Assembly (NCBI GenBank): GCA_965217195.1
Contig: CBDCHL010000003.1
Location: 1,053,260-1,117,259, forward strand
Length of the DNA stretch: 64,000 bases
DNA from: Bryobacterales bacterium
GTDB taxonomy: Bacteria; Acidobacteriota; Terriglobia; Bryobacterales; UBA6623
Direction: 5' to 3'
Under the pieces are notes generated by a model. The model did not search any database and was not told the origin of the DNA. It saw only the letters and a list, made by a program, of their open reading frames with translations. Below are positions 1 through 64,000 of this stretch, one piece after another (position 1 is the stretch's first letter; every line of letters begins with the position of its first letter). The position numbers were made by a program, and so were the translations under genes.

Positions 1-937
1 CGGCGACATCGTGTCCGTACCGTTTAACATCGCTTGCGGCCGCTGCCGCTGTTGTAAGGAACGCAAAACCGGCATCTGCCTGAGCGTCAACCCGGCCCGC
101 CCGGGCGCAGCCTACGGCTATGTCGACATGGGTGGCTGGGTCGGCGGACAAGCCGAGTACGTGATGGTCCCCTACGCGGACTTCAATCTGCTGAAGTTCC
201 CGGATAAGGACCAGGCCATGGCGAAGATCCGCGACCTGACCATGCTGTCCGACATTTTCCCGACCGGCTATCACGGTGCCGTGACGGCGGGCGTGACGAC
301 CGGCTCGACCGTTTATGTCGCCGGCGCGGGCCCGGTCGGGCTGGCCTCGGCGGCTTCGTGTCACTTGTTGGGCGCGGCGGTCGTCATCGTCGGCGACCTG
401 CAGGCGGACCGCCTGGCGCAAGCGCGCAGCTTCGGTTGTGAGACCGTTGACCTGAGCCAAGACGCGACGCTCGAAGACCAAATCGCCAACATCATCGGCG
501 AGCCGCTGGTCGACTGCGGCGTCGATTGCGTTGGCTTTGAGGCGCGCGGACACGGTGCCGACGCGGGCACAGAACATCCCGCGACGGTTCTCAACTCACT
601 CATGACCGTCACACGGGCCGGTGGGGCGCTGGGGATTCCCGGCCTCTACGTCACCGAAGACCCGGGCGGCGTCGACGAGTCGGCGAAGTTCGGGCGGCTG
701 GTTATCCGCATCGGGCTCGGCTGGGCGAAATCGCACGAGTTCACCACCGGTCAGTGCCCGGTGATGAAGTATCACCACGGGCTGATGATGGCGATCTTGC
801 ACGACAAGGTCAAGATTGCCGACGCGGTGAACGCTACGATCATCTCGCTCGACGATGCGCCGCAAGGCTACAAAGACTTCGATAAAGGCGCGGCCAAGAA
901 GTTCATCCTCGACCCGCACGGGATGGTGGCGGCGTAA
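1..937 (+). CDS. fdhA: Glutathione-independent formaldehyde dehydrogenase (Zn-dependent alcohol dehydrogenase superfamily); 5' end lies outside the window
   Basis: The frame is open from base 2 (GDIVSVPFN...) to TAA at 935-937. The ORF-track start at 11 is only an internal GTG. The product is nearly colinear with Pseudomonas-type FdhA as I remember it (CGRCRCCKE, YVDMGGWVGGQAEYVMVPYADFNLLKFP, GAGPVGL Rossmann loop, VGFEARGHG, KKFILDPH tail). Confidence 0.9.
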   Translation, partial: GDIVSVPFNIACGRCRCCKERKTGICLSVNPARPGAAYGYVDMGGWVGGQAEYVMVPYADFNLLKFPDKDQAMAKIRDLTMLSDIFPTGYHGAVTAGVTTGSTVYVAGAGPVGLASAASCHLLGAAVVIVGDLQADRLAQARSFGCETVDLSQDATLEDQIANIIGEPLVDCGVDCVGFEARGHGADAGTEHPATVLNSLMTVTRAGGALGIPGLYVTEDPGGVDESAKFGRLVIRIGLGWAKSHEFTTGQCPVMKYHHGLMMAILHDKVKIADAVNATIISLDDAPQGYKDFDKGAAKKFILDPHGMVAA

Positions 938-965
938 GTCCGTCTTTTGCGAATAGGTGTTATCG

Positions 966-1002
966 AGCCGGGTACGGACGACCGCCCCTACCCGGCTTTT
1001 TT
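966..1002 (+). terminator. Putative rho-independent terminator downstream of fdhA
   Basis: A 9-bp perfect stem, agccgggta (966-974) / tacccggct (989-997), with a 14-nt loop runs into a T6 tract (997-1002), 29 nt after the fdhA stop. Confidence 0.55.
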
Positions 1003-1382
1003 CTGGAAAGTGCAGCGTTTGCTTGAGTCTAAGCGCGGCGAGCCGGACTCTACATCCGGATATTCCGATGTTAATGCCGGCGCGGGGCGTGAGCCCCGCG
1101 GACCGCTTGCCTGACCCACCCTGTTGACTCGGGACCTTGGGTCCGTCGGACCCAAGCTCCCGCGTTGTGTGTTCTTGACGCTTCCCGGCGCTGTCGCCCC
1201 CGGGCCAACACCAACCAGCCAATCGCGGCCCGGCGAACGAAAGCGGGCAACAACAAGCTTTATGCCATCATGGAATTTGAGGGAGTTCTCGCTCCGCTTG
1301 ACGCCCCAACACCCGCAGTTTGCCTGCTTCCGCGCTTGATGCGGAACGAGGCGGCCTCGCGCGCTTTTCGCTCGCCTTCTCC

Positions 1383-2057
1383 ATGCCTCTCGACGCCATG
1401 CCCGACTACGCTCTGATGAACCAGCTCCTCTACGAGGGGAAAGCGCCCAAGGTCAAGGAGATGACGGAGCAGGCGCTGGCCGACGGTAGGGACGTGGACG
1501 AGGTCTTGCAAAACGGCCTGATCGCGGGAATGAGCGTCGTCGGCGAGGATTTCAAACACAACCGCCTGTACGTCCCGCAGGTTCTCGTCGCCGCGCGCGC
1601 CATGAAAGCCGGCATGGCGGTGCTCAAGCCGCTCCTAACGCAGTCCGGCGCAGGCACCTCGGCGGGAACGATCGTGATGGGTACGGTCAAGGGCGACCTG
1701 CACGACATCGGCAAGAACCTGGTCTGCATGATGGGCGAGGGTGCCGGGTTCAACATGGTCGATCTCGGCGTCGATCAATCCGCGGACAAATTCATCGCCG
1801 CGGCTCGTGAACACAAGGCCGACATCGTCGGCATGAGTGCGCTGCTAACCACGACGATGCCCTACATGAAGGTGGTCATCGATGCCTTCAAGCAAGAGGG
1901 GCTCGACAACGTCAAGTTGTGCGTAGGCGGCGCGCCGGTGAGCGAAATGTTCGCCGATGAAGTCGGGGCCGACGGCTACGGGGCCGACGCATCGAGCGCG
2001 ATCGACCTGTTCAAGGAACTGTGCGCGGTCGGGGAGCACGCCAAAACCGAACGGTAG
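1383..2057 (+). CDS. Cobalamin-binding corrinoid protein (B12-binding-2 cap plus B12-binding Rossmann domain, methyltransferase-cognate type)
   Basis: ORF 1320-2057; I prefer ATG 1383 (MPLDAMPDYALMNQLL). It carries the DxHxxG lower-ligand motif (GDLHDIGKN) and the SALLTTT and GGAP motifs of the B12-binding domain. An N-terminal helical cap is present (VDEVLQNGLIAGMSVVGEDF). Confidence 0.8.
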   Translation: MPLDAMPDYALMNQLLYEGKAPKVKEMTEQALADGRDVDEVLQNGLIAGMSVVGEDFKHNRLYVPQVLVAARAMKAGMAVLKPLLTQSGAGTSAGTIVMGTVKGDLHDIGKNLVCMMGEGAGFNMVDLGVDQSADKFIAAAREHKADIVGMSALLTTTMPYMKVVIDAFKQEGLDNVKLCVGGAPVSEMFADEVGADGYGADASSAIDLFKELCAVGEHAKTER

Positions 2058-2224
2058 CCGCGCGGGCGCACCCAATTCATGAACGCGGATACAGAGCCCA
2101 GAGCGCCAGCGACGGGTCCATCGCCAACAACCGCCACGCACTCTGGAACAGCGACTCCCCGAACCGTCGCGCATTTCGGCAATATACCGTGTCTGATCGA
2201 AACCGCCGTCCCCCGCGCGCCGGA

Positions 2225-3094
2225 TCAGCCCCCACCCCGTTCACCCGCCACGCAGAGCATGTTGTCGATCAAACGCGTTTCCCCCACCCAAACCGCTGTT
2301 GCCGCCCGAACGGGGCCCTGGATTGTCTTAACCGGCTGCATATCATCGGGGTCGACGATCTCGAAATATTCGACCCTCGCTCCCGAGTACTTCCGAAACT
2401 CTTCCCTCGCGATGCGAAGAACTTCCTCGGCGTTCCGCTCGCCCCCCTCAACTGCCTCTTTGGCCGCCGTCAGTGCCTGATAGAGGACGGCGGCCGTCTG
2501 GCGGTCTTCTGCGTTCAAGTGTTGGTTGCGGGAGCTCAGCGCCAGCCCGTCGGCTTCGCGCACGGTGGGAACCGAAACGATCTCGGTCGGGATATTGAGG
2601 TCCCTGACCATGCGCTTGATCACGGCCAATTGCTGAGCGTCTTTCTCACCGAAATAAGCTCGATCCGCCAGAGCGATGTTCAACAGCTTGGCAACGACTG
2701 TCGTTACGCCGCGAAAATGGCCCGGCCGGTACGGGCCGCAAAGATGATCAGTCAGGTGGGTGACCTCGACAAAGGTTCGTTCCCGGCCCGGATACATCTC
2801 CTCAGCAGAGGGAGCAAACAACACGTCGGCCGAGTGCTCCTCACACACGGCCAGGTCGTGCTCGATCGTTCTCGGGTAGCGCTTGAAATCGCCCTGCCGG
2901 CCAAACTGGGTAGGGTTCACGAAAAGCGTCACGATCACCATATCGCAGTCTTCGACGGCCTGATCGATCAATCGAATGTGGCCCGGGTGTAGGGCGCCCA
3001 TCGTGGGCACGAGCCCGATCGTTTTCTGCGAGCGCCGCGCGACGGCCACACGCGAACGAAGTTTTCCAATGGTGGAGATGAGTTGGACGCTCAT
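2225..3094 (-). CDS. panC: Pantoate--beta-alanine ligase
   Basis: 289 aa with PTMGALHPGH (HIGH-type motif), FVNPTQF, GEKDAQQL and SSRN motifs characteristic of PanC. ATG 3092-3094 overlaps the panB stop (ATGA). Confidence 0.95.
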   Translation of the reverse strand: MSVQLISTIGKLRSRVAVARRSQKTIGLVPTMGALHPGHIRLIDQAVEDCDMVIVTLFVNPTQFGRQGDFKRYPRTIEHDLAVCEEHSADVLFAPSAEEMYPGRERTFVEVTHLTDHLCGPYRPGHFRGVTTVVAKLLNIALADRAYFGEKDAQQLAVIKRMVRDLNIPTEIVSVPTVREADGLALSSRNQHLNAEDRQTAAVLYQALTAAKEAVEGGERNAEEVLRIAREEFRKYSGARVEYFEIVDPDDMQPVKTIQGPVRAATAVWVGETRLIDNMLCVAGERGGG

Positions 3095-3927
3095 GCGCCG
3101 CGTTTTCGGACGTCATTGACGGCGACCGGCTTGTCTTGCTCGGGAAAGCGGCCCTCCCGCACATCGTCGGCGTACTCAGCGGCGGCGGCCGTGATTTCGC
3201 GCCCCAGCTGAGCATATTGCTTGACGAAAGGCGGCACGAACCCGTCATAGAGGCCCAACGCGTCATGGCTGACCAACACCTGCCCGTCGCAATAGGGGCC
3301 CGCGCCGATTCCGATCGTCGGGATACGGAGCCGGCTCGTGACCTCGCGAGCCACTTCCTTCGGGATCGACTCGAGTACCACTGCGAATGCGCCGGCCTTT
3401 TCGAGCGCATGGGCGTCTTCCATCAGAGCTTCCGCCGCTTCCTCACTCCTCGCCTGTTTGCGAAAACCACCGAGCTGATGAACGGACTGCGGCAACAGTC
3501 CCAAATGCCCCATCACGGGGATGCCGACGTCCACCAAGCGCCGAACCACCTCGGTCACGGCCCGGCCGCCTTCCATCTTGACAGCCGAGGCCCCGCCCTC
3601 TTGAATCAAGCGCCCGGCGTTGCGCACGGCATCCTCGACGCTGACCTGAAACGTCATAAAAGGCATATCGGCGACGACCAGCGGCCGCGACGTTCCGCGC
3701 GTGACGGCCTTGGTGTGGTGCAAAATGTCGTCGAGCGTGACGGGAATGGTGGTGTCGTGTCCCAACACAACCATGCCGACCGTATCGCCAACTAATAGGA
3801 CGTCCACGCCGGCGCCATCAAGCAGCCGCGCCATTCCGGCGTCGTAGGCCGTCAGCATGACGATCTTCTTGCCGTGCCGTTTCATTTTCTTGAGGTCTGG
3901 GGCACGGACCTTTTTGAGTTCAGCCAT
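3091..3927 (-). CDS. panB: 3-methyl-2-oxobutanoate hydroxymethyltransferase
   Basis: 278 aa with MLTAYD, VGDTVGMVVLGHDTT, ADMPF and KMEGG motifs typical of PanB. It is translationally coupled to panC by a 4-nt overlap. Confidence 0.95.
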   Translation of the reverse strand: MAELKKVRAPDLKKMKRHGKKIVMLTAYDAGMARLLDGAGVDVLLVGDTVGMVVLGHDTTIPVTLDDILHHTKAVTRGTSRPLVVADMPFMTFQVSVEDAVRNAGRLIQEGGASAVKMEGGRAVTEVVRRLVDVGIPVMGHLGLLPQSVHQLGGFRKQARSEEAAEALMEDAHALEKAGAFAVVLESIPKEVAREVTSRLRIPTIGIGAGPYCDGQVLVSHDALGLYDGFVPPFVKQYAQLGREITAAAAEYADDVREGRFPEQDKPVAVNDVRKRGA

Positions 3928-4034
3928 GGAATTTTCTACCTATCAACATTGTCTCTAATTCCGCCGCCGTGGCTCCACTCAAGCCGCGTCGGCGCGCGAT
4001 TTCGAGCACTCGGCAGCTCGCGGCCGGAGTACTA

Positions 4035-4051
4035 TGAATTCCGCGGATTCA
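4035..4051. repeat. TGAAT-N7-ATTCA palindromic motif, copy 1
   Basis: tgaattccgcggattca, followed by tagaaac, lies 108 nt upstream of the panB start codon. Related copies are at 4318-4334 and 41052-41067. Confidence 0.4.
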
Positions 4052-4317
4052 TAGAAACGGACCCTCCGAAAATAGCCCCGGAATCTTCGCGATGCCGAAG
4101 CCTCGACGTGGCGTGAGCCTCCAGGCTTGCCGCGCCCCGAGTCATCGGGCGTTTCCCGGATCGCCCCCTTGCTAGATCTCGCGCATTCGGGGATACGAAC
4201 CGATGAATCGGTTCGCGGCAAGCGTGGGGGCTCGCGCCACGCCGCCACGGGGACGGCGAAAGTCCGTCGATCGCCATAATACGCCCCCTCGCCGACACCC
4301 ATTCTCGGCGGTATTTA

Positions 4318-4334
4318 CGAATCCCGCAAATTCA
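4318..4334. repeat. TGAAT-N7-ATTCA palindromic motif, copy 2 (CGAAT variant)
   Basis: cgaatcccgcaaattca, followed by cagaaac. Extended with flanks, it matches copy 1 at 20 of 26 positions in direct orientation by my alignment. It lies 92 nt downstream of the aminotransferase stop. Confidence 0.4.
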
Positions 4335-4425
4335 CAGAAACAGACTGCGCTAGACTGCGCCCTTTTTCGCGTAGCCGAACCTACACTACGGGCTGCTATG
4401 GCGTAGGGTCGGCGTTCGGCATACC

Positions 4426-5598
4426 TCAAGCGGCGTCGCCCGCCAGGTAGTCCAGCGCCGCTTGCACGCCGCCGCGAGAAAAAGGAACGCCGGCACAAGC
4501 GAGCCCCATCTCGACCGCGCCCAGCGTACCGGCCAGCATCGCTTCGTTGAAATCCCCCAGGTGACCGATGCGGAAAACGCGGCCTTTCAGCTTGCCAAGC
4601 CCCGCGCCGAGAGCCACGTTGTAGCGTTCAAAAACCAGCCGCCGGTAGGCGTCGGCGTCATGACCCTCGGGCATGAAAAGCGCGCTGACCGAATCGCTGT
4701 ACTGCCGCGGGTCGGCGCAGACCATCTCAAGCCCCCAAGAACGCGCGGCTCGGCGGGTTGCCTCAGCCAGCCGGCGGTGACGAGCGAAGACATTGTCGAG
4801 CCCTTCTTCGGCGAGCATGCGAAGCGCCTCACGCAACCCGAACAGCAAATTCGTCGCCGGCGTGTAGGGAAAATAATCCGCCTGGTTCGTGGTCAAAATC
4901 GCTTCCCAATTCCAATAGGATTTCGGCAGACCCGCTCCCTTGGCGGCCTTCAGCGCCTTTTCACTGACCGCGTTGAACGCGAGGCCGGGCGGCAACATCA
5001 AGCCCTTTTGCGAGCCGCAAATCGTCACGTCCACGCCCCACTCGTCGTGGCGCAGGTCGATGCAGGCCAACGACGAGATAGCGTCGACGAACAGCAGCGC
5101 CGAGTGCTCGGCGCGGTCGATGGCGCGGCGAACTTCCGCAATGTCGCTCGTCACCCCGGTCGAAGTCTCGTTGTGAACCGCCAGCACCGCGTGGATCTCT
5201 CCACCGGCGTCCTCGCGAAGTTTCGCCTCGACCACCGCCGGGTCCACGCCCCGCCTCCAATCGGTCTCGACGAAGTCGACCTCGAGCCCAAGCTCGATCG
5301 CCATATTCCGCCAGCCCGTCGCGAATTGCCCGGTCTCGAACGCCAGCACCTTGTCGCCCGCCGAAAGCGTGTTCACGAACGCGGCTTCCCAGGCCCCCGA
5401 GCCCGAGCCCGGGAAGACGATCACCGGGCCGCGCGTCTTAAAAACGTCTTTGAGGCCACCGAGGATCTCGCGAGTTAAGTCCTCAAATTCCGGTCCGCGG
5501 TGGTCGATCGTCGGAGCCGACATGGCGCGCAGAATCCGCCCCGGGATGTTCGTCGGGCCGGGGATTTGCAGAAAATGACGTCCGGGTTGTGTAGGCAT
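4426..5598 (-). CDS. Class-V pyridoxal-phosphate aminotransferase (serine--glyoxylate / alanine--glyoxylate type)
   Basis: The track ORF starts at TTG 5622; I prefer ATG 5596-5598 (MPTQPGRHFLQIPGPTNIP). Motifs are IPGPT near the N-terminus, HNETSTGV, and SQKGLMLPPGL (PLP lysine context), typical of the AGXT/SgaA family. Confidence 0.85.
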   Translation of the reverse strand: MPTQPGRHFLQIPGPTNIPGRILRAMSAPTIDHRGPEFEDLTREILGGLKDVFKTRGPVIVFPGSGSGAWEAAFVNTLSAGDKVLAFETGQFATGWRNMAIELGLEVDFVETDWRRGVDPAVVEAKLREDAGGEIHAVLAVHNETSTGVTSDIAEVRRAIDRAEHSALLFVDAISSLACIDLRHDEWGVDVTICGSQKGLMLPPGLAFNAVSEKALKAAKGAGLPKSYWNWEAILTTNQADYFPYTPATNLLFGLREALRMLAEEGLDNVFARHRRLAEATRRAARSWGLEMVCADPRQYSDSVSALFMPEGHDADAYRRLVFERYNVALGAGLGKLKGRVFRIGHLGDFNEAMLAGTLGAVEMGLACAGVPFSRGGVQAALDYLAGDAA

Positions 5599-5951
5599 AT
5601 CTTTCGAATCCAGCAGCTTCAAGGTTAGGGCGCCCGGGGCCGTGAGCCCGCGATAGATATGAATAATGAGCCCAGCTTACCGGGCTTTGGGTGGAATAGG
5701 CCGGTCTTTCCAGGGCCGGTTTGAACGTCTCGCCCCTCGGAAGCAGGCCGCCTCAACGGTCTTCCAAATTTCGGCTTTAGCCATTCTAACTGAGCTAAGA
5801 ATCGCCCGCGGATCGTTTTACCGCGCCAAACTCGTCGGTCTTGACTCTACCTTCTCCTTCACGGACGTGGATCAGGTGGTGGCCTCTACGTTAGGAAATG
5901 ACTCCGTCTCGCCGGTCGCCCAGCGAACTTCCATCAAGTCCACCCGCTCCC

Positions 5952-6800
5952 CTATCCGAGGAGTGCCATTGCCTGCTGCATGGCTTCGACCGTCTTCGAG
6001 CACGCTTGGTGGTCATCCATCGCGTTGAGTTCGGCGCTGAAAGGCTCGGCTCGAACAGGGCCGTCGTATCCGATTTCGATGAGACCTTCCAGAAAGGACT
6101 TCATATTGATCACGCCTGTTGAGACCGGTAAGGCTCGCTTGGAATCTTGCTGTTGTTCCTTAGGAATACCCTTTGGGGCATCGTTCAGATCACATGAGAC
6201 GACGTCATTGTTGTCAAGCGTCAGAATGTCTTGCTTCGACTCGTCGGACGTCCACCAATGCCAAGTGTCGAGCACGAAACCGACATTCGGCTTGTTGATT
6301 TCGGCGAGCAACTCCTTGGTTTCCGCCATGGTGTGCACGAAGGGGTATCTTCGGAGGGTCCACAGAGTTTTGGTCCCAACGTACTCGAGTCCCAAACGAA
6401 GCCCGTGGTCGCCTGCGACAGCGGCGGCTTCACGTAACCTGGCGGCGGTCTGCTTGAAGTTCTTGAGGTAGGTCAGTGAATCGTGGGTCGGCATCAGCCA
6501 GGTACCGACACGCGTTCCACCGGCGCGCTCGAGCGCATTCGCCAACCGCGGCCAGCTCTTCATGTCCTCGGCGAATTTCGCCTCGTCGTTTCGGAAGTCG
6601 ATGGGCAACCCCGCGGCCGCCCAGGCCAGCCCCTTTGCCTTCAGCTCGCCACGCAAATCGTCGTTCTCGCCGTCAGAAAGCGCAGCCAGCTGATTCGGGA
6701 ACGGTTGTACGGATTCAAAGCCGAAATAATGCGCTAACTCGATCGAGCGGCGCTGGTCGGCCTTGACGCCGATGCTGCCGGGCGTCATCGCGATCGTCAT
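5952..6800 (-). CDS. Sugar phosphate isomerase/epimerase (xylose-isomerase-like TIM barrel)
   Basis: LGLEYV, FVLDTWHWW and GYDGPVRAEPF are typical of the AP-endonuclease-2 / xylose-isomerase-like fold family. The track start at 6821 is TTG; ATG 6798-6800 is preferred but the start remains uncertain. Confidence 0.75.
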   Translation of the reverse strand: MTIAMTPGSIGVKADQRRSIELAHYFGFESVQPFPNQLAALSDGENDDLRGELKAKGLAWAAAGLPIDFRNDEAKFAEDMKSWPRLANALERAGGTRVGTWLMPTHDSLTYLKNFKQTAARLREAAAVAGDHGLRLGLEYVGTKTLWTLRRYPFVHTMAETKELLAEINKPNVGFVLDTWHWWTSDESKQDILTLDNNDVVSCDLNDAPKGIPKEQQQDSKRALPVSTGVINMKSFLEGLIEIGYDGPVRAEPFSAELNAMDDHQACSKTVEAMQQAMALLG

Positions 6801-7064
6801 TTTGCGTGGAGTCTCTGCCAAGGTAAACCTCCCGTTACTCGCTATGGGCGGTCCTCAGCGTATCAAGATCGGGCACTTTTCGAACGTCCGCACTTAAAGA
6901 TTGCCGCCCGCCGGGACGATTTTCTTGTTTGGACCCGCGCTGATGCGGGGATCCTTGGGTGCCGTTGCGCCTTCGCGCGCCGGAGCAATCGAGGCGCGGG
7001 ATCGCCGACGGTTCAGCGTCCCTGGGGTCATCGATCGCGGGAAACGTCTCAAACAAGAAAGACG

Positions 7065-8165
7065 ATGCAACCAACAGGACGAGATCTTTTTGGTTCCGCG
7101 CTCGAAGCGCGACAACAACGAGGCGCAGGATTAGGCGCAAGTCTTTTTCTGCACGCAGCAGGCGTAACCCTGCTTGTGGCGCTGCCGGCGGCGAAGGTCG
7201 AATTCTTGGGGGAACGGAGATCTGTCTTGATCGCGCAGCTACCCGAGCACAACGTCGTCGAGCTGGTCGCACCGCCCCGGCGGGCGCGGCCGAGGCCTAC
7301 GACGCTACCCAAGCCTCCCGGCGCCGCTCCGCCGAAGGCGCGGTTCGTCATGCCAATCCAGCCCGCGTCGCCTCGCCCGAATCCGCGGGCGATCGAAGTG
7401 CGGGCCCCGGAAATAGCGCTGTCCGCTCCCCGTCCAAACCCGCCGAAGCAAACACGCCCCGAGGTCCGGGCGCCCGCCCCGGCGGTTCGCACCGGCCTAC
7501 TCGTAGATATTCCGGAGGCGGCGCTTCACGAAGAACCGCCTCGCTTATCGGTCAGAGCAGGGAACTTCGCCGAGATTCGCATAGCCGATGACCAAACGCC
7601 ACGCGTGCGGACGCACCGACTCGACAGCTTCGCCGCCGTCGGTCTCGTGGCGGAGAACAACGATCCGCCCCGTCCCTCCCCTACCTCCACGGGAGCGGCA
7701 TTCGGCCGCACAAGCCTCGGGCGAACGCGCGAATTGGTCACGAACGGCGCGGTCAACGCCGGCAGCAACTTCGAGAAGGCCCGGGCCTCCACCGCGCTAG
7801 GGAAACGGGCGGAGATCCGCGGCGGCGGCTTTTCCCAGGTTCGCGCGGCGAAGGTCGACGCGCTACCGCCCGAACCGAACGTCCCCACTCCCCCCATCAC
7901 TCCGGTTCGCATTCTCGAAAAGCCGCGGCCCGCCTACACCGAACGCGCCCGCGACCTCCGCATTGAGGGAAACGTGTTGCTTGAGGTCGTCTTCAAGGCC
8001 TCCGCCGAGGTCGAGGTGCTGCGGGTCGTGCGTGGCTTGGAGGAAGGCCTCGACGGCAATGCGATACGCGCAGCTCAGAACATTCGCTTTGAACCGGCCC
8101 GACGCAATGGCGTGGCCACAGATGCCCGAGCGCTGGTCACGATTCAATTTCAACTTGCCTACTGA
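7065..8165 (+). CDS. TonB-family energy transducer
   Basis: It has an N-terminal membrane anchor (GASLFLHAAGVTLLVAL) and a long Pro-rich spacer (PPRRARPRPTTLPKPPGAAPPKA...). The C-terminal TonB domain reads PAYTERARDLRIEGNVLLEVVF...RFEPARRNGV...QFQL. Confidence 0.8.
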   Translation: MQPTGRDLFGSALEARQQRGAGLGASLFLHAAGVTLLVALPAAKVEFLGERRSVLIAQLPEHNVVELVAPPRRARPRPTTLPKPPGAAPPKARFVMPIQPASPRPNPRAIEVRAPEIALSAPRPNPPKQTRPEVRAPAPAVRTGLLVDIPEAALHEEPPRLSVRAGNFAEIRIADDQTPRVRTHRLDSFAAVGLVAENNDPPRPSPTSTGAAFGRTSLGRTRELVTNGAVNAGSNFEKARASTALGKRAEIRGGGFSQVRAAKVDALPPEPNVPTPPITPVRILEKPRPAYTERARDLRIEGNVLLEVVFKASAEVEVLRVVRGLEEGLDGNAIRAAQNIRFEPARRNGVATDARALVTIQFQLAY

Positions 8166-8176
8166 ACGGACTCGAC

Positions 8177-9829
8177 ATGACACATTTGCGATACCACATT
8201 CTTCCGGCATTGCTCTGCCTTGGCGCAGCGGCCATTCTCGCCCCTACACCCGCACCGGCCAACGATCGAATCGAGAGCTTACTCAACCGCATCGTCGAAA
8301 ACGAGCAGGCATTTCTAGCGCGCCTGCAAGAGTACTCGCCCGTGCTCGAAACCTACATCCAAGAAATCGTTGAAGACCGTAAATCGCGCGAACCCTTCGT
8401 TCGGGACCACTACATGATCGGGAAGCTCGACATCGGTGGGGACGTTGAGCACGAGGATTTCTTCGCCAGCGCCGGTTTTCGCAAGAGCGACACGACGGTC
8501 TTCTACGCGGCCGGGTTCGCGCAAATGGTCATACCCGACGCTTATGAGTTCGACCGTCGCACTTACAATTTCGACTACGTGCGCCGTGAATTCGTCGGCG
8601 ACATTCGTACCTTAGTCTTCGACGTGACGCCGCGGGATCGCTCCGCCTCGGGCAAGTTCATTGGTCGCATTTGGGTCGAGGATCGCGACTACAACATAGT
8701 TCGCTTCAACGGCACCTACACGATGAGTAAGGCGTCGTCGTTGTTTTTCCACTTCGACAGCTGGCGCGTGAATGTCGCGCCCGGCGTGTGGGTACCCGCT
8801 TATGTCTACATCGAGGACGGCGGCAAAGCCGTCTCGAAGAAAGGCGCCGAGATGCGGTTTCGCGCGCAGACGCGCGTGTGGGGCTACCAGCCGATCCACA
8901 ATAACAAGCTCGATGAGCTGACAGCCATCTTGATCGAAGCCGAAAGCGAGGTTAAGGACGACGCCGAGTCGAAACACATCTCGCCAGTCGAGGGACGCCG
9001 CATCTGGGCGCGTCAAGCGGCCGATAATGTCATCCACCGGCTCGAAAAGAGCGGCTTGTTGGCGCCCGTCGGGGAACTGGACGAAGTTCTCAACACGGTA
9101 CTCAACAATCTGCTCGTGACCAACAACATTCGTCTCGACGCCTACAGCCGCGTTTTGCTGACGACACCGCTCGAGACGTTCTCAGTCGGCGAGGCGATCT
9201 TGGTCAGCCGTGGGTTGATCGACGTGCTGCCGGACGAGGCAAGTCTGGCGGCGGTGCTGGCGGCCGAACTGGCGCACATCGTCCTGGGCCACGGCACCGA
9301 GACGATGTGGGCATTCAGCGACCGCACGATGTTCGAAGACACGGAAGTCTTGCGCGAGCTGGACTTCACGCGCGGTCCGGAGCAGATCGAAGCTGCGAAC
9401 GCGAAAGCGCTCGAGATGCTGCGCAAGTCTCCATACGCCGACAAGCTCAGCCAGGCCGGCCTTTTCTTCAAGGCGCTGGCCGCGCGCGCCGCGAATCTGC
9501 CTCAACTGACGCAGCCGAACCTGGGAAACGCCCTCATCAAAGAGGGCCGTTTGGCCCGGCTGACAGCTCTGGCCGAGCAGGCCCCCGAGCTCGACGAAGA
9601 CAAGCTCGATCAAATTGCCGCCTTGCCGCTTGGCTCGCGCGTACGGCTCGACCCCTGGAGCAGCCAATTGACGTTGATCAAATCCAAGCCGGTCAGACTG
9701 CGCACGGCCGAGGATAAGCTCGCGTTCGAGGTGACACCCTTTGTGATTCACCTCACTCGACGCGACGAGGCCGTCCATGACACTGGGTCACGTGATGCCG
9801 AAGCACGGGATACGGCGGCCGCTCGCTAA
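8177..9829 (+). CDS. Secreted protein with an M48-like metallopeptidase domain whose HEXXH motif reads AELAH
   Basis: Signal peptide (LLCLGAAAILAPTPAPA). The segment ETFSVGEAILVSRGLIDVLPDEASLAAVLAAELAHIVLGH is colinear with the M48 core (NAFA...GLL...ELAAVLAHEXXH). The start lies 11 nt after the tonB-like stop. Confidence 0.6.
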   Translation: MTHLRYHILPALLCLGAAAILAPTPAPANDRIESLLNRIVENEQAFLARLQEYSPVLETYIQEIVEDRKSREPFVRDHYMIGKLDIGGDVEHEDFFASAGFRKSDTTVFYAAGFAQMVIPDAYEFDRRTYNFDYVRREFVGDIRTLVFDVTPRDRSASGKFIGRIWVEDRDYNIVRFNGTYTMSKASSLFFHFDSWRVNVAPGVWVPAYVYIEDGGKAVSKKGAEMRFRAQTRVWGYQPIHNNKLDELTAILIEAESEVKDDAESKHISPVEGRRIWARQAADNVIHRLEKSGLLAPVGELDEVLNTVLNNLLVTNNIRLDAYSRVLLTTPLETFSVGEAILVSRGLIDVLPDEASLAAVLAAELAHIVLGHGTETMWAFSDRTMFEDTEVLRELDFTRGPEQIEAANAKALEMLRKSPYADKLSQAGLFFKALAARAANLPQLTQPNLGNALIKEGRLARLTALAEQAPELDEDKLDQIAALPLGSRVRLDPWSSQLTLIKSKPVRLRTAEDKLAFEVTPFVIHLTRRDEAVHDTGSRDAEARDTAAAR

Positions 9830-9845
9830 GAACCTTTCTCCTCGA

Positions 9846-12488
9846 TCACGCAGCGACCTGGTGGCGCTTCGAGAACCGCATCGTCGCCCCCTCCGCGTCC
9901 ACCTCCACCCGCACCACGTCGCCTTCCCCGAATTCCCCATCGAGAATCTTCAACGCCAGCGGATCCTGAATCAGCCGCTGAATGGCGCGCCGCATCGGCC
10001 TGGCGCCGAATTCCTCCTGGTAGCCGTCGCGCAGCACCAACTCGCGGGCCGAGTCGGCGATGTCGATTTCGATGCCCTTGTCGGCCAGCATCTTGCGCAG
10101 CCGCACCAGCTGCAAACCGAAGATTTCGCGCAGGTGCTCGCGGCCGAGCCTGTTGAACACAATGATGTCGTCGATGCGGTTGAGAAACTCCGGCCGAAAC
10201 GCCCGCCGCAGCTCATCCATCAGTATCCGCCGCATATCGCGGTTCGACTCGCTTTGATCGTGCGTCAACGAGAAACCGATCTTGGCGCTTTGGATGTCGG
10301 TCGAGCCGATGTTCGAGGTCATGATGATGACCGCGTTATTGAAATTCACGGTCCGACCCTTGCCGTCGGTCAGCCGCCCGTCGTCCAGCACCTGAAGCAG
10401 TACGTTGAACACATCCGGGTGCGCTTTTTCGATTTCGTCGAGCAGAACGACCGAATAAGGTTTTCGGCGAACATGCTCGGTCAACTGGCCGCCTTCGTCG
10501 TAACCCACATAGCCGGGAGGCGCGCCGATCATCCGCGAGACAGCGTGCTTTTCCATGTATTCGGACATGTCGATGCGCACCATCGCCTTTTCGTCATCGA
10601 ACAAAAACTCGGCCAGGGCCCGCCCCAATTCGGTTTTGCCGACGCCGGTAGGCCCCAGGAAGACGAACGTCCCGATCGGACGGGACGGATCGCTCAGGCC
10701 GGCGCGGTTGCGTCGCACTGCGTTTGAAACATGCGCCATCGCCTCGTCCTGGCCGATGACTCGGTCGCGGAGGCGTTCTTCCATGTGGACGAGCTTTTGG
10801 ATTTCGCCTTCCAGCATTCGTGTGACCGGGATGCCGGTCCACTTGGCCACGATGCGGGCAATGTCTTCATCGTCCACCTCGCCGCGCAGCAAGCTGGAGT
10901 CGCTCGGCTGTTCTTCGAGCAGACGCGTGGCCTCGGCGAGCTGCTTTTCGAGTTCGACCAGTTCGCCGTAACGGATTTCGGCCGCCCGCTCGAGATCGCC
11001 GCGCCGCCCGGCGTCTTCCTGCTCGGCGCGTAGTTTCTCCTGGCGCTCCTTGAGAGATTGGACCACCGAGATCCTCTTGCGTTCCTTCTGCCAGCGGTCG
11101 CGGAGCTGCGTTGCTTCAGAGCGCAACGTTTCGAGTTCGTCCTCGATCGCACGCAGGCGCTCTTTCGACGATCGGTCAGACTCCTTCTGCAACGCCTTCT
11201 TCTCGATTTCCAACTGCATCACGCGGCGGTCAAGTTGGTCGACCTCAACCGGGACCGAGTCAATTTGCATGCGTTGGGTAGCGCCGGCCTCGTCGATAAG
11301 GTCGATCGCCTTGTCAGGCAGGAAGCGGTCGCTGATATAGCGGTCCGACAACGTGACAGCGGCAACCAGCGCGGAGTCCTTGTAACGCACGCTGTGATGG
11401 ATCTCGTAAGTTTCCTTCAGTCCGCGAAGGATGGCCAGGGCGTCTTCGACGCTCGGCTGATCGACCAGCACGGTCTGGAAGCGTCGCTCGAGTGCAGCGT
11501 CCTTTTCGACGTGCTTGCGATATTCGTTGATTGTCGTGGCGCCGATGCAGCGCATCTGTCCCCGGGCCAGCGCCGGCTTCAACATGTTCGCGGCGTCGAT
11601 CGAACCCTCAGCCGACCCGGCGCCCACAAGGGTGTGCAACTCGTCGATAAAGCAGACGACCTCGCCTTTCGACTCTTCGATTTCCTTGAGGACGGCCTTG
11701 AGGCGGTCTTCGAATTCACCTCGGAATTTCGTGCCCGCCACCATCGAAGCCAGGTCGAGCGCGACCAGGCGCTTGTTCTTCAGGCTTTCGGGGACATCGC
11801 CGGCGATAATGCGCTGGGCGAGGCCCTCGACAATCGCGGTCTTGCCAACCCCGGGTTCGCCGATCAGGACCGGGTTGTTCTTCGTTCTGCGGGAAAGCAC
11901 CTGCATGAGCCGCCGGATCTCTTCGTCGCGTCCGATCACCGGGTCAAGCTTGCTCTGCCGCGCTTGTTCGGTCAGGTCGAGGGAGTAGCGTTCAAGCGCT
12001 TGGTATTTGGCTTCCGGATTCGGGTCGGTGACTCGCTGTGAGCCTCGCACCGAGGCCAGCGCCCGCAGAATCGCTTCATGATTCGCGCCGGCCCGCGCCA
12101 ACAAGTCCGCCGCCGGGTCGTGCTTGAGGCGGCTCACCGCCAGCAGCAAATGCTCGGTCGAAACGAACTCGTCGTTGAACCGCGAGGCTTCTTTCTGCGA
12201 TTGCTCAAATACTTCGTTGAGCGACGGGGAAAGATACACTCCGCCCTGGGCTTTGTCGCCGGAAACTTGCGGAAGCGATCGCAAACCCTCGCGCGCATCC
12301 AACGCAACCTGCCCCGGTTGGGCGTCTAACTTCGCCAAGATCGTGCCGGCGATACCCTCCTCCTGCTCAACCAAAGCAATCAGAAGGTGCAGCGGGAACA
12401 GTTGCTGGTGTCCGCTCTCGGCCGCGAGAGTTTGGGTTTGCTCCACCGCCTCGCGAGCCTTCTGGGTGAATTTGTCAAAACGAATCAT
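9846..12488 (-). CDS. clpB: ATP-dependent chaperone ClpB
   Basis: 880 aa with a Clp N-domain, two AAA+ modules (GEPGVGKT and GPTGVGKT Walker A motifs) and a long coiled-coil middle domain between them. The C-terminal D2-small domain is present. Confidence 0.97.
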
Positions 12489-12586
12489 GAGCTACCTCGC
12501 GTGGACTATTTGTCATGGCTCGCCGCCGTTGCCGGCGAGATCCAGTCGCTGCCCAGGAGAGCAGCCGGCCACTTCTCATCGGAACG

Positions 12587-12614
12587 GCGGGCCGCCGAAA
12601 GCCGGTCGGCCCGC
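12587..12614 (-). terminator. GC-rich hairpin between hsp20 and clpB (possible attenuator or processing site; no U-tract)
   Basis: gcgggccg (12587-12594) pairs with cggcccgc (12607-12614), with extra inner pairing ccg/cgg. It lies 23 nt downstream of the hsp20 stop and no T-run follows on the minus strand. Confidence 0.3.
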
Positions 12615-12636
12615 TCCCGATTTGACCAACGCCGGT

Positions 12637-13074
12637 TTATTGGACGCTGATCTGCCGCATCTTCTTCTGCTTCTCGGGCCGCTTCGGCAGAGTGACCCGC
12701 AGCACGCCTTTGTCGTATTTCGCCTTGATCTTGTCGACGTCCACGCCTTCCGGCAGACCGAAGCTTCGATGGAAGGAACCATACGCCCGCTCTAGGCGGT
12801 GGAAGTTCTTCTCCTTCGATTCCTTTTCGAACTTGCGCTCGGCCTTTAGCGTGAGGACATCTTCTTCGACCTTGACGTCGAGATCCTTTTCAGCTACATC
12901 AGGCAAATCGGCCGTCAGGATAATCTCCTTATCGGTCTCCTCGATGTCTACCGCCGGCGACCACGTGGTCACGCCGTTGGTCTCGGGCCAAGGTGCCGTG
13001 AAAAAGCGATCGAAGACGCGATCGAAGTCGCGCCAAGGAACTAAGCCTTTAGGGTTGTATCGGATCAAGCTCAT
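12637..13074 (-). CDS. Hsp20/alpha-crystallin family small heat-shock protein
   Basis: The alpha-crystallin domain reads PAVDIEETDKEIILTADLPDV...ERAYGSFHRSFGLPEGVD...GVLRVTLPK. I prefer ATG 13072-13074 (MSLIRYNP), which is preceded by a GGAGGA Shine-Dalgarno (complement of 13080-13085). The track start at 13116 adds 14 unsupported residues. Confidence 0.9.
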   Translation of the reverse strand: MSLIRYNPKGLVPWRDFDRVFDRFFTAPWPETNGVTTWSPAVDIEETDKEIILTADLPDVAEKDLDVKVEEDVLTLKAERKFEKESKEKNFHRLERAYGSFHRSFGLPEGVDVDKIKAKYDKGVLRVTLPKRPEKQKKMRQISVQ

Positions 13075-13107
13075 TTGTATCCTCCTTGTCGAGCTGTTTC
13101 TGTAACC

Positions 13108-13136
13108 ATGGTACACGTGGATCTATGATCTGTCAA
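13108..13136 (-). promoter_or_regulatory. Putative sigma70-type promoter for hsp20(-clpB)
   Basis: On the minus strand, TTGACA (complement of 13131-13136) is followed by a 17-nt spacer and TACCAT (complement of 13108-13113), about 35 nt upstream of the hsp20 ATG. It abuts a very AT-rich upstream tract. Confidence 0.35.
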
Positions 13137-13464
13137 GTAAAAAGTATATTATATGATGGTATATCACTAAGATTTTATTATGTAAATAATATCGATACGA
13201 CCTCGAACGCCCTTCGGCGGTCTCGTTTTCTTGGCAAAGAAGAGTGTGATTTTGTCATGTAGTATCAGTAGTTTACAAACTATTTCGGACCCAGATCCGC
13301 CCACAGTCGTCCCTTGAATGCCCCTCAATCCCAGTTCTGAGAGAAAACTCACAGATTGTGGTTCCGCACCCAATTTTTCGCCTTCAAATCTCCTCTGGTC
13401 GCCCCGAGGCCGCTAGAATAGGGATCTTTGACCGGTCCTCGGGACCGAGCGTCAACACCTTGCA

Positions 13465-14166
13465 ATGACCTTCGTCGAGACCCTGCATCGCCTCGAACAG
13501 GAGGTGACCGGTTGTAACCTGTGTCCCCGGCTGCGGGCTCATTGCCGCGAGATCGCCCGAGTCAAGCGCCGGGCCTACAGGGATTGGGACTATTGGGGCC
13601 GTCCGGTCCCTTCGTTCGGAGACCCGCGAGCACGCGTGCTCATCATCGGATTGGCGCCCGGCGCCCACGGAGCTAATCGGACGGGACGCATGTTCACCGG
13701 CGACGGCTCCGGCGATTTTCTCTACGACGTCCTCCACCGCACCGGTTTTGCCTCTCAACCCGAGGCCGTCTCCCGAGACGATGGGTTGCAGCTCAAGGAC
13801 TGCTATATCACGGCCGCGGCCCGTTGCGCGCCTCCCGGCAACAAACCAACCCGAGAGGAGTTCGACGCCTGCCGCCCTTATCTCGAGCGCGAGCTCGCGG
13901 TTATGGAACGCATTCGCATCGTCGTGGTACTCGGTCGCTTGGCTCTCGATGCCTATCTCACGGTGCGGCTTCGTGAAAATTCGATAAAAAAACGTTCCGA
14001 CTACCCCTTCGAGCACGGAAGGGTGTATAATCCAGGCAACAAGCTGCCAAGTCTGATCTGCTGCTACCATCCCAGCCGACAGAACACCCAAACCGGCCGC
14101 CTGACAAAGCCCATGATGCTCCGCGTCTTCCGCCAAGTTCGACGCAGGCTTGCGGGTATGTCGTAA
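13465..14166 (+). CDS. Uracil-DNA glycosylase superfamily protein, family 4/5 (UdgB-like, Fe-S cluster type)
   Basis: GLAPGAHGANRTGRMFTGD (the GLAP-type motif A that I associate with family 5), HPSRQN motif B, and Cys ligands (CNLCPRL ... C ... C). Confidence 0.85.
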   Translation: MTFVETLHRLEQEVTGCNLCPRLRAHCREIARVKRRAYRDWDYWGRPVPSFGDPRARVLIIGLAPGAHGANRTGRMFTGDGSGDFLYDVLHRTGFASQPEAVSRDDGLQLKDCYITAAARCAPPGNKPTREEFDACRPYLERELAVMERIRIVVVLGRLALDAYLTVRLRENSIKKRSDYPFEHGRVYNPGNKLPSLICCYHPSRQNTQTGRLTKPMMLRVFRQVRRRLAGMS

Positions 14167-14295
14167 AAAGTCTCGCGTTTGCGCATTTCTTGGTAACCAA
14201 AGGAAGCGCGAAGCGTCAAAGAATTTTGTGCAACCACCACTGAGTGGGTAACATCTATAGAGTGTCCGGCAGAGGTACCGGACTGGAGAGAAGCC

Positions 14296-14673
14296 ATGAA
14301 AAAGCAAGAACAGGAAAAGGTTCAAAAGCAGTTGCTGCGGAAGCTGGCTGAGCTGCAAGGCTCGACGTCCCGGAAGGACGACTTGATCGCTGAGCGTCTG
14401 AGCGACCCGATGGACCAGATGCAGTCTCGGGCCGACCTCGACCTCGCGGTAACCACGATCAATACCAGCTTCGAGATGGAGCGTGCGGTGGAAACCGCGC
14501 TCAACGTGCTCGAGGCGGGCGAATACGGCATCTGCCGAGACTGCGGAGAGGACATCAATCCTAAGCGCCTTCAGGCGGTTCCGTGGACGACGCTCTGTAT
14601 CCTCTGCCAGGAGATGCACGATCTTGAGCGGCAGTTCGCGGGCGACGATTCCAAGCCGCTGCGAGCCGCCTGA
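14296..14673 (+). CDS. DksA/TraR-family C4 zinc-finger protein
   Basis: An N-terminal coiled-coil region is followed by CRDCGEDINPKRLQAVPWTTLCILCQE (CxxC-N17-CxxC). A GGAGAG Shine-Dalgarno sits 6 nt upstream of ATG 14296. Confidence 0.8.
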   Translation: MKKQEQEKVQKQLLRKLAELQGSTSRKDDLIAERLSDPMDQMQSRADLDLAVTTINTSFEMERAVETALNVLEAGEYGICRDCGEDINPKRLQAVPWTTLCILCQEMHDLERQFAGDDSKPLRAA

Positions 14674-14731
14674 GCCGACGCGACGCCGCGCGGCGTGATG
14701 TCGGCTCCAAAGAACAACATTGCATTGGACG

Positions 14732-14763
14732 AGGGCGCGGGAAACCGCGCCCTTGGTGATTTC
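14732..14763 (+). terminator. Putative intrinsic terminator after the dksA-like gene
   Basis: A 9-bp perfect stem, agggcgcgg (14732-14740) / ccgcgccct (14745-14753), with a GAAA tetraloop is followed by tggtgatttc. Confidence 0.5.
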
Positions 14764-14866
14764 ACGGGCCGGCGGCCCCCGAAAAGCAGCGGCTAGAATG
14801 AAACCAACCGTTGTTTGAGGCTGGGCCTCATCACCTTTAGGGAGCCCCATCGGCGACGCCCATACC

Positions 14867-16936
14867 GTGAGCCCTTACATTTCACGTCGAGCGATTCTAT
14901 TGAGCTTGCTCGGCGGGACCGGTATTCCGGCTGCCGCGGACCGCATCTCCGGCCTTGGGTCGATGATGTGGGAGTACACGCTCGACTACGTCGAGCTGCT
15001 CGACAAGCGGCGAAAGCGCCGGCTGCAAGCCCTTTCTTCGCCGGCCGAGTTGGCACGGCTTCAGGAACGTGTTCGAGAGAAGTCGGTCGTGGCCGATGGC
15101 GCACAGCCTGACCGAACTCCTTTGAATCCACGACATGTCGGGACGCTCGAAGGACCGGGTTTTGCCATCGAGAAACTGATCTTCGAGAGCCGCCCGCGGT
15201 TTTACGTGGCAGCGAATCTGTACCGGCCGGCTGATAGAACCGGGCCGCTGCCGGCTGTACTCTTCTCGCCGGGTTCGGAACCGGAGGGGAAATCCGCCGA
15301 GCCTGTTCAACGCTTCTGTGCTCGGATGGCCCGATCCGGCTTCGCCGCCCTAACCTGGGACCCGATTACCGTCGGCGAACGGCCGCAAATGTGGGACCCC
15401 GGCGCGAAGGCCTCCCGCGTGGGTGGGGCGGCAAGGGAACGGCGCGTGCTCGGCCGCCAATGTTACCTACTGGGCCTCAACCTGATGCACTACGGCGTCT
15501 GGGATGCCCTTCGCGCAATCGATTATCTCCAGACCCGCCCCGACATCGACCCGCGCCGTATTGCTATGGCAGGCAGCTCGCGAGGTGGCGACGAAACCCT
15601 TCGAACGGCGGCATTGGATCCGCGAATCCAAGCTGTGGTCTGCATCTCGGCGGCGTCCACTGTGCGCCACAAGACCGCGGCGCGCCTTGCGGGGGACCCC
15701 GAACGGATCTACTACGGGACCCTCCAGGACGGCATCGATCACCCCGAGCTGTTGGCTGCCCTGGCGCCCCGTCAGTTGATGATCGCTTCTCCGGCTGAGT
15801 ACTTCCTTCCTATCGAAGGAGCGCGCGAGACCTTCCGCGAAGTCTCCAGGATGTACTCGCTCTTCGGTGTCGGTGACCGGCTCATGTTTGTTGAAACCGG
15901 GGGATTCCACGCCCTCAACCCGGAGCTGCGTCAAGCCGCCGCGGGGTGGTTGGTCAGCCGGTTGGGTAGAGATGGTCAAGGCTTGGCCGAAGAACCCAAG
16001 GGCGTCTTCAAAGCAGAAGAACTTGACTGTACGCCGACCGGCAACGTCGCGGATCTGCCCGACGCCAAGACCGTCCTTTCGATCAACCGCGAACGCGCCC
16101 GTGAGATCACACCGGAGTATTCTCTCCCCAACAACCGCCACTCGCTCGAGATCTACCGCAACCAGGTCAGGAACAAGGTCCGACGGGTTACCCAAGTCGG
16201 CCGCTTCCGAGGGGAGGCCGGCATCCTTGTCCCCGACCGTGTGCATGACGTTGGGGCTTTCGCTCGCGGCGTCGCATTCGTTTGCGCCGACCGCGGCAAG
16301 GATGATCCGGCTGTCCGACGCGGGGTTATCGATCCTCTGATGGCGGCCGGTTACAGGGTGGTGGCACTGGATGTACGTGGCTGGGGCGAAAGCGAACCGC
16401 ATCTGCCCGGGGCCGCCCCACCATATTCTTGGGAAGACTTTTTCGCTTACCGCGGTATAGAGACCGGTCGACCGCTGCTGGGGCAACGAATGAAGGACTT
16501 GCTGGCTTCGGCCCGCGATCGCGGCGGGCGTCTGCCGTGGCTGGTTGCCGGGATCGGGGCAGGCGCGTTGGTCGCCTCGCACGCCGCCGTCCTTGACCGG
16601 CGGATTCGCCGGTTGGTCGCTGTCGGTGGGCCGCTTTCCTTCCGCGGGCTGGCGGACGATCCGTTGACGAAGCATCCTTTCAGCAGCTTCTTGCCGGGAG
16701 TCATCGGCGAATATGACATTCACGACGTTTACGCCGCCTTGGCGCCGCGCGAGGTCCTTGTGCTGAATCCTCAGGACTCGCAGGGGGCTCTCGCACCCCA
16801 CGAAGAGATCGACGCAGAATTCAACTGGACGCGGAGGGTCTACGAAATCGCCGGTGCCGGCGGGTCGTTCTCGATTGAGACCGGCTTGGACGCGGAAAAG
16901 ATGCGCCGTCTGCTCGGGCAATGGCTCAAGAGTTGA
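14867..16936 (+). CDS. Large secreted alpha/beta-hydrolase-fold protein (acetyl-xylan-esterase / dienelactone-hydrolase-like; two hydrolase-like halves)
   Basis: GTG start with a Tat-like leader (SRRAILLSLLGGTGIPAAA). A nucleophile-elbow-like AGSSRGG is present, and the second half has VALDVRGWGES plus further alpha/beta-hydrolase-like segments. Substrate is unknown. Confidence 0.7.
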   Translation: MSPYISRRAILLSLLGGTGIPAAADRISGLGSMMWEYTLDYVELLDKRRKRRLQALSSPAELARLQERVREKSVVADGAQPDRTPLNPRHVGTLEGPGFAIEKLIFESRPRFYVAANLYRPADRTGPLPAVLFSPGSEPEGKSAEPVQRFCARMARSGFAALTWDPITVGERPQMWDPGAKASRVGGAARERRVLGRQCYLLGLNLMHYGVWDALRAIDYLQTRPDIDPRRIAMAGSSRGGDETLRTAALDPRIQAVVCISAASTVRHKTAARLAGDPERIYYGTLQDGIDHPELLAALAPRQLMIASPAEYFLPIEGARETFREVSRMYSLFGVGDRLMFVETGGFHALNPELRQAAAGWLVSRLGRDGQGLAEEPKGVFKAEELDCTPTGNVADLPDAKTVLSINRERAREITPEYSLPNNRHSLEIYRNQVRNKVRRVTQVGRFRGEAGILVPDRVHDVGAFARGVAFVCADRGKDDPAVRRGVIDPLMAAGYRVVALDVRGWGESEPHLPGAAPPYSWEDFFAYRGIETGRPLLGQRMKDLLASARDRGGRLPWLVAGIGAGALVASHAAVLDRRIRRLVAVGGPLSFRGLADDPLTKHPFSSFLPGVIGEYDIHDVYAALAPREVLVLNPQDSQGALAPHEEIDAEFNWTRRVYEIAGAGGSFSIETGLDAEKMRRLLGQWLKS

Positions 16937-17000
16937 AGGGGTCCGACGGTGGCCTCTCCGCGCTGCAACGAATAGTAAGCCGCCGCCGAATCGATTGGAT

Positions 17001-19046
17001 ATGCCTGACAACAGTTCTCCCAACCCCCTCCTCACCAAAGTCTTCCGTATCCCCTTCGACCGCATCCGGCCCGAGCATGTTGAGCCGGCTATCGAGCGGT
17101 TATTGAAAGACGGGCAAGCTCGCCTCGATCGATTGGCCTCCGAAAACGGGGAGCGAACCTATCGAAATACTCTTGCCGCCCTCGAGGACGTTACAGCGGA
17201 CGTCGAGTACGCCATGGGCATCGTCGGGCATCTCGAGATGGTCACCACCGAGCCGGATCTGCGCGCGGCTTATAACGCCGTGCAGCCGCTGGTCAGCGAG
17301 TTCTATTCCTCGATCGCATTGAACGAAGGCGTCTGGAAACAACTCCAAGCCTACGCGGCCGGCGCGGAAGCCAAGGCGCTCGACGCCGCCCGCGCTCGCT
17401 TCTTGGAGAAAACACTCGACGGGTTTCGTCGAAGCGGCGCCGAGCTCGATGCCGCCGGCAAGAAGCACCTGGCCGAGATCAATGTTGAGCTGACCAAGCT
17501 GACCACCAAGTACTCCGAGAACGTTCTCGACGCCACGAACGCGTTCGAGCTTCTGATCACCGATGAGGCCAAGCTTGCCGGTCTGCCGCCCGGAGCAATC
17601 GAGGCCGCCCGGGAAAGCGCCAAGAGGAAGGACCAAGATGGTTGGCGATTCACCCTCCAGATGCCGAGTCTGCTTGCCGTGCTGACCTATCTCGACGACG
17701 CGGCCGTTCGCGAGCAGGTGTATCACGCGCAGAGCACGCGAGCCTCGCAAGGCGAGTACGACAATCGCGAGATCATCGCCGGCATCCTCAAGCTGCGCCG
17801 CGAAAAGGCCGTGCTGCTCGGGTACCGCGACTTCGCCGACCTGGTCCTCGAAGATCGCATGGCCGGCAACGGCGACCAAGCGAAGGCGTTTGTCGCGTCG
17901 CTCAAGCAAAGGACTGAGCAGGGCTTTGAAGCCGACAAACGCGATCTCGATGCTTTCCGCAAGAAGATCGAGGGCCCCGACGATGGTCCGCTTGAACCCT
18001 GGGACGTCGTCTACTACGCCGAGAAACTGCGCAAGGCCGAATACGACTTCGACGAAGAGGATCTGCGTCCGTATTTCCCCTTCGAAGCTGTTCTCGAAGG
18101 GCTCTTCCGCTTAGTGCGTAAGCTCTACGGCATTCGCGTTGAGCCGATCGAGGATGTCCCCGTCTGGGACCCTTCGGTCACCTCCTACTCAATAGTCGAC
18201 AACGACGGCGGTGCGCTTGGGTCTTTCTACGCCGACTTCTTCCCGCGCGAGAACAAACGCGACGGCGCCTGGATGGACTCTTTCATCACCGCCGAACCCG
18301 GCAGTGATTTCGAGCAACACTTAGGGTTGATTTGCGGCAATCTCACCCCGCCGCTCTCCGATAAGCCCGCGCTGCTGACCCATCGCGAGGTCGAGACGAT
18401 TTTCCATGAATTCGGTCACCTGCTGCATCATTTGTTGAGCAAAGTCGAGATTCGCAGCTTGGCCGGGACCAACGTCGCCGTGGATTTCGTCGAGCTGCCG
18501 TCGCAGATCATGGAGAACTGGTGCTGGGAGCACGAAGCGCTGGACTTGTTCGCACGTCATTGGGAAACGGGCGAAACCATCCCCGACGGGTTGTTCGAGA
18601 AGATGAAACGCGCCCGAAACTTCCGCGCCGCGACGGCGCAGATGCGCCAGCTCAGTTTCGGCACCGTCGATCTTGCTCTCCACATCGACTATGACCGCGA
18701 ACGCGACCGCGATGTGATGCAATACGCCTTCAACATTCTCGATTCGTTCTCCCCCGTCCCGCTGCTTCCCGAGAACGCGGTAATCGCGGCGTTCACGCAT
18801 TTGTTCTCGAGCTCGGTCGGCTATGCGGCCGGCTACTATTCCTACAAGTGGTCGGAGGTGCTCGAAGCCGACGCCTTTACGCGTTTTGCGGATCACGGTA
18901 TTTTCAGCCGCGAGGTGGGGACGGACTTCCGCGACAAGATTCTCTCGCAAGGAAACAGCCAAGAGCCCGCCGACCTGTTTCGATCGTTCATGGGCCGCGA
19001 GCCCGACCCCGACGCCCTACTCAAACGGCTCGCCCTGGCAAGCTGA
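17001..19046 (+). CDS. M3-family zinc oligopeptidase (oligopeptidase A / peptidyl-dipeptidase Dcp type)
   Basis: HEFGHLLHH zinc motif with downstream E in FVELPSQIMENW, typical of M3. I prefer ATG 17001 (MPDNSSPNPLL); the track start at 16854 would overlap the preceding gene by 83 nt. Confidence 0.9.
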   Translation: MPDNSSPNPLLTKVFRIPFDRIRPEHVEPAIERLLKDGQARLDRLASENGERTYRNTLAALEDVTADVEYAMGIVGHLEMVTTEPDLRAAYNAVQPLVSEFYSSIALNEGVWKQLQAYAAGAEAKALDAARARFLEKTLDGFRRSGAELDAAGKKHLAEINVELTKLTTKYSENVLDATNAFELLITDEAKLAGLPPGAIEAARESAKRKDQDGWRFTLQMPSLLAVLTYLDDAAVREQVYHAQSTRASQGEYDNREIIAGILKLRREKAVLLGYRDFADLVLEDRMAGNGDQAKAFVASLKQRTEQGFEADKRDLDAFRKKIEGPDDGPLEPWDVVYYAEKLRKAEYDFDEEDLRPYFPFEAVLEGLFRLVRKLYGIRVEPIEDVPVWDPSVTSYSIVDNDGGALGSFYADFFPRENKRDGAWMDSFITAEPGSDFEQHLGLICGNLTPPLSDKPALLTHREVETIFHEFGHLLHHLLSKVEIRSLAGTNVAVDFVELPSQIMENWCWEHEALDLFARHWETGETIPDGLFEKMKRARNFRAATAQMRQLSFGTVDLALHIDYDRERDRDVMQYAFNILDSFSPVPLLPENAVIAAFTHLFSSSVGYAAGYYSYKWSEVLEADAFTRFADHGIFSREVGTDFRDKILSQGNSQEPADLFRSFMGREPDPDALLKRLALAS

Positions 19047-19186
19047 AACCCACGGTAGAGACAAACACTCGTGTTTGTCCTAGTCGACAGTTGAGACAAG
19101 CTCTCAGCGTGTCTCGGCCCAAAGGCCGTGTTACAAGATGGGCAACTGTAGACACGGCTCGATGGGATAGGCAATAATGCTCAGCC

Positions 19187-20548
19187 ATGGAGATTCACCC
19201 ACTTCTTGTCTTGCTGATCGCCGTCGCGATCGTCTTCCTGCTCATCCTCCGGCTCAAGATCAACGCGTTTATTGCGCTGGTGACGGCGGCAACCGCCGTG
19301 GGCCTGCTCTCTTCGAAAGTCGCGCTCGGCGACGTGATGCCGGAGGTCGCCACGAACTTCGGGCGTGTCTGCGGAAGCATCGGCATCGTCATCGCCCTTG
19401 CCGCTCTAATCGGGCAGTGCCTGATGGAGAGCGGCGCCGCGGATAAGATCGTGCGCGTTTTCGTCCGCATGTCGGGCGAGAAAAACGCCTCGGTTTCGCT
19501 GGTATCGAGCGGCTATGTCCTCTCGGTTCCGGTCTTCTTCGATACAGTCTTCTATCTTTTGGTCCCGTTGGCGCGCGCGATGCGGGTTCGCGCAGGCAAG
19601 GACTATGTGCTGTTCCTGATGGCGATCTCCGCGGGAGCGGCGGTGACCCACAGCATGGTCCCTCCGACGCCCGGCCCGCTGGCGATGGCCGCAGCCCTCG
19701 GTGTCGATCTGGGATTGATGATCATCGTCGGCGCCTGCATCGCGGTACCGATGTCGTTTGTTGGGTGGCTTTTCGCTCTGAACCGCAACCGGGCCATGAG
19801 CGTGCCGTTGCGCGAGACGCCGGGTTTGTCGTTGAACGAGCTCGAGGACCTGGCCGCCCGCGAGGAAAAGGAGCTGCCGAGCTTCTTCATGTCCATGCTC
19901 CCGATCGTGCTGCCGGTTGTGTTCATCACTTCGAACACCGTCGTCAACGCCGTGGCAAAAGGCAGCGAGATCTCCAACATCACCGGCTTTCTCGGCAACC
20001 CGAATTTTGCCCTGCTTGCCTCGGCGGCGGTCTCGCTCTACTTGCTGGCATCCCAAAAGGGGTACACCCTGGCACAACTGGCCAAGCCGGTCGAAACAGC
20101 TCTTGCCAGCGGCGGATTGATCATTCTCATCACCGCCGGCGGCGGGTCGTTCGGCGGCATGCTGGTCAAGGCGGAAGTCGGCAAGACCATCGGCGGGATG
20201 TCACAAGAGTTCGGCGTCCCGATCTTGTTGCTGAGTTTTCTTCTGGCGGGTTTGATCAAAGTGGCGCAAGGATCAGGCACCGTGGCGATGATCACCGTCT
20301 CATCGATCATGGCCCCGATCGTACTTTCCTCGCCCCCGCCGTTCCACGCCGTCTACATCGCCTGCGCGATCGGGAGCGGCTCGGCGGTCGGTTCGTGGAT
20401 GAACGACAGCGGGTTCTGGGTCTTCAAACAAATGTCGGGCCTCACTGAGGTCGAAGCCCTAAAGACCTGGACGCCGCAACTGGTCATCATGGGAATTACG
20501 GGCTACATCATCACGCAGGCAGCGGCGATTTTGATTCCGTTGCGGTAG
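19187..20548 (+). CDS. GntP-family (gluconate:H+ symporter type) permease
   Basis: 453 aa, polytopic. The N-terminal LLILRLKINAFIALV, GGGSFGGML and C-terminal GSAVGSWMNDSGFW are characteristic of GntP transporters. Confidence 0.9.
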   Translation: MEIHPLLVLLIAVAIVFLLILRLKINAFIALVTAATAVGLLSSKVALGDVMPEVATNFGRVCGSIGIVIALAALIGQCLMESGAADKIVRVFVRMSGEKNASVSLVSSGYVLSVPVFFDTVFYLLVPLARAMRVRAGKDYVLFLMAISAGAAVTHSMVPPTPGPLAMAAALGVDLGLMIIVGACIAVPMSFVGWLFALNRNRAMSVPLRETPGLSLNELEDLAAREEKELPSFFMSMLPIVLPVVFITSNTVVNAVAKGSEISNITGFLGNPNFALLASAAVSLYLLASQKGYTLAQLAKPVETALASGGLIILITAGGGSFGGMLVKAEVGKTIGGMSQEFGVPILLLSFLLAGLIKVAQGSGTVAMITVSSIMAPIVLSSPPPFHAVYIACAIGSGSAVGSWMNDSGFWVFKQMSGLTEVEALKTWTPQLVIMGITGYIITQAAAILIPLR

Positions 20549-20622
20549 GTTCTGTCCTGAGGACAGGGGCTGCGCGATACTCTAGGCAGCCGCGCGGCTG
20601 GGGGTTGCCGGGTCCGCAGACT

Positions 20623-22140
20623 ATGGAACGGGGATCGCGATTGTCTTGGCTCGTTTCGAGCGCCGTTTCGGGCGCCCGATCTACTGTTCGCGCGATCCCG
20701 AAACTCTTCAGCCAGTCGCTTGAGAACGTCGCTACCTACCAAGAAAATTTTTGGCATTGGGAAACGCGTGCGCGACGGGAGTCGGACCCGGCAAAGCGCG
20801 AGGCAATCTACCGGCGGGGAATCGCAAGACTCCCGGATGACGCCACGCTGGCCACCTTCTTCGCGAATTTCCTGGCGGAGGTTCGCGAAGACTACGACCA
20901 AGCAGAAGAACTGTATCGCCGGGCGCTCGAACGCGCCCCACACGATGAGTGGGTAGCGGTTGCTTATGCCGAATTTCTTCGATTGCGGCGCCGAGAGTAC
21001 GCTAAGGTCGAACAGTTTTATCGCGACACACCGGAGATTGGGGCCGGTTTCGTGGCTTCGCACGCCATGTTCCAAGAAGAGATCCGCCGCGATTTTGACC
21101 GGGCGGAAAGGCTCTATCGTAGGGCGCTTGAACTGGGACCGGGAAGCATCGCAGCTCTGGTTCCCTTCGCGAATTTCCTACGCGTCGTTCGCGGAGATCT
21201 CGAGGAGGCTGAACGTCTCTATCGAAAAGCCTACAGGGCCGATCCGAACCAGTTCACAGCCAATGCGGATTTTGCGAGTTACCTGGCGGCGTATCGCAGG
21301 GATTGCAAGGAGGCCGGGCGCCTATTTCGGCGGGCTCTGCACCTGGAGCCGAACGAGCCGGGACTCATTCGAAACTACGCCGTTTTTCAGCTCTTTTGCG
21401 ACAAGAACCTTGACGAAGCGGAATCTCTCTACCGAAGACTGCTGGAGCTGACTCCGGCAGACAATTTCAACCGCGCGGCGGTCGCGGGCTTTTTCCAGTT
21501 CGTTCGCAAAGATTACGACGAGGCGGAGCGGCTGTATCGCGAAACTCCCGATCTCGACGCGGACGGGCTATCTGCCTTTGCGTTTCTGATGGAGGACGTG
21601 AGGGGGAACTATGAAGAAGCCCAGCGGCTCTACGATCGAGCGCTCGAGAAAGACCCGGAAGACGTCGGTGTGATCGTGCGCTACGCAGGATTCTTGTGGG
21701 ATGTCCACAAAAACTACGCTGAGGCCGAACGCTGGAATCGAAAGGCATTGGAGTTGGCACCGAATGACCTTTGGGTGGCGGCGAATCACATACAGTTCTT
21801 GCTGAGACGCGGGCGTTTCGAAGAGGCGCTGACCTTTTCCGAAGGGCCGTGGAAATTGCAACAGGGCTGTGTGGGAGGCGGAGCGGCTTTGACGGCATAC
21901 TTGCGCGCGCTGGTACTTCGGGTTAACGGCCGCGATGACGCTGAGGCCTTGCGACGATTGAAGGGGCTCATCCCGAAAGGACTCGAGATCCTGGCAGGCT
22001 CCTTCGAAGAATTGCAGGAGGGGGTTTCCGGCGTGCTTGACGAGGAGGACCGGGATTTCTACAAGGTGTTGGGGACCGTGATTGCGGAGGCTCAGGACGA
22101 GGACGTACTCGATCGTTTTGAGCGGTGGCGGCAGTTGTGA
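20623..22140 (+). CDS. Tetratricopeptide-repeat protein
   Basis: At least nine repeats of the pattern AE-LYRRALEL-P-- spaced about 35-38 aa apart. The track start at 20605 is TTG; ATG 20623 is preferred. Confidence 0.75.
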   Translation: MERGSRLSWLVSSAVSGARSTVRAIPKLFSQSLENVATYQENFWHWETRARRESDPAKREAIYRRGIARLPDDATLATFFANFLAEVREDYDQAEELYRRALERAPHDEWVAVAYAEFLRLRRREYAKVEQFYRDTPEIGAGFVASHAMFQEEIRRDFDRAERLYRRALELGPGSIAALVPFANFLRVVRGDLEEAERLYRKAYRADPNQFTANADFASYLAAYRRDCKEAGRLFRRALHLEPNEPGLIRNYAVFQLFCDKNLDEAESLYRRLLELTPADNFNRAAVAGFFQFVRKDYDEAERLYRETPDLDADGLSAFAFLMEDVRGNYEEAQRLYDRALEKDPEDVGVIVRYAGFLWDVHKNYAEAERWNRKALELAPNDLWVAANHIQFLLRRGRFEEALTFSEGPWKLQQGCVGGGAALTAYLRALVLRVNGRDDAEALRRLKGLIPKGLEILAGSFEELQEGVSGVLDEEDRDFYKVLGTVIAEAQDEDVLDRFERWRQL

Positions 22141-22265
22141 CAGGCCGGCGGGCGAAGCGTCCGGGTTGCGGAGGCATGTGGGAGCACAGGTCTCCGGGAG
22201 ATCTGCGTTCGATTACCCTTGCGGCTCGGTTTTGATTTGTTGTTCGATACACTGAACGTCATTTG

Positions 22266-23408
22266 ATGAAGATCCTCGTTTCAGCCGGCGAAGCGTCGGG
22301 GGACCGCTACAGCGCCGAGCTGGTTGAAGCACTTCGCACGCGGCTTCCCGATGCCGAGTTTTTCGGCTGCGCGGGCAAGCGATTGCGCGCATGCGGCGTG
22401 CGCCCGATTGTCGAAAGCGAGCAGATCGCCGTTGTCGGGATTTTCGAGGTCATCGCCCACATCCCGCGCGTCTTCGGCCTCCTCAACCGCCTTGCACGGA
22501 TGGCCCGGCAAGAGCGCCCGGCCCTGGCGATTCTCACCGACTCGCCGGATTTTCATTTGCGGCTGGCGCGGAAGCTGAAGCGGCAAGGCGTGCCGGTTTT
22601 CTACTACGTAGCCCCACAGGTGTGGGCCTGGCGCAAAGGAAGGCTGCGGGTGCTGCGCCAAGTCGTCGATCATCTCCTTTGCATCTTCCCGTTCGAAGAA
22701 GGGTACTTTCGGGAGAACGGGATCAAGGCGACCTTCGTGGGTCATCCCCTGAAGGGAAAAGTGAGGACCACGGTTTCGCGTGAAGAATTTTTTCGCGATC
22801 ACGATCTTGACCAGGGGGCGCCGCTGGTCGCATTGCTGCCGGGCAGCCGGCGGGGCGAGGCGCAGCGCCATCTCGAACCGTTGCTTGGGGCAGTCGAGCG
22901 CTTGGGGCGAAGTCGGAAGCTGAACTTCGTTCTGCCGGCGTCGTCGACCACGGGCAGAGAGTTTTTCGAGGAACGCATTTCCGATTCCGCCGTCCATATA
23001 ATTGAAGGCAATACGGAAAACGCGCTGGGCCATGCCGATTTGGCGTTAACGGCCAGCGGGACCGCCACGGTCGAAGCCGCGCTGTTGGGCGCACCGATGG
23101 TTGTTTTCTACCGCGTGACCACCCCGTCGTGGCTGGTCGGCAAGCTATTGGTGGACGTACCCTTCTACAGCATGGTAAATCTACTCGCGGGGCGACGGAT
23201 TGTCCCGGAGTTGATTCAAAGCGATTGCACGGCTGAACGTTTGGCAGCGGAAGCGGAGAGGCTCTTGGATGACGATCAAGCGCGCGAGACGATGCGGAGA
23301 GAGCTCACCGAGATCGGGAAGGGTCTGGAAACATCGCGGTCCGCGGCCGAACGGGCGGCGGAGGTGATATGCAGAGAGTTCACATCCCTTGGAGAGGCGT
23401 CGGCATGA
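22266..23408 (+). CDS. lpxB: Lipid-A-disaccharide synthase
   Basis: MKILVSAGEASGD N-terminus, YYVAPQVWAWR and LPGSR motifs typical of LpxB. ATG 22266 is preferred over TTG 22263. Confidence 0.92.
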   Translation: MKILVSAGEASGDRYSAELVEALRTRLPDAEFFGCAGKRLRACGVRPIVESEQIAVVGIFEVIAHIPRVFGLLNRLARMARQERPALAILTDSPDFHLRLARKLKRQGVPVFYYVAPQVWAWRKGRLRVLRQVVDHLLCIFPFEEGYFRENGIKATFVGHPLKGKVRTTVSREEFFRDHDLDQGAPLVALLPGSRRGEAQRHLEPLLGAVERLGRSRKLNFVLPASSTTGREFFEERISDSAVHIIEGNTENALGHADLALTASGTATVEAALLGAPMVVFYRVTTPSWLVGKLLVDVPFYSMVNLLAGRRIVPELIQSDCTAERLAAEAERLLDDDQARETMRRELTEIGKGLETSRSAAERAAEVICREFTSLGEASA

Positions 23409-25426
23409 GAATGCTGCAAAAGGTCGGCCCGTATCGGCGGATGAACCGCAGTTTCCTGTCGGCACTCCTAGTGCTGACAGCAGCCACGACAATCTTCACC
23501 GCCCCGGCCACTCCGCAGGTTGAGCGCCCCCATATCGATGTCGACTTTTACGACATCGAGGCCGACATCGACCTGGCTACCAGGACGCTCGAAGCGCGAG
23601 TGGACGTGCGTTTCACGCCGCGCGAGGAAACGGAGACGGTCGTTTTCGAGCTGCACAACGCATTGAACGTGAGCCGCGTCGAAGGCGAGGACGGGTCGGA
23701 AATCTCTGCCGTCCGGTACGGGCAGGATTTCACGGTGCGACTGAGTTTCCTCGAAGTCCTTCCGCCGGAGCAGGCAGTGACCGTCACGTTTTTCTACGAC
23801 GGGCAACTCGAGGGAACCCGCGACTCACCCGTGGAGGGCTACGACCTGGCGACGATCGAAGCGGATCGCGCCTACCTGCTGTACCCGGGACGATGGTTTC
23901 CCGTGAACGGCTATGGGGCCGATCGGTTCGCGGCCAACATCCACGTCACGGTCGACAGGGGCCTGAAAGTGATCGCCAGCGGACTCACGACAACGGCAGA
24001 CAACGACGACAAAGTCACCCACTCGTTTGAGTTCAGCCGCGCGGCGTTTCCCGGAAGCATCGCGGTCGTCAGAGGCGACGCGGTCAGTGTGCAGAGCGAG
24101 GGTGTGACCACGGACGTTTATTTCTCCTCCGCGGACCAGGAAACCGCCGAGGCTTACGGTGAAGCCGTCGGTCCAATGGTGCAGTTCTTCACCGATCGGT
24201 TCCTGTCACCCTACTCGAGTTCCCTGACACTCGTGGAGATAGGCGAGCTCGCACCGGCCGGCTACGCCGCGCCGGGCATCGTTTTCCTGAGTTCCTATTC
24301 CCTGACCCCGGAAGTGAATCGGCAGTCGTTGGGTACCCAGGTAGCCCACCAATGGTGGGGCGTGGTAACCTCGCCCGGCAGTCGAAATCACAGTTGGCTC
24401 AGCGACGGCATGGCGCTCTATTCGGCCATGCTTTTCGTCGAAGAAGAAGACGGCGAGGTGGGATTCGACCCACTTGTCGAGACGGTTCGCATTAATGCGC
24501 TGACCTACGACGACGTGCCGCTGATTCAGACGGGTCGACTGGGCGAATTCTCGCAAGAGGTCAACGCCCTGGCGGGTTACAAAGGCGCGATGGTTCTCCA
24601 CATGTTGCGCTGGGCGATGGGTGACGACGCGTTCTTCCGGACGTTGACTAGTTTCATCGAGAAGCACGCTTGGCAAACGATGTCGACCGACGACTTTCGC
24701 GAGACCGCCGAGGCCGTCAGCGGCCAAAGCCTGGAGCCGTTCTTCATCCAATGGACCGAGTCACAAGGGACGCCGGAATTCTCGCAGGAATACACGATCT
24801 ACCGGCTCGGTGAAGGCGAAGGATTTCGCGTGATCGGTAAAGTCAAGCAGGACATGGACACCTTCCGCATGCCGGTCGAGCTGAAGATCGAAACCGAAGG
24901 CGAACCCGAGTTTGAAACGATCGACGTGAGCGGAACATCATCCGACTACGTGATCGATACGTTCGGGAAACCGCGGCGTGTCGTTCTCGATCCGAAGAAC
25001 CGCATTCTGCGCTTCGACGAAAAGATCCGTGTGCGTGTCGAAATTCGCAAGGGCGAGCAGCTCGTCGAGCTCGGTTACTACAACGAAGCGCTCACCAACT
25101 ACCAGAGGGCCCTTGACATCAATCGCTACAGCTCGCTCGCCCATTACCGGGTAGGCGAGGTGTTTCTACTGCAGAACAACTACCAATCAGGGGCCAACGA
25201 GTTCCGCGAATCGTTGAACGGCGATCAAGAGCCGGAGTGGACGCTGGTCTGGTCGCACATCAACCTCGGCAAGATCTTCGATGTCACCGGGCAGCGAGAG
25301 CGCGCCGTTAACGAATATCAACTTGCGATCCGAACTCGTGATAACACCCAGGGCGCGCAGGATGAAGCGCGCAAGTACCTCGAGAACCCCTATCGCAGGA
25401 AGCGCCGCGAAGAGCGCCTGTTCTAG
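23405..25426 (+). CDS. M1-aminopeptidase-fold protein with degenerate catalytic motifs, fused to C-terminal TPR repeats
   Basis: ATG 23405 overlaps the lpxB stop (ATGA) and a signal peptide follows. The M1 core is colinear, but GAMEN reads GYAAP, HEXXH reads TQVAH (LGTQVAHQWWG) and WLNEG reads WLSDG. The YKGA tyrosine region and the FIQW...GTP tail are retained. A C-terminal TPR region is present (YNEALTNYQRAL...). Confidence 0.8.
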   Translation: MRMLQKVGPYRRMNRSFLSALLVLTAATTIFTAPATPQVERPHIDVDFYDIEADIDLATRTLEARVDVRFTPREETETVVFELHNALNVSRVEGEDGSEISAVRYGQDFTVRLSFLEVLPPEQAVTVTFFYDGQLEGTRDSPVEGYDLATIEADRAYLLYPGRWFPVNGYGADRFAANIHVTVDRGLKVIASGLTTTADNDDKVTHSFEFSRAAFPGSIAVVRGDAVSVQSEGVTTDVYFSSADQETAEAYGEAVGPMVQFFTDRFLSPYSSSLTLVEIGELAPAGYAAPGIVFLSSYSLTPEVNRQSLGTQVAHQWWGVVTSPGSRNHSWLSDGMALYSAMLFVEEEDGEVGFDPLVETVRINALTYDDVPLIQTGRLGEFSQEVNALAGYKGAMVLHMLRWAMGDDAFFRTLTSFIEKHAWQTMSTDDFRETAEAVSGQSLEPFFIQWTESQGTPEFSQEYTIYRLGEGEGFRVIGKVKQDMDTFRMPVELKIETEGEPEFETIDVSGTSSDYVIDTFGKPRRVVLDPKNRILRFDEKIRVRVEIRKGEQLVELGYYNEALTNYQRALDINRYSSLAHYRVGEVFLLQNNYQSGANEFRESLNGDQEPEWTLVWSHINLGKIFDVTGQRERAVNEYQLAIRTRDNTQGAQDEARKYLENPYRRKRREERLF

Positions 25427-25587
25427 CTCGTTGAGCCGTGAACGGTAAGCCGTGAACCGAAATCGGCGCCTACTGACGATCGGCGGTCCCAGTCGGCAGG
25501 CCTTGCTCCGGAGCATCCACCTTCCTCCGCCAACGATCAGTTATCTCTCCGAAGTGTTACGCTATCGGCGGCGCAAGGAGGAGACTT

Positions 25588-25947
25588 ATGGTTGTTCGAG
25601 GAATCGGGGCGCTTTCGCTGGCGAAAATCTTGGGCGTGCTGTACGCGGTTTTTGGTTTGATAGCGGGGTTCATCTTTACCACGGTTTCGTTGGTGGGTTT
25701 GGCGTTCGCCGAAAAGAGCGGCATGGAAGGCCTTGTGGCAGGGCTGTTTGGGATCGGCGCGGTCATTATTCTGCCCATCTTCTACGGCGCGATCGGCTTT
25801 GTCGGCGGACTGATTACCGCCGGCCTCTTCAATTTAGTAGCACCATTGGTAGGTGGACTCGAGTTGCAGACGGATTCCGCGGGCCCGGCCGCGCCGACCG
25901 GTGGCGTCGGCTATCCGCCGGCGAGTAACCGGCCCACCGCAATGTGA
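25588..25947 (+). CDS. Small integral membrane protein, unknown function
   Basis: Strong AAGGAGGA Shine-Dalgarno (25575-25582) upstream of ATG 25588. Three Gly-rich hydrophobic segments are present. No family was recognised. Confidence 0.6.
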   Translation: MVVRGIGALSLAKILGVLYAVFGLIAGFIFTTVSLVGLAFAEKSGMEGLVAGLFGIGAVIILPIFYGAIGFVGGLITAGLFNLVAPLVGGLELQTDSAGPAAPTGGVGYPPASNRPTAM

Positions 25948-26006
25948 ATCGGCACTAACCTTTGAGCGGTAAACAGCGATATGGCCGGCCGGCTGCGGGG
26001 CGTTCG

Positions 26007-28274
26007 TTATTGCCCGTCGGCGGTCTGTGGTCGGCGGACGACAGCCTTGCCCGCGGCGACGTTGCCTCGGCTATCGCGGATGCGGACAGCGACAGTGTGC
26101 TCGCTGCCATCGACCTCGGCGGTTTCGAAGTCGAATGACAGGCTGCCCGAGTCAAACAGACGCGTCGTGGGTATGACGGCGGTCCACTCGCCTCCATCTA
26201 TCGAGTATTCAGCCCGTCTAATCTTGGAAGCATCGTCGGCCGCATCCAACCGAACACGGAGTCGCGTGCCAACTCGTTCGGCGGACAGGTTGGAAAGAGC
26301 CGGCGCGCTATTGTCGATCAGGAACGGCTCACTCGTGCGTGAATCGGTCTGCGCTTGGCCATGGGGATTCGATAGCCGGTCGGAAGCCGTCACGCGCACG
26401 CGGTACCGGCCGTCAGCGAAAGCCGTCGAATCCCAGCTATGGTAATCGCTTTCCAGCTCATCGTCGAGAACCTTCCACTCTGACTCGGACTCACCTCGTA
26501 TTTCCAGCCGATACGTCAATTTGTCTTGATTGGCGTCGCGAGCGGCCCAACGGGCGCCTATGTGGCCGTTTTCCCGAGTTACGGCATGGGGCTTCTTAGG
26601 CCGCACCGGGGGCTTGGCCGGGGGCTTTGCGCCGAGCGGCGGGAGATTCCGATTGCGAACCACATTTGGCTTTGGCGGTGTCACAAAGCGAAGGTCGGGC
26701 CCGACCATCTCCAGATGAGTAAGGCGCGGAGCGATATTCTTGGGCAGATAGTACAAGCGAACCGATTCCACCAGAGGAGAGTCACCTCCGGCCGTCGGTT
26801 TGAGCGTCGCGCGCCATTGAACGAAACGGGAGGCCGGGGAGCCTGCCGGGCCGCCGTCCGCCTCCGTGATCGGCGCCGACCAGTCGCTCCAGTTGCGAGC
26901 CGTTCCGCGTAGGTTGCCGCTGCGCGTCGAGACGGTAACGCCTGCGGAGCGGGCGTCGACTCCGCGCCACTCAATTCGGCCCCATTCCGAAAAAATCTTC
27001 GCGTCGAAGGGGTCACTGGTGAAAGTCCCTTCGGCGGCGGTCGCTGGGCCAAGCTCGTAGAGTGCGCCAACATTGGCGGTTGCTGTGAAGAGTCGGCCGC
27101 TGGGGCCGGCAGCTAGAGCAGTGATCTGCTTGGACGTGGTCGAAAGCACTAGGGACCACACGGTCTCCGAATCCAGCCGCAAAAGGCGGCCTCGATCGCC
27201 CGAACCAATCACGAGTTTGCCGGCCGGGTCGAGGGCAAGGGCGTACACGATCTCTTTATCGGAGCGCCAAACGACTTCCGGTTGGCCGTCGGAACGGATG
27301 CGATAGACTTCGCTTCCGCCTTTGATCTTGGTCTTCGCGGCAGCTGTGGGCGGGACCGAAGGACGGGGTTGCGCCGTTACGGTGACGGTTCCCGGCATCA
27401 AGGCAGCCCCTCGGGCCGGAGCCGCGGCGGGCGCGGGGACAGCCGTCGGAGGAGGTCGTGGTGCGGCGGACTTACGATTTCCCACGCCGGCTGCATAGAC
27501 GGTCCCGTCCGGTGCTCGGACGAGCGCGGTGATCTCTTTCTTGGCGCTCTGGTAGAGGACGAACCCCCGCGGTTCGGCGTCGGCGGAGTCTCGGGAAACC
27601 CGCAGAATCAGGCCCCCGGGGTCGGTCCCGACGACTAAAGCTCCGTCGTCGGCGACCGCAATCGCGCGCACGTGGGTTTGCTCGGTATCGAAATAGAGCG
27701 CTCCCTCGCCGGAGGGAGGGACTCGAAAGATACGTCCCTTGGAACCACATGCTAGAAAGAGGTTGCCTTCGGTGTCGAAAGCCATGTCCCATATGTAATC
27801 GACGTCGGGATCGAAGAACACCGAAGCGTTGCCTTCCGAGTCAATCTTGAACACTTTGGCGTCCGGGGAAGCGGCGGCATAAACGTGGTCGCCCGGTCCG
27901 ACGGCGAGAGCGTGGATTGTTACCGCCTCGGTCTCGAACAGTGTCGTTGCCTCGCCGTCGGGCGTGACGCGGAGGACTTTGGCTTCGGGACCGGTGCCGG
28001 CGTACAGGTTGCCGCGGCTGTCTACCGCCATTGCCTGAAAGTAAGAGGACGGTGCTTTGTGGAGTTCGCGCAGCTGCGGGGCGAGGAGCAGTTTGCCGTC
28101 GCTGCGGATTGAGATACCTTCAGCCCGTCCTTCTTGGAAGTGAGCAAAAGTGGTTTGATCCCAGGTCTTGGTCGTTTCTGCGAGGGCTGCCGCACCGAGC
28201 AGGAACAAGCATGCGGCGGTCAGGCCTTTAACAGTAGTCTTGCCAGGGACCTGAATTGCGAAGTGTCTTGTCAC
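26007..28274 (-). CDS. Secreted beta-propeller repeat protein with a Pro-rich insert and C-terminal Ig/FN3-like domains
   Basis: The GTG start (28272-28274) overlaps the upstream gene's stop (GTGA). Signal peptide (ACLFLLGAAALA). Recurrent blades fit the pattern G-LY-A-G...G-I-RV. The C-terminal beta-rich modules read YRLEIRGESESEWKVL and YRVRVTASD. Confidence 0.7.
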   Translation of the reverse strand: MTRHFAIQVPGKTTVKGLTAACLFLLGAAALAETTKTWDQTTFAHFQEGRAEGISIRSDGKLLLAPQLRELHKAPSSYFQAMAVDSRGNLYAGTGPEAKVLRVTPDGEATTLFETEAVTIHALAVGPGDHVYAAASPDAKVFKIDSEGNASVFFDPDVDYIWDMAFDTEGNLFLACGSKGRIFRVPPSGEGALYFDTEQTHVRAIAVADDGALVVGTDPGGLILRVSRDSADAEPRGFVLYQSAKKEITALVRAPDGTVYAAGVGNRKSAAPRPPPTAVPAPAAAPARGAALMPGTVTVTAQPRPSVPPTAAAKTKIKGGSEVYRIRSDGQPEVVWRSDKEIVYALALDPAGKLVIGSGDRGRLLRLDSETVWSLVLSTTSKQITALAAGPSGRLFTATANVGALYELGPATAAEGTFTSDPFDAKIFSEWGRIEWRGVDARSAGVTVSTRSGNLRGTARNWSDWSAPITEADGGPAGSPASRFVQWRATLKPTAGGDSPLVESVRLYYLPKNIAPRLTHLEMVGPDLRFVTPPKPNVVRNRNLPPLGAKPPAKPPVRPKKPHAVTRENGHIGARWAARDANQDKLTYRLEIRGESESEWKVLDDELESDYHSWDSTAFADGRYRVRVTASDRLSNPHGQAQTDSRTSEPFLIDNSAPALSNLSAERVGTRLRVRLDAADDASKIRRAEYSIDGGEWTAVIPTTRLFDSGSLSFDFETAEVDGSEHTVAVRIRDSRGNVAAGKAVVRRPQTADGQ

Positions 28275-30181
28275 TGGACCTCGATGTCGATCGTTTGGCG
28301 GCCGCTGACAATGGAATCAAACGACATGACGCTCTGATCGAGCATCGACTCGCGCTCGACGAAAAGCCTGCGGCTCGCCGTGCCTTGCATCACGTTGAGC
28401 ACCGTCTGTGGAACGTTCGGCAGCGTCTTATCGTCGAGGTAACCCGTGGCTTCCGGACGCCGCAACGTCACGAATAGCTGATGGTTGCCGTGTTCCTTGT
28501 TCAATAAAGATACGGTTTCAGACAGAGACATCAAGCGATTCCGAGCCCCGGCCATGCGTGTGCCGCGGTCCAGGGTTTGGGCGTCGCTGATGAGAACGCG
28601 CAATCGGCCCTTCGGTGCGCTGGCGGGAATACTGACTTCGAAAGAGCGTTCGATGGGGTCCCCGCGATAGGGACGCAACACGACGCTGCCCTTGACCTGC
28701 TCACCCGGGCGCACACGCGTGCGCTCGAGCCAGGCATTTTCGAGAAGAGCCAAGCGGCGCTTCGGAAGCAAGTCTACGGTCAGGTCAACACTCTCGATCC
28801 GCGGAGTCTCTCCAGTGCCGGCAAACACGCGCTGCACTTTGTTTCCGACCCAACCGGCGAGCAGCAGGGGCGGCGGGACGGGCTGTGGGGACGAAGTCCG
28901 CATGGTCTCGAGCGAGACGCGGTGCGAACCCTCGAAATTAATCTCGCCGCTGAGTCGGAAGGTGCTCTCATCGGCGAAGTCGTTGAGGCCGTAGATAGAG
29001 TTGAACAGGGTGAAAACGATTAGGGGCGGAGTCCAGCGGCGGTTTTGAAAAACGTCACACGCAATGTTCTTCTCGCGAAGCAATCGCCCGTTGTCGTCAA
29101 AGCGCCGAACGCCGATCCGAATGGGGATCATCGGCGCTTCCTCGCCCATCACGCCGAGGATGCCCGATTTGCGATCTTGCCGCAACGCGCCGACAATCTC
29201 TCCGGCATTCGCGATCTTGACGGGATTCAACTGCGACGCTAAGACGGTGATTACATCCGCCGCGGCCATCGGCATGGCTACAGGGCCCAGCTGGAACATC
29301 CCGTGACCGAAGGCGAGCACGCGCTTGCCGTCGTTGTAGGTGACCGTACCGAGGCCGCTGGCCGATAGGTCACCCGAAACCAACACAGCGGCAATCGGGC
29401 TGCCCGGATTGAGGTCCCTCGAGCCGTTGCCGCTAATCGAACCTGAGCTCCCGGTCGAACCGCCCTGCATGACGGCTACACCCGCACGTCGGAAGTAGCC
29501 GCGAAAGATATCCAACACGCCTTGATGAAAGCCGGAAAAAGTCAGCGGGGTCTCGATCGCGGTGATGTAGGAGTCAGCGGGTGCCTCGGCGTTCCGGGCA
29601 TCCCAGATTGCGCGGGCCAGATCGGGGACGACCGCGGGTAGAGCTTGGGCGAGATGGGGGTCGGCGTCCGGGTTCAATTCGGAATCGAATTCCTGCTCGG
29701 GTGCCTGCGCTTGGATCGGGCGCCCCTGGTCGAGCTCATCGATTTGCAGCATCAACTCGATCGGGGTGATCCCGGCAATCGAGTCAGGCGAGAAGGTGCT
29801 GAAGCGGAGCGAGATCGCGCCCATCAGCTTGCCGTCGAAGTACACCGGGCTGCCGCTCATCCCGCCCGCAACATTGGTGCGTTCGGCCTTGCCGCCCAGC
29901 TTGGCCATGATGATGTGCTGCCCCGGCCCCCAGGAATTTCGCATGATGCCCAAGACCTTGACGGGGACCGATTCGGCTTTATGCCCGGTAAACACGGTCC
30001 ACGCAACAGCTTCCATGCCGGGGGTGACTTCGTCGAGGGGAAGGATTTCGACCGGCCCGGCTTTGGGCGGTTCCGCCGCCGTAGCGCCGACGGCCGTGAG
30101 AAGAACTAGGCCGATGCAGAGGCGGAGCGATCCGCGGGCTGGGGCTCTTCGATTGCGATATCCAAAAGACTCAAGAGTCAT
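28271..30181 (-). CDS. Peptidase S55 (SpoIVB-like) domain protein
   Basis: GMSGSPVYFDGKLMGAIS matches the SpoIVB serine-nucleophile context (GMSGSPI). GTVTYNDGKRVLAFGHGM is a second SpoIVB-like block. I prefer ATG 30179-30181 (MTLESF... then the hydrophobic LCIGLVLLTAVGATAA). The track start at 30364 adds an Arg-rich extension. Confidence 0.7.
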   Translation of the reverse strand: MTLESFGYRNRRAPARGSLRLCIGLVLLTAVGATAAEPPKAGPVEILPLDEVTPGMEAVAWTVFTGHKAESVPVKVLGIMRNSWGPGQHIIMAKLGGKAERTNVAGGMSGSPVYFDGKLMGAISLRFSTFSPDSIAGITPIELMLQIDELDQGRPIQAQAPEQEFDSELNPDADPHLAQALPAVVPDLARAIWDARNAEAPADSYITAIETPLTFSGFHQGVLDIFRGYFRRAGVAVMQGGSTGSSGSISGNGSRDLNPGSPIAAVLVSGDLSASGLGTVTYNDGKRVLAFGHGMFQLGPVAMPMAAADVITVLASQLNPVKIANAGEIVGALRQDRKSGILGVMGEEAPMIPIRIGVRRFDDNGRLLREKNIACDVFQNRRWTPPLIVFTLFNSIYGLNDFADESTFRLSGEINFEGSHRVSLETMRTSSPQPVPPPLLLAGWVGNKVQRVFAGTGETPRIESVDLTVDLLPKRRLALLENAWLERTRVRPGEQVKGSVVLRPYRGDPIERSFEVSIPASAPKGRLRVLISDAQTLDRGTRMAGARNRLMSLSETVSLLNKEHGNHQLFVTLRRPEATGYLDDKTLPNVPQTVLNVMQGTASRRLFVERESMLDQSVMSFDSIVSGRQTIDIEVQ

Positions 30182-30425
30182 ATACGGGCCATTCTTTCCC
30201 CCATTAGGTATAACACGCGGATAGGCGGTCATTACGTTCCGAGAGTAGCTATCGGCACGGCCGGACAGCGACCCGAGGGTCAGGGGACGACTTGCAGGTC
30301 TTGGCGCAGTTGATTTAGCTCGGCGTGCAGGACGGATTGGCCGTCTTGATAGGCGTGCAAACACGGCGAATTAGAGACCGCGCTTACGCCTAGGGTGACT
30401 TCGTGTGAAGCGATGTGCAAACCCT

Positions 30426-33400
30426 CTAGTCGCCCGAAGCCGGTTGCGGATGCAAATCGACGTGCGCCTGTCGGCGCTCGGCGGCTTTTTCGGCACGCTC
30501 TTCGAGCATCATGTAGATCACCGGCATGATGACCAGCGTGATGAGCGTCGAGGTGGTCAGTCCGCCGATGACGACGCGGGCCATCGGGGCCTGCATCTCG
30601 CCTCCCTCGCCGAGGCCGAGGGCCATGGGCGTGAGGCCGAGAATGGTCGTGATTGTTGTCATCAGAATCGGGCGTAGGCGGCGCCGTCCGGCGGTCACGA
30701 CGGCTTCGCGAAGGGAGTAGTTGCTCTCCCGCCGCAGCAGGTTCGTGTAGTCGATCAGCACAATCGCGTTGTTGACGACGATACCCACCAAGACGATAAT
30801 GCCGAGGAACCCCTGAATGTTGAAGGTGGTCCCGGTAAGCAGCAAGATCAGGATCACGCCAATGGCCGCGAGCGGAACCGAGAAAAGAATGATGAAGGGG
30901 TCGCGCAGCGATTCAAACTGCGAGGCCATGACCATATAGACCAGCACCAGGGCTAACAGAGCGGCGAAGAGCATGGCCAGGAAGGCCTCTTGCTGCTCTT
31001 CCCATTCGCCGCCGAAACGAATCTCATAGCCTTCGGGCTTGGGAAGTTTCACAAAAGCCGCTTGCAAGTCGCCGACGATGCTGCCGAGGTCACGGTCGGC
31101 GATGGTGCCGCTGATCGTGATGATGCGCTGCTGGTCGGCGCGGTTGATTTCGATCGGGCCTTCCTGGCGCTTCATTTGCACGATGCTCTCGGCGGGCAGC
31201 GTGCGGCCGCCGGGAGTCGTAATCGGAATCTGTCCCACGTTTTCCAGCGCCAGGCGGTCTTTTTCCTGTAGGCGCACGACAATGTCGTACTCGTCGCCTT
31301 CCTCGCGATAGAAGGACGCCCGCGTGCCTCCGATGGCGGTTTCGAGCGTGTCGGCGACCTCGGAGACCCGCAAACCGAGGCTCGACGCCTTGGCGCGATC
31401 AACGGTGACGACCATCTCGGGTTGGCCCGGACGCAGGCTGACTTGCGAGCTGGTGACGCCGGGGGTCGACATCATGATATTGCGGACTTGATTCGCTAGG
31501 TTTTGCGCGACTTCGACCTGATGTCCACGAATTTCGACCGAGAGTCGATCACCGTCTCCGCCACCGAAGCTGGTCATGCGGCGGATGAAGCTGCCGCTGA
31601 CGCGGGTGCGAACCATCATGCCGGGCCGGGGCCGGACGAGGGTCCGAATTTGCGCGGCGACCTCTTGCGCCGAGCGATCGCGCTCGGCGTGGGGGACGAG
31701 CTGGATACGCAGCGACCCCCTATTCATGCCACTGGGCCGGAAGGGGCTGGGGTTGGTGCCGGATTCGCTCGAGACCGTTTCGACTTCGGGGATCTCGCGG
31801 ACGGCTTTCGAAATCTCCTGCACGATGGCGTCGGTGACGTCGACGTGGGTGCCGGGTTCGAGCTCGAGCGAAACGCGAACCTCGCCCTCGTCGGCCTCCG
31901 GTTGTAGCTCGACGCCGACATAGGGCGCCAAGTAGATCGCGCCGGCAAAGACCGCGGCGGCGGCGGCCACAACGGTCTTACGGTGGTCGACGGCCCAGGA
32001 GATGACGTGCGCGTAGCGGTCTTCAAGCGCTGTGTGAATCCGCCCGATTAGCCGGACTAAGCCCGAACGGCGCTGCTCGTCGGAGGCGGTGCCCAGGAAC
32101 CGGGAGCACAAAGTGGGCACCACGGTCAGGGCGATGACCAAAGAGCAGAGCAGCGAGAACGAAACGACATAGGCGAGCTGCTGGAAGTTCTGCGCCGCGA
32201 TGCCGCCCATGAACAGCACGGGAACGAAAACGGCGATCGTGGTCAGCGTGGAGGCGGTGATCGCCGTGCCGACTTCGCGGCTGCCGTGCAGCGAGGCTTG
32301 TTGCAGGCTCTTGCCTTGTTCGCGGTGGCGGAAGATGTTTTCGAGAACGACGATGGAATTGTCGACCAACATCCCGACGCCGAGCGCCAGCCCGCCGAAG
32401 GAAATGATGTTCAGAGTGAAGCCGTTGAAGTACATCAGCGCGAAAGTCGTGATGACCGAGACCGGGATCGCCACGCCGATGATGGCCGTGCTCGAGACGC
32501 TGCGCAGGAAAAAGAACAGCACAAAGACCGCAAGCCCGGAGCCCATTAAGGCCGCGTCGCGGAGATTCGAAATTGCGCCGCGAATGAACTTGGACTGGTC
32601 GAACATGGCGGTGACGTGGATGTTCGGGTAGTCGCGGTGGATGCGCTCGACCTCTTCCCAAACCGCGTCGGACACCTTGACCGTATTAGCCCCGGACTGC
32701 TTGTAGACCATCATGTTGACGGCCGAGCGTCCGTTGACGGTGACGTAATAGCGAATGTCCTCGTACGAGTCTTCGACCGTGGCGATGTCGCGCAGGTAAA
32801 CCGGTACGCCGTTGCGGGTGGTGACGCTGACCTTGAGAATGTCGCCGACGTTGGTGAATTCGCCGTTGGTGCGCAGCAGGACTTCGTAGCGCCCCTCGCG
32901 CACCGGGCCGACCGGGCGGTTCAGGTTTTCGTTGCGGACCGTGCGGACGACTTCGGCGACCGAGAGGTCGAGGGCGCGCAGTTTCTTGAGGTCGAGATTG
33001 ACGTGAATCTGGCGTCGCAGGCCGCCGCGCACGGTGAACTGCGCCACGCCGGGAACGCGTTCCATGCGGTATTGCAGATTCTTTTCGGTGTAGTGCCGCA
33101 GTTGGCGGGAATCCATGTCGTCGGCGGAAACCGCCATATACAAGATCGGGAACTGCGTGGCGTCGAACTTGAAAATCGTCGGCGGGTCCATGTCTTCGGG
33201 CAGAAGGGCCCGACGACGGTCCAGCCGCGTACGTAACTCATTGGCGGCTTCGTCGAGGTTCGTGTCGAAACTGAAACGAACGCGAATAAAGGAGCGGCCC
33301 TCGGTGGAACGGGAAGTGACTTCCTCGACCCCCGGGGCGGCGGCGAACGCTTCCTCGAGCGGGCGGGTTACGAGGGTTTCAATTTCCTCGGGGGCGACGC

Positions 33401-33557
33401 CTTCGTAGTCGGCGCTGATGCTGAGGGTCGGGAAGACGATGTCGGGCATCAGATCGACGGGGATCTCGACGAACGCCACCGCCCCGAGCAAAGTGGCCAT
33501 CAAGCATCCCATCAGCACCGTGACGGGCCGACGGACGGAAAAGTCGGGCAGGTTCAT
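30426..33557 (-). CDS. RND-family efflux transporter permease (HAE1 / AcrB-MdtC type), distal paralogue
   Basis: 1043 aa with 12-TM RND architecture and two large periplasmic loops. Conserved TM4 region [20 protein letters not shown]. Confidence 0.95.
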
Positions 33558-33618
33558 AACCGCTCCCTCTCCCCATGTTTAGATCTGCAATCCCGCATGC
33601 CGGCGAAACCCATGCAGG

Positions 33619-36600
33619 CTAATCCCCGGCGGATTCCACCGGGGCGAGGCCGGCGGCGGCTTCGCGCCGAACCGCGGCCCTTTCCGCTCTCTCCTCGAGC
33701 GTCATGTAGATGACCGGGATGACCACCAAGGTAATCAGCGTCGAGGTGGCCAGCCCGCCAATGACAACGCGCGCCATCGGCGCTTGCAGCTCACCGCCCT
33801 CGCCGAGGCCAAGGGCCATCGGCGCCAGGCCCAGGATGGTCGTAATCGTTGTCATCAAGATCGGCCGCAACCGCCGCGAGCCGGCCGTAATGACGGCTTC
33901 GCGCAAGTCCCAGCGCTCGTCGCGACGCAAACGGTTCGTGTAGTCGAGTAAGACGATCGCGTTGTTCACTACGATGCCGACTAGAACAATCACCCCGAGA
34001 AAGGCCTGAATGTTAAAGGTTGTCTCGGTCATGAACAGCATCAGTACGATGCCGATCAGCGCCAGCGGGACCGAGAACAAGATGATCAGCGGATCACGCA
34101 AAGACTCGAATTGCGCCGCCATCACCATGTAGACCAGGATCAGTGCAAGGATCGCCGCAAAAGTCATTTGTTGAAAGGCTTCTTGCTGCTCTTCGTACTC
34201 GCCGCCGAAAACGAACTCGTACCCCCTGGGGCGGTCGATGCGCCCGATGGATTCCTTCAAGTCGGCGACGACGCTTCCCAGGTCGCGGCCGGCAATTACG
34301 CCGCTCACGACGATGATGCGTTCCTGATCGGAGCGCGTAATTTCGAAGGGGCCTTCTTGACGGCGCATGCGCACGATGCTCTCGGCGGGAATCACGCTGC
34401 CGTCGGGCAAGGTGATGGGCACCTGGGGAACCTGGCCGACGTTCAAGCGGTCTTCTTCGCGCAAGCGCACCAGAATGTCGTATTCATCGCCTTGTTCGCG
34501 ATACATTGAGGCGCGCGTGCCGCCGATGGCCGTTTCGAGGGTCTCGGCGACTTCCGAGACCGCCAAGCCCATCGCCGTCGCCTTGGCGCGATCGACCGAG
34601 ATCAGCATTTCGGGAAAGCCGGGCTGTTGGCTGACGCGGGAGTTGCGGACGCCCTCAGTCGCCATCATGGTTTCGCGAACCCGCTCGGCCAACCCGCGCA
34701 TCACGAGCATGTCGTGACCGCGCACCTCGATGGTCAGCCGATCGTCGTCGCTGAAGCCACCGCGACGATGAAAGCCGCCGCTGACACGGGTGCGGATCAG
34801 CATACCCGGTTCGACGTGCATTAGGGGCCGCAGTATCTCGGCAATGTCGGCGGCTGAGCGATCCCGTTGGTCTTGATCGACCAACTCGATCCTTAACTCG
34901 CCTTCGTTGGTCCCCTCGGCGCGCCAAGTGCTCGCGCTACCGGCTTCGGTCATGATGTGCTTGACTTCGGGAACGTTGTCGCGCACGATCTGAGCGATAC
35001 GCTGAACGACCCCGTCGGTAACCTCGACGCGGGTCCCCGGTTCGAGGTCGAGGTTCACGCGAATCTGGCCCTCGTCAACTTCGGGTTGTAGCTCCACGCC
35101 GATCAGCGGAACCAGATAGACCGACCCGGAAAACAGCAGAACGGCGCTAGCGATGACGGCGAACCGATGGTCGAGGGCACGGGCAATGACGTTGCCGTAG
35201 CCCTTCGCCAGCCCTTCCTGGAACTCTCCGATGCGGCGGCCCACTGCGTTCCGCCCAATAGCCTTGCCGGACCCCAGAAAGCGGGAGCACAGCATCGGCA
35301 CGACGGTAATCGCAATCACCAGCGAGCAAAACAGCGCGAAGGAAATCACCCAGGCCAACTGCTTGAACGTTTGCGCCGATACGCCGCCCATGAACAGGAC
35401 CGGGACAAAAACGGCTATCGTCGTCAGCGTCGAGGCCGTGATGGCGGTGGCGACTTCCTTGCTGCCCATCACGGCGGCCTGCTTGATCTCGCGGCCCTGT
35501 TCGCGGTGCCGGAAGATGCTCTCGAGCACAACGATAGCGTTATCCACCAACATCCCCACACCCAACGCCAAGCCCCCGAAAGAGACGATGTTCAACGTGA
35601 AGCCATTGAAGAACATCAGCGCGAACGTCGCGATAACGGAAACAGGAATGGCGATGCCGATGATTAGGGTGCTGGTGAGGCTCCGCAGGAAAAACAGCAA
35701 CACGACCACGGCCAGCCCGCCGCCGGCCAATGTCGCCTGCCGCACGTTACTTATCGCCGAGCGGATGAAGTTAGCCGTATCCCAAGGCGCCCCGACCGAG
35801 ACCGTCGGATAGTCTTCGTGAATGCGGCCGATTTCTTCGTGAACTCCCTCCGAAACCTTGACCGTATTCGCACCCGATTGCTTATAGACGAAGAGTCGAA
35901 CCGCCGGCTTGCCGTCGGCGGTAACAAGGTAACGCACGTCTTCGTGGGAGTCCTCGACCGTGGCGATGTCGCGCAGGTAGACGGGAACACCGTTGCGATT
36001 AGCGACGCCGACGTCGAGAATGTCGCTGACGTTTTCAAATTCGCCGGCGGTGCGGAACAGCACTTCGTAACGGCCTTCCTTGACCGGGCCCACGGGCCGA
36101 TTGATGTTCTCTCGCCGCAATGTGGCTACGACCCGGGCGGTGGAGAGGTTAAGTGCCCGCAGCTTTTCCAGAGACAGATTGACGTGGATCTCGCGGCGCA
36201 GTCCGCCCGAAATCCGGGCCTGCGCAACCCCGCCGACGCGCTCAATGCGGTACTGGATTTGTTTCTCCGCGAAATGGCGCAGTTGCTTGGGATCCATCTC
36301 GTTCGACCCAATCGTGAGCGACATGATCGGGTATTGCGAGATGTCGTACTTGTAGACGGTTGGCGGGTCGATGTCGTCGGGAAGCATCGTGCGTCGGCGG
36401 TCGATGCGGGCGCGAATGTCGTTAGCCGCTTCGTCCAGGTCGGTGCCGTACAGAAAGCGGCAGCGCACCCCCGCGCGGCCTTCCGAAGCCGAAGAGGTTA
36501 TTTCTTCCATGCCGGGGGAGGCGGCCAATGCCTGCTCAAGCGGACGCGCGACGAGCGTCTCCATCTCTTCGGGTGCAACACCCTCGTAACCGACGTTGAC

Positions 36601-36738
36601 GCTGATCGTGGGGTATTCGGTCTCCGGCATCAGATCGACCGGGATCCGAACAAAGGCGATGCCACCAAGCAACAGGGCGATCAGACAACCCATCAGAACG
36701 GTGACCGGCCGGCTGATGGAGAATTCCGGAAGGCTCAT
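33619..36738 (-). CDS. RND-family efflux transporter permease (HAE1 / AcrB-MdtB type), proximal paralogue
   Basis: 1039 aa, colinear with the downstream paralogue and visibly very similar over the first 300 aa (roughly two-thirds identical by eye). [20 protein letters not shown]. Confidence 0.95.
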
Positions 36739-36744
36739 GCGGAG

Positions 36745-37992
36745 TTAGCCCCTGGGCGCTTTGCGGCCGGCGGGTTGCCCGGCGGCGTCCGTTGACCTTT
36801 TGCCCGCGGGGGATCCCTTCTTTGCACCGCCCTGGGAGGCCGTCCCTGCGGAGCGGATGCGGTCGCCCTCGCGGAGCATCGTGGCGCCGCGGCCGACGAT
36901 CTTCACGCCCGCGTCGAGGTTCGCCAAGACTTCAACTTGGTCTTCGCGCGTCAAGCCGGTTTCGATCGGGCGGAATGTCGGCAGGCTCCCATCAAGCACA
37001 TAGACACCCGGCTGCGTACCTCGATAGACCAAGCCGGCACGAGGGATCAGCACAGCTTCGCGGGAAGTGCCCAAATCCAACTCGATGCGTGTGAACATCT
37101 CCGCCTTAAGAACATTGCCCGGATTGGAAATATCGATTTCGATTAGCGCGCTGCGCGTCGCGGCATCGAGAACCGGTGCGATACGCGCGATGCGGCCCTC
37201 GAAACCCCGCTCGGGAATGGCGTCCACTCGAATGACAGCTTCGTTGCCGACGCGGAGCCGGCCGATGTTTCGTTCCGGAACGTTGCCCTGGGTAACCATA
37301 GTCGAAAGATTGACGATGCGCATCACCGGCGTGTTCGGACTGACCAGCGCGCCGACATCGACATAGCGATTGGCCACAATGCCGCTCATCGGAGCGTATA
37401 TCTTGGCTTGAGCCAGCCGAATCTTCAACTCGCTCAACTCGGCTTCGGCCTGTTGCTGTTGCGCTTTGGCGAGCTGCACTTGAGCATTGACGACCGCGAC
37501 CCCGGTTTTGCGAGCGTCATAGTCTTGCGGAGACAGAAGCTTCTCGTCAAAAAGCCGTTCGGCCCTTTCGAGTTCGGCCTTGACGTTGTCGCGCTCGGCC
37601 CGGCGCTGCTCGAGGGACGCTGTCGTTACCGAGATACTGGCGACTGCCCGGTTGACCTGCTGCCGCAGCTCGTCGTCATCGAGTTCGGCGACCAGGGTCC
37701 CGCTCTTGACGGAGTCGCCGACATGGAAATAGAGTTTCTCGACACGGCCCTGAGCCTTCGGGCTGACGTCGACTGCTTCCTTTGCCTTTAGAGATCCGGT
37801 GAGCAAGAGATTCTCGCGGACCATACCGACGCGAGATTCAACGACGTCGACGCTGACGACGCGCCCGCCGGGCCTTTTCTTTTTCGCCGCCCTGTCCGCA
37901 TCCTGGCGGGCCTCATAGACCCGCGTGCCGATCAGGAAAACCAGCGCGACGCCGATCAGAATTCCGACGATTCTCTTGGCCCAGATGTTCAC
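36745..37992 (-). CDS. RND efflux periplasmic adaptor (membrane fusion protein, HlyD family)
   Basis: GTG start, N-terminal anchor, lipoyl/barrel-sandwich halves flanking a coiled-coil hairpin (QLAKAQQQQAEAELSELKIRLAQAKIYAP), and a Gly/Ala/Lys-rich tail. Its stop lies 6 nt before the RND start. Confidence 0.9.
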   Translation of the reverse strand: MNIWAKRIVGILIGVALVFLIGTRVYEARQDADRAAKKKRPGGRVVSVDVVESRVGMVRENLLLTGSLKAKEAVDVSPKAQGRVEKLYFHVGDSVKSGTLVAELDDDELRQQVNRAVASISVTTASLEQRRAERDNVKAELERAERLFDEKLLSPQDYDARKTGVAVVNAQVQLAKAQQQQAEAELSELKIRLAQAKIYAPMSGIVANRYVDVGALVSPNTPVMRIVNLSTMVTQGNVPERNIGRLRVGNEAVIRVDAIPERGFEGRIARIAPVLDAATRSALIEIDISNPGNVLKAEMFTRIELDLGTSREAVLIPRAGLVYRGTQPGVYVLDGSLPTFRPIETGLTREDQVEVLANLDAGVKIVGRGATMLREGDRIRSAGTASQGGAKKGSPAGKRSTDAAGQPAGRKAPRG

Positions 37993-38179
37993 AGAATATG
38001 TCTCAATACTGCCAGAGTTCGGCCGATCGGGACCAAACTAACCCACTCAACCATTCTCATTATCGCCTCTACGGCTTCAAGACGCGTTTCGGACACAAAC
38101 CCGTCCGTCTAAGTAGGCGGTGAAAGAAGAACGATGGTTACTGGCGAAAATCGGACGAAACGGTCTCCACAGGCAGCGG

Positions 38180-39172
38180 CTACCCGTCCGCGGATCGCCG
38201 TCGAATATAGTCGATCGTGTCACGCAGCGTATCTATCGGATCGCGGGTCACAAGTCCCAACTCCTCGCGTGCCTTGGCCGAGTTGCAATACCAGTAACAG
38301 GCCGACATCTTGATCGACTCGTCATCGAGCTTGAACTGCCGCCCGATGAGGGGCATTGTGGCCCGTAGGAGCCTTGCGCTGCCGAGAGCGAGCCACAGAG
38401 GGGGTTCGATCGTCGGGGGCTTCAGGCCCGACGCTTGGGCGGTACGCGCGATCCATTCGCGAAAGGTCCAGTTTGCACCACCAAGCAGGTAGCGCTCGCC
38501 GAACCGCCCGCGCCGCATGGCCTCGATAACGGCAGCGGCTGTGTCGCGGACATCCACCAGATTCAGCCCGCCGGTCGGAATCGCCATGATTTGGCCTTCG
38601 AGAAACAGCGCCACATCGCCGGTCGACGAAAGACGGTCGTCGCCGGGCCCTAGCAGTAGGCTGGGGTTGACGATCACAATTGGGAGCTTTTCGTTTTCTA
38701 CAAACTGTAGGGCTAGTTTTTCGGCGTATATCTTGCTCGTGTAGTACGGCCACGCACCGACCGTGTCGATGGCGTAGCCGGCCGTCTCATCGCGCTCGAC
38801 GGGCGTGCGGCCGACGGCGACGGTTCCCGACGTGGAAACGAAAACGGCCTTCGATACGCTGTGCCGCCGCATGGCCTCGCAGACGTGCCGGGTCCCCTCG
38901 ACATGAGTCTTGTAGAGCAAGCCGGGGTCCTTCGGTTGGCGCTGAACGATCCCCGCGAGATGGTAGATCTCGGCGACGTCCTCGGCGGCGCGGTCAACGT
39001 CATGTTGCGACGTGATATCGCCCGGGACGATTTCAACTGACTCCGGGGGGTCGCCGGGCCAAGCGGAGCGGCAGAGCAACCGCAGGCGGGTTTGCGGCTC
39101 GGCTCGGCTCAGTTGCGCTACAAGATGCTTTCCAAGAAACCCGGTTCCCCCGGTGACCAGAACGGTCTTCAT
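38180..39172 (-). CDS. NAD-dependent epimerase/dehydratase (extended SDR family)
   Basis: MKTVLVTGGTGFLGKHLV Rossmann motif and YTSKIYAEK (YxxxK catalytic motif). ATG overlaps the upstream gene's stop (ATGA, 39169-39172). Confidence 0.85.
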   Translation of the reverse strand: MKTVLVTGGTGFLGKHLVAQLSRAEPQTRLRLLCRSAWPGDPPESVEIVPGDITSQHDVDRAAEDVAEIYHLAGIVQRQPKDPGLLYKTHVEGTRHVCEAMRRHSVSKAVFVSTSGTVAVGRTPVERDETAGYAIDTVGAWPYYTSKIYAEKLALQFVENEKLPIVIVNPSLLLGPGDDRLSSTGDVALFLEGQIMAIPTGGLNLVDVRDTAAAVIEAMRRGRFGERYLLGGANWTFREWIARTAQASGLKPPTIEPPLWLALGSARLLRATMPLIGRQFKLDDESIKMSACYWYCNSAKAREELGLVTRDPIDTLRDTIDYIRRRSADG

Positions 39173-40848
39173 GCCGCTCCGACGGTCTCTCTTTGCCCGC
39201 TAACATCCACCATCCCGATCGGAGGGATGTGCAAATGAGTCACGGTGGGCTCGCGGCCGACGTGCGAATGCGCCATCTCGAGCGCCTCTTGCATCGTCGC
39301 AGCCGTTTCCCAGCCCATCACCTTGGCCGTATTCGGATCTTCGGCGCCGACAACGATGACCTTGCCCACGTGCGCGCGTCCGTTCTCTCCCCAGTACCAC
39401 ATATAGAAAGGATGCACGCCGTGGTAGGCGTGGCCGGTGCGGTACATCTTGATGTAGTCGGGGTTGTGTGCGAACTCTTCTTCGTACTTGCGCTGTAACG
39501 TGTGGGAATCGTTGGTTTCGGGCAGGATGCGGTTGAAGAATTCGATGTAAGACGGATGGTGTCGCGGATCGAATTCGTTATAGAGCGGATGCGTCACAAT
39601 CAACACGCCGTTCTTCTTAACGATCGGCATGCCGCGGTACATGTTGAACAAATACCCAAGCGCCATGACCTGCACCAGCAAGGGATTCAAGATCGAGTTG
39701 ACGTTGTAGGGGCAAATGAAAGGCATGCCGAACACAACAACGTCGGACTGGTCCTCAACCGGGACGCAGTATTGCTGGTAGCAGTAGGCCAGCGTCTTGG
39801 CGTGGGTCCCATGGGTCTCGCCGGCATGCACCGCGATCAGGTCGTACGGGGCGGGGATCGAAAACAGCACCTTCCGCTTCATCGAGCGCGAGAGTTTGCT
39901 CAGCGCGAACTTCGCCGCACCGAAGGCCGTCTTGTCGAGGCCGTTCCAGTGATCTTCGTTCTTAACGAAGAACTGCAGGTTCGGGTCGAACATGGCATTG
40001 TTGACGACCGTCTCGATATGGAGCACCTTGAGGTGTTTGTTGAGGACCTCGCCCATCCGGTCGGCTGAATTCTTGAGGGCCGAGCGCTTGTCGTCGAAGT
40101 AGGAATCACTCTGGAGAATCGTGTCGGGGTTGTGGTGGGCCTGGAGCGAGGGGTAGTCGCACAAGCCGATGGTGGTGGACTTATTGCCGCCGTCCATGGG
40201 GACGAGGTTGATGTTCACATAGATCAACAAGTCGGACTCTGCCGCCCGGCGATTGATGCGGACGCGCTCACCCAACTCGGTTTTACCGAGTTCGACCATG
40301 CCGTCGGGATCTTCGCCGTCGTGGTTATAGAGGCTGTGCGGATAGTAGGCGCTGAAAATGCGGTTGCCCACAGCGTGCCGAATCTCAAAGGGCTCCATTC
40401 GGCGATGAAACGAGGTCGCGATGATGATGTGGACATCGGTGACGCCACGAGCGGCCAGCAAATCGAGCACGATCGTCAGAACCGACTCGCGCAAATCGGG
40501 GCGCTTCATCTTCGGCAGCGGCAGGGAAATATCGTCGATGGCGATGGTGACCTTCATGCCGGGCCGCAGCATGGCGGCGAAGGGCTCCATGCCTGAGCAA
40601 TGCCCCAATGCATAACGGATCGCCCCGGCGCGGTCGGGCAGCCCTGGAATCGTCGGCTTGGGGTAGACCACCCGCGTGCCGGGCGGAAACTTGACCGACA
40701 TCAAGTCTTCGCCGTACCAAAGCATGCGTTCGGAAGAAGTGTGGTCGAGATGGACAACGCAATCGTCGTACGGCACGAGGGCGTTGCGGCCTACGGCGTT
40801 CGGACGTGGGTCGCCGAAGGTGAAATCTTCGACAACTTGGGCGTTCAT
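39169..40848 (-). CDS. LarA-family (DUF2088) protein, nickel-pincer-cofactor-dependent racemase/epimerase-like
   Basis: Landmarks I associate with LarA: IAIDDISLPLP, IIIATSFHRRM (ATGxHR-like) and MDGGNKSTTIG (GG-x-K, the cofactor-tethering lysine context). At about 560 aa it is much longer than lactate racemase. ATG 40846-40848 is preferred; GTG 40854 is possible. Confidence 0.55.
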   Translation of the reverse strand: MNAQVVEDFTFGDPRPNAVGRNALVPYDDCVVHLDHTSSERMLWYGEDLMSVKFPPGTRVVYPKPTIPGLPDRAGAIRYALGHCSGMEPFAAMLRPGMKVTIAIDDISLPLPKMKRPDLRESVLTIVLDLLAARGVTDVHIIIATSFHRRMEPFEIRHAVGNRIFSAYYPHSLYNHDGEDPDGMVELGKTELGERVRINRRAAESDLLIYVNINLVPMDGGNKSTTIGLCDYPSLQAHHNPDTILQSDSYFDDKRSALKNSADRMGEVLNKHLKVLHIETVVNNAMFDPNLQFFVKNEDHWNGLDKTAFGAAKFALSKLSRSMKRKVLFSIPAPYDLIAVHAGETHGTHAKTLAYCYQQYCVPVEDQSDVVVFGMPFICPYNVNSILNPLLVQVMALGYLFNMYRGMPIVKKNGVLIVTHPLYNEFDPRHHPSYIEFFNRILPETNDSHTLQRKYEEEFAHNPDYIKMYRTGHAYHGVHPFYMWYWGENGRAHVGKVIVVGAEDPNTAKVMGWETAATMQEALEMAHSHVGREPTVTHLHIPPIGMVDVSGQRETVGAA

Positions 40849-41051
40849 GTTCACTGGCCGAACCCTCCACCCCCCGCGGGGCGCTTGCGGATTGGTACAG
40901 CCGCGAAGCGGCGGCAGGAAGATCGGCTAGGGTGGAGCCGAAGGCGGAACCCTAGGTGACGTCCCCCCTCTACCCTCAAGCCCTGAAAGGGCGGTAGGAA
41001 CGAGTCCGCCAAACCCACGGGGCGCCGCACGCCGTCGAAGGCCATTCCTAA

Positions 41052-41067
41052 AGCCGCATTGTGAATT
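41052..41067. repeat. TGAAT-N6-ATTCA palindromic motif, copy 3
   Basis: tgaattcgcggattca lies about 200 nt upstream of the LarA-like gene start and 39 nt downstream of the HAD gene stop. It is related to the motifs at 4035 and 4318. Confidence 0.4.
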
Positions 41068-41105
41068 CGCGGATTCATGGGTTCCGACTTCCGCATTCCC
41101 TTCCG

Positions 41106-41786
41106 TTACCAGCCAGTCTTCAAGTCAAAAACCGGCCAGCCCCGCTCTAAGGCGACTTTCCTGAGCGGGGGGTCGGGATTGACGGCCGTGGGCACACCCA
41201 CGGCTTCGAGCATCGGCAAGTCCGAAAGGCTGTCGGAATAGGCTTTCGAGCGCACCGTGTCCACATTATACTCGCGGCAGTAGCGCTCAATCGCCGCCAC
41301 CTTCTCTTGCTCGGCCAACAGAGGCGGGGCGATTTCGCCGGTGGCCGTCCCGTTTTCAAAAACCAAGCGATTGGCAATGACGTCGTCAAAGCCGAAGTAA
41401 TCGACGGCCGGAGCGATAGCGAAATCGAGACCGCCACTGACCAGCACAAGGCGGAATCCTTCGGCGCGGTCGGCTTCGATCAGCGGCTTCGATCCGGGGT
41501 AAATCTTCGGGAGAATGTCGCTCGTGAACATGCGCTGTGACTGTTCGTCGAGCATGTCCCGCCGCATTCCGCGGTATTCCCGGTAGAACACCTGGTTAAA
41601 AAGGCGCCGCGAATAAGCATCGAGCGCCAACCACAACGGGACGGTTACCAGCAGCTTCGAGTAGCGCAGGCAGGCTTGCAATCGGGAAGGATGGTTCTTA
41701 GCGAAAAAAGCGTAGCGCGTAACAACGTTACTCGAAACCAGAGTGCCGTCTAAGTCATAGAAGGCGGCTCGAATCGCTTCCTGCAT
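41106..41786 (-). CDS. HAD-IB superfamily hydrolase (SerB/phosphatase-like)
   Basis: FYDLDGTL (DxD motif I), VSGG (motif II region) and YSDSLSDLPML (motif IV) are in the order typical of HAD subfamily IB. Confidence 0.8.
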   Translation of the reverse strand: MQEAIRAAFYDLDGTLVSSNVVTRYAFFAKNHPSRLQACLRYSKLLVTVPLWLALDAYSRRLFNQVFYREYRGMRRDMLDEQSQRMFTSDILPKIYPGSKPLIEADRAEGFRLVLVSGGLDFAIAPAVDYFGFDDVIANRLVFENGTATGEIAPPLLAEQEKVAAIERYCREYNVDTVRSKAYSDSLSDLPMLEAVGVPTAVNPDPPLRKVALERGWPVFDLKTGW

Positions 41787-41853
41787 TGATCGGAACTGAT
41801 TCTATCATCGCGATGATCAGCGACCGGCACTGGTCCGCAGTGGAGCGACGGAG

Positions 41854-41873
41854 GCGTGGACGGAAGTCCACGC
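41854..41873. repeat. REP-like hairpin, copy 1 (gcgtggac-GGAA-gtccacgc)
   Basis: 8-bp perfect stem with a GGAA loop. The 22-mer ggcgtggacggaagtccacgct (41853-41874) is identical to 55910-55931. It is intergenic, between the HAD and D-aminoacylase genes. Confidence 0.6.
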
Positions 41874-41932
41874 TACAGCTCAACTATCGAGACCTCCTCA
41901 TCCCGTGGCGTGATTCCGGCCAAATCAGCCGG

Positions 41933-43369
41933 TTAATAAGGGGGTTCGGCTTCCGTAACAGGCCCTCGAACCGCCCGGCCGGGCAGCGCTCCATCAACAA
42001 TCTTCGAATCCACCAACACGGCGGTCCCGTTCACCACGACATGACGGATGCCTTCGGGCTGTTGCGCGGGATCTTCGAACGTTCCCTTGTCAATGACCGT
42101 GTCGGGATTGAAAACCACCAAGTCCGCATCGCCCCCAACACGCACCCGCCCCTTGTTCTTCATCGCAGGCACGCGGCGCTCCAGGCGTCGGGCCGGGCGC
42201 AGACTCATCTTGGCGAGGGCGTCCATCAATGTCAGAGCCTTTTCCTCCCGCACGTAGCGACCCAATATGCGGGCGTAGGTCCCAAAGGTGCGAGGGTGCG
42301 CTCGCCCCTTGTCAAGCCACATACCGTCGCTGGCGATCATGGTCAGCGGGCTTGCGATAGCGGTTCGCACCATCTCCATCGAATAGGCGGCTTGGGTGAT
42401 GACCAAGCCCTTCTGCTTTCGGTACCGCGCGAAGGACTCACGGTTGAGATGCTCGCCGGTTTCGACGAAAATGTGTTGCCCGATCTTTTCGTCCGAGTAG
42501 GTTTCCCAATCGTCGAACAAGTGGGACTCGATAAAGGTCGAGCCTCGATTGTAGGGATAGGCCTCGGTAGTGACGTCGACGCCGGCTTGCTGCGCCTTTT
42601 CGATCGTTTCGAGGTAGAGCGGAATCAGGTTCGCGCCGCTGCTGTTGATGTGGACGATATGGAGCGGCGCTCCGGACTTCTTGGAATATTCCAGAACCTC
42701 CTCGACGTTCGAGGCATCGGTCGTCGAGGTCCGAACATGCACGTGGCAGTTGGAGTCGTACTCCGCGGCCAGCTTGAAAATCGCGAGCACTTCGTCGGGC
42801 GTCGCGCCCGGGCTGTAGGCCAACCCGAAACCAACGCCGACGGCTCCGGCGTCGAGAGCGGCGGTGATGTGTTGCTTCAAGGCTTCCAGCTGTTCCGGCG
42901 TAAGCGGCTGTGTCAGAGCTTCGCCCTCGAGCCCCGGGTTCGCCCCCGTCATGACGATGTTCCGGGAATAAGCGAACCCGATCGATGCACCGTAATTGAG
43001 CACCGACCTGCCGTCGCGTTCGGCATAGAAGCCCGGGATATCATCAACGCCGAGCTCGAGCTCGAGTGTGCTCGTAATCCCATCATGGATCTGGGCGCGG
43101 TAGTTTTCGGCGCTATGCCCGTGCCGGTGCATGTCGATGAAGCCCGCGGCGACGACATGCCCACCGGCCTCGAGCACCTCCGTCCCGCTGATCTCTTCTT
43201 CGCTGAGAACGGCGATTTTCCCGTCCTGGATTCCCACATGGCGCACGGCATCCAGACCGGATTCGGGGTCCATGACGCGGCCGTTCGCGATGACGATGTC
43301 GTAGGAGGGCGACGAGGAGCAGGCAAAAAGAAACAACGTCAGGCTGAGGGCAAGAAGGGTGCTCAACAT
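41933..43369 (-). CDS. N-acyl-D-amino-acid deacylase (D-aminoacylase, amidohydrolase superfamily), probable lipoprotein
   Basis: YDIVIANGRVMDPESG...GFIDMHRHG metal-binding motif and D-aminoacylase-like colinearity. ATG 43367-43369 (MLSTLLALSLTLFLFAC, lipobox-like) is preferred over TTG 43405. Confidence 0.85.
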   Translation of the reverse strand: MLSTLLALSLTLFLFACSSSPSYDIVIANGRVMDPESGLDAVRHVGIQDGKIAVLSEEEISGTEVLEAGGHVVAAGFIDMHRHGHSAENYRAQIHDGITSTLELELGVDDIPGFYAERDGRSVLNYGASIGFAYSRNIVMTGANPGLEGEALTQPLTPEQLEALKQHITAALDAGAVGVGFGLAYSPGATPDEVLAIFKLAAEYDSNCHVHVRTSTTDASNVEEVLEYSKKSGAPLHIVHINSSGANLIPLYLETIEKAQQAGVDVTTEAYPYNRGSTFIESHLFDDWETYSDEKIGQHIFVETGEHLNRESFARYRKQKGLVITQAAYSMEMVRTAIASPLTMIASDGMWLDKGRAHPRTFGTYARILGRYVREEKALTLMDALAKMSLRPARRLERRVPAMKNKGRVRVGGDADLVVFNPDTVIDKGTFEDPAQQPEGIRHVVVNGTAVLVDSKIVDGALPGRAVRGPVTEAEPPY

Positions 43370-43447
43370 CGGGACCAGTATGGCAGCGAGTCTTGGGGTG
43401 TACAACTCGTATGATGGGTGCGGCGGTGAAGCAAGGTCCCGGTAGGG

Positions 43448-45241
43448 CTACTCCCACTCAATTGTTGCCGGCGGCTTGTGCGAGAGATCGAGAAAGACGG
43501 CGTCGACGTCGGGCAGCGCCTTAATTTGCTTCGCCAGTTTCAGCATTCGCGTGACGGGCAGTGGTGCTACTTCGGCCGTCATGCCGTCGACCGACGTCAC
43601 AGGGCGCAAGGCAATGGTTTCGCCACCCCTGCGAGTGAACGGCAGCGAAACCACCGGACATTGCCAGACATGTTTGTAGAGCCCCTGGCTGTGTAAGAAC
43701 TTCGTGACGATGCTGTCGGCTTCTTGCAACAGCGCGATGCGCTTCATGGTCACAAAGGCCTGGCGAATCTTCCATTCTGACGGCCGCAGCCTTTTCGGCG
43801 CCAACAAGAAGACAACGCGATTGGTCTTTCGGAACTGATTCGTGATCGAGGTGGCTAACGGGAGCAGCGCCCGATAGTCGAGATCGCCGTTGTGCAGCAC
43901 TGTTAAATTCGCATAGCTGCGGCTGTCGCCCTGGACGCCGACACTGCGCAACGGCAACAGGAACGCCCGGTAGCCTCGTTCGCGGGCAAGGTCGTTGATT
44001 TCGGTGTCGGCTTGCGGTCGAGCGATGCGCGGCGCGCACAAGCAGCGTATCGCCAAACCCGGCCCGGGAAAGGGGTGACGTTGGATTAGTGTCGGCGGCA
44101 GTCCCAAGACCCTCCCCAGCACGCGCACCTCGTCCTTGTAAAACTCCGTCAGCGGTTCGAGAACGCGGTCTTGCGCGATCAGCTCTTGAATGCGCTTGAC
44201 GCGGTTGTGGTGGGTCTTGATGACAGCGGCGTTCTGCGAACCACCGGATTCAATCGTATCGGGGTAGATCGTACCTTGCCCCAGCATCCAATCCTGACCC
44301 GCAAACTCTTTGCGTTTGAGAACGTCGTCTTGTAACTCGACGAAAAGCTGCCCGATCACCTCGCGTTTCTTTTCCGGGTCGGCGATCTTGCGGAGCCCGC
44401 TGAGGAAGCGACCACGGGCTGACAATACTTCAACGGAGCCCAAGCCGAGCTTACGGAGGGTTTCTCGGATTTGAAGCGTCTCCCCTTCCCTCATCAGCCC
44501 GGTATCGACGTAAACACCGTGCACTAAATCCGGCCGCAACGCCCCCACCGTGAGCGCGTATGCGACCGCCGAGTCTACTCCGCCGCTTAGAAAGAACAAC
44601 ACCCGGCGGCCCTTCGTCTTGTGGTAGATCTGTCGCTGTAGTTGCGCAACGCGGTTTTCCGGTCGCCAATCCATGCGGCAGCCGCAGACATCGGTGAGGA
44701 AGTTACTTAGAATTTCCGCCCCGTGAATCGTGTGGATCACTTCCGGATGAAACTGCAGCCCAAAGTACTTGCGCTTAAGGTTGCCCATCGCCGCGACGGT
44801 GCACTGGCGGGTGTCGGCCAGGGTTTCGAAGCCGACAGGTAACTTCGCCACCTGGTCGCCGTGGCTCATCCAAATCCGCTGACGATGCACCAAGCCGGTG
44901 AACAGCGGCGCTTCTCGGCGAACGCGCAAGTCCGCTTGGCCGAATTCGTGAGTCTCCCCGGGTTCGACCACGCCTTCCATGCAGTGCGCCATCAGTTGGT
45001 GCCCGTAACAAATCCCCAGTAAGGGTCGGCGGATCCGAAATAGATCCTTGTCGGGCCGCGGGCTGCCCGCCCCGAAGACGCTCGACGGGCCGCCCGAGAT
45101 GATGATCCCTCGATAGGGCGCCAAGCTCTTCGGAGGGGCGGCAAGGGGCAGAATTTCGGCGTAAACGCCCAGATCGCGGACTTTCCGGGCAATCAGATGA
45201 CAATATTGTCCACCCGAGTCGAGAACCGCGACCTTTTCCAT
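43448..45241 (-). CDS. guaA: GMP synthase (glutamine-hydrolysing), long form
   Basis: GATase (GGQYCHLIARKVR, GICYGHQ), ATP-pyrophosphatase P-loop (SGGVDSAV) and the canonical KPPATIEWE C-terminus. At 597 aa it carries extra sequence in the C-terminal dimerisation region. Confidence 0.9.
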   Translation of the reverse strand: MEKVAVLDSGGQYCHLIARKVRDLGVYAEILPLAAPPKSLAPYRGIIISGGPSSVFGAGSPRPDKDLFRIRRPLLGICYGHQLMAHCMEGVVEPGETHEFGQADLRVRREAPLFTGLVHRQRIWMSHGDQVAKLPVGFETLADTRQCTVAAMGNLKRKYFGLQFHPEVIHTIHGAEILSNFLTDVCGCRMDWRPENRVAQLQRQIYHKTKGRRVLFFLSGGVDSAVAYALTVGALRPDLVHGVYVDTGLMREGETLQIRETLRKLGLGSVEVLSARGRFLSGLRKIADPEKKREVIGQLFVELQDDVLKRKEFAGQDWMLGQGTIYPDTIESGGSQNAAVIKTHHNRVKRIQELIAQDRVLEPLTEFYKDEVRVLGRVLGLPPTLIQRHPFPGPGLAIRCLCAPRIARPQADTEINDLARERGYRAFLLPLRSVGVQGDSRSYANLTVLHNGDLDYRALLPLATSITNQFRKTNRVVFLLAPKRLRPSEWKIRQAFVTMKRIALLQEADSIVTKFLHSQGLYKHVWQCPVVSLPFTRRGGETIALRPVTSVDGMTAEVAPLPVTRMLKLAKQIKALPDVDAVFLDLSHKPPATIEWE

Positions 45242-45581
45242 AACTTCCCGGTTATCAAACGATTAGCCGGATTCTCGTGCGAGCCGACAGGCCTCAACCG
45301 CGATGCCCGCCAAGTGCGGGGCGTTCCCGAGACTGGAAAATCCCGGCCGTTGCCGCGGTTCTGTCTGGGGCTGCGTCCACGCCGCGAACCCGTGCAGAAC
45401 GGGATTCACGTAAGTCTCTTCGAATCAATGAGCTAGTCCGATGTGTCGCGGACTCTCCCGGATCGTTTCACAGCCTTTCGGGTCCCGGCCAATCGGTTCA
45501 ACAAGAAGGAATCGGCTGATGTCGATTGATCTTCTTCAGAATGTGCGCTTTAGCGTAGATCACCTAGTATATCATTAAGTA

Positions 45582-47015
45582 GTGATTTCCTCGGAAGCCC
45601 TCTCGGAACTGCGGCAACTGTTGGGTGAGCGCGGTGTTCTCGACCGCTCCCAAGACCTGTTGCTGTATGAATTCGACGCAAGCATCGAGAAGGGACGGCC
45701 CGAATGCGTGGTCTTCCCGACCTCGACCGACGATGTCGTGGGCATCGTAAAAGTCGCCCAAAAATACAGCTTGGCGTTAGTCGGACGTGGGGCCGGCACG
45801 GGCCTGAGCGGCGGGACGATCCCGACCGAAGGTGGATTGATGATCGCCTTCGCTCGGATGAACAAGATTCTCAAGATCGACCTCGAAAATGAATACGCCG
45901 TCGTTCAGCCCGGAGTAGTCAATCTCGACATCACGACGACGGTTAAGGGAGCCGGCTACTACTACGCGCCGGATCCGTCGAGCCAAAAGGCCTGCACGAT
46001 AGGCGGAAACGTCTCGGAAAACGCAGGCGGTCCGCACACCTTGGCCTACGGCGTGACGACCAACCACGTTCTCGGCATCGAAGCCGTGCTGCCCGACGGC
46101 ACGCTGATCGAAGTCGGCGGCCCGGAGACCGATAGGCCTGGCTACGACCTGCGCGGCTTGCTGACCGGCTCGGAAGGAACGATGGTTCTGGTCACCAAGG
46201 TCATCGTGCGGCTGATGAGATCTCCCGAAGCCGTCAAGACGCTGCTCGCCGTCTATGACGAGCCCGAGGACGCCGCCGCGACGATTGCTTCGTTTACGGC
46301 CCGGGCGATTATCCCGGCCGCGGTTGAAATGCTCGACGGCGTGATGCTCCGCATGGTCGAAGAAGCCACGCACGCCGGCTTCCCGATGGACGCCAACGCG
46401 GTTTTGCTGATCGAGGTCGAGGGCCTCACCGAAGCCGTCGAAGAGCAGGCGGAGCAGATTCAGGAAATCTGCCTCGAGTCGAATGCGCGCGAAGTGAAGA
46501 TCGCGCAATCGGAACAGGAACGCGAGCTGTTGTGGAAAGGCCGCAAGAACGCTTTCGGGGCCGTCGGCCGCGTCAGCCCGACGTACTACGTGCAGGACGG
46601 CGTCGTGCCGCGCACAAGGATTGCCGACACCCTACGGTTCATTTACGAGACATCGGAAAAGTACGACATCCAGATCAGCAACATCTTCCACGCCGGCGAC
46701 GGCAACATGCACCCGATATTGCTGTTTGACGAGCGCGACCCCGATCAGCTCAAGCGTACCAAGCAGGCGGGAGCGGAGATTCTCCAATATTGCATCGAGG
46801 TCGGCGGCGCCATCACCGGCGAACACGGTGTTGGGATGGAAAAGAACGACCTGATGCCGATGCTGTTCAGCGAAGACAGCCTGGGCATGATGGAGCGCCT
46901 AATCAAAGTCTTCAACCCCGACCGGCGACTGAATCCTGGAAAAATTCTTCCCACAGGCAAAGGCTGCCTGGAAATCCGACCGATCCCCAGCCGGCATAAG
47001 GAAGTGGTGTGGTAG
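45582..47015 (+). CDS. FAD-linked oxidase (glycolate oxidase GlcD / D-lactate dehydrogenase family)
   Basis: GTG start. PCMH-type FAD-binding domain (VVFPTSTDDVVGIVKVA, GRGAGTGLSGG) and the C-terminal GGAITGEHGVG motif. Confidence 0.88.
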   Translation: MISSEALSELRQLLGERGVLDRSQDLLLYEFDASIEKGRPECVVFPTSTDDVVGIVKVAQKYSLALVGRGAGTGLSGGTIPTEGGLMIAFARMNKILKIDLENEYAVVQPGVVNLDITTTVKGAGYYYAPDPSSQKACTIGGNVSENAGGPHTLAYGVTTNHVLGIEAVLPDGTLIEVGGPETDRPGYDLRGLLTGSEGTMVLVTKVIVRLMRSPEAVKTLLAVYDEPEDAAATIASFTARAIIPAAVEMLDGVMLRMVEEATHAGFPMDANAVLLIEVEGLTEAVEEQAEQIQEICLESNAREVKIAQSEQERELLWKGRKNAFGAVGRVSPTYYVQDGVVPRTRIADTLRFIYETSEKYDIQISNIFHAGDGNMHPILLFDERDPDQLKRTKQAGAEILQYCIEVGGAITGEHGVGMEKNDLMPMLFSEDSLGMMERLIKVFNPDRRLNPGKILPTGKGCLEIRPIPSRHKEVVW

Positions 47016-47065
47016 CGGGCGGACCCGGAAACACCGGGAGAGGGTCGGAGCCGGCCCCCAACGTG

Positions 47066-47104
47066 GCGCACGCTTCAGCGTGCCGTGTCGCCACTCGTGG
47101 CGAC
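47066..47104. terminator. Tandem hairpins between the convergent glcD-like and iorB-like genes (possible bidirectional terminator)
   Basis: gcacgc-ttca-gcgtgc (47068-47083) is followed by gtcgccac-tc-gtggcgac (47087-47104). There are no clear U-tracts. Confidence 0.3.
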
Positions 47105-47196
47105 ATCTCCGCCCCGAAAATACGCCGCGCAAGCGCAAATACGAGCTAGAGTAAGACGCTCCACGCGGCGTGAGAGCCTCCCGCCCCTTCCTTGGC

Positions 47197-49455
47197 CTAC
47201 GACCAGCTCAAGTCCGTCTTCGAGAGCGGAAGCTCGCGCACCCTCGTCCCCGTAGCGGCGAAAATCGCGTTCGTAATCGCCGGGGCGACGGGCGGTACGC
47301 CGGGTTCGCCCACGCCCGCCGGCGGCGCGTCGTTTTCAACGATGTGAACGTTCGTTTGAACCGGTGCTTCGTTGATGCGCGGCATCAGGTGGTCCATGAA
47401 ATTGCTCTGGACGACGGCGCCGTCCTTGACCGTGATTTCGCTCATCATGGTGAGCCCGGCGCCGAACACGGCCGCGCCTTCCATCTGTGAGATCACGCGG
47501 TCTTTGTTGACATAGAGCCCGCAATCTACCGCCATTTCGACGCGCGGAATGCTCAATTTCCCGGCCTTCGACACATCGACCTCGACGGCCGCCGCCACAT
47601 ACGTCAGAAAGCTGCGGTGGACCGCCAATCCCAGCCCTCGGCCCTTGGGAAGCTTGCGCCCCCAACCGATCTTGTCGGCAGCGAGCTTGAGTGTTGACGC
47701 CAAGCGGCCGGTGTCGACGGGATAGATGTCAAGCGGCTGATCGTAGTTGGGGTATTCCACCTTGCTCATGTCGACATGGCGCGGCTTACCGATCAACTCG
47801 AGCATGTAGTCGAGCGAATCACGCCCCGCCAAGTGTGCCAACTCGTCGGCAAACGAGTGAATAGCGAAAGCATGGTAGATATTCGCCACCGAGCGCAGCC
47901 AGCCGACCCGGACATGGGTTTTCGCGTCGCCGACTTCTACGCGCAGGTTGGGCACTTCGAACGCTACGTCCGAGAAGCCGAGGCCCAATTCGCCCGCCCC
48001 GCCGTGAGCGCTCTTGTCGTCGAAGATCCAGCCGATCGTCGGGAAAACAGTGCGTTGCCGCCAGGCCGTCGGTTTTCCCTTGGAATCGAGGGCGGCTTTC
48101 AAGTTGAGCGCCGCGCAAGCGTGGTAGTAGTCGTGGCGCATGTCGTCTTCACGCGTCCAGATCACGCGCACCGGCACATCGCCCAGCTTCCGCGACAGAA
48201 TCGCCGCCTCGGCGCAATAGTCGGGTTTTGACTTGCGTCCGAAACCGCCTCCGAGCAGAGTGACGTTGCAGACGACGTTCTTCTTGTCCACACCGAGCGC
48301 CTTGGCCATCTCATCCCGCGCGGCTTGCGGATTTTGCGTCGGCGCCCACGCCTCGCACTTGTCGCCGCTCACCTTCGCAAGCGCCGAAACCGGTTCCATG
48401 GCGGCGTGCGCCAAGTGCGGAGTGTAGTATTCCGCCTCGTGCGTCTTCGCGTCGGACGAAAAAACCTTGTCGACATCGCCTTCCTCGCGAATTACCGTAC
48501 CGGGTTTCCGGGCGGTTTCTTCAATCTGCTTGCGGAAGGTGTCTGAGTTGTAGACGGTGTTCCCACCCTTGTCCCACTCGATCTTGAGCTTCTTACGTCC
48601 TTGAAAGACCGCCCAGGTGCTGTTGCCAATGACTGCCACGCCGCCCAGCGCCTGGAAGCCGTAGGGAGGCTTCGCCGCCGGGATCTCAACGACCTTCTCG
48701 ACGCCCGCTACCTTGAGGGCGGCTTTCCCGTCGAACGACTTTACTTTGCCGCCGACCACCGGGCAGTGCTCGATGCTCGCGAACTTCATGCCGTCGAGCT
48801 TCACGTCGAGGCCGAACTTCCCCCTGCCGGTGACGATGTCGCCGAGGTCCGTGACCGACATTCCAGTTCCGACGTAACGCCAATCCTTCTTGTCCTTGAA
48901 AGTAAGCTCTTCTTCCGCCGGAACAGGCAGAACCGCCGCGGCCTTGGCCAACGCGCCGAAGCCCAGCTTCTTACCCGATTTGTGGACGACAAAGTGATTC
49001 TTGGCCGTGCACTCGTCGGCGCTGACGGCCCAGCGTTTGGCTGCAGCGCTTTCGAGCATTTGGCGGGCCGAAGCGCCGGCGACGCGCATGGTCTGATAGA
49101 AATTGCGGACCGAGCGCGAACCATCGGTGTTCTGCGAGCCGTATTTCTCGTCGCCAATGGCTTGCTCGATCGAAACCCGCTTCCAATCGGCTTCCATCTC
49201 ATCGGCGATGATCACCGGCAGACTGGTACGGCTGCCGGTACCCATCTCGGAACGGTGCGCCACAATCGTAAGGTCGCCGTTTTCTTGGATGGCGAGCCAA
49301 ACGTTGGGCTTGAATAGCGAATCGGCGTGCGACCCGCTCTCGGCGGCCGCCGCGCGGAGCGGCTCGGGGATGATCTGCATGCCGAGCACGAAGCCGCCCG
49401 CGCCGGCAAGACCTTTGAGGAATCCTCTGCGACTGACGTTTTCGATCCTATTCAT
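47197..49455 (-). CDS. Molybdopterin-binding subunit of a xanthine-dehydrogenase-family aldehyde/N-heterocycle oxidoreductase (IorB-like)
   Basis: ATG 49453-49455 gives a Tat leader ([21 protein letters not shown]). The product shows colinearity with the membrane-associated IorB / aldehyde dehydrogenase large subunits. It overlaps the upstream small-subunit stop (ATGA). Confidence 0.9.
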
Positions 49456-49907
49456 GCCAATTCCTCCGCCGCTGTCTTTATCGCCGCGCGAATGCGCTGA
49501 TACGTTCCGCAACGGCAAATATTGCCGCTCATCGCGCTGTCGATCTCGTCATCGTTGGGTTTGCTGTTGTCGGCCAGCAGCGCCGCCGCGGACATGATCT
49601 GTCCCGGCTGGCAGTAGCCGCATTGCGGAACATCATGTTCCATCCAGGCCTTTTGAACGACGTGGCTGCCGTCTTTACTCAGGCCCTCGATCGTGGTGAT
49701 CTCAGTCCCCTCCAAACTGCCGACGGTCGTAATGCAAGAGCGCACCGCCGCGCCGTTTTGGTGGACGGTACACGCGCCGCAAAGGCCGACGCCGCAACCG
49801 AACTTCGAGCCGGTCAGCCCGAGTTCGTCGCGCAGGTACCACAACAAGGGTGTTTGCGGGTCGCCGTCAAATTGCCGAGCGACGCCGTTGACTCGAAGTT
49901 TAATCAT
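49452..49907 (-). CDS. (2Fe-2S)-binding small subunit of the molybdenum hydroxylase (IorA-like)
   Basis: MIKLRVNG start at ATG 49905-49907. Two 2Fe-2S cluster motifs are present ([11 protein letters not shown] and CGYCQPG ... CRCGTY). Confidence 0.9.
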
Positions 49908-50407
49908 GGTGGACACCGTAAAAGCGGAATAGGGGTGATTGTAGCAGGGACGCGGGTTTCGGAGTTGGCCGCGGACGGGAAGAAACAGGAACAACGCGGG
50001 AACAAGCCGTTCGTGGGCGTTTCTGAAGATGGCCGCTCGGGGCGACGAGACGACGGGTCTCTGATTTGGTTCAGCAATTCTTGGTAAACTTCACGGCTGC
50101 AACCCGCTTCTTCTCTGGGTGGAGGGAGTGACGTGAGGGAATCCAGGGGGTCCACCCGTGCCATGAGAACGCGGTCAGCGGCTCCTTTGTTTCCTTGGGC
50201 CATCCGGCCCCCGAACCGGACTCCGCACCCGAGTCACCGCTTCCGGCGCTAGCGTGTCGCCTTTCGCCTAAAAAAGGCGACACGCCCTGGCCCGGCAGTG
50301 CGAAAACCATTGCATCGCAGCCGGGGGGCGGCTATCCTATCCGTGCCAGGATGTCCAAAATGGAAATCTTGGCAAAACCCAACCTGACGAAAAGGAGAAG
50401 TAAGACT

Positions 50408-50917
50408 ATGCGAAGAACCACAATACGACCAAAGCGGTTAGGCCTCGTCGTCGTCTTGACGCTGGCGCTCATCGTGGCGTTTTCTGGCCTTTGGCCGGAC
50501 CCGGTTAAAGGCGACCAGATAGTGACCGTCGAGATTCGCAGCGGGTCCATCGGCGTAGGCCCGGCTCAGTTGATGGAGTTCGTCGTGCTCAACCCCTGTG
50601 AAAGCTCGGCTGCTACGGTCCTCATGCAGTTCATCGACGCCGTAACTGGGGAGGTGCATAGAACCTTCGAGGGTGAGATTCAACCGGGAAAAGGTTTCAG
50701 GCGGAAAATATTCGAGGGTGTCGGCAATCCTGCGGAGAGGCGAAATATTCGCGTGACAGTAAAAATAACCTGTGAAGGGAAATTCGCCAAAGGATGCAAT
50801 TTTCTCTCATTATCGCTCGTCGGCGACGATATATTAGAGGTTACCGTTACGAGTAACAGTGACTTTAGTTATTCGGGGAACGCGCCTTTTTCGTGTCGTG
50901 TACCACTGGAACAGTAA
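50408..50917 (+). CDS. Small secreted/anchored protein, no recognisable family
   Basis: AAGGAG Shine-Dalgarno (50392-50397) 10 nt upstream of ATG 50408. It has an Arg-rich n-region plus a hydrophobic segment (RLGLVVVLTLALIVAF). G+C is locally low (23/60 at 50761-50820 by my count). The track start at 50195 is unsupported. Confidence 0.5.
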   Translation: MRRTTIRPKRLGLVVVLTLALIVAFSGLWPDPVKGDQIVTVEIRSGSIGVGPAQLMEFVVLNPCESSAATVLMQFIDAVTGEVHRTFEGEIQPGKGFRRKIFEGVGNPAERRNIRVTVKITCEGKFAKGCNFLSLSLVGDDILEVTVTSNSDFSYSGNAPFSCRVPLEQ

Positions 50918-51033
50918 ACAGAGTCGTCGGCACATATACCTGTGCATAACCAGGTCCCTATCCACCGGACCCAGCGTTGCACGTACACGCCAAGCCGGGC
51001 GGAGCGCAAGTTCTGCTCCACCGGCTCTTGCTC

Positions 51034-51220
51034 GTGGAGATCGTGGAGATCGGGGGGGGAGATCGGGGGAGATCGGGGGAGATCGGGGGAGATCGGGGGA
51101 GATCGGTGACAGGCAGCTAACTATGCTAAGAGATCGGCAAGAGATCGGTCAGAGATCGGTGACAGAGATCGGGACAGAGAATCGGTAAGAGAATCGGTGA
51201 CAGGCAGCTAACTATGCTAA
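51034..51220. repeat. Left tandem array, GAGATCGG core on the + strand (about 11 GATC-containing units plus 2 degenerate GAGAATCGG units)
   Basis: Units: gtggagatc x2 (51034-51051), a 13-mer, four perfect decamers gggggagatc (51065-51104), then longer units. The block ggtgacaggcagctaactatgctaa occurs twice, 91 bp apart (51105-51129, 51196-51220). Confidence 0.9.
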
Positions 51221-51237
51221 TCTGACCTCACCACCAC

Positions 51238-51930
51238 ATGTCACGCCAAGCCCGGGTGGTGGCGGAGGGCGTTCCGCACCACATCACCCAACGGGGCAAC
51301 AACCGCCAGGACGTCTTCCTGCTCGACGAAGACCGGCGGTTCTACATCGAAGCTTTACGCGCGCAATCCGAGCAGCACGGCCTGGCCATCTTGGGCTACT
51401 GCCTGATGACGAACCACGTCCATTTGGTCGCCATACCGAAGCACGCGACGTCGCTCGCCCGAGCGGTCGGCCGCGCCCATTGGCGCTACTCAGTTCGCTT
51501 CAACAAACAATACGGCCGAAACGGTCATTTGTGGCAGAACCGGCTTTATTCCTGTCCCTTAGGCCCCACACACCTTGTCACGGCGTTGGCCTATGTCGAC
51601 CTGAATCCGGTCCGCGCGTGCATAGTCGGCGAAGGACCCGAGTACCCTTGGTCGAGCGCCTCGGCGCATTGCGGAGACGCCATGAGCGACCGCCTGATCG
51701 ACCCCGGGGAATGGCACCGGATGGGCTTGGCGAGCGATTGGGAACAACGTTTGCGAGCCGAGTCGACGGGCGAGGGCGCCGCCGAAGTGCGGCAAGCGAC
51801 CTATTCCGGGCTGCCGTTGGGCGACGAGCAATTCATCGAACAGATGGAAGCGCGACAGGGCAGGCGCTTGCGGCCGCTCCCTCCAGGGCCCGCGCCGAAG
51901 GTGCTGAAATCCGCCGCCGGAGGCATGTGA
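51238..51930 (+). CDS. Y1 HUH transposase, REP-associated tyrosine transposase (RAYT) / IS200-like family
   Basis: 230 aa with PHHITQRGNNRQDVF, an HUH motif in MTNHVHLVA, and catalytic-Tyr context ALAYVDLNPVRA followed by YPWSS. This is the pattern of COG1943-type transposases. Confidence 0.85.
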   Translation: MSRQARVVAEGVPHHITQRGNNRQDVFLLDEDRRFYIEALRAQSEQHGLAILGYCLMTNHVHLVAIPKHATSLARAVGRAHWRYSVRFNKQYGRNGHLWQNRLYSCPLGPTHLVTALAYVDLNPVRACIVGEGPEYPWSSASAHCGDAMSDRLIDPGEWHRMGLASDWEQRLRAESTGEGAAEVRQATYSGLPLGDEQFIEQMEARQGRRLRPLPPGPAPKVLKSAAGGM

Positions 51931-52043
51931 CCTGGGTTACGTGGCTGTCACCGATCTCTGCTCCCTCCAGGGCCCGCGCCGAAGGTGCTGAAATCCGCCG
52001 CCGGAGGCATGTGACCTGGGTTACGTGGCTGTCACCGATCTCT
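51876..52043 (+). repeat. Perfect 84-bp tandem duplication (2 copies) spanning the 3' end of the transposase CDS and the right inverted repeat
   Basis: 51876-51959 is identical base-for-base to 51960-52043 by my reading. Copy 1 contains the last 55 nt of the CDS, including TGA 51928-51930. Confidence 0.9.
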
Positions 52044-52234
52044 CCGCCGATCTCTCCCGATCTCTCTCACCGATCTCTCCCGATCTCTCACCGATCTCCC
52101 CTCACCGATCTCCCCTCACCGATCTCCCCTCACCGATCTCCCCCACCGATCTCCCCACCGATCTCCCGTCCCCCGATCTCCCGTCCCGATCTCCCACCGA
52201 TCTCCGCCGATCTCCGGACTTTCTCCGATCTCGG
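52020..52234. repeat. Right tandem array, CCGATCTC core on the + strand (reverse complement of the left-array core; about 16 units here plus one at 51951)
   Basis: Periods are 10-14 nt. Three perfect 14-mers caccgatctcccct sit at 52089-52130. The last unit ccgatctcgg is at 52225-52234, 41 nt before the HEPN gene stop. Confidence 0.9.
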
Positions 52235-52274
52235 TCAGCAGGTCTCTGCGAGCCCCGCGCTGGGGAACTCTGGC

Positions 52275-52856
52275 TCACTCCATGAGCCTAAACCAATCTC
52301 GGACGGCAAGCCGAAGGCGCATCACCTCATCCTCCGCCAAGGGACTGCAGTGGGCAATTGGGGCTCTCAGGGCATTGAGGCTTGTCATAACCTTGTCAAA
52401 GGCTTTGCTGCTGTTGAATAGGTCGAAGCTAGCCCAATTCGCTCGCACTATCTCCCCGAGTTGGCCAAAGGTCGTGTAGTCGATTTCCTCCGTGGAGCGC
52501 GGGGTCAGACCCGCATCCAGCTCGCCCTGCATCGTTTTCTGGACTTTGTCCTGAACCGCATCGGGAACCTGCGTATCCCACCAAGTCGAACCGTGGTCTT
52601 CGTCAAGTCGAGCTGCGATGAGAGTCCGGATCCACGTTTCAAGACAGTAGAACAGCTCGTAGTGCATGCTCATTGTCGCGGCTTCCGCTCGCACTGACTG
52701 GGGAAACTGCGGGTAATAGGCTTCGTCGCGGTCAGTGGACATCTCGCCAGAGTCCCGCTCCAGGTTAATGTTGAACCGCTTCTCGACCGCATCGAGATCG
52801 CGCTCGGCCATGCGGTTGGATATTTCGAAGAGCTTAATCTGATCAGCAGCAGTCAT
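52275..52856 (-). CDS. Swt1-type HEPN-domain protein (putative RNase toxin/effector)
   Basis: 193 aa. The C-terminal two-thirds fits my recollection of the Swt1-like HEPN pattern (LETWIRTLIAARL, STWWD, IDYTTFGQLGEIV, NWASF, LNALRAPIAH) with an Rx4H motif (RAPIAH). ATG 52854-52856 overlaps the upstream stop. Confidence 0.65.
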   Translation of the reverse strand: MTAADQIKLFEISNRMAERDLDAVEKRFNINLERDSGEMSTDRDEAYYPQFPQSVRAEAATMSMHYELFYCLETWIRTLIAARLDEDHGSTWWDTQVPDAVQDKVQKTMQGELDAGLTPRSTEEIDYTTFGQLGEIVRANWASFDLFNSSKAFDKVMTSLNALRAPIAHCSPLAEDEVMRLRLAVRDWFRLME

Positions 52857-53479
52857 TTTCGTAGGAGGTTTTCGCGTAAGCTTTGAAAAATTGCGTTGAA
52901 GACCGCCCCATCGTCGGTCTTGGGCAGCACGAGGTTAATCGTATATGACAGATTCACCTTCATGTCCTGATCCGAAAGAATTGGGGGCTTGTCCATGACA
53001 GCGCCGCGCTCGGGTGCGGCCACCTTTTTGGCGGGCTTCGCTGCCTCGAAATCGGCGAACCTCTTCAATGCCTCGAAGGTGCTACAAATGCGTTTTACGG
53101 TGACGTTATCGCTCTTGAGACCGGTAATCTGCATGACCAGGCCCTTTAGATCTGCCCTGGCGAGCTTGTGAACGTATTCGTTACGCGCGTAGAGTTCCGG
53201 ATAGGCCGCCCTCATGCCTTCGGCAACCGCGTGCTTAGACTGTTGGGGGTTTCGGAAGCGACTGTGGCGGTCCGTTGGCTTACCGTCGCTGCTTAGCAAG
53301 CCGAGACGTTTGGCGACGGGAATGAACGCCAAAGCGCTCGCTGTCTTGAATCCGAGAACTGTCTTGAGAAAGTCCTGCGTGAAACGTTCGGGTTCCTGAG
53401 CTTCCTTCACTTTGTTGAGGATGTGTTCCAACATCCCGTACGAGGCCATATAGAGCGGAGTCTCGGATTGTCTTGCCAT
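52853..53479 (-). CDS. DUF5343-like protein (no catalytic motif seen; candidate partner/antitoxin/sensor of the HEPN protein)
   Basis: 208 aa. The N-terminus (PLYMASYGMLEHILNKVKEAQEPERFTQDFLKTVLGFKTASALAFIPVAKRLGLLSSDGKPTD) resembles the DUF5343 family as I recall it. The C-terminal tail reads VNLSYTINLVLPKTDDGAVFNAIFQSLRENL. ATG 53477-53479. Confidence 0.5.
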   Translation of the reverse strand: MARQSETPLYMASYGMLEHILNKVKEAQEPERFTQDFLKTVLGFKTASALAFIPVAKRLGLLSSDGKPTDRHSRFRNPQQSKHAVAEGMRAAYPELYARNEYVHKLARADLKGLVMQITGLKSDNVTVKRICSTFEALKRFADFEAAKPAKKVAAPERGAVMDKPPILSDQDMKVNLSYTINLVLPKTDDGAVFNAIFQSLRENLLRK

Positions 53480-53499
53480 TTGATGTTTATTGTAGTCCT

Positions 53500-53537
53500 C
53501 TCACCAAATTATGGCTTCCTGTGAGGGTTTTGGTGAG
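53500..53537. promoter_or_regulatory. 9-bp perfect inverted repeat just upstream of the DUF5343-HEPN operon (candidate operator)
   Basis: ctcaccaaa (53500-53508) and tttggtgag (53529-53537) are separated by 20 nt and lie 21-58 nt upstream of the ATG at 53479. A TACAAT hexamer on the minus strand (complement of 53489-53494) lies between it and the start codon. Confidence 0.4.
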
Positions 53538-53580
53538 TTCGGGCCCACACAAGACAGTCCTGTCGGGAGATCGGGCTCCG

Positions 53581-53623
53581 GTTTCCCGGTGTTTCCCGCC
53601 GTTTTCCCGGGTCCGGTTTCCCG
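53581..53623. repeat. Four direct GTTTCCCG-core repeats (three in 10-nt phase)
   Basis: gtttcccg at 53581, 53591 and 53616, and gttttcccg at 53601. An inverted degenerate copy cggaaac is at 53648-53654. They are immediately preceded by a solitary gggagatcggg (53565-53575) carrying the core of the transposase-flanking arrays. Confidence 0.7.
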
Positions 53624-53668
53624 GTTCGCATTAGGGTGTTGTTGAGGCGGAAACGTTGCGTGGGTTGC

Positions 53669-54313
53669 TCAGGAGTCTAGGCCGTCGTCCCGCGTAATCA
53701 AGTACACGGCAATCTCAGCCCGCAGGTTGGGCAGCAGCCGCACCGGCCGTCCTCGCAACAAAAAGTAAGACCGCTCGATCTTCAGCCCAAGCTTCCGCAA
53801 GGTCTCCTCGAAGTCGATGATCGTCACGAAGTGAATATTCGGCGAATCGTACCACTCGTAGGGCAGGTGGCGCGTCTTGGGGGCGCGGCCCGAAACCATC
53901 AGAGAAAGCGGAACCGACCACCGCGCGAAATTCGGAAAGGCGACGATCATCCGCTTGGCGACCCGGCCCATCTCTTCGAGAACATCGCGCGGACGAAGAG
54001 TCTCCTGCATCGTCTGGCTCAGGATCACGTAGTCGAAACACTGATCCGGGTAGTCGGCCAGCCCCTGATCGATATCACCTTGAAAGACGGAGAGCCCGCG
54101 GGCCACGCACTTGCGGACTTCGTCGGGCGAGATCTCGACGCCGCGCGCCTGCACGTTCTTGCGCTCGACCAGCCAATCGAGCAACTCGCCTTCGCCGCAA
54201 CCCAGGTCAAGGACTTTCGAGCCTTCCTCGACAAGTTCGCCGATGATTTCGTAGTCCCGGCGTCCGAGAACGTCGGGGACAACGCGGCTCAATGTTGCTT
54301 CAAGCGTGGCCAT
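53669..54313 (-). CDS. metW: Methionine biosynthesis protein MetW (SAM-methyltransferase fold)
   Basis: VLDLGCGEGELL, GVEISPDEV, VILSQTMQE and PNFARW...GRAPKT...LPYEWYDSPNIHF are highly characteristic of MetW. ATG 54311-54313 is preferred over TTG 54340. Confidence 0.88.
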   Translation of the reverse strand: MATLEATLSRVVPDVLGRRDYEIIGELVEEGSKVLDLGCGEGELLDWLVERKNVQARGVEISPDEVRKCVARGLSVFQGDIDQGLADYPDQCFDYVILSQTMQETLRPRDVLEEMGRVAKRMIVAFPNFARWSVPLSLMVSGRAPKTRHLPYEWYDSPNIHFVTIIDFEETLRKLGLKIERSYFLLRGRPVRLLPNLRAEIAVYLITRDDGLDS

Positions 54314-54456
54314 GGGAAACCTTACGGGCCATTCTCTCAATTATAGTTGCGTGATTGCGGCCGACGAGCGGACACAGCTCGTTAGGGGGTGTCGGCGGGC
54401 CGGCGCGACGATCGGGCAAAACAATTTAAAGCCCTGCTTTGCTACGATTCCGACAA

Positions 54457-55791
54457 ATGCACAACCGACGATTGCTCCCTCGACTTTCTGTAATCTTGAC
54501 CGCCATTCTTGCGGCTTTTACCGCAGGGACCTGCGGTGACGGCTCGCTCGGCCCCGAGCAACCTTCCCCGCCGATCACGATTCTCGGCGCCAAGCTGATC
54601 GACGGCACCGGCGGACCGCCAATCGACGACGCGGTGATCGTCGTCCGCGGCACCCGCATCGAAAGCGTCGGGCCGCGCTCCCATGTGCCCGTCCCCAAGG
54701 GCGGCGAAATCATCGACGGCCGCGGCCGGGTCATTATGCCAGGTCTGATCGACCTGCATTGCCACTATTTCGGGGACCGCGCCGCGGTCGAACGCCAATT
54801 CCGAGTACAGCTTTCGGTAGGGGTGACGGCCGCCCGCAGCATCGGCGTCGATACGCCCGAAACGCTGGAGGTTATCGCAGACGCTCTATCGGGCAAGATT
54901 CCGGCTCCGCGGATCTATACGGCGGGCCTCGGGTTCACGCATCCGGAAGGGCATCCGGTCGATCAACCATCCGTGTATCGACCGGCCGACGAAGAAGAGG
55001 CTCGCCGCCAGGTCCAACAACTGGTCGCCCACAAGGTTGATTTCGTCAAGATGTGGGTCGAGTCGCGCGGTGGAACGACGCCGAAGATCAGCGAAGCCGT
55101 TCAAGCGGCGATTGTGCAAGAAGCAGCCCGCCACGGGATTCCCTCGGTGGCGCACATCTCCGATCAAGCCGACGTCGAGCGATTGGCCGAGCTCGGAGTC
55201 ACGGATTTTCTTCACACTGTGACGGACCGCGAAACCATCGAGCCCTCGTTCATTCAAATGTGCAAGACCCGCGGCCTATCTTTTACGCCCACCCTGGCGA
55301 TTCCCAACGCCGGTTGGTATTGGGCCGAAAACCCCCTTCAGCTTGACGCCCCCGAGATCAAGGAGGCGTTCGACAAGGCGACCTTCGAAGCTCTCTCCGA
55401 CACCGATGCCCGCAAAGCATTGCTAGCCGACCCCGGCCTCGCCGAGCGAAAAGCCGCTTACGCGCGGGCCGAGGCCTTCGTCTTGCAAATGCAAAGGGAG
55501 GGGATTACCATCGCCGCCGGTTCCGATAGCGGAGCCGGAAACGTCGCCGTCGGCTGGGGAACCCATCACGAAATCGAATTGCTTGTCGAGGCGGGTCTGA
55601 CGCCGATGGAAGCGCTCAAGGCTGCAACCGGATCGGCCGCGTCTCTGCTGGAGAGCGGCAAGAGCGAACGCGGCGTTCTCAAGGCCGGACACGTTGCCGA
55701 CCTTCTGGTCCTGGGAGCGGACCCGCTTGAGGACATTCGAAACACGCGCAAAATCGAGCGCATTATGCAATCGGGCAACTGGATCCGCTGA
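54457..55791 (+). CDS. Amidohydrolase-family metallo-hydrolase (imidazolonepropionase / Xaa-Pro-dipeptidase-like), probable lipoprotein
   Basis: ATG 54457 is preferred over TTG 54439, giving a lipobox-like LAAFTAGTC. It has PGLIDLHCHY (HxH metal motif), AHISD, AGSDSG and ADLLVLGADPLEDI, typical of this superfamily. Confidence 0.85.
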   Translation: MHNRRLLPRLSVILTAILAAFTAGTCGDGSLGPEQPSPPITILGAKLIDGTGGPPIDDAVIVVRGTRIESVGPRSHVPVPKGGEIIDGRGRVIMPGLIDLHCHYFGDRAAVERQFRVQLSVGVTAARSIGVDTPETLEVIADALSGKIPAPRIYTAGLGFTHPEGHPVDQPSVYRPADEEEARRQVQQLVAHKVDFVKMWVESRGGTTPKISEAVQAAIVQEAARHGIPSVAHISDQADVERLAELGVTDFLHTVTDRETIEPSFIQMCKTRGLSFTPTLAIPNAGWYWAENPLQLDAPEIKEAFDKATFEALSDTDARKALLADPGLAERKAAYARAEAFVLQMQREGITIAAGSDSGAGNVAVGWGTHHEIELLVEAGLTPMEALKAATGSAASLLESGKSERGVLKAGHVADLLVLGADPLEDIRNTRKIERIMQSGNWIR

Positions 55792-55910
55792 GAACGCGAG
55801 TCGGTGCATCCCCGCCCGCGCCGGCCCATCGGGCGTGGCCGTTTCAGGGTTGTCAGGGGGCGGGTCTGTCGGGCCCGCGGGCCTCCAAAACGCGAGTAGT
55901 GGAAACAGTG

Positions 55911-55930
55911 GCGTGGACGGAAGTCCACGC
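55911..55930. repeat. REP-like hairpin, copy 2 (gcgtggac-GGAA-gtccacgc)
   Basis: The 22-mer at 55910-55931 is identical to that at 41853-41874. It lies in the 470-bp intergenic region upstream of the S9 peptidase gene. Confidence 0.6.
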
Positions 55931-56262
55931 TTGCCCGGTCCGCCCCGTCCGGCAATCGCGTATCGGAAAAAAGCGCAGGCGCCACGCCGCCGGAGCGATA
56001 ATGAAACCGTCCGGAGTTCACCAACCCATAGCCTGCATTTCTCACCACCTGGCGAGGCGAAGTGCGTGAGAGGGCGGTCAGTACGAGACACGGGCCGCCT
56101 GGCGCGCGGAGGCGTACTTGAACAGTACGGTGAGCACGGCAGGCAACCGTAACGAAGTAATGACGGGCCTATTGCGTGCTTCGACCGTCATGTGATGAGA
56201 AATGCAGGTTGGCAGAAGCGGCCCGAAGTCCCGCGGCCGTCCACACCCTAACGAATCGGCCC

Positions 56263-58464
56263 ATGAGAACGACGAGAAAGGGAAATCGCCTCAGCATTCT
56301 TTCACCCGGTGAGGGGAGCGACAAGCCAAAGGGCCGATTGAAACCTCGGGGCGCCCCCCTGGCGCGGTGTCTCCTCGTCGGAGGTCTCGTAGCCGCTTGC
56401 GTCGCGGTCGGCGCCCGCGTCGCCGCTGCTGCCGGTTTGACGCCCAAAGATGTCGCGCGAATCCGCACAGTCTTCGAGGTCAAGATTTCACCCGATGGCC
56501 GACACATCGCCTACACGCTGACGGTCCCCCGACGTCCCTTTGACGACAAGGACGGCCCGGCTTGGAGGGATCTCCACGTCGTCGATCGGGATGGACACTC
56601 TCGGCCTTTTGTCACCGGCAAAGTCAACGTCAGTGTTGTCCGCTGGACCCCGGACGGGAACTCCATCTCTTTTCTCGCCAAGCGCGGAGACGATAAAGAC
56701 AGCTCGCTGTATGTGATCCCCATCGACGGCGGCGAGGCGCGCAAGGTATTCGGGCACGACACCTCAATGCGCTCCTACGTATGGAGCCCCGACGGCAAAC
56801 AGGTCGCGTTCACCGCCGTCAAGAAAACAGACAAAGACAAGAAAAAGCTCCGCGACCAAGGTTTTAATCAGGTGGTTTTCGAGGAAGATCCTAACCCGGT
56901 CAGGGTGTGGATCACCGAGCCCGAACTCAGCCCCGATACCGAAGAAGAAAAGCCCGAAGCACGAATGCTTGAGCTGGAAGGTTCGGTTTCCACGGTTGCA
57001 TGGAGCCCGATGGGCGATCGGCTCGCCGTGGCGACGGCACCCACACCCGGCGTAGACGATCAATTTATGAATCGCTCGATTCAGATTGTCGACCCCGAAA
57101 ACGGAGAGCTGCACGCGAAGATCGAGCCCCCCGGGAAGATGGGGCCGTTTGTCTGGAGTCCGGGCGGCAAAACTTTGGCACTGTTGGTAGCCGAAGATCG
57201 TAGCGATCCCGACCCGGGCCGACTCGCGGTAGTGTCGCCTTCCGGCGGCGAGCTGCAATACCTGTTGACTGATCTTGATGGTCGCTTTTCGGCGCTCCGC
57301 TGGCGCGATGCGGATACCATCATTTACGTGGCCGATCGGGGAGTGGTTTCAACGGTGGGCCAAATCGGCCGCGAGGGCGCCGGTTTCCGTGAACAAATCA
57401 GCCGCGAGGCAGGAATCGTCCTGGGAGGCCTCGACCGTGCCGAGGACGGCACAATCGTCACCCGGCTACAATCGGCGCGGCATCCTGCCGAGGTGGCCGT
57501 TTTCGCGCCTGGGGAGACGAAGCCAACTCGGCTAACGAACAGCAACCCCTGGCTCGACGAGGTTGACTTCGCTCCGCAGGAAGTGATCTCGTACAAGGCG
57601 CGAGACGGACTGGATCTAGAAGGTATTCTTATGCGCCCGCTCGGTGGGGAACCTGGGCAGCGCTATCCGCTGATCGTAATGGTTCACGGCGGCCCGGAAT
57701 CGCATATCAGTAACGGTTGGTTGAGCACCTATTCCCGGCTGGGACAAACGGCCGCCGCGCGGGGTATGGCGATCTTCTATCCCAACTACCGAGGCAGTAC
57801 CGGCCGCACCGTCGCCTTTTCAAAACTTCATCACGGCGACCCGGCCGGCAAAGAGTTCGACGACCTGGTCGACGCCGTTGATCACTTGGCGAAGCAAGGC
57901 TTGATCGACCCGAAGAGGGTGGGCATTACAGGGGGCTCCTACGGTGGCTACGCCACGGCTTGGGGGTCAACGTACTATTCGGAGCGCTTCGCGGCGGGTG
58001 TGATGTTCGTCGGCATCAGCGACCTCGTTTCGAAAGCCGGCACGACCGATATCCCCCAGGAGATCTTTCTCGTCCACCACCGCAAGCGAGTTTGGGATGA
58101 GTGGCGATTCTTTCGGGAAAGAAGCCCCATCTATCACATCGACAAGGCGCGGACGCCGTTGCTGATCTTGCACGGCCGAAATGACACCCGCGTGCCCCCC
58201 TCTCAATCAATGCAACTTTACCGGCTGCTAAAGGCGCAAGGGAAGACCGCCGTGCGGCTAATTCTCTACCCCGGCGAAGGCCATGGGAACCGCCGAGCCG
58301 CGTCGCGTTATGACTACCATCTACGAACACTGCGTTGGATGGAGCATTATCTGAAGGGTCCCGGCGGCGATGTGCCTCCGCTCAAGATCGACTACGGGCA
58401 GGAAAAGGACGATAACGACAAGAAAGAAGAAGAAAAGGCCGAAGAGCAGGCCGCGGAGGAATAG
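56263..58464 (+). CDS. S9-family serine peptidase (prolyl oligopeptidase / acylaminoacyl-peptidase type) with an N-terminal beta-propeller
   Basis: ATG 56263 (MRTTRKG... then a hydrophobic leader). Propeller repeats fit the pattern WSPDG. The catalytic domain has GGSYGGY (nucleophile elbow), LILHGRNDTRVP and GEGHG. An acidic/Lys-rich tail is present. Confidence 0.9.
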   Translation: MRTTRKGNRLSILSPGEGSDKPKGRLKPRGAPLARCLLVGGLVAACVAVGARVAAAAGLTPKDVARIRTVFEVKISPDGRHIAYTLTVPRRPFDDKDGPAWRDLHVVDRDGHSRPFVTGKVNVSVVRWTPDGNSISFLAKRGDDKDSSLYVIPIDGGEARKVFGHDTSMRSYVWSPDGKQVAFTAVKKTDKDKKKLRDQGFNQVVFEEDPNPVRVWITEPELSPDTEEEKPEARMLELEGSVSTVAWSPMGDRLAVATAPTPGVDDQFMNRSIQIVDPENGELHAKIEPPGKMGPFVWSPGGKTLALLVAEDRSDPDPGRLAVVSPSGGELQYLLTDLDGRFSALRWRDADTIIYVADRGVVSTVGQIGREGAGFREQISREAGIVLGGLDRAEDGTIVTRLQSARHPAEVAVFAPGETKPTRLTNSNPWLDEVDFAPQEVISYKARDGLDLEGILMRPLGGEPGQRYPLIVMVHGGPESHISNGWLSTYSRLGQTAAARGMAIFYPNYRGSTGRTVAFSKLHHGDPAGKEFDDLVDAVDHLAKQGLIDPKRVGITGGSYGGYATAWGSTYYSERFAAGVMFVGISDLVSKAGTTDIPQEIFLVHHRKRVWDEWRFFRERSPIYHIDKARTPLLILHGRNDTRVPPSQSMQLYRLLKAQGKTAVRLILYPGEGHGNRRAASRYDYHLRTLRWMEHYLKGPGGDVPPLKIDYGQEKDDNDKKEEEKAEEQAAEE

Positions 58465-58477
58465 ATCACTCTTTGGA

Positions 58478-59467
58478 TCACCTACTGTCGAATCGCTTCA
58501 GCTCGACTTTTGCCTTCAAGTCCGCAACCCCGGCGGTATAACGCGTGTCGGTCACCGTGAAAGCAATTGCGTCCTCCAGCCACTCGTGAGCCGTGCCGTC
58601 GGGGTCGTGGGACGCCGCGGTCAGCGTGTAGTCTTGGCCGCACAAATCAGCATTGAACTGAAAATTCAGTTCAATCTCATCACCCGCATCGCAGGGGCCG
58701 ATAGCGACGTTTTCCAGTTCAGTATTGGTCCCGTAAACATTGACCCCCACCCGGGAGCGAATCAGTATGCCGATCACCGGGTCGCTAACACTTTCCAGGT
58801 AACGCACCTTCACGCGCGCCGCCACCGCGTCCCCGTTTCGAATCAGCCCGACAGCTTTTCCCGCCGAGTCGATTATCTGAATAGCCGCTATTTCCGCCCG
58901 CCCGTCGCCGTGGCGCGAGGAAGGCTGTAGGGTCGAAGCGCCGGAGGCCGTTCGACGACCCGAATCGATGCGATCACGATAGCCCTTGAGAACGATTCGA
59001 GGATCACCTCGATCCACCACGCGCCCGGCGTCCATGAGCACGACCTCATCACAATGCCGCTCGGGCAAAGCGAAGTCATGGGAAACCAAGACAATGAGTG
59101 CACCCCGACGGCGCGTAGTATCAATGGTGGCTAGCGTCTCGGCCCGATAGGCGGGATCGGTGAGCGCAAAACCCGCCCCGATGAGCAAAACATCAGGGTC
59201 ACGGGCCAGCGCTTCGTCGATCGAGCGGCGAATGTCTTGTGGATCTGCCGAATCAAGCGAAGAACAAGCGACTTCCAACCGGCCGGAAACAACGACTTCC
59301 CCGGACTCCGGTTGCCGCAACCCGCCCGCGATCTCGAGCAAGGCCCTTTTCCCCGATCCGTTCGGACCCGCAATAGCGACAAGCATCCCGCCGCGCAGCG
59401 AGAGATCGACATCCAGCGCGAGATCGCCGACCCGGCACCGAATCTCACGAAGGTTGAGAGGCATCAT
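58478..59467 (-). CDS. Wzt/TagH-like ABC ATPase homologue with a shortened, degenerate nucleotide-binding domain and an intact Wzt_C-type C-terminal domain
   Basis: Walker A is GPNGSGKRA (Arg in place of the usual Ser/Thr). No LSGGQ signature is present. Walker B reads DVLLIGAGF instead of hhhhDE. The H-loop VSHD is retained. The C-terminal 150 aa match the Wzt carbohydrate-binding domain pattern (DPVIGILIRSRVGVNVYGTNT...). Confidence 0.65.
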   Translation of the reverse strand: MMPLNLREIRCRVGDLALDVDLSLRGGMLVAIAGPNGSGKRALLEIAGGLRQPESGEVVVSGRLEVACSSLDSADPQDIRRSIDEALARDPDVLLIGAGFALTDPAYRAETLATIDTTRRRGALIVLVSHDFALPERHCDEVVLMDAGRVVDRGDPRIVLKGYRDRIDSGRRTASGASTLQPSSRHGDGRAEIAAIQIIDSAGKAVGLIRNGDAVAARVKVRYLESVSDPVIGILIRSRVGVNVYGTNTELENVAIGPCDAGDEIELNFQFNADLCGQDYTLTAASHDPDGTAHEWLEDAIAFTVTDTRYTAGVADLKAKVELKRFDSR

Positions 59468-59545
59468 TCGCCTCGAAAGGCCAATTCGAACCGAAGACTC
59501 GGACGAAGTTAAAATGCGGAGCTGTGGCCTATCTGCAGGCCCGGG

Positions 59546-59944
59546 CTAGAGGGCTTTCTGCAGCACCTGGCCGAGGTTGCCTATGTTCGCTTCCGTGGCG
59601 GCACCTGACGCGGCGGCTGCCGTGGAGTCAGGAGCATCGGCCGTTGGGCGCTTGCGCCGGCGCGGCGTGGACTTCTTAACCGTCGGCCGCTCTCCGCGCG
59701 GACGCGCTTCCTTCGCTTGCAACAGACGCCCATCGATGGGCGCACGGTGAAAGCGCTGGATAATCGACTCCATTTCTTCCTGATTCGGAGCCTCTACAAA
59801 AGCGTATCCCTTGGACTCTTGCGTCTCAAAGTCCCGGATCACTCGGACTGCATCACAGACAAGATCATTGCTGTCAAACCAAGATCGGATATCATCAGCC
59901 GTCACCCACGTTGGCAGGTTTCCTAGATAGACGCTATGGGGCAT
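59546..59944 (-). CDS. RNA-recognition-motif (RRM) RNA-binding protein with a basic C-terminal tail
   Basis: RNP2-like VYLGNL and RNP1-like KGYAFVEA have correct spacing and are followed by an Arg/Lys/Pro-rich tail. Confidence 0.8.
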   Translation of the reverse strand: MPHSVYLGNLPTWVTADDIRSWFDSNDLVCDAVRVIRDFETQESKGYAFVEAPNQEEMESIIQRFHRAPIDGRLLQAKEARPRGERPTVKKSTPRRRKRPTADAPDSTAAAASGAATEANIGNLGQVLQKAL

Positions 59945-60303
59945 GCAAACACACTCTTTCTCTCAAGATTTCTTCCGGTTCGCTGTTTTCCTAAGGGACG
60001 CGCGGGAGAGATGCGCGTCGGCCGGGAGGGTCAGTTATCGGAACAAACTTAGTATAGCATAGGCTTCGAAAGCGTTTGTTTTGAGCGGAGTTGCGAGTTC
60101 GAGAGAAGGGAGGAAACGGCTGCCTGTGTCCTCACCGCTGATCGCCGACGTCCCGCTCGCGAACGCCAATGCTATAGTAGTCACCGTAACAGCGAGGCGT
60201 GCGCGGCGGCCGTTCGAGGCGGCGTTCTTCGTGCGTGATCGCCGGGCGGAAAAACACCGGGGGGACGAGGGCGCGACGCGAAGCGGCGCCTTCGCGTGTT
60301 GTT

Positions 60304-61242
60304 GTGGATTTTGACCAACTGCACACATTTTTGGAAATTGTTCGGCTGAAGAGCTTTTCGAAAGCCGCGCAGACCTGCTTCCGAACCCAGCCGGCCATCA
60401 GCGCCCAAATTCGCCAGATGGAACAAGAGTTGGGCACCCAGCTCTTTGAGCGCTTCGGCAGCCGCATCTCCCTCACTACCGCCGGAAAAACTTTCGCCGA
60501 CTACGCGCAGCAGCTTCTCGAACTGAAGCGGCAAGGATTCGACGCCGTCCGCGAGCTCGACCGCATTCCTAAGGGAGAGCTCTGCATCGCCGCTAACGAA
60601 GCGACGTGCGTTAACGTTCTGCCGCAAGTCTTCGCCACGTTTCGCGAGCGCTTTTCCGAAGTCCAGCTCCAGGTCATCCGCTCCTACAGTTCCCAAACCA
60701 TCCAGTCGGTGATGGACAACTCGGTCGATTTCGGCATCACGCAGCTCCCGGTCCGGGAGAAGCGAATCGAGGTGGTCCAGATTCACTCCGATGAGATTCG
60801 GCTGCTGGTGCCGCCGGGCCACGCCTTCGCCCGAGCCACCTCCGTAAACGCCGAACAGATCGCGGAACATCGCTTGCTGTTACCCAAGAGTGGCAGAACG
60901 CGAAGCCGCATCAATGAATATCTGGACTTGGTGGAAGACGATTTGAAGATCGCGATGGAGCTTGAGTCCTCCGAGATGACCAAACATTTCATCATGGCGG
61001 ACCTGGGAATCGGTTTCATGGCGGTAACCAACGCCCAAAACGAGATTCGCCGAGGACTCTTGCGGGCGATCCGGCTCGCACCGCTACCCATGATGCGGAC
61101 GGTCGGTTTGATCTATCGCAAAGACAAACCGCTGTCGAAGGCGGGACTTGGACTGATCGAGGTGGTCGCCGACTTCGCACGCGAAGCGCAATCGAAAGGC
61201 AGCAGCCACGAAACTCTCGGCAAGACCTCCAAGGCGTCATGA
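60304..61242 (+). CDS. LysR-family transcriptional regulator
   Basis: The N-terminal HTH reads DFDQLHTFLEIVRLKSFSKAAQTCFRTQPAISAQIRQMEQELG, followed by a periplasmic-binding-protein-like effector domain. GTG 60304 is preferred; the track start at GTG 60199 adds a 35-aa Arg-rich extension atypical for LysR. Confidence 0.85.
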   Translation: MDFDQLHTFLEIVRLKSFSKAAQTCFRTQPAISAQIRQMEQELGTQLFERFGSRISLTTAGKTFADYAQQLLELKRQGFDAVRELDRIPKGELCIAANEATCVNVLPQVFATFRERFSEVQLQVIRSYSSQTIQSVMDNSVDFGITQLPVREKRIEVVQIHSDEIRLLVPPGHAFARATSVNAEQIAEHRLLLPKSGRTRSRINEYLDLVEDDLKIAMELESSEMTKHFIMADLGIGFMAVTNAQNEIRRGLLRAIRLAPLPMMRTVGLIYRKDKPLSKAGLGLIEVVADFAREAQSKGSSHETLGKTSKAS

Positions 61243-61622
61243 AATGGGTTCTGAAAACTTCGTCGGTACGCGTCGCCACATCAGACGATGACCGCGTCTA
61301 CCGGTCGATCCGGGACGCGCCCGCCGACCTGCGCGACCGCATCCGAGAAGCCATCGAAGGTCCTGACGCCCGCACGATCCTGATCACGAATCAAGAAGCC
61401 TACGACGAAATCCTGAAAGAAGGCGACGAGTCGAGTTTCGATATGGAGTACGAGTCCGCTGCAACGCCCCCATCAGCGGTCACGGAGGTCGTGCGCGCGG
61501 ACGTACGGAACGAGGACGACAGGCGTCTGCCCATCGGCGCGAGACGGGTGCTGATTACTATGTTCGCGGCGATCGCGGCCTTGTGGACGATTTGGGCCCT
61601 GCTTATCCAAATCGGTAGATAG
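61239..61622 (+). CDS. Small acidic protein with a C-terminal transmembrane anchor, unknown function
   Basis: ATG overlaps the LysR stop (ATGA at 61239-61242). The C-terminal hydrophobic segment reads VLITMFAAIAALWTIWALLIQI. No family was recognised, and its 3' end overlaps the convergent DUF1015 gene by 20 nt. Confidence 0.45.
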   Translation: MKWVLKTSSVRVATSDDDRVYRSIRDAPADLRDRIREAIEGPDARTILITNQEAYDEILKEGDESSFDMEYESAATPPSAVTEVVRADVRNEDDRRLPIGARRVLITMFAAIAALWTIWALLIQIGR

Positions 61623-62874
61623 TCAGCCCGGCAAGCAACTTAGGGTAGAAGTCGGTCGATTTTTGCGGCATCACCCCACCTGCGAACGAGATTTCCGCCA
61701 CTTGCTCAACTGCGACCGGTCGCAACAAGAAGGCGACCTGCGCGCGCCGGGAACGGACCTCCTCGACAGCTGCTTGAAAACCGCGCACGTAGCGAATATG
61801 TTTCAACTCCGTGACGTCTTTCTCTGAAATACCGAGCAAGCGATCGATGACAACCTTGTGCAGGACGCCGACGTCAAGTTGCGATCCCGGGCCCGAATCC
61901 TGCGAGGCACCACCGACTTTTCCGGTGAGCAGATAGTGTTGCGCGTCTCCTGCGAACACGGCGCCGATCGCGACTTGGTTGGCCGAGGCATCGTCCATAG
62001 TGCGTTGAAGAGTGTCCGTGTCGTTAAAAGAGTGAACTTCGAATTTTTCACCTGCTCGGTGGAGGAAATCGGCAGCGTCGAAACCCGGCAGCTGATCGAA
62101 CACTCGATGTGTTGCCAGCACGACCAAGCCGGGGGCACGCATATTTACGAAAGTCATCATGACTCGGTCGGCGCCCGAAAGATCGGGATGCTCGTGCGCA
62201 TAAGCCAGCGCCGTTTCATAGCGGTGATGCCCGTCGGCAACGAGCAACTTCTTCGAACCCATCAAAGCTTGGATCCGAGAGACGACCGCGGGCTCGGCGA
62301 CTCGCCACACCCGGTGGGTCACACCGTATTCATCGTCGACCTTAGTCAGCGGCGTTCCCTCCGAGGCCTGGTCGAGCAGTGAGTCGATCTCCGCCTCGGG
62401 GTCGTCATAGAGCATGAAAAGCTGCCCGAAGTGAGCCTTCGTGTGGCGGGTCAATTCCAGCCGGTCGAGTTTGGGGCCGGAGTGCGTCAGTTCATGGCGA
62501 TGGACAACACCCGCACTATAGTCCTCGACCTCGAGTAAGCCGATAAAGCCCTTGCGCGTGAAGACCCGGCCGCTGTCGGGGTGACGAAACTCTTGGAAGT
62601 AGGCGTAGAAGCAGGGCTCTGTGTCCTGCTCGAGAATGCCCTGCTCGGTCCATTCCCTCAGCGTCTCGGCCGCGCCTTCATAAACAGTCGAAGACCCGCC
62701 CTCTCCAGGCTCTTCTTTTCTCTTAACCAGACGAACGAAGTTGTAGGGATTTGCGCTGTAATAGCTTTCCTGCAACTCGGGCGGGATCTTGTCGTAAGGC
62801 TGCGTGACGAGGTCGGCGGGCGGCCCGGCCTTTTCGGCATAACGCCAGGCCCGAAAAGGAAAAATCTTCGTCAT
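61603..62874 (-). CDS. DUF1015-family protein
   Basis: The N-terminus MTKIFPFRAWRY...QPYDKI, together with LLVADGHHRYETA, is typical of DUF1015. Confidence 0.8.
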   Translation of the reverse strand: MTKIFPFRAWRYAEKAGPPADLVTQPYDKIPPELQESYYSANPYNFVRLVKRKEEPGEGGSSTVYEGAAETLREWTEQGILEQDTEPCFYAYFQEFRHPDSGRVFTRKGFIGLLEVEDYSAGVVHRHELTHSGPKLDRLELTRHTKAHFGQLFMLYDDPEAEIDSLLDQASEGTPLTKVDDEYGVTHRVWRVAEPAVVSRIQALMGSKKLLVADGHHRYETALAYAHEHPDLSGADRVMMTFVNMRAPGLVVLATHRVFDQLPGFDAADFLHRAGEKFEVHSFNDTDTLQRTMDDASANQVAIGAVFAGDAQHYLLTGKVGGASQDSGPGSQLDVGVLHKVVIDRLLGISEKDVTELKHIRYVRGFQAAVEEVRSRRAQVAFLLRPVAVEQVAEISFAGGVMPQKSTDFYPKLLAGLTIYRFG

Positions 62875-62899
62875 CGAAGCTGGACAGACGCGCGCGTCG

Positions 62900-63436
62900 C
62901 TACCCGCCCACTGCGCTGCGATCCGGGGGGTTATGCTCGCTGTGCGGCGGCAGGTTTAGAACTTCCGATGGGAAATACGAAACGATATAGCCGACGATGT
63001 CGCGCATCGACAGCAACCCGACCGGCGCGCCGTCGGCGTTCATAAGAGGAATGTGGCGGTACCCGCCCTGAATCATACGGTTGAGCGCAAACGCGATGGA
63101 ATCGTGAGGCGCGAGGCAATCCGGATTGGGGGTCATGAACTCCCGCACTGGGCGGCCGATGTCGTCGCAGCGATAGATATGCTTGATGAGGGTATCTCGT
63201 TCGGCGAAGATACCCACGATCTTGCCGTCCTCAACAATCAGCACCGCACCGATGCGCTTACTTGCCATGGCGTCGAGCACGTCTCCTAACGGCGCGTCCA
63301 GGCCGAAACTGACGGGTTGCCGAGGATAACGCGTGTCGCTGATCGGGCGCAGCAGCGCGCGATTGTCGAGTTGTTTCCGTTTGGGCCCCTGGGCCTCCTC
63401 GTACATTGCGAGATCTTCTTCGTAGCCGGTATTCAT
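62900..63436 (-). CDS. CBS-domain pair protein
   Basis: Two CBS motifs are present (VLDAMASKRIGAVLIVEDGKIVGIF and IAFALNRMIQGGYRHIPLMNADGAPVGLLSMRDI). ATG 63434-63436 is preceded by GGGGAGG (complement of 63441-63447) and is preferred over GTG 63466. Confidence 0.85.
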   Translation of the reverse strand: MNTGYEEDLAMYEEAQGPKRKQLDNRALLRPISDTRYPRQPVSFGLDAPLGDVLDAMASKRIGAVLIVEDGKIVGIFAERDTLIKHIYRCDDIGRPVREFMTPNPDCLAPHDSIAFALNRMIQGGYRHIPLMNADGAPVGLLSMRDIVGYIVSYFPSEVLNLPPHSEHNPPDRSAVGG

Positions 63437-63611
63437 AATGACCTCCCCAATCAAGGTCTGCTCCACGCCGAATATCCTACCGTGTCCGTCCGCGCGGAAC
63501 TGTAAGAGTTGGCGGCCGCCTTGTCGGGGCGGTTTCCGCTTTAGCGATACGCCCTGACAAGACGTAGTCTGTACGCGGCGTAGGCAAGCCGCAGTGCGAT
63601 TCGCGCGACGA

Positions 63612-64000
63612 TCAGGGAACTTCCCAAACGTCTCCCGACCGCAGCATAGTTTCCAAATCGGCGGCAGGCGTATTCTCGCGCGCCTGTTGGATTTGGCGGT
63701 GAACAGCTCCCTCGTAGGTTTCTTCCTCGACTGCCCGGAAGACCCCCAAAGGCGTGGGGAACTCGGGCGGCCCCATCCGACTCAACATGTAGGCCAAAGT
63801 AGGGTCGGCGGTTTTTTCATCGTGGCGCAGCAAGTCGTCTTCCGACACGCCGTCCTCGGAAAGATTCGCGATCTCGGGACGGAAGCCTTCTCCTACTCGA
63901 ATGCCTTTATCACGTTCCGAGCCGAAGATCATCGGCTCGCCGTGCTGAAGACCAATCATGTGATCGTCGCGGCTCTTGCGGTCGGTCAGTTCCGCCCAAA
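63612..64000 (-). CDS. korB: 2-oxoacid:ferredoxin oxidoreductase beta subunit, C-terminal part (5' end outside the window)
   Basis: The frame stays open to base 64000 (...WAELTDRKSRDDHMIGLQHGEPMIFG...). The C-terminal region (PTPLGVFR ... SGDVWEV) fits KorB-type beta subunits as I recall them. Confidence 0.65.
   Translation of the reverse strand, partial: WAELTDRKSRDDHMIGLQHGEPMIFGSERDKGIRVGEGFRPEIANLSEDGVSEDDLLRHDEKTADPTLAYMLSRMGPPEFPTPLGVFRAVEEETYEGAVHRQIQQARENTPAADLETMLRSGDVWEVP

Follow-up and report, generated by a model that had tools for sequence, protein, structure and literature searches.

Two mirror-image arrays of truncated copies of an element's own ends flank a transposase gene in a Bryobacterales genome, and arrays of this type are a family-wide trait of related elements, grow in place and are hypervariable. 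The gene and its inverted repeats (TIRs) form a unit of known kind, and the mirror arrays appear to be the new part: our search of the searchable papers returned no description of mirror-image arrays of truncated TIR tips. This agrees with an earlier inspection made from the DNA letters (the sequence-only reading), which had considered such arrays apparently undescribed. We lean towards the view that the arrays are scars built in place by nicking, short polymerase extension and resealing at the element ends.

The window analysed here is a stretch of 64,000 nt from a Bryobacterales bacterium (assembly GCA_965217195.1, contig CBDCHL010000003.1, positions 1,053,260-1,117,259, forward strand). The host of the element is a soil Acidobacterium. 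The following parts are distinguished, with coordinates given relative to the window.

51037-51188, + strand: left array, made up of 12 partial left-end copies that all open with GAGA(A)TCG; unit lengths, in order, 9, 13, 10, 10, 10, 10, 31, 11, 11, 13, 12 and 12 nt
51189-51237, + strand: intact left end, consisting of the TIR GAGAATCGGTGACAGGCAGCTAAC (51189-51212) and then the 5' leader
51238-51930, + strand: TIRYT gene, encoding a Y1/HUH transposase of 230 aa
51936-51958, - strand: intact right TIR, reading GAGATCGGTGACAGCCACGTAAC on the - strand
51960-52043, - strand: innermost right unit of 84 nt, an exact copy of 51876-51959
52044-52232, - strand: right array of 15 short partial right-end copies of 10-18 nt, all ending with CCGATCTC on the + strand and including three perfect 14-mers
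51189-51958, + strand: minimal mobile unit of ~0.77 kb, which the arrays decorate

Each TIR, roughly 23 nt long, is built from a variable tip of 7-10 nt, a conserved GGTGACAG/GGGGACAG motif and an inner arm. In the window the two 23-nt TIRs match at 20 of 23 positions, and neither end contains a significant local hairpin. The direct repeat GGTGA-N4-GGTGA and runs of G are features that could make ends of this kind prone to slippage. The 5' leader holds TGCTAATCT, a candidate extended -10 element that is kept in relatives; because a sigma-70 promoter scan found nothing, we treat the conserved TGnTAATCT/TGnGATAAT as a sequence observation only. The left array lies directly upstream of this probable promoter.

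As had been claimed, it is the outer nucleotides of the element's own inverted repeats that make up the arrays. GAGATCGG occurs 30 times in the window (4.9 +/- 2.4 expected), and 27 of these copies fall within 51046-52232, the left side of the gene having 10, all on the + strand, and the right side 17, all on the - strand. Tandem Repeats Finder (TRF) reports a perfect 10-nt array of 5.2 copies at 51055-51106 and an array with a 14-nt period at 52032-52205 (13.9 copies, 82% matches). The 84-nt unit is the second copy of a perfect tandem duplication (51876-52043) and contains the spacer and the right TIR together with the final 55 nt of the ORF. The core of the inverted repeat is present twice on each side of the gene, and no further copy of the end sequence was found within the 64-kb window. 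The perfect 14-mers and the 20/23 match reported in the sequence-only reading were both recovered, and its unit counts of about 11 and 17 now stand at 12 partial copies on the left and 16 on the right, plus an intact end on each side; the left count takes in two GAGAATCGG variants and one GAGATCGTG. Its left end (51099-51121) had to be moved to 51189-51212, as the former is part of an old 31-nt partial copy (51099-51129) that is an exact prefix of the left end.

Two circumstances named at the outset as damaging to this reading, an assembly artefact and arrays away from a Y1 gene, were considered. The former is rejected on the strength of four independent assemblies that contain the locus (the window, L001, L085 and L086) and of dozens of MAGs from different projects; none of the latter exists within the 64-kb window. 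Relative to the window, the other three assemblies have the same outer units and different inner units. ORFs running across the arrays, such as 52025-52285, are dismissed as repeat artefacts, and no RNA family in Rfam matched within 50800-52400.

The identification of the gene as encoding a Y1 (HUH) transposase holds, given that the ORF matches Pfam Y1_Tnp at 1.3e-12. NHVH, HLWQNR, YVDLNP and PWSSA are all found in the 230-aa protein, which thus carries the HUH motif (H60-V-H62), a catalytic-type tyrosine (Y119, in YVDLNP), WQ and SS. The HUH motif and the tyrosine are invariant across 30 relatives, and an AF2 model (pLDDT 89.6) has as its best structural match 4ER8, the E. coli TnpAREP in complex with a REP hairpin; judged by these residues and this predicted fold, the transposase appears to be active. 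Its C-terminal 99 aa, modelled as helical and packed on the core, gave no Pfam match up to E = 10, and no separate DNA-binding domain was detectable there.

The element is a TIRtron encoding a TIRYT, an already named class characterized by long TIRs with GGGGWSAS (Di Nocera et al. 2013, PMC3733652). In another classification it is TnpAY1 subclass 2.1, with NHVH, W[EQ], Y[IV]xLNP and SS, a median length of ~238 aa and no REP (Quentin et al. 2018, PMC6006769), and an Acidobacteria subgroup of it has been noted (PMC3733652, PMC6006769). The element conforms in having a Y1/HUH enzyme of ~230-240 aa with NHVH, WQ, Y[IV]xLNP and SS, and in placing its gene between long TIRs rather than REP hairpins. 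The motif of the window, GGTGACAG, fits GGGGWSAS at 7 of 8 positions, T replacing the third G, and most relatives have GGGGACAG or GGGGACGG in its place. The class is also equivalent to group 1 of the RAYTs as defined by Bertels. The element departs from published TIRYTs in three respects: the published accounts cover TIRs that occur singly and some that form dispersed families, not mirror-image hypervariable tip arrays (PMC3733652, PMC6006769); the C-terminal HTH/Bac_DnaA_C-like similarity of subclass 2.1 was not detected by Pfam in the last 99 aa; and, unlike in the published descriptions, the whole 0.78-kb unit is multi-copy within genomes. Paralogous copies in one genome are 97% identical over 781 bp, with homology stopping at the TIR tips or within one repeat unit (~13 nt) of them, and we infer that the arrays are not part of the moving unit.

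The label of RAYT/IS200-like originally given to the gene is therefore replaced on the basis of TIRs, motifs and profile scores. A REP-flanked RAYT is rejected because the protein scores 62.7 against a cutoff of 80 for the RAYT equivalog NCBIfam NF047646, its ends and arrays have no REP-like hairpin, the 64 kb hold no other copy of the end, and the family is multi-copy within genomes. Membership in IS200/IS605 is rejected on a score of 17.5 for the TnpA profile NF033573 (cutoff 55), a Y motif of the form Y---NP and ends that are inverted repeats. Y1 enzymes normally need a single-strand hairpin. When the ends and arrays of the window were folded as ssDNA, no structure was better than shuffled controls (z -1.1 to +1.2), which removes the case for a hairpin of REP or IS200 type in this copy and also counts against the nicking process favoured below; complementarity between tip and inner arm is present in about a third of relatives.

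Comparison with better-known relatives sets the arrays apart. The REPtron, in which tandem BIMEs lie on either border of E. coli tnpAREP (Ton-Hoang et al. 2012, PMC3333891), resembles the present element in its related Y1 enzyme (4ER8) and in having repeats that flank the gene in variable number, with copy numbers differing between strains. However, its unit is a whole REP/iREP pair of at least 80 nt that occurs in hundreds of copies genome-wide (PMC3333891), whereas the units described here are truncated prefixes (7-84 nt) of the element's own end that are found only at its borders, and it is the whole gene-plus-TIR unit that transposes. Elements of the IS200/IS605 family (IS608, ISDra2) likewise have the HUH/Y1 fold and carry little beyond a transposase gene, but their ends are same-strand subterminal hairpins rather than inverted repeats, and their Y motif is Y---Q rather than Y---NP. 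We know of no end arrays in that family.

Related loci from Acidobacteriota, Planctomycetota and other phyla were screened for mirror arrays, recognized as at least four copies of a 7-mer within 300 nt of the gene. Of 63 such loci, 22 have arrays and 41 do not; among 517 control windows the rate is 1.5%. What is repeated on the right is the left unit in reverse complement, whereas its same-strand sequence reaches at most one copy there, at three of the 63 loci. Unit sequences are unrelated from element to element, many of them lack GATC, and anything from no copies to more than 25 can accompany an identical protein. As a negative control, one relative that lacks a recognisable right TIR and has an apparently interrupted left end is free of arrays; its flanks, compared across four samples, are almost the same, with a few point differences and no length change. 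A metagenome-wide scan for GAGATCGGTGACAG returned at least 120 loci, and nearly all among the matches listed are chance occurrences without a TIRYT gene. Only L144 is of interest among the matches listed.

All units share a fixed outer anchor, the element tip, and extend inward from it to different depths, between 7 and 84 nt. When repeats of at least 8 nt from 113 ends are pooled, their outer limits fall at -9 to -13 relative to GAC and their inner limits mostly at -2 to +2, while some extend as far as +90. The long units, of 84 nt (window), 54 nt (L003) and 78 nt (L216), carry element-internal DNA that includes the 3' end of the gene. Units that include flank DNA are rare and reveal a second anchor at the boundary between tip and GGTGACAG: all three flank-containing tandem duplications end exactly there, namely 63 nt x2 in L002 (...GAGATCG|GTGACAG), CACC|GATAGGGCCGTG x3 in L210 and CCCC|GAACTCC..., 42 nt x4, in L017. 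Many units comprise a prefix plus 1-4 extra bases or have small internal deletions, and the process must therefore be messier than a simple model would have it.

Growth in place is evident from alleles. At each of five multi-allele loci the transposase protein is identical and the arrays vary. Four samples that share one insertion site and encode the same protein have 0, 7, 12 or 16 extra units there; the array-free allele (L207) has the insertion and no extra tip. Only one point difference separates the window from L085 in 5.3 kb, and one separates L208 from L209 in 3.1 kb. The arrays thus change much faster than point mutation, and no less often than point mutations arise over several kb of sequence. 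Perfect decamers number 4, 1 and 4 in different alleles. Two alleles have the innermost right unit, at 84 nt (window) and, one base shorter, 83 nt (L085), and a third lacks it. The innermost left units carry the GAGAATC variant of the intact end, and the long units of the window (84 nt) and L003 (54 nt) abut the intact end; in L216, three short units lie between the intact end and the 78-nt unit. These observations suggest that new units arise beside the intact end and copy its current sequence. A polarity test, asking whether inner units are closer to the intact end, was positive at 27 of 32 ends under a loose criterion of up to 3 mismatches, a result that we discount because distant chance matches inflate it; under a strict criterion the trend is weak (rho 0.21, p 0.011).

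In the process that we favour, the transposase would nick the GGTGACAG-carrying strand at the outer edge of the tip and remain covalently linked to the element's 5' end. A host polymerase would then extend the 3'-OH of the flank inward while displacing the old strand, usually to about the tip/motif boundary and sometimes for up to ~80 nt, whereupon the enzyme-held 5' end would be joined to the new 3' end. Each cycle would add one partial end copy directly beside the intact end, and since the ends are inverted relative to each other, equivalent events on the opposite strand would yield a mirror-image array on the other side. A second nick, on the complementary strand at the tip/motif boundary, would account for the rarer outward duplications into flank DNA, and ordinary slippage among perfect units would then alter copy number. 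The assignment of the nicking to the transposase, the polarity of the nicks and the part played by a polymerase are all putative, and the proposed nick sites are read from repeat boundaries alone. Repeated abortive cleavage and re-joining of the ends, already raised in the sequence-only reading, is what we infer as the best-supported interpretation from tip-anchored prefixes and in-place growth. The same cycle of nicking, 3'-OH extension by a host polymerase and attack on the Tyr-5'P linkage has been proposed for tandem BIME amplification, a model supported by the cleavage and strand-transfer reactions that TnpAREP carries out in vitro (PMC3333891).

We judge it unlikely that the arrays are ordinary micro- or minisatellites produced by enzyme-independent replication slippage or template switching at slippage-prone ends. 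Many tips do have a built-in short direct repeat (e.g. GGTGAGATCGGTGA), G-run lengths vary in L016, and slippage alone suffices for changes such as those in decamer number. However, it leaves unexplained why unrelated tips expand in different phyla, only at TIRYT ends and in mirror orientation, why units of 31-84 nt start exactly at the tip, and why all three flank duplications end exactly at the tip/motif boundary; a protein roadblock would be expected to duplicate DNA outside the footprint of the protein rather than the TIR itself. That the units were selected as iteron-like binding sites, serving to recruit or titrate the transposase or to regulate its promoter, strikes us as distinctly improbable. 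Rep origins combine iterons with a conserved loop, and here too short, element-specific tandem direct repeats adjoin a conserved motif on which an HUH enzyme acts, with unit periods of 9-14 nt that approximate one helical turn and a left array just upstream of the probable promoter. Yet the iterons beside HUH Rep nick sites in geminiviruses, circoviruses and RCR plasmids are few, regularly spaced and conserved, whereas these units are truncated, have irregular periods, range from 0 to >25 copies with an identical protein, and differ freely between alleles of near-identical strains. Most of them stop before or inside the sole conserved motif, 41 of 63 loci do without an array, and the protein has no detectable separate DNA-binding domain in its C-terminal part.

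Remnants of repeated self-insertion, or target-site duplications at a tip-like preferred target, seem very improbable. Tips are conserved among copies at different loci, and Y1 elements such as IS608 are known always to adjoin a fixed target oligonucleotide, but units that hold up to 84 nt of element-internal sequence are impossible for a target duplication, the flanks bear inverted rather than direct copies, and L207 has the insertion without any extra tip. Target-site duplication and a pre-existing satellite are both rejected on the grounds of the element-internal DNA and this array-free allele. The sequence-only reading had also pointed to GATC clusters that might act through Dam-type methylation or strand discrimination, and this we regard as scarcely credible. 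GATC is indeed present in every unit of the window and in several Bryobacterales relatives, but the same architecture has been built from GATC-less tips (among them GAGATGAGG, CCTATCGG, GAGTTCGG, GAAACTG and TAAATAGG) in L013, L014, L017, L025, L035 and L070, and outside the element the window shows no bias, with 422 GATC sites where 448 are expected.

Among RAYT-like groups, the TIRYTs (RAYT group 1, TnpAY1 subclass 2.1) form the largest, and in vivo repeat amplification by TnpAREP-type enzymes is a model built from in vitro reactions. The arrays are natural footprints at nucleotide resolution that point to probable nick sites, indicate frequent end processing in wild populations, and supply substrates and predictions for biochemistry. 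They also constitute hypervariable strain markers in Bryobacterales and Planctomycetota metagenomes and can break short-read assemblies, as in contig L086, which stops inside one array. A further possibility, which we hold to be doubtful, is that both anchors are real cleavage sites and that TIRYTs nick opposite strands, staggered around the 7-10-nt tip. Y1/HUH transposases are thought to act strictly by single-strand peel-and-paste, and staggered nicks would amount to double-strand, fill-in end processing by such an enzyme. If so, each abortive excision would leave one tip copy, and the arrays would provide a readable in vivo tally of all the times the transposase has fired at that locus.

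Exact copies of the octamer GAGATCGG number 30 in the window (4.9 +/- 2.4 expected by chance), and 27 of the 30 fall within 51046-52232, where they lie about a transposase open reading frame (ORF) in opposite orientations, 10 on the left (+ strand) and 17 on the right (- strand). These counts, the arrays reported by Tandem Repeats Finder (TRF) and the division of units between the two sides agree with the mirror-image arrays described in the sequence-only reading, although that description omitted a perfect 84-nt duplication. The Y1 transposase gene that it placed between the arrays is supported by a Pfam match.

Features of the window element and its neighbours
51055-51106, perfect 10-nt array (TRF)
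51189, intact left end, i.e. the full terminal inverted repeat (TIR) bordering the gene
51238-51930, transposase ORF, 230 aa (Pfam Y1_Tnp, 1.3e-12)
51876-52043, perfect 84-nt x2 duplication (TRF)
51936-51958, intact right end
52032-52205, array with a 14-nt period (TRF)
52275-52856 (- strand) and 52853-53479 (- strand), overlapping HEPN_Swt1 / DUF5343 gene pair directly right of the element

When the flanks are cut at every GAGA(A)TC, the intact left end is accompanied by 12 partial units and the intact right end by 16, the innermost of which, the 84-nt copy, takes in the final 55 nt of the ORF. The sequence at 51099-51121, formerly taken as the left end, is actually an older partial copy of 31 nt. 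Each side of the gene has two occurrences of the inverted-repeat core GTGACAG[G/C]CA[GC/CG]TAAC. A two-unit block, [GAGATCGGTGAxA][GAGATCGGGAxA], is present at 51151-51178 and in mirror image at 52051-52078 (26/28 positions matching), and on both sides G-runs precede the older units and A precedes the younger ones. These similarities could reflect independent recurrence or end-to-end copying. The HEPN_Swt1/DUF5343 pair, which could be a toxin-antitoxin or defence module, does not belong to the transposon; it is absent beside the 82% homolog.

The earlier label of 'RAYT/IS200-like' holds for the Y1 family, but the protein reaches neither of two NCBIfam cutoffs, scoring 62.7 for REP-associated tyrosine transposases (cutoff 80) and 17.5 for IS200 transposases (cutoff 55), and published motifs identify it as TIRYT-type. 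Di Nocera et al. (2013) described Y1 genes located between long inverted repeats with the motif GGGGWSAS as 'TIRtrons' encoding 'TIRYTs', and already noted an Acidobacteria subgroup (PMC3733652); the host here is a Bryobacterales bacterium (Acidobacteriota). Most TIRYTs belong to TnpAY1 subclass 2.1 of Quentin et al. (2018), defined by NHVH, WQ, Y[IV]xLNP, SS, a length of ~238 aa and no REP (PMC6006769). The HUH motif (H60-V-H62), Y119 in YVDLNP, HLWQNR and PWSSA show little or no variation among 30 relatives, and the transposases of the nearest genomic relatives share 97% and 92% protein identity with that of the window. A Pfam search of the C-terminal region gave no match. The AF2 model is confident (pLDDT 89.6), and its closest fold is E. 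coli TnpAREP with a REP hairpin (4ER8, TM 0.70 on target), followed by IS608/ISDra2 TnpA. The TIR motif is GGTGACAG in the window versus GGGGACAG in most relatives.

An association of end arrays with Y1 genes in related genomes, which the sequence-only reading had raised, is evident in 22 of 63 related loci with sufficient flank, where some 7-mer occurs at least 4 times no more than 300 nt from the gene, compared with 1.5% of 517 control windows taken from these loci. Across the 63 loci, the left unit reappears on the right side in reverse-complement form, and the same-strand sequence is almost never present there (at most 1 copy, in 3/63). The unit sequences themselves are unrelated between elements, as listed below with the handles (L numbers) that we use for related loci in other assemblies or metagenome contigs.

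Array units of different elements
GAGATCGG, clade of the window element
CCTATCGG, L014
GGGAGATGAG, L013 (>25 units)
GAGTTCGGGG, L017
GAAACTGGGG, L070 (Pirellulales)
TAAATAGG / AATATTAGG, L025
GGATAATAGG, L035
GGAAACCGG, L033

Given that array tips are unrelated in sequence, GATC is incidental to the arrays. The idea that GATC clusters serve methylation-dependent regulation is not supported, and GATC is at expectation in the window outside the element (422 observed, 448 expected). The tips form inverted repeats in most elements. In L070, L020 and L018, the outer 7-8 nt are unlike between the two ends (GAAACTG versus GTACAACG in L070) and the rest of the TIR is identical.

Over 113 ends, we pooled all exact repeats of at least 8 nt that the outer flank shares with the intact end. 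Counted from the GAC of the conserved motif, the units begin mainly at -9 to -13 and stop most often at -2 to +2, tailing off as far as +90; a typical unit therefore runs from the tip to approximately the start of the motif. Longer units extend further inward from the tip (31 and 84 nt in the window, 54 nt in L003, ~60 and ~40 nt in L006, 78 nt in L216, ~42 nt in L025 and L068). Three arrays contain flank DNA, and in 3/3 the periodic region stops exactly at the tip/motif boundary (slash).

Arrays containing flank DNA
L002, 63 nt x2, ...GAGATCG/GTGACAG
L210, x3, CACC/GATAGGGCCGTG
L017, 42 nt x4, CCCC/GAACTCC...

Together with the unit starts, these array ends place the tip between two fixed anchor points, a geometry that hints at staggered nicks on opposite strands.

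Array length polymorphism, also anticipated from the sequence, was seen between assemblies at all five loci available from several samples with 100% identical transposase proteins. Four assemblies of the window locus have the outer units in common. They differ in perfect decamers (4/1/4), in the presence of the 84-nt unit, in one 13-nt unit and in the innermost left units (gagaatcggtaa x1; gagaatca x2; or gagaatcggtaa x2 plus gagaatcgtaa), and every variable innermost left unit bears the intact end's own GAGAATC variant. L002 and L003 are a 54-nt innermost unit and one 10-mer apart, L216 has four more innermost right units than L217 (including the 78-nt unit), and L218 and L219 have 9 and 3 left units, respectively, plus a difference of one innermost right unit. 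The extra left units at the single insertion site represented by L207-L210 number 0, 7, 12 and 16, which shows array growth in place directly. Point differences are much rarer than array changes (the window and L085, another assembly of its locus, differ at 1 position in 5.3 kb, and L208 and L209 at 1 in 3.1 kb). Arrays also differ between the paralogous copies L006 and L007, and were therefore made after insertion. A family member that lacks a recognisable right TIR and whose left end seems to be interrupted (L212-L215) served as an informal negative control. It carries no arrays, and its flanks, compared across four samples, are almost identical, differing at a few single positions but not in length.

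In these arrays the outer anchor of the units is constant and their inner end varies, the two sides mirror each other, outward duplications share a second anchor, and new units lie beside the intact end and copy its current sequence. Nick-primed resynthesis predicts this combination. We infer that the transposase cleaves the ends. The HUH enzyme would nick at the tip and keep the 5' end via a phosphotyrosine, the 3'-OH of the flank would then be extended with strand displacement, and rejoining of the enzyme-held 5' end to the newly made 3' end would complete the process. Ton-Hoang et al. proposed the same nick-extend-rejoin cycle for tandem BIME amplification beside tnpAREP; TnpAREP performs cleavage and strand transfer in vitro, and tandem BIME numbers vary between strains (PMC3333891).

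Slippage alone would explain copy-number changes of perfect units equally well. However, it offers no reason for restriction to TIRYT ends, for mirror orientation among sequences that are unrelated or for anchoring at two fixed positions, and we consider it unlikely to be the primary cause of the arrays. Many units depart from the simple nick-extend-rejoin cycle in having 1-4 additional bases or small deletions, and a test for a divergence gradient along the arrays was significant only weakly under strict criteria. An iteron-like function of the units is conceivable but hard to reconcile with irregular arrays of 0 to >25 units whose alleles vary freely, and in which most units lack the conserved motif.

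Folding of the element's ends in the window, suggested earlier as a property to examine, is no better than that of shuffled controls. Across the family, the tip (plus GG) pairs with the inner arm over at least 6 bp in 32% of 87 ends, versus 3.6% when tips are shuffled and 10.8% when pairs are taken across loci, and the conserved GAC(A/G)G(Y)CA falls in the loop (GAGATCGGTG-ACAGC-CACCGATCTC in the right ends of L008/L009). Many family TIRs thus form REP-like hairpins whose loop is conserved, and the window copy has lost this pairing. In the left ends of L013, L015-L021, L022-L083 and the window (51213-51237), the stretch from the left TIR to the ATG contains a conserved TGnTAATCT / TGnGATAAT (Acidobacteria) or TTGACA immediately 3' of CCTATTTA (Planctomycetota). 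These sequences probably represent a transposase promoter that overlaps the TIR. A simple sigma-70 promoter scan of the window found nothing, and an Rfam scan of the element region gave no match.

Members of the family occur in multiple copies within genomes. Such paralogues share 97% identity over 781 bp, and their homology stops at the TIR tips or at most one repeat unit from them, which indicates that a ~0.78-kb unit moves whole. L010 lies between ~150-bp direct repeats of flanking sequence (~2200-2480 and 3450-3560). An IS110-family insertion sequence (Pfam DEDD_Tnp_IS110 and Transposase_20, ~1.69 kb) is located exactly at GGTGA^CAG inside the TIR in L004 (2450-2463 and 3212, both TIRs) and L005 (3211-4898, right TIR), which recalls the REP-targeting elements of the IS110 family. 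L004 also carries gene-less solo left ends with tip arrays and a doubled inner segment (GGCAGCTAACTATG x2) at 3762-3800 and ~4800-4890, which look like remnants of further, nested insertions. L144, a 2.1-kb metagenome contig without a transposase gene, has two solo palindromes at 1680-1900, GAGATCGGTGACAGGCACCGATCT, in which a left tip is joined to a right tip with a stem of 9 bp; a partial tip unit precedes each of them. These palindromes may be excision footprints, or derivatives of a REP-like or MITE-like kind. Nearly all of the matches listed by a metagenome scan for the window tip sequence were chance hits.

The element class is already known, and an amplification model already exists for BIMEs. 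Arrays of TIR tips are not mentioned in the searchable literature using 'TIRYT' or 'TIRtron', nor by Bertels et al. (2017) for group 1 RAYTs. The arrays may serve as a natural record of the sites at which a TIRYT acts and of how frequently it does so, and are also of value for their allele series, in which growth is visible, and for their two-anchor geometry.

Follow-up and report, generated by a model that had tools for sequence, protein, structure and literature searches.

A Bryobacterales Gene Pair of DUF5343 and Swt1-Type HEPN Proteins is a Copy of the Candidate Phage Defense Cassette PDC-M34

Introduction

In the HEPN-MNT systems (HepT-MntA, type VII toxin-antitoxin or TA; e.g., Shewanella SO_3166/SO_3165), the toxin is a HEPN RNase with an Rx4-6H motif and is neutralized by AMPylation. 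The Bryobacterales locus described here is likewise a two-gene operon with the partner first (gene A) and the HEPN gene second (gene B). The partner, however, is a DUF5343 protein whose model is all-helical and which has neither a nucleotidyltransferase profile nor an alpha/beta fold. Since the partner lacks the nucleotidyltransferase profile, neutralization by AMPylation is not expected here. The HEPN protein also differs in belonging to the Swt1/Abi2 clade and not to the MNT-associated clade (PMC3710099).

The AbiD/AbiF (Abi_2) proteins form the sister group within the same Abi2/Swt1 clade of HEPN domains (PMC3710099), are linked to phage defense and are found embedded in restriction-modification (RM) operons. 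They are single genes predicted to co-occur with the non-coding RNA RF03085, and a structural and phylogenetic study places them closest to the HEPN domains of ancestral Cas13 (PMC12165695). In contrast, the HEPN gene considered here always has a protein partner, and Rfam, when searched at the permissive threshold of E ≤ 1 over positions 50800–53800, gave no match, hence no AbiF-like non-coding RNA. The gene B protein also gave no match to Pfam Abi_2 at E ≤ 1, HEPN_Swt1 being the only family reported.

RnlA-RnlB and LsoA-LsoB provide anti-T4 defense with a HEPN RNase toxin that the antitoxin binds directly, and they offer a functional analogy for the mechanism proposed below, a HEPN RNase silenced by a non-enzymatic protein and released on infection (PMC8266594). 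No sequence relationship of either system to our pair was detected, and the partner here differs in being larger, highly conserved and endowed with a separate N-terminal domain. The gene order of rnlAB is also reversed relative to that of DUF5343-HEPN.

PD-T4-6, a single-gene Ser/Thr kinase, is an anti-phage system that has been validated experimentally. A kinase of its type is joined to a DUF5343 N-domain in one protein (P0308, E 7.6e-43, at locus L098), which connects DUF5343 with kinases listed among defense systems, but the window (the whole stretch of 64,000 nucleotides that was analyzed) contains no kinase, and other kinases of the PD-T4-6 family have unrelated N-domains. Finally, HEC-08, a DUF3644 HEPN with zinc-ribbon domains, has been validated as well, and mutation of the histidine of its Rx4-6H motif abolished defense (10.1101/2024.01.29.577857). 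Like the pair described here it is a HEPN-based candidate from the same embedding approach, although it belongs to another HEPN family and is a single-gene system.

The system whose composition is identical to that of our locus is PDC-M34, a two-gene phage defense candidate predicted by guilt-by-embedding, on account of its occurrence within BREX, DISARM or type I RM systems (10.1101/2024.01.29.577857). It is listed as CAS_00130 (FAM_01148>>FAM_01657) in Table S8 of the Payne et al. 2024 preprint, where M34 is mentioned in a supplementary table only (10.1101/2024.01.29.577857). The profile HMMs for its two components, PDC-M34A and PDC-M34B, are held in PADLOC-DB v2 (2023). PDC-M34 itself is a computational candidate; our literature search found no experimental study of PDC-M34 or of DUF5343.

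A Complete Copy of PDC-M34

The PDC-M34 cassette is present here in full, with the DUF5343 gene followed by the gene for the Swt1-type HEPN protein (Table 1). Residues 9–205 of the gene A protein match PADLOC PDLC04589 (PDC-M34A; E 3e-51, 172.7 bits) over model positions 6–207 of 208, and residues 2–190 of the gene B protein match PDLC04592 (PDC-M34B; E 1.4e-34, 117.4 bits) over positions 2–188 of 192. The two full-length matches are adjacent and co-oriented, as the composition and order of PDC-M34 (A>>B) demand. The Pfam matches are equally clear: DUF5343 (PF17278) for residues 10–148 of gene A (154.6 bits against a gathering score of 27, E 2.6e-45, model 2–139/140) and HEPN_Swt1 (PF18731) for gene B (42.3 bits against a cut-off of 27.5, E 1.1e-10, model 2–113/115). 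NCBIfam and PHROGs have no family for either protein.

Table 1. Positions of the features in the window (position 1 is the first nucleotide of the window)
Feature	Position	Strand	Basis or remark
Gene A, DUF5343 protein (PADLOC PDC-M34A)	52853..53479	-	208 aa; Pfam and PADLOC profiles
N-terminal DUF5343 domain (residues 10-148)	53036..53452	-	Pfam match; AlphaFold2 pLDDT ~88-94 over residues 21-140
Variable low-complexity linker (~residues 149-175), predicted disordered	52955..53035	-	pLDDT, conservation, alignment
Near-invariant C-terminal peptide, ~30 residues (176-208, KVNLSYTINLVLPKTDDGAVFNAIFQSLRENLLRK)	52856..52954	-	Conservation, alignment
ATGA stop/start overlap, translational-coupling junction	52853..52856	-	ORFs and sequence reading
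Gene B, Swt1-type HEPN protein (PADLOC PDC-M34B)	52275..52856	-	193 aa; Pfam and PADLOC profiles
E73-x3-R77 (LETWIR), second HEPN active-site element Ex3[KR]	52626..52640	-	E73 and R77 invariant in gene B alignment
Rx4H catalytic dyad R164-A-P-I-A-H169 within LNxLRxPIAHC	52350..52367	-	Alignment, AlphaFold2 model
Y1 transposase neighbor	51238..51930	+	Pfam Y1_Tnp, 48.3 bits (cut-off 23)
9-bp perfect inverted repeat CTCACCAAA / TTTGGTGAG	53500-53508 and 53529-53537	.	20-nt spacer; 21 nt upstream of gene A ATG

A first-pass annotation, made from the sequence, had proposed the pair as an undescribed TA or abortive-infection module and knew of no named defense or TA system of this composition. The two domain assignments, the Rx4H motif and the coupling of the genes on which that proposal was built hold, both families scoring above the curated Pfam thresholds, and DUF5343 is the only Pfam family that gene A matches at E ≤ 1, in line with the statement that the partner is not an MNT nucleotidyltransferase. 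The claim of novelty fails: both genes match PDC-M34 over their full length, and because PDC-M34 is present in PADLOC-DB v2 and in Table S8 of Payne et al. (2024), the module is not undescribed. The locus adds a further copy to a candidate that is already known and widespread.

The ORFs and the junction sequence (...CGA AAA TGA CTG...) bear out the two overlapping minus-strand genes of the first-pass annotation: the TGA stop of gene A at 52855–52853 shares 4 nt with the ATG of gene B at 52856–52854. The tight coupling it noted is kept across related loci, where the junctions range from −11 to +8 nt (n = 90), with an ATGA overlap in 30 and a 1-nt spacer in 35. Public gene callers start gene A at M11, which gives a protein of 198 aa (P0121). 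The alignment of homologs favors the 208-aa form instead, since they share a conserved YPPFM-type N-terminus.

The HEPN Protein

Homologs of the gene B protein number 3814, and PF18731 was found in all of the best 120 of these 3814. All the motifs that the first-pass annotation had quoted, LNALRAPIAH included, are present. R164 (52367–52365) is invariant in an alignment of 42 sequences and H169 (52352–52350) is present in at least 90% of them. At the level of loci, RxxxxH is kept in 75 of 79 full-length cases, and the other four are copies of one lineage with RGPIAR. The conservation of the dyad in orthologs, on which the earlier proposal depended, is thus borne out. The Ex3[KR] motif, the second conserved feature of HEPN domains (PMC3710099), has its counterpart in the Ex3R of gene B.

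The AlphaFold2 model of gene B is all-helical (pLDDT 88.7). In the model, Rx4H lies where the helix of residues 150–168 ends and the loop before the last helix (175–192) begins, in agreement with the published position of Rx4-6H, where core helix 3 gives way to the next loop (PMC3710099). The model had no match in PDB at E ≤ 0.001 by Foldseek, the known HEPN structure 1jog ranking only 36th with an E of 5.7, and a sequence-profile search of PDB with the gene B alignment gave nothing meaningful. The HEPN assignment therefore stands by profile but not by match to a solved structure, and because Foldseek found no significant one, the HEPN fold of gene B rests on the sequence profile and the geometry of the motifs.

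Gene B keeps both elements that define active HEPN RNases: the Ex3R, and the Rx4H with which the penultimate helix ends. From this conservation of motifs, gene B is predicted to encode a metal-independent RNase effector or toxin, the endoribonuclease activity being what we infer from the sequence.

Directly after the conserved R, gene B and its relatives have a small residue (G, A or S), whereas most active HEPN domains have a polar one (PMC3710099). This counts against the explanation preferred below.

The DUF5343 Protein

A word-index search returned 859 homologs of the gene A protein, and its relatives at E ≤ 1e-3 form 2235 representative clusters at 50% identity. The AlphaFold2 model has a pLDDT of 80.1 overall and, together with the alignment, divides the protein into three parts. 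The N-terminal domain is helical (helices 14–26, 35–41, and 47–59) with one small beta-hairpin (about residues 61–69, strand residues at 62 and 68) after the third helix. This helix-helix-helix-hairpin topology resembles a winged helix in the model; because Foldseek gave no match at E ≤ 0.001 in PDB or BFVD, the winged helix should be taken as an inference from topology. The search of PDB with the sequence profile of the gene A alignment also gave nothing meaningful. The linker has a pLDDT below 50 for residues 152–177, varies in length among homologs and has a column conservation of 0.17–0.32, as opposed to 0.5–0.85 elsewhere in the protein.

Nowhere is the protein more conserved than in its C-terminal peptide (0.75–0.86 per column, with many invariant columns), which falls outside the Pfam DUF5343 model. 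Fusions in which the N-domain is linked in cis with a kinase or with a membrane module lack this peptide. We propose that residues 176–208 may bind or tether the HEPN protein, and that gene A encodes a regulatory, sensor or antitoxin-like partner.

Two such fusions were seen. In P0308 the DUF5343 N-domain precedes a Ser/Thr kinase recognized by the PADLOC models of PD-T4-6, and the gene lies next to one for a TIR protein and to another DUF5343-HEPN pair. In P0330 the N-domain is followed by a coiled coil and two hydrophobic, putatively membrane-spanning segments. The kinase fusion is a single case. We also considered whether DUF5343-like N-domains occur throughout the PD-T4-6-like kinase family and rejected the idea, as the other kinases have unrelated N-domains (hhalign probability 0.2).

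The gene A protein is large and strongly conserved (50–60% identity across phyla), unlike typical labile antitoxins, which counts against a TA-like reading.

A partner of this kind raises the alternative that it is not an antitoxin at all: the HEPN protein would be inactive by itself and its gene, expressed alone, not toxic, and the N-domain of the DUF5343 protein would sense a phage cue and then activate or recruit the RNase. The mean pairwise identities (0.50 for gene A and 0.54 for gene B proteins) make the partner as conserved as the effector, neither small nor fast-evolving. Both a PD-T4-6-type kinase and a membrane protein carry the N-domain at their N-terminus, a placement typical of the sensor domains of single-chain defense proteins, and related kinases have unrelated N-domains at the same position. 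Nonetheless, we regard activation by the partner as unlikely: partner-first order, stop/start overlap and 1:1 coupling are the classical layout of antitoxin and toxin genes, and the kinase fusion has been seen only once.

Linkage and Distribution

Among loci retrieved with DUF5343, the HEPN gene is next downstream in all 90 that could be assessed, and DUF5343 is upstream in all eight assessable loci retrieved with HEPN. The pairwise identities of the two proteins co-vary (Pearson 0.73, 67 pairs). The pair has a very wide distribution and its linkage is strict: in all the related loci examined, the two genes are inherited together. Copies are scattered patchily over phyla at 50–65% identity, in Opitutaceae, Deltaproteobacteria, Anaerolineales, Thiobacillus, and Sneathiella, a breadth that comes from metagenome loci and source names (a single-sequence scan of genome contigs gave one locus).

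Most copies, ours included, stand alone among housekeeping genes. Some are found inside or beside defense loci. The adjacency of the genes, which the first-pass annotation had singled out for a survey, is conserved in many lineages and sometimes in a defense setting. At L097 the pair lies between two DrmMI/type IIG-like genes (a DISARM/type IIG-like locus), and at L053 it adjoins a type I methyltransferase and RhuM/PDC-S05. The 130 neighboring proteins collected include Drt5, Mrr, methyltransferases, four integrases and a TrwC relaxase. The DUF5343 protein had no tblastn match among INPHARED phages or PLSDB plasmids, and PHROGs contained no relatives of the pair. The C-terminal sequence of some representatives (P0301, P0316) looks frameshifted in our reading.

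These surroundings bear on two further explanations. The pair could be a selfish type II addiction cassette that is maintained and spreads because cells losing it die and that has no dedicated anti-phage role, its occasional presence in defense loci reflecting shared mobile hotspots. The canonical TA layout, the patchy distribution, the usual solitary position among housekeeping genes, a GC content below that of the host in our copy and an inverted repeat that could serve as an operator (see below) would all fit. An addiction cassette would be less expected to be embedded among DrmMI/type IIG-like genes or to adjoin type I RM genes, to have its partner's N-domain fused to a kinase matching the PD-T4-6 models of PADLOC-DB, to be missing from the PLSDB plasmids, where addiction modules are common, or to lack conserved operator-like repeats upstream. 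We hold this explanation to be quite improbable. The other explanation, that the pair is a housekeeping or stress RNA-processing unit, in which a HEPN RNase would work with a cofactor that binds RNA or DNA and which is unrelated to conflict systems, draws on the high sequence conservation and the housekeeping surroundings of most loci. It seems very improbable given that the distribution is patchy and not lineage-wide, the GC content is atypical, integrases, IS elements and defense genes adjoin the pair in several loci, one lineage has substituted the catalytic H, and the C-termini of P0301 and P0316 look frameshifted.

Local Setting

The GC content of the pair is 55.3%, compared with a mean of 60.8% in the window (stretches of equal size have an sd of 2.0%, and just 1.8% of them are as low), which bears out the lower-GC islet of the first-pass annotation. 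Its GC3 is 0.67–0.68 vs. 0.71–0.78 in neighboring genes. From this composition, the best explanation appears to be horizontal acquisition, the cassette forming a lower-GC insert with metW on one side and a RAYT-type transposase on the other. The insert lies in the metW/xanthine-dehydrogenase-like interval, in which the GAGATCGG repeats may have a role.

The transposase and the inverted repeat noticed earlier are both present, but neither recurs in related loci. The Y1 transposase scores 62.7 with the NCBIfam model for REP-associated tyrosine transposases, which is below its cut-off of 80. It is not in the 25 neighbor families listed among the 130 proteins from 39 loci, and is found beside the pair only in this strain group. 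We rejected it as a part of the system and consider it incidental. The inverted repeat exceeds chance locally, as all 30 shuffles of the 150 nt upstream fell short of 9 bp. In 75 related loci, on the other hand, the best upstream repeats average 6.6 nt vs. 6.0 nt in shuffles, barely above the shuffled expectation. A conserved operator, as expected of an autoregulated TA operon, was accordingly rejected; the repeat is a possible operator or 5′ stem-loop at this locus only. A Sigma-70 promoter scan found no site that passed the criteria. In our own reading, the arms of the repeat coincide with a weak candidate −35 (TCACCA) and with the base after a candidate −10 (CATAAT).

Proposed Function and Mechanism

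We prefer the view, to which we assign a probability of roughly 0.6, that this copy of PDC-M34 is a TA-like abortive-infection module with a HEPN RNase effector. In its favor are the full-length matches of both proteins, the strict linkage, the conserved active-site residues, the anatomy and reuse of the DUF5343 protein and the defense setting of some loci; the solitary setting of most copies and the lack of relatives in INPHARED phages, PLSDB plasmids and PHROGs speak against it. The type II TA layout is present, with two small genes and the partner upstream of and coupled to the putative toxin. HEPN RNases usually form their active site across a dimer. In the mechanism that we envisage, the HEPN protein would act as a metal-independent endoribonuclease and toxic effector, and translational coupling would have the DUF5343 protein made in step with it. 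The DUF5343 protein would silence HEPN in uninfected cells, probably through its C-terminal peptide docked on the HEPN protein, while its winged-helix-like N-domain may serve as a sensor or a nucleic-acid-binding module. On phage infection or some other insult, the partner would be lost, displaced or changed in conformation, and the inhibition lifted. The ensuing RNA cleavage would stop the growth of the infected cell, i.e., abortive infection built on a TA-like architecture.

Concluding Remarks

This locus alone carries little weight, since PADLOC already detects the cassette, and it is present in thousands of environmental genomes. The PDC-M34 family is of more interest than the instance: it is widespread and strongly conserved, with a HEPN effector of the Abi2/Swt1 clade. 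Beyond the family, we entertain tentatively, and with some doubt, a broader idea: DUF5343 may be a previously unrecognized, portable sensor or regulator of prokaryotic immunity, which would control HEPN in trans through the C-terminal tether peptide and, in cis, either a PD-T4-6-type kinase or a membrane module. PDC-M34 would then be a functional abortive-infection system in which the control of HEPN is non-enzymatic, unlike the AMPylation mediated by MNT. Tests of PDC-M34 could start from two features, the division of the DUF5343 protein into three parts and the recurrence of its N-domain on a defense-type kinase and a membrane module.

Identity of the pair

The DUF5343-HEPN pair of the window adds a member to PDC-M34, a candidate anti-phage system that had already been catalogued. 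Both components have models in PADLOC-DB v2.0: PDC-M34A (PDLC04589) is matched by the DUF5343 protein at E 3e-51 (residues 9-205 on 6-207 of 208) and PDC-M34B (PDLC04592) by the HEPN protein at E 1.4e-34 (residues 2-190 on 2-188 of 192). The pair therefore has a name already, and a standard tool detects it. The first-pass annotation, which knew of no named defence or toxin-antitoxin (TA) system with such a composition, was incorrect here, and its claim to novelty fails. PDC stands for "phage defence candidates", drawn from genes recurrently embedded in BREX, DISARM or type I RM loci (Payne et al., bioRxiv 10.1101/2024.01.29.577857). The main text of that preprint does not discuss PDC-M34, and a literature search for PDC-M34, DUF5343, PF17278 and PF18731 found no paper mentioning any of them and no experimental study.

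Much else that had been read from the sequence alone holds. The two minus-strand ORFs lie where they had been placed, all the quoted protein motifs are present, and the junction, CGA AAA TGA CTG, contains the proposed overlap, ATGA spanning both the DUF5343 stop (52855-52853) and the HEPN ATG (52856-52854). The HEPN protein matches Pfam HEPN_Swt1 (PF18731) over nearly the entire model with 42.3 bits (E 1.1e-10; curated cut-off 27.5 bits), and the DUF5343 protein matches Pfam DUF5343 (PF17278) over its N-domain with 154.6 bits (E 2.6e-45); the two domain calls were therefore correct. Searches of NCBIfam and PHROGs gave a family for neither protein.

Features of the pair, of the DUF5343 protein (in residues) and of other parts of the window
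Feature	Position	Strand	Description
DUF5343 ORF	52853..53479	-	208 aa
HEPN ORF	52275..52856	-	193 aa
DUF5343 N-domain	residues 10-148		helical, confidently modelled; short hairpin after third helix
DUF5343 linker	residues ~149-175		variable length, poorly conserved, predicted disordered
DUF5343 C-terminal peptide	residues 176-208		LSYTINLVLPKTDDxAVFNAIFKSLRENLLRK; most conserved stretch of the protein
metW	53669..54340		
RAYT-like Y1 transposase gene	51238..51930		
GAGATCGG / GGAGATCGG repeat region	51032-51203, 52032-52216, 53566-53574		around the RAYT gene, with a lone copy just upstream of the DUF5343 gene
84-bp tandem duplication	51876-52043		exact; over the RAYT gene 3' end
GTTTCCCGGC-like tandem array	53581-53610		2.9 copies
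Low-G+C stretch	12000-14300		G+C 0.54-0.57
ClpB-type chaperone gene	9846-12488		3' part in the low-G+C stretch
Hsp20 gene	12637-13116		in the low-G+C stretch
488-aa ORF	13384-14850		in the low-G+C stretch; without Pfam match

Spread and linkage

A word-index search returned 3814 HEPN homologues at E<=1e-3, the best 120 of which are all about 190-196 aa long, about 58-65% identical and carry PF18731. The same kind of search found 859 DUF5343 homologues, and a profile search 2235 representative clusters (50% identity, E<=1e-3). By source name, the relatives come from Opitutaceae, Deltaproteobacteria, Anaerolineales, Thiobacillus, Verrucomicrobiota and Sneathiella.

The adjacency of the two genes, whose conservation outside the source genome had been proposed as a check, does extend beyond it. 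Among 95 loci collected for comparison, 90 had sufficient downstream sequence to assess the HEPN gene, and in 90/90 it directly follows DUF5343 on the same strand; retrieval starting from HEPN found DUF5343 upstream in 8/8 assessable loci. This 100% linkage describes the subfamily, not all PF17278 proteins, the metagenome and viral loci having been retrieved by peptide patterns largely from the subfamily's C-terminal motif. The junction ranges from -11 to +8 nt throughout, with the ATGA overlap in 30 loci and a 1-nt spacer in 35. Pairwise identity of one protein correlates with that of the other (Pearson 0.73, 67 non-redundant pairs), as expected if they are inherited together.

The HEPN protein

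The proposed Rx4H dyad proved to be conserved. All 42 aligned homologues have R164, and at least 90% have H169; N161, P166, I167, A168 and C170 are likewise invariant, giving the motif LNxLRxPIAHC. Across loci, R-x4-H is kept in 75/79 full-length copies. The other four all belong to a single lineage (L002-L004 and L060; protein P0110), where Arg replaces the catalytic His (RGPIAR) and the remaining HEPN protein and its partner are intact; its effector may be inactivated or mechanistically altered. A second invariant pair, E73-x3-R77, corresponds to the Ex3[KR] element described for HEPN active sites (PMC3710099). The residue following R164 is small (G, A or S) across loci; it is polar in most active HEPN families (PMC3710099).

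The AlphaFold2 model is all-helical (pLDDT 88.7) and places Rx4H at the end of helix 150-168 and the start of the loop preceding the last helix, the same position as in solved HEPN domains (PMC3710099). Foldseek against the PDB gave no significant match, the HEPN structure 1jog appearing only at E 5.7. The HEPN fold is supported by the profile and the motif geometry, not by structural comparison.

The DUF5343 partner

The modelled N-domain has a topology like that of a winged helix; Foldseek of the model against PDB and BFVD returned nothing significant. Its invariant polar residues (D36, K57, D65, R76, N77 and E101) make a ligand- or nucleic-acid-binding site plausible, and an enzymatic role is conceivable. 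The C-terminal peptide lies outside the Pfam model.

The N-domain also occurs in fusions with other modules. P0308 (457 aa; L098:6001-7374, GCA_028289345.1, JANQQL010000047.1) combines it in cis with a Ser/Thr kinase that matches PADLOC PD-T4-6 models at E 7.6e-43. A DUF5343-HEPN pair is 2.6 kb away from this gene, and an IS110 transposase and a TIR-domain protein are near it. This fusion is a single case; in related kinases the corresponding position is taken by unrelated N-domains. In P0330 (371 aa) a coiled coil and two hydrophobic, apparently membrane-spanning segments come after the N-domain, and the protein may be a membrane-effector variant. The C-terminal peptide is absent from both fusions, which fits an adaptor required only when the effector is on a separate protein. 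The partner domain thus appears to be a reusable regulatory module.

Genomic context

A scan of 130 neighbouring proteins (two per side, 39 loci) found mostly housekeeping genes, the surroundings in which a housekeeping RNA-processing pair might also be met. Defence or mobility genes make up a minority: Drt5, RhuM/PDC-S05, type I/II/III methyltransferases, mad2, Mrr-type nucleases, four integrases and one TrwC relaxase. In one locus (L053) the pair directly adjoins a type I methyltransferase and RhuM. In another (L097, 6001-7406 plus flanks, ENA ERZ25068966), where the DUF5343 protein (271 aa) has an N-terminal extension, it is flanked by two large genes matching DrmMI (DISARM methyltransferase) / type IIG RM models, an independent case of the kind of embedding from which PDC-M34 was defined. 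A 357-aa DUF5343 form with a longer N-terminal extension (L096) adjoins an IS481 transposase and an RHS toxin gene. The pair is on six IMG/VR contigs and was found in none of the cultured phages and PLSDB plasmids searched.

In the window, the cassette is, as had been noted, a lower-G+C islet (55.3% vs. 60.8%) beside a Y1 transposase, with metW on its other side; near-identical contigs in ENA metagenome assemblies have the same arrangement. The transposase is not a recurrent partner of the cassette: it is missing from the 25 families listed among the 130 neighbours. Only one other part of the window matches the cassette in low G+C, and it looks ordinary.

The 9-bp inverted repeat upstream of the DUF5343 gene is real and unusual for the region (0/30 shuffles). 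It had been likened to the operators of autoregulated TA operons, and this part did not stand: upstream repeats are not a feature of the family in the related loci. An operator role is speculative and locus-specific only. No consensus promoter was detected upstream of the cassette.

The transposase translation has the HUH motif NHVHLV and the tyrosine motif YVDLNP. Inverted tandem arrays of 10-14-nt units with GAGATCGG flank its gene; the units upstream of it are in + orientation and those downstream in - orientation. The window has 17 copies of GGAGATCGG (1.4 expected by chance), all of them in the repeat region, a lone GGAGATCGG/GAGATCGG copy lying just upstream of the DUF5343 gene, beside the GTTTCCCGGC-like array of the metW / DUF5343 intergenic region. 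The 24-nt GTGACAGGCAGCTAACTATGCTAA occurs twice upstream of the RAYT gene (from 51107 and 51198). The transposase gene with its flanking arrays looks like a REPtron-type arrangement with short tandem units in place of classical palindromic REPs. A near-identical metagenome contig (L005) has one copy only of the 84-bp unit duplicated in the window; the RAYT 3' junction therefore varies between close strains.

Mechanism and meaning

The analysis establishes that the pair belongs to PDC-M34, that its genes are linked, that its motifs are conserved, how the partner is built, and that copies are occasionally embedded in defence loci. The HEPN protein would be a metal-independent RNase effector, co-produced with a DUF5343 protein that controls it via the C-terminal peptide and whose N-domain would sense or bind something. 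Once released, HEPN would cleave RNA and so arrest growth, an abortive infection on a TA-like chassis. The same system could instead work as sensor and activator, or the pair could be a purely selfish TA cassette or, less probably, serve housekeeping RNA processing, over which the data favour a conflict system; inhibition and activation by DUF5343, like defence and addiction, are both compatible with the data, which do not separate them. The locus is of modest interest, which it owes to its family rather than to this one copy: the family is a widespread and strongly conserved HEPN module with an apparently reusable partner domain.
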